A stretch of 22,876 bases of DNA, taken from contig JAWQFM010000014.1 in NCBI GenBank assembly GCA_033442325.1, positions 1,398,605-1,421,480 of the forward strand. The letters are read 5' to 3'. Within the stretch, counting starts at the first letter, position 1. Every line of letters starts with the position of its first letter. Under the pieces are notes generated by a model. It saw only the letters and a program-made list of their open reading frames with translations, searched no databases and had not been told where the DNA came from. The stretch is from Salpingoeca rosetta (Eukaryota; Protista; Choanoflagellata). Below are positions 1 to 22,876 of this stretch, piece by piece. The translations under genes and the position numbers were made by a program.

Positions 1-12147: not shown

Positions 12148-12963
12148 ATGGCTGGGATGATCGAGTCGCTATGCGGCTGGCGGCTTGCCGCCCGCATCTG
12201 TGGCGTGTTTGCAACACTCGGTGCGTGTGTGTGTGTGCTTGTGTGTATGTGTGTGTGTGTGTGCTTGTGTGTGTGTGTGTGCTTGTGTGTGTGTGTGTGT
12301 GTGCATGTGTGTGCGGATGCGTGAATGGATGTGGAGATGTGTATGCACCTCTTGCAACCGGGTGTGCTTGTGTTGCCTCTTTCTCTCTACCTCTCCCCTC
12401 ACACACACACACACACATACGCACACATACACACATATACATACACATGTCCCCACTCGCTCTCCCTCTCTCGCTGGTGCCGCAGTGCTGATGATTGGTG
12501 GCATCCTGACCATCATCTCGCTTAGCGCCATATGCTGGGTGGTTGGCATCTACATGCTGTGCTGCTCGTTTGTTGTTGGCGTGCTGGAGGTGCCGGTCAT
12601 CTGCCAGTGCATCGATTTTGCAAAACCTTGGACAACACGGGCGGAGAAAGTCCCTTCAGGATACAGAGCCCTCGCCTACATGCTGTACGTTGACCAACAG
12701 TATGTGGTTTTGTGTTCATGGGGGAGGGGGGAAGAGAAGAGTGCCTACAGCAATGATGTGACTGTTTGCTGCTAGGTTTGTTGAAGTTACTTGGTTTGCT
12801 TGCTTCGTCGTGTTTTAAATACTCACGCGCTCACACACACAACACGCTGCTGCAGGTTGTGTGTGTTTATGTTCTTCTGCCTTGGGGTGTCTTCGATTCT
12901 TGCGGGCCTGCTCACCTTTGGCACGGGATTCCTGTACTTCATGGACTGGCTCGGCCCTCCTGT

Positions 12964-13000
<37 letters not shown>

Positions 13001-13510
13001 GTAGAACTGTGCAACTGTTGGCAAGTGTACTCTTTGCCTCATGTTTTGGTCGTGGTTTGACGTCATTGCATGCGTGCACAAACGTTGCTCTTCTCACCCT
13101 TGAGTGCTTGTACCCATGTGTGTGTGTGTGCGTGCGGCTGCAGCGTGTTCGCAATGCCGTGCAAATGCAACTGCAAGAAGGGATTGCAGACGACGAAGAA
13201 AGTCTCATTGGGAGCACGGAGGAAGTCAAGGTGCGCAAGTGTGTATTGTGTGAATGTGGGTGTTTGCGTGAACGTGTATACATGTATATTATGTGTGTGT
13301 GTGAATATGAAAGCTCGCTCTCCTCGTCCTTCACGCGTTGCTCATCTGTGTAACCCCCCCCTCCCTCTCACAACACAAATATACAACACACAGGAGGGCC
13401 AGACTGGTGTTGGCTGGATGGACACGGTGACGGAGCAGGCGGGAAAGGCGGTGGCAAGAGCGGCAGTGTCAGAGATGCAATCACAATGGACCGGGCAGAG
13501 CACCAAGTGA
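12148..13510 (+). CDS. CACFD1: Calcium channel Flower homolog (CACFD1/fwe; TVP18 superfamily), ~193 aa, multi-pass membrane protein
   Basis: Exons 12148-12220, 12486-12684, 12856-12961, 13144-13230, 13394-13510 (TGA), all phases consistent. WRLAARICGVF...GIYMLCCSFVVGVLEVPVICQCIDFA...YRALAY...FGTGFLYFMDWLG matches Flower family motifs (LCEAPFCCQFIEFA; FATGVLYGLSALG). Confidence 0.88.
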
Positions 13511-13908
13511 TGTGATTTGGCGGGGAACCGTGTCTGTACCTCTCTCTCTCTCTCTCAGTTGCCAGCACCAACAAGAACAATGGAACAATGGGCGCACTCA
13601 GCAGGGTGTCATGTGCTGCACACATGCGTTGGACAGGATGGGGGGGGGTTGGAGGAGGACGAGGAGGAGTGGGTGTTGATATGATTGTAATGGGGCGTTG
13701 ATATGATGTGGAAGTGTGACTTGACGTTATTTCAACAGCGCGCTTCCTTGGCCTGTGAGTTTGTTTTGCTGTTTGTTCGTAGTACACAGCACACACGCAC
13801 GTTTGCAGAAGATGTTCGTGTGAGCAACATCCTCTGTGTCAACCTTTGTGTCGTCGTTCTCAGTGTTGTCCTTCGTGGCATGCTCTGTGCCAACCCTTGT
13901 GTGGTCTT

Positions 13909-14069
<161 letters not shown>

Positions 14070-14255
14070 TGTGCGACAGGCGACACACAGAAATGTACAT
14101 TCCTGGCAGGCAAAGAAAAGAAAGAAGCAAACGCAGACATGGCAAGAAGTCCTTCTTGCTTGCTCTTGTGCCTGGTGCCTGGTTGTGTTGGGTTGATGGT
14201 GGATGAACGAAGGGTTGAGTCTGTTGACCTACAACGAGCAACAACAGCAACAACA

Positions 14256-14544
14256 ATGGTGTGCTCGTGCACTGCTTTCACCCGCACTGCACGAGCAGTG
14301 ATGTGAGCGGTGTTGGCGAGACAGTACTGTGGAAAAGCGAGAGCAGGGCTCCCATTTATTTTCACGCGTCCACCCACACTGCGCTGATCGTTCCGCCTCC
14401 TCTCATTGCTTCCTTGTCTCCTTTCTTGCTTGGCTGTCTGTGCATGATGCTTTCCTCCACGCAGTCCGACACGCGTCTCAGTGGGCTGGCCAGGGCCGCA
14501 CGCGAGTCCGTTCGCGCACAGTCGCGCAGGAAGCGCGGCAAAGC

Positions 14545-14582
<38 letters not shown>

Positions 14583-15609
14583 TGTGCGTTTGTGTGCGTG
14601 TGTATGTGTGTGTGTGTGTCTCTCTCCCTCTGTGTGCCTGTGCTCGTTCGCTCCCCTCACGTCAGCCTCTGTGCTCGGCTCCCCCAATACGGCACAGTGG
14701 GCCGCTCTGGCTCGGCATGGACGCTGCAAGACATCAAAAAGGCGCTCCCACAGGACATGCAAAACCAGCACGTAAGGCGACCACTCTCGTCCCTGCGTGT
14801 TTGTGGTTGTGGATGTATGCGTGTCTGTCTGTACCTGCACCCGTGTACATGCTTTTCTTTTCGGCTTGCCATTCATGCACTCAGCCCACGCGTTTTTTTA
14901 CATGTGCCATGCATAGGTGGAGCGTGCAGGGCCATGGGAGTTTGATCCAAAGAAGCTCAAGAACTTGAAGCCCGTTGGTTCCGGCAACTTTGGCAAGGTG
15001 CGCGTGCCTACGTGCGCGTGCGTGTGCGTGTGGTGCCACCACCTCTGAAGGGCGCTGACTTTCGCTGTCGTGCGGTGAAGTAATAACAATAGTCATCCAT
15101 GTGCATGCGCGACTGCCCTCCCTTCTCTCCCCTCTGCATGCTGCAGGTGTACGTTGGAGTTGCGCACGGCATCCTCAAAGGCGAAAAGAAGACGCGGGTT
15201 GCTGTCAAGGTGAGACGGCCTGCAGTCTTCTGACGTGTAGGATGCACACACTTGACGTCGTGTCTCCTGTTGACGCTGCACATCGCACCGGGCACGTGCA
15301 CTTGGACATGCACACATAAACTCACATACACACACATTTGACCTTCATCGCACGTATCAACCCACGTACACACTTGCATGCGCACATACCACACACAACA
15401 CACCACTCGCCACCCACCACTCGCCGCTGTCGCGCACTCCAGACGCTGACGTCGAAAGGGTCGAAAGTTGAGCAGGAGTTCCTGCAGGAGGCCGGCATCA
15501 TGCAGAACATCGACGGGCCGCACCAGATTGTTCGCCTCCTCGGCGTCTGCACCAAGCGCAAGCCCATGTACATGTACGTCGCATGGAGCACCATGTGTGT
15601 GTGTGTGTG

Positions 15610-15640
<31 letters not shown>

Positions 15641-16283
15641 GTGTCTGTGTGTCTGTGTCTGTGTCTGTGTGCCTGTGTGTCTGTGTGTCTGTGTCTGTCT
15701 GCGTCTGTGTGTGCTAACTTGTGTGTGTGTGTGTAAATGTGTGTGCACCACCCACCCCCCTCCTGCCTCCCCTTACCGCCCTCCTGCCGTCACCTGCTGT
15801 CAATTGTCTCTTGTCTCCTGGTACACCAGGATCATGGAGTTCATGTCGCGTGGCGATCTCAAGGAAGTTCTCCGCCACAACCGCCCAAAGGTGTCGCCGC
15901 TGCTGTTGCTTTTGATGCTGCTGTTGCTGCTTATGCTGCTGTTGCTTTTGATGCTGCTTCTGTTGCTTCTGTTGCTGCTTATGCTGCTGTTGGTAACGAC
16001 ACGGCCGTGACGCTGAGGAATGCGTCATTCTCATGCACCCTTGAGCACGCACATGCACGTACACATATGCATACCCACACGCCCACACACGCGTTCACAG
16101 AAAGGGAAGCCGTCTGCGCTGAGTACGCAGCAGCTTGTGAAGATGGCGAGCGACGTGGCGGAGGGCATGGCGTATCTCGCAGCAGCGAAGATCGTGCACA
16201 GGTCCGCTGATTACGATGCAGCCGTGAGCCATGCCAGGATGGTGATGGACGAGGGTGTCACATGTGTATGTGTGTGTCTGTGT

Positions 16284-16327
<44 letters not shown>

Positions 16328-16710
16328 TTAGTTGTNNNNNNNNNNNNNNNNNNNNNNNNNNNNNNNNNNNNNNNNNNNNNNNNNNNNNNNNNNNNNNNNN
16401 NNNNNNNNNNNNNNNNNNNNNNNNNNNNNNNNNNNNNNNNNNNNNNNNNNNNNNNNNNNNNNNNNNNNNNNNNNNNNNNNNNNNNNNNNNNNNNNNNNNN
16501 NNNNNNNNNNNNNNNNNNNNNNNNNNNNNNNNNNNNNNNNNNNNNNNNNNNNNNNNNNNNNNNNNNNNNNNNNNNNNNNNNNNNNNNNNNNNNNNNNNNN
16601 NNNNNNNNNNNNNNNNNNNNNNNNNNNNNNNNNNNNNNNNNNNNNNNNNNNNNNNNNNNNNNNNNNNNNNNNNNNNNNNNNNNNNNNNNNNNNNNNNNNN
16701 NNNNNNNNNG

Positions 16711-16754
<44 letters not shown>

Positions 16755-17017
16755 GAGAGAGAAAACGCTGCGGTTATGCCCAATCTAATCTTGCTCTTCC
16801 TTTTCCATGCGCTAATTCATACACGTTACGTCACCTGCGTGTGTGCCAGGTACGATCTGATGCGCAAGTGCTGGATGGAGGAGCCGGAGGAGCGGTCCTC
16901 CTTCCCCGATCTCTACAACGCCCTCCTGGTGTGTAGTGTGCTCGCGACGGGTGCTGCTTTGCCTGCTGGCTGCTGCTGCAATCATACCTTCCAAGTGCAG
17001 CTGCCCTCATCGAACAA

Positions 17018-17056
<39 letters not shown>

Positions 17057-17619
17057 CGCACACACACATGTGCACTTGACACACCTGCCACGCCCCCTCC
17101 CTCCTCTTGGTGACAGGCGATGTGCGGACGCGTGCCAAAAGCGCCGATTGTTCGGTCTGACGACGACGAGCAGAAGGAGGTGATGGCGTCGACATACAGC
17201 ATCCCGCAGGACGCATTGCACACATACGACGCCGAGGACAGCGCCGAAGGTGCGCCCGTGGTGTTGCCTTGGTGTGTGTGTTGTCTTGTGGTGTGTGTGT
17301 GTGTGTCTGTCTGTCTGTCTGTCTGTGTGTGTGTGTGTCTGTGTCTGTGTGTGTGTGTGTGTCTGTGTCTGTGTATTTGTGTGTGTGTGTCTGTGTCTGT
17401 GTATTTGTGTGTGTGTGTGTGTGTCTGTGTATTTGTGTGTTGCTTCAACGCCGGGGAATTGCGTGTCCAGAGTGCCCACACTGTGCCTACATGTCTCATC
17501 GTGACCCCAACTGCCTTCAATCCCATGTGCACAGAGGAAGACGAGTACGACCCATACGGTCTCGCCTCCGTCGACCTCTCCGCTTACGGCCTCTGCGGTG
17601 AAGACCTCCCAACGTACGT

Positions 17620-17714
<95 letters not shown>

Positions 17715-17752
17715 CACGCACACACACTCGCACGCACACGCACACACACATG

Positions 17753-17797
<45 letters not shown>

Positions 17798-19122
17798 TCT
17801 CACCAATGTGTGCGTGTGTCCGCGTGACAGTGATGATGATGACGACGATGTGGACGAGGCCGCATATGTGCTGGCGACGGCACAGAACTCCACGCGATCA
17901 AAACCAGCCCAGCAGTCCACCGCCGCCACCAGCACACACGACGAAGGTGATGGTGATGATGATGACGACGTTGAAGATGAGGACGATCCCGTCGTGTACG
18001 CCACCGCTGATGGCGACATTGAGGTCAGCACCAGCACCTGGTGTCTTGGTGTATGTGTCTGTCTGTCTCTCTGTGTGTGTGTGTATGTGTCTGCCTGTGT
18101 CTGTGTCTGTGTCTTTCTGTCCGTCCGTCCGTCTGCGTGTATGTGTGTGTGCGCGCGCGTTATGTGAGCTGATAACTTACGCTGTGTGCCTGCATCACTG
18201 ATTGGCTGTCATTGGCGAATGTCGCTGCTGCTCCATCACCATCACACCTCCCGTTCGACGGCACGCGTGCGCATGCCCAGACCACAACACCGCCAACACC
18301 GCCGCCAGAAACGGCGACGAGTACAGCAACCAGCGCAAAGCCGAAAGCGACGCGCGGACTGACCGCTGAGGAGCGACAGGCCGAGGTGGCCGACTGGTAA
18401 GAAAACCAAAAGGAAGGGGGCGGGGGTTATTGTGGCGCTGACCTTCAAGGACGCAAAAAACATTCCTTCATGGTGCAAGACACCACCCATGTTCTCAACC
18501 ACTCACTCAACTCACTCCACAAAACAACCACATCAACACCACCAACCCCTCGCCTCTGCAAAGGATTGAGCGGGCGCTGGGCGAGAAGTGTGCGGAGGAG
18601 ACAATGCACTCGTGGCTGAAGAGCGGAGAGGTGCTATGCCGCCTCATGAACAAGATCAGCCCAGGCAGCATCCCAAAGTACGCAGCAGCAGTACATGTCC
18701 TGTTGCCTTTGTATTCTCTTGATGCTCTCGCTTGCTCTTGTTTGAACACTTTGTTGTTGTGATGGCGTTGATGAGAAGAGTGGAAGCCGTGCCCTTCCTG
18801 TTCCTCTGTTTCCGTTTCCCCGTTCCAACCACAACGAGTGCTCACCACCATCACCACCACCATTGGTTGCACGTCAGGTACAATGCTGGGACGACGCGCG
18901 CGTTCAAGCAGATGGAGAACATTGGCCGCTTCCTCGATGCCGTCACGCACTTTGGCGTGCCCTCCAGCGACAGGTGCGCACACAGCGCTTGTCTTCGTCG
19001 TCATGACGCTGGTGGTAGTCATGGTGATGGTGATGGTGGTAGTCATGGTGGTGATGGTGATGGTGCATGTGGAAGCTGTTGCTGGTCCCACGCACGCACA
19101 CACATACACACACACACGCACG

Positions 19123-19176
<54 letters not shown>

Positions 19177-19349
19177 ACACGCACACGCACACACACACAC
19201 ACACGCACACCGCACACACCGCACACACGCGCGCGCGCCAATGCAGGTTCATCACGAAGGATCTGTTTGAGGAGGACAACATGCGGCGGGTGGTGAACTG
19301 CATCGCACAGCTGCGCATTGTAGCGCAGAGCAAGGGCTTTACCGCCTAG
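14256..19349 (+). CDS. Protein tyrosine kinase (insulin-receptor-like N-lobe, no visible TM/SH2/SH3) with acidic Tyr-rich linker and C-terminal calponin-homology domain
   Basis: Exons: ATG 14256-14258 (start uncertain; in-frame ATG also at 14139), 14465-14549, 14698-14771, 14917-14997 ([21 protein letters not shown]), 15147-15209 ([21 protein letters not shown]), 15443-15573 (EFLQEAGIM...[10 protein letters not shown]), 15830-15890 ([11 protein letters not shown]), 16101-16201 ([17 protein letters not shown]), [N gap], 16850-16928 ([18 protein letters not shown]), 17117-17249, 17535-17613, 17831-18023, 18281-18396, 18564-18677 ([20 protein letters not shown]), 18878-18973 ([11 protein letters not shown]), 19247-19349 ([21 protein letters not shown]). 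Confidence 0.88.
16336..16709. other. Assembly gap (374 N) hiding kinase subdomains VIb-X
   Basis: N run flanked by (GT)n and (CA)n. The kinase reads ...IVHR before the gap and resumes at YDLMRKCW after it. Confidence 0.95.
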
Positions 19350-20079
19350 CCACGCATCCTGCCACCACCACCACCACCATGACCACCGCCACCCAGCAGC
19401 AGCAACTAAGGGGACGGACGCAACCACGCACGAGGCGACAGCTGGCTGGCGTCTTGTTATGAGTGTGTGTGTTTGTCGTTCACACCCTTCCCCTCCCCTT
19501 TTTTCCTCTGCTCCATTTCTCGCTCCTCACAAGCACAACTTACAATTCATGCCACCCTCTCGCCAAACGCATCAGCGACACCATCAAACCACATTCCCTC
19601 TTTCGTGCCTTGTCTCCTTTCCTTTCTCCCCCCCCCCTTTACCACCATCATCACCACCATCATCACCATCACCGTACCCAACGCAAGGTGTTTCTCGTTG
19701 GGGTTACATTACGTCTTGTTCGGCAGACTATGAGTGCTTCAGTTTACATTACACAATCATTCGTCAGTTACGTCTTCCATCATTACAACAGTTAAAACCA
19801 CGCGTCAAACCAAGCAGCACGTCTGTCACACATGCTGGGGACAGTCAAATTCCTGCATCCATCACAAGCACGCCCGCATGAAACACAGGCGCACCTGTCT
19901 GCATGCACGCAAGATGCACTGCATCGAAAAGGACAGTCAAATGATGCATCAATACAGGGAAAATAAAGACTACATATGCAACGAATGGTGGACGCAAAAC
20001 GTGCCGAGTCCAACAATGCAAGACAGGTACACAAGCAACAGCGACGACGACAGCATGCATGCATGGCACGGTGGAGGAG

Positions 20080-20892
20080 TCAGTTAAACTGTCCAAAATG
20101 GCGCGGACCGCAAGGGCCACGGGGATGGTTGTGCTGCCTGTGGGTGTGGGCTGCAGGCGCTTTCGCCAAAAACGCGTCGCATGATTGCTGGTGCAGAGCC
20201 ACGGAGCCCACAAACCTGTACCAGCGACCGCATCCCGAGCACACATGCTCGCTGTCGCTGTGCTTGATGCGGGCATGCTTTCGCAGGCGCAGCACCTCCC
20301 GAAACACCTCACCACACTCCTCACAATTGTAGCCGCGCGTCACTTCGTGCCTGCGCATGTGGCCGCGAAACTTGGCAATGTCCGTGAACATGCAGTAGCA
20401 GATGTCGCACTGCATCCGCGACGCGAGGTGGCTGCGCTCGTGCCGACGACAGTTGGAAGAGGTTGAAAAGCGCGCCTTGCAGATGCGACACACATGTGGC
20501 TTCTCACCAGAGTGCGTGGTCATATGGTCTTTCAATGCAGACAGCTTCTTGCACACTTTGCCACACACTGGACACTTGACCCGCTTTACATGTGCCCGTC
20601 TTCCTTGCTGTCGTTGTTGTTGTTGTTGCTGTTGTTGCTGATCTTCCTCGTCTTGCTGTTCCCCTTCTTGTTGTTGCTGATCTTCCTCGTCTTGCTGTTC
20701 CCCTTCTTGTTGTTGCTGTACTCCTTCTCTTCTAACACCACTTCCTCTTCTCACTATGCTCTGCGTCCTCGCTCCTTCCATCCCTGGCTCGCTCGGCGCA
20801 GCGGGCGTGGTGCTTGCAACAGCACGTCCCTCACTCCCGCCACCATCACCACCGCCCTCACCACCGCCCTCACTGCCAGCACTGCCCATCAT
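20080..20892 (-). CDS. C2H2 zinc-finger protein (4 C2H2 + 1 C2HC finger), probable transcription factor, single exon
   Basis: Uninterrupted ORF with CPVC..HMTTH-SGEKP-HVCRIC..HERSH, CDIC..HMRRH, CEEC..HARIKH, CSGC..HQQSC. It has a Kruppel-type (T/S)GEKP linker and an N-terminal G- and Q/E-rich region. Start chosen at MMGSAG (20892); it could be later. Confidence 0.88.
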   Translation of the reverse strand: MMGSAGSEGGGEGGGDGGGSEGRAVASTTPAAPSEPGMEGARTQSIVRRGSGVRREGVQQQQEGEQQDEEDQQQQEGEQQDEEDQQQQQQQQQRQQGRRAHVKRVKCPVCGKVCKKLSALKDHMTTHSGEKPHVCRICKARFSTSSNCRRHERSHLASRMQCDICYCMFTDIAKFRGHMRRHEVTRGYNCEECGEVFREVLRLRKHARIKHSDSEHVCSGCGRWYRFVGSVALHQQSCDAFLAKAPAAHTHRQHNHPRGPCGPRHFGQFN

Positions 20893-21063
20893 CCACAGCC
20901 ACTGAAATTTGGTGAATATCTTGATAAATCCTCCACATCCGCCGTGGCCGCATGCTGTTCTGACTGCTGCTGTTGTGTCCCTTTCTCGCACAGCAACCAA
21001 CCACCAACAACCAACCCCACGCTGCTTCGTTTTGCGCACTGACAGTCGCCACCACATACAGCC
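20893..21063. promoter_or_regulatory. Bidirectional promoter between zinc-finger gene and NAA15
   Basis: 171 bp between the divergent predicted ATGs; inferred from gene geometry only. Confidence 0.4.
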
Positions 21064-21776
21064 ATGAGCCGCACCTTGCCTGAGGGGTCCAAGGAGGCCT
21101 CCCTGTTCCGGAAGATGCTGGTACGTGGGACAGTTGTGGGAGGGTTACTGGGGCCAGAGCTTGCAACACGGCGCCACACCATGCATGTGGTGTCACTGAA
21201 AGCTGAGAGTTTGACGCGCATGGCTGTTCCCCGCTGCCTGTTGTTGCTGTTGCTGTGCCTTGTACATTGCAAGGCACACTGTCTGTGCTGAACTGGTTGC
21301 TGCCAACTGTCCGTTCTACTTTCATCATTCACCGCTCACTGACACAACGAAACACGTGCGCGCCGTTGCAGCGGAGCTATGAATCCAAGCAGTACAAAGC
21401 AGGGCTCAAGTGCGCCAAGAGCATCCTCGAGAGGAAGCCAAAGCATGGCGGTAAGTGCTTCCCCTTCCCCACCGGCCACTCCCGGCCATCTTGCAGCGGC
21501 TGCCACTGTTTGCTCTCGTCCCTGCTCACCAGACATTCTCGGCCTCGTTTGCGCTGGGCCTTGCTTGCCTTTGCAGAGACCTTGGCCATGCAGGCGCTTA
21601 TCACCAACGCCATGGATAAGCACGACGAGGCCATGGAGCTGTGCCACGAAGCCGTGAAGGCTGACCTTGGCTCCGGTATGTGCTGGCACGTCCGCGGTAT
21701 TCTGTACCGTCAGAAGTGCGACTACGACCAGGCCCTCCGCAGCTTCCTCAGAGCAGCACAAATCGAGGCGGTGTGT

Positions 21777-21810
<34 letters not shown>

Positions 21811-22755
21811 CTGTGTCTGTGTGTTTGTCTGTCTGTCTGCACCTTCCCTCCTTCCTTCCCTCCTTCCCTCCTTCCCTCCTTCCTTCCTTCCTTCCCTCCT
21901 TCCTTCCTTCCTTCCCTCGTTCCCTCGTTCCCTGTTTGCTTTGCCGCTGCTTCACTCTCACATGCGTCCATGCCCTCACCACCCACAGGAGAACCAGACC
22001 ATCTTGCGTGACCTGTCCCACCTCCAAGTGCAAGTCCGCGATTATGAAGGCTTCCGGGTGGGCATTCTGCACCGCTTTCACTCTCTGCTTTTCGCCCCCC
22101 CCCCTTCACACACACACATGCACCCCTGCGCCTTGCTTGTATGTGAACGTGTTCACGTAGTTTCCCCCCTTGTCCTCTTCAACACTGGATGGCCACTGCC
22201 ACCGTTCCCTTCCCTCACAAACGCGATGCTGCTGGCTGCTTGCCTGTGGCGCTAACATCTGCACCATATCATACAGGACACGCGTCGCAAGTTCCTTGAG
22301 CTCCGCGGCGGCGTCCGCGCCTCCTGGCTCGGGTACGGCCGCTGGAGCCATGCACTGCACACAAGACAACCACGTCCGCGCACGAAAATGCTCAACACTA
22401 CACACGCCCTCACGCTACCTCACACGCACACGCACACGCATACACACATACATACATGCACATGTCCTCACACATGCACTCACGTCTCGCCACGTGCAGG
22501 TACGGCGTTGCACAGCACATGACGGGCGAGATTTCGGGCGCCATTGAGACCATGACGCAATATCTTGGGCTGCAGGACGACGCCAACACGAACGCGTACG
22601 AAACATCGGAGATGCACATGTACGTCGTGATGCTGATGATGGCGAACAACGAACACGACCGTGCGCTGACATACCTGAACGACTACGAGGAGAAGATTGT
22701 TGACCGGCGCAGTATTGAGGAGACGCGCGCACAGCTCCTCCTCAACCTCAACAGG
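21064..22755 (+). CDS. NAA15: N-alpha-acetyltransferase 15/16 (NatA auxiliary subunit, TPR), 3'-incomplete
   Basis: Exons 21064-21120, 21372-21450, 21577-21770, 21989-22057, 22277-22332, 22500-22755, continuing beyond the window. KEASLFRKMLRSYESKQYKAGLKCAKSIL...HGETLAM...CWHVRGIL...NQTILRDLSHLQVQVRDYEGFRDTR...RASWLGY is the diagnostic NAA15/Nat1 N-terminus. Confidence 0.96.
21842..21917. repeat. (TTCC)n-type pyrimidine repeat in a NAA15 intron
   Basis: Directly visible. Confidence 0.9.
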
Positions 22756-22770
22756 GTATGCACACACACA

Positions 22771-22876
<106 letters not shown>

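What the first reader, a model, noticed from the sequence alone, without database searches (positions are those of the whole stretch)
14256..19349. Tyrosine kinase fused to a C-terminal calponin/transgelin-type CH domain
Seen: a continuous phase-consistent exon chain runs from kinase subdomain XI (16850) through an acidic linker into a complete single CH domain (EVADWIERALG...[20 protein letters not shown]...[12 protein letters not shown]...FGVP...[18 protein letters not shown]), with no stop between. The kinase N-lobe resembles insulin/IGF receptor kinases ([21 protein letters not shown]; [14 protein letters not shown]), yet no TM, SH2 or SH3 is visible. I know of no animal tyrosine kinase with this architecture. 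Inference: a receptor-type kinase domain redeployed as a cytoskeleton-tethered cytoplasmic kinase (e.g. collar microvilli or contractility), a candidate undescribed phosphotyrosine-actin signalling module.
Basis: partly seen in the sequence, partly recalled or inferred. Interest (0 to 1): 0.8.

Follow-up and report, generated by a model that had tools for sequence, protein, structure and literature searches.

The report
Choanoflagellate tyrosine kinase with CH domain
This is a real, expressed Salpingoeca rosetta gene for a non-receptor, insulin-receptor-like tyrosine kinase with a calponin-type CH domain at its end; it is already annotated and belongs to a family found across choanoflagellates, but its function is untested and the public gene model lacks 108 residues because of an assembly gap.

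Summary
A + strand chain of 16 exons (start codon at 14139-14141, stop at 19349) encodes a tyrosine-kinase domain, a ~160-residue acidic, tyrosine-rich linker and one C-terminal calponin/transgelin-type CH domain.

The N gap is not a misjoin. Spliced RNA contigs from two studies run from the N-lobe exons through 324 letters absent from the window (108 codons, in frame) into subdomain XI, the linker, the CH domain and the 3'UTR. Raw stranded RNA reads support the junctions.

The organism is Salpingoeca rosetta. The gene is XP_004993951.1, "TK protein kinase". Its 503-aa model skips the gap and so lacks the catalytic and activation loops; the real protein should be 611 aa.

I found at least 25 kinase+CH proteins, in 14 named choanoflagellate species of both orders plus unnamed environmental sequences. 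One is a Monosiga ovata cDNA (BAG55493.1). They form two paralogue types. None came from animals.

The kinase is closest to InsR/IGF1R, and there is no transmembrane segment, SH2 or SH3. By genome position the gene is probably PTSG_05383, family CTKB in the published S. rosetta kinome.

So the architecture is catalogued, not undescribed. Actin tethering is plausible but unproven, because single type-3 CH domains do not reliably bind actin. Interest is modest.

The parts
14069..14141 (+). 5' exon (extends upstream of 14069 by an unknown amount); its last three bases, 14139-14141, are the start codon
   Evidence: RNA contigs X4 and X5 and 2 raw reads join 14140/1 to 14464/5. The gene model P0001 starts M-SDTRL. 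Two out-of-frame upstream ATGs lie at 14069 and 14093.
14142..14464 (+).
   Evidence: Joint 14140->14464 with a 1-base ambiguity; sequence read.
14465..14771 (+). Two exons (14465-14549, 14698-14771) for the N-terminal region, including a conserved basic helix motif (S-x-LA-x-x-A-x-x-S, then a K/R run)
   Evidence: The motif is conserved in the family. AF2 models it as a helix of low confidence in the orthologue.
14917..16201 (+). Five exons of the kinase N-lobe up to the start of the catalytic loop (14917-14997, 15147-15209, 15443-15573, 15830-15890, 16101-16201). They contain GSGNFGKV and VAVK, and end in IVH plus 2 bases of the Arg codon
   Evidence: profile positions 41-125. All junctions are seen in raw RNA reads and contigs.
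16336..16709 (.). Assembly gap (374 N). It hides 324 coding bases (108 codons: catalytic loop, DFG, activation loop, subdomains VIII-X) plus any introns
   Evidence: In X4 record 9 and X5 record 11 there are 402 letters between the pieces ending at 16201 and starting at 17116. That is 78 letters of exon 16850-16928 plus 324. The orthologue has 108 residues there.
16850..16928 (+). Exon for kinase subdomain XI (YDLMRKCW...)
   Evidence: profile 234-258; joints 16201->16850 and 16927->17116.
17117..18396 (+). Four linker exons (17117-17249, 17535-17613, 17831-18023, 18281-18396). The linker is 163 aa with 43 Asp/Glu, 9 Lys/Arg and 7 Tyr, including the conserved YS-x-PQD motif. The last exon also begins the CH domain
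   Evidence: Junction reads. The equivalent linker in the orthologue has pLDDT 32-39.
18564..19349 (+). Three exons of the single C-terminal type-3 CH domain (18564-18677, 18878-18973, 19247-19349), then the TAG stop
   Evidence: Pfam CH, 65.8 bits. Best solved relatives are calponin 1 (7e-20), calponin 2 and transgelin-2. Junctions 18395->18563 (11 reads) and 18677->18878 (22 reads).
19350..19600 (+). 3'UTR (continues at least 72 nt beyond 19600 in the RNA contigs)
   Evidence: X4 record 10 and X5 record 11 cover 19244-19600 and run on.

Best explanation
SHOWN. This is one S. rosetta gene (XP_004993951.1/EGD73670.1, on GL832966.1 at about 1.397 Mb), transcribed as one spliced mRNA of about 2.2 kb. 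It encodes a soluble protein of 611 aa: 503 in the public model plus 108 hidden by the gap. From N to C it has a short N-terminal basic helix motif, a tyrosine-kinase domain most similar to InsR/IGF1R, a disordered acidic tyrosine-rich linker of about 160 aa, and a calponin/transgelin-type CH domain at the very end. It belongs to a kinase+CH family present in both choanoflagellate orders, in two paralogue types; the window gene is the short type. INFERRED. The kinase is catalytically competent, because all 25 aligned relatives keep HRDLAARN, DFG, the YY pair of the InsR-type activation-loop motif and the (I/V)RWM motif. Like InsR, it is probably switched on by trans-autophosphorylation of the activation-loop tyrosines. 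The CH domain acts as a targeting or partner-binding module that places the kinase on a cytoskeletal or signalling partner; F-actin is the leading candidate but is not assured. The acidic linker tyrosines are likely autophosphorylation sites that could dock SH2/PTB proteins. [quoted passage not shown] The gene is probably PTSG_05383, family CTKB in the published kinome.
For: One mRNA: contigs from two studies cover every exon in order. The length of X5 record 11 (2189 nt) equals 29 nt of 5'UTR + 1836 nt of CDS + 323 nt of 3'UTR, within 1 nt. Raw reads give 2-22 junction reads per listed intron, and the first mate lies on the - strand, as expected for a + strand RNA. Depth per exonic base rises smoothly from 5' to 3', with no step at the CH exons. 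Identity and annotation. Domains. InsR-like kinase: the orthologue's kinase domain scores 295 bits to InsR against 246 to ROS and 239 to ALK. Per-domain scores to the family profile are 341-347 bits for InsR/IGF1R and about 270 for DDR2. Identity to vertebrate INSR is 48-49%. CH type. No TM: the highest 19-residue hydropathy is 1.44 or less, against 3.1-3.5 in INSR and DDR2. Family and conservation of catalytic motifs. Clade support is SH-aLRT 94, with two subclades that each hold Acanthoecida and Craspedida. Disordered linker and confident CH and kinase folds. CTKB: PTSG_05311 lies at 1,063,268 on supercont1.12 and our gene at 1,396,744. At 4.77 kb per gene that predicts about PTSG_05381. The only TK near that number in the kinome list is PTSG_05383 = CTKB, a non-receptor family with 2 members in each sequenced choanoflagellate.
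Against: The 324 hidden bases could not be read with these tools, so the S. rosetta catalytic residues are inferred from length, frame and orthologues only. No experiment or paper in the searchable library addresses function. A single type-3 CH domain is not a reliable actin binder (PMC7240100), and the protein has no calponin-like repeat. The CTKB assignment rests on a gene-density estimate, not an identifier match. No M. brevicollis kinase+CH protein and no second S. rosetta one appeared in my searches, although CTKB is said to have two members in each species.
Confidence: 0.65

Rival explanations
1. The CH domain is not an actin tether. It is either an intramolecular regulator (as I recall for Vav, where the CH region is reported to help autoinhibit the protein) or a docking site for a non-actin partner (calponin's CH binds ERK). 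The kinase would then act in soluble signalling complexes.
For: [quoted passage not shown] Weaker matches include IQGAP/Rng2, ARHGEF6/7 and Vav CH domains. There are no CLIK repeats.
Against: As I recall, IQGAP/Rng2-type single CH domains do bind F-actin, and transgelin-1 is reported to need its CH domain for fibre localisation. The 130-160-aa disordered linker suits a tether as well as a regulator. Nothing here tells the two apart.
Confidence: 0.3
2. Besides the full-length mRNA, an internal promoter yields a shorter transcript that encodes only the linker and CH, so part of the CH signal belongs to a separate product.
For: Junction read counts rise 3'-ward, from 2-14 in the kinase part to 10-22 in the linker/CH part. 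Depth per exonic base rises from about 5-13 to 15-28.
Against: The rise is gradual and continues into the 3'UTR (23-41), as ordinary 3' bias does. No cluster of read starts or loose ends marks an internal start (tables 6 and 7). Both assembled contigs are full length.
Confidence: 0.1
3. The kinase and CH parts are two neighbouring genes, or the N gap joins two different kinase loci (a misassembly).
For: None was found. The concern came only from the gap and from the 93 tyrosine-kinase genes in this genome.
Against: Spliced contigs from two studies and raw junction reads link every exon pair in frame. The Pfam positions are complementary across the gap. Twenty-five relatives from other sources, 14 of them from named species, have the same collinear architecture.
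Confidence: 0.02
4. The protein is a pseudokinase without a catalytic loop, as the 503-aa public model implies.
For: The model P0001 goes from IVHR straight to YDLM and matches only profile positions 3-126 of the kinase.
Against: The model simply skips the unsequenced gap. The transcripts carry 324 more bases there, and the closest orthologue (79% identical over the aligned kinase columns) has a complete catalytic core in those 108 positions.
Confidence: 0.03

Closest known systems
Choanoflagellate cytoplasmic tyrosine-kinase family CTKB (Fairclough et al. 2013 kinome, PMC4054682; the family name probably goes back to Manning et al. 2008, which I could not read)
   Same: It is a non-receptor TK family specific to choanoflagellates, with two members per species, which matches the two paralogue types I see. 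A listed member, PTSG_05383, sits at the expected gene number on the same supercontig.
   Different: Membership is inferred from position only. The held texts do not say what domains CTKB proteins carry.
BAG55493.1 'protein tyrosine kinase' of Monosiga ovata (sequence identical to a Mylnosiga fluctuans transcript), and the EukProt transcriptome proteins of 13 other choanoflagellate species
   Same: They share the kinase - disordered linker - C-terminal CH architecture and fall in one kinase clade.
   Different: BAG55493.1 is the long paralogue type, with an MG start and a weak N-terminal ankyrin match. The window gene is the short type.
Insulin receptor / IGF1R kinase domain
   Same: This is the highest-scoring solved and animal relative of the kinase domain (48-49% identity). 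Relatives keep the activation-loop YY pair (the first Tyr of Y-x-x-x-YY in at least 90% of them), and there is no kinase insert.
   Different: There is no ectodomain, transmembrane segment or juxtamembrane NPEY, and a CH domain follows instead of the receptor tail. The tree does not show them as sisters.
Calponin / transgelin (SM22) type-3 CH domain
   Same: These are the best sequence matches of the CH domain (calponin 1, 7e-20), which is a single CH with the same helical fold.
   Different: It has no calponin-like (CLIK) repeats or other actin-binding sites of calponin, and it is fused to a kinase.
[quoted passage not shown]
   Same: Functional analogy: a cytoplasmic tyrosine kinase with a long disordered region and a C-terminal cytoskeleton-related module.
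   Different: Abl's FABD is not a CH domain (as I recall, a helical bundle). Abl has N-terminal SH3-SH2 and belongs to a different kinase subgroup.

Membership tests
Protein tyrosine kinase (TK group; Pfam PF07714) | Glycine-rich loop GxGxFGxV and the VAVK lysine | tested here: met
   GSGNFGKV and VAVK are encoded in exons 14917-14997 and 15147-15209. PF07714 scores 129.6 bits against a cut-off of 23.1.
Protein tyrosine kinase (TK group; Pfam PF07714) | TK-specific catalytic loop HRDLAARN, DFG, and the P-(I/V)-RWM-x-PE motif | tested here: inconclusive
   Only IVH plus 2 bases of the Arg codon are in the window; the rest lies in the N gap. RNA contigs hold 324 in-frame bases there, but their letters are not shown. 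H, R, D, L, A, R and N of the catalytic loop, DFG, YYRM and RWM are invariant in 25 relatives.
Insulin receptor family | Kinase domain closest to InsR/IGF1R, with the Y-x-x-x-YY activation loop | tested here: met
   for similarity. The activation loop was seen in orthologues only.
Insulin receptor family | Receptor architecture: L domains, furin-like region, FnIII repeats and a transmembrane segment | tested here: not met
   Pfam finds only kinase and CH. No hydrophobic segment is present. An unrelated upstream gene ends at 13510.
Insulin receptor family | Groups with InsR in a kinase-domain tree | tested here: inconclusive
   The InsR clade (97) and the kinase+CH clade (94) sit in an unresolved fork with DDR2 and others. 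The search was quick and the sample small.
Calponin / transgelin family | Single type-3 CH domain | tested here: met
   PF00307 scores 65.8 bits against a cut-off of 26. The top PDB matches are calponin 1/2 and transgelin-2.
Calponin / transgelin family | C-terminal calponin-like (CLIK) repeat(s) after the CH domain | tested here: not met
   Pfam reports no such match for this protein or 8 relatives. The protein ends about 10 residues after the CH domain.
Choanoflagellate CTKB family | Listed under that family in the curated S. rosetta kinome | tested here: inconclusive
   The position estimate gives about PTSG_05381, and PTSG_05383 is the only TK nearby and is CTKB. No identifier or sequence match could be made.
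Choanoflagellate CTKB family | Cytoplasmic (no signal peptide or TM), absent from Metazoa | tested here: met
   for TM. No metazoan kinase+CH protein is among the hits, though these searches have limited sensitivity.
Abl-type actin-binding tyrosine kinase | SH3-SH2-kinase core with a C-terminal FABD | tested here: not met
   Pfam found no SH3, SH2 or FABD match.

The most novel reading that the evidence does not exclude
The kinase+CH family is an ancient phosphotyrosine-cytoskeleton module found throughout choanoflagellates. The CH domain would anchor an InsR-like kinase on collar or filopodial actin, and the phosphorylated acidic linker would recruit SH2/PTB proteins. This would be a way of coupling tyrosine signalling to actin that animals lack or lost. 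It may also show what the InsR-type catalytic domain did before it was attached to a receptor.
Probability: 0.25. Interest if true: 0.55.

Novelty: already known. Interest (0 to 1): 0.3.

Why it matters
[quoted passage not shown] This gene is not a discovery: it is annotated, and its family is in the published kinome.

This check adds three usable points:
- The reference protein XP_004993951.1 is wrong. It lacks 108 residues of the catalytic core because of an assembly gap, so it looks like a dead kinase in any automated survey.
- The kinase+CH architecture is conserved in both choanoflagellate orders, in two paralogue types, so it probably dates to before the last common choanoflagellate ancestor.
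- Its catalytic domain is the one most like InsR/IGF1R among cytoplasmic kinases seen here.

S. rosetta can be gene-edited, so localisation and knock-out tests are feasible.

Tried and rejected
- **Single-exon searches.** Pfam on single exons worked. A phmmer search with one 44-aa linker exon returned only the gene's own model.
- **Literature.** Six full-text searches for kinase+CH, accession numbers, CTKB or Monosiga ovata PTKs found nothing relevant. Manning et al. 2008, Pincus et al. 2008 and King et al. 2008 are not held. I found no copy of Suga et al. 2008.
- **Matching the gene to a PTSG number.** Peptide strings, protein length and neighbouring gene numbers in the supplements of PMC4054682 all failed, because the files are cut or lack sequences. 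Only the positional estimate remains.
- **CH-only homologue search.** It had too few candidates to say anything about other phyla.
- **Second S. rosetta paralogue and M. brevicollis member.** Neither appeared. They may fall outside the length windows, be mis-modelled, or be absent.
- **Rejected readings.** Separate genes, misjoin and pseudokinase (see rivals). Also the idea that the top non-CH hits were close relatives: they score high only because they carry two kinase domains.
- **Earlier scan notes.** The Vav note nearby gave no usable identifier.
Full report
**What is in the sequence.** On the + strand, a chain of exons with canonical splice sites keeps a single reading frame from 14465 to the N gap and from 16850 to a TAG at 19347-19349.

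Translated exon by exon, Pfam places the pieces before the gap at positions 41-125 of the tyrosine-kinase profile. The first piece after the gap falls at positions 234-258. Two later pieces fall at positions 22-49 and 56-81 of the CH profile. The two flanks of the gap are therefore complementary, collinear parts of one kinase domain, on the same strand.

**The gap, tested first.** The sequencing-run index found about twenty runs of one organism. Several hold roughly the exonic third of the stretch, as spliced RNA would. I laid four runs on 14069-19600.
- Two assembled contigs from different studies (X4 record 9, 1830 nt; X5 record 11, 2189 nt) contain the exons in order, with every intron removed.
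- Between the piece ending at 16201 and the piece starting at 17116, both have 402 letters. That is 78 letters of exon 16850-16928 plus 324 letters that are not in the window.
- 324 is 108 codons. This is exactly what the reading frame requires: two bases of a codon end at 16201 and one base completes a codon at 16850.
- It is also exactly the number of residues the closest orthologue has at that place.
- The length of the X5 contig equals 29 nt of 5'UTR + 1836 nt of coding sequence + 323 nt of 3'UTR to within one base, so no further exons are hidden.
- Raw stranded RNA reads (X21) give 2-22 reads for each listed junction. Almost all first mates lie on the - strand, as expected for a + strand RNA.

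The gap is a hole in the assembly, not a misjoin.

**Start of the gene.** The RNA data show a 5' exon that ends at 14141 with an ATG, followed by a GC-AG intron up to 14464. An unrelated small membrane-protein gene (Pfam Cg6151-P) ends at 13510, so there is no room for an ectodomain or a transmembrane exon upstream.

**One transcript or two?** Normalised to exonic bases, raw-read depth is about 5-13 in the kinase exons, 11-18 in the linker, 15-28 in the CH exons and 23-41 in the 3'UTR. The inflated acidic exon 17831-18023 is left out, because it collects reads from other loci. This is a smooth 3' bias without a step, and no cluster of read starts marks an internal promoter. An additional short isoform cannot be excluded, but nothing calls for one.

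**Identity.** A search with one 44-residue linker exon returned a single protein. It is XP_004993951.1 / EGD73670.1 / F2UA95, "TK protein kinase" of Salpingoeca rosetta, 503 aa, on GL832966.1 at 1,396,744-1,401,954.

The model uses the same exons as mine but splices 16201 directly to 16850. It therefore lacks the catalytic loop, DFG, the activation loop and subdomains VIII-X. Pfam sees only positions 3-126 of the kinase, plus the CH domain at 65.8 bits. The true product should be 611 aa.

**Family.** Searches with the model and then with a family alignment found at least 25 full-length or nearly full-length proteins carrying both PF07714 and PF00307.
- Named sources besides S. rosetta are Microstomoeca roanoka, Hartaetosiga balthica, Salpingoeca infusionum, S. 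helianthica, S. macrocollata, S. urceolata, Choanoeca perplexa, C. flexa, Mylnosiga fluctuans, and the acanthoecids Didymoeca costata and Diaphanoeca grandis. Unnamed environmental and transcriptome sequences add to these.
- One is BAG55493.1, "protein tyrosine kinase [Monosiga ovata]", a deposited cDNA identical to the Mylnosiga transcript.
- In 25 aligned members the catalytic-loop residues H, R, D, L, A, R and N, DFG, YYRM and RWM are invariant.
- In a quick maximum-likelihood tree of kinase domains, all kinase+CH proteins fall in one clade (SH-aLRT 94). Five shorter sequences that probably lack their C-termini fall in it too.
- The clade splits into a "short" group (about 500-680 aa; the window gene, 79% identical to M. 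roanoka over the aligned columns) and a "long" group (about 750-980 aa, MG start, weak ankyrin match).
- Each group holds both acanthoecids and craspedids. The fusion and the duplication therefore probably predate the last common ancestor of living choanoflagellates.
- No animal, filasterean or fungal kinase+CH protein appeared. The word-seeded searches are not exhaustive.

**Nature of the two domains.**
- Kinase: the orthologue's kinase domain scores 295 bits against InsR and IGF1R structures, clearly above ROS (246) and MuSK/ALK (about 240). Against the family profile, animal InsR/IGF1R domains score 341-347 bits, DDR2 about 270 and others lower. Identity to vertebrate INSR is 48-49%. The activation loop carries the InsR-type Y-x-x-x-YY motif: the YY pair is invariant and the first Tyr is kept in at least 90% of members. 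The tree, however, leaves the relation between the InsR clade and the kinase+CH clade unresolved.
- CH: the domain matches calponin 1 (7e-20), calponin 2 and transgelin-2 best, then Rng2/IQGAP, ARHGEF6/7 and Vav. That makes it type 3.
- Absent features: no calponin-like repeat, SH2, SH3, PH or transmembrane segment. The highest 19-residue hydropathy in any member is 1.44, against 3.1-3.5 for INSR and DDR2.
- Structure: an AlphaFold model of the M. roanoka orthologue has confident kinase and CH domains (pLDDT mostly 85-97), joined by a disordered segment at residues 355-482 with pLDDT 32-39.
- Linker: in S. rosetta it has 43 acidic and 9 basic residues and 7 tyrosines, most in acidic contexts. 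One lies in a YS-x-PQD motif that recurs in many members.

**How it most likely works.** The architecture and expression are shown. The following steps are inferred.
- The kinase is active and, like InsR-type kinases, is turned on by trans-autophosphorylation of the activation-loop tyrosines.
- The C-terminal CH domain localises it or binds a partner.
- The flexible acidic linker lets the catalytic domain reach substrates around the anchoring point, and once phosphorylated could recruit SH2/PTB proteins.
- F-actin is the obvious candidate anchor, and Abl with its C-terminal actin-binding domain is the nearest functional analogy. [quoted passage not shown]

I put actin tethering at roughly one in three to one in two, and a non-actin partner or an autoregulatory role at about 0.3.

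- The S. rosetta genome paper (PMC4054682) reports 93 tyrosine kinases annotated by hand, including the non-receptor, choanoflagellate-only families CTKA, CTKB, FYTK and HMTK. CTKB has two members in both sequenced species.
- Its kinome table lists PTSG_05383 and PTSG_05589 as CTKB.
- PTSG_05311 lies at 1,063,268 on the same 1,669-kb supercontig. At the genome's mean of 4.77 kb per gene, our locus at 1,396,744 predicts gene number about 05381. PTSG_05383 is the only TK within about fifty gene numbers. This is an inference; I could not match an identifier.
- Two members per species also fits the two paralogue types.
- I found no open paper that mentions the CH domain of these kinases or any experiment on them. 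The 2008 papers that most likely draw the architecture are not in the library.

**Verdict.** It is wrong on novelty and unproven on actin.

The useful by-products are the correction of the reference protein and the picture of a family present across choanoflagellates. Novelty: already known. Interest: about 0.3.

Noticed in passing
window 14139-14464: The first coding exon contributes only the ATG, and it is followed by a GC-AG intron rather than GT-AG. Two out-of-frame upstream ATGs (14069, 14093) lie in the 5' exon.
   Followed up: partly
window 17831-18023: The acidic GAT/GAC-rich exon collects reads and contig pieces from other loci. There are alternative joints 17848->17938/17943/17948 with foreign letters between them, and G>A at 17953 in about a quarter of reads. 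Depth there is inflated and should not be read as expression.
   Followed up: partly
window 14550-14619, 15594-15745, 16263-16325, 16711-16754, 17014-17068, 17272-17440, 17621-17750, 19089-19228: Most introns of this gene contain long (GT)n or (CA)n tracts, often GT-rich near the 5' splice site and CA-rich near the 3' splice site. These repeats are probably why the assembly broke at 16336-16709.
   Followed up: no
window 12148-13510 (+): The upstream neighbour is a small multi-pass membrane protein of 193 aa with Pfam Cg6151-P. It is a separate gene that ends about 630 bp before the kinase gene's 5' exon.
   Followed up: partly
proteins P0006, P0026, P0029, P0031 (alignment A3, columns ~140-200): Four long-type kinase+CH proteins share an extra conserved module of about 60 residues between the ankyrin-like start and the kinase. 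Two are from the acanthoecids Didymoeca and Diaphanoeca; two are unnamed. The module has no Pfam match at E<=0.01.
   Followed up: no
proteins P0005, P0007, P0008, P0025, P0027, P0028: Long-type paralogues begin with Met-Gly, and in some of them (P0007, P0008, P0025) residue 6 is Ser or Thr. That would allow N-myristoylation and membrane attachment. The short type, including the window gene, has no Gly2.
   Followed up: no
proteins P0032, P0039, P0042, P0048, P0050, P0051, P0053, P0056, P0060-P0063: Many high-scoring hits without a CH domain carry two tyrosine-kinase domains in one predicted chain. Several are from choanoflagellate transcriptomes, with SH2 and PH domains. Some may be real tandem kinases and others fused gene models.
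   Followed up: no
window 17565, 19486, 19498: The 2026 RNA reads differ from the assembly in a minority of reads: C>T in 4 of 18, C>G in 5 of 43, and a T insertion in 5 of 40. These could be strain or culture polymorphism, or errors.
   Followed up: no
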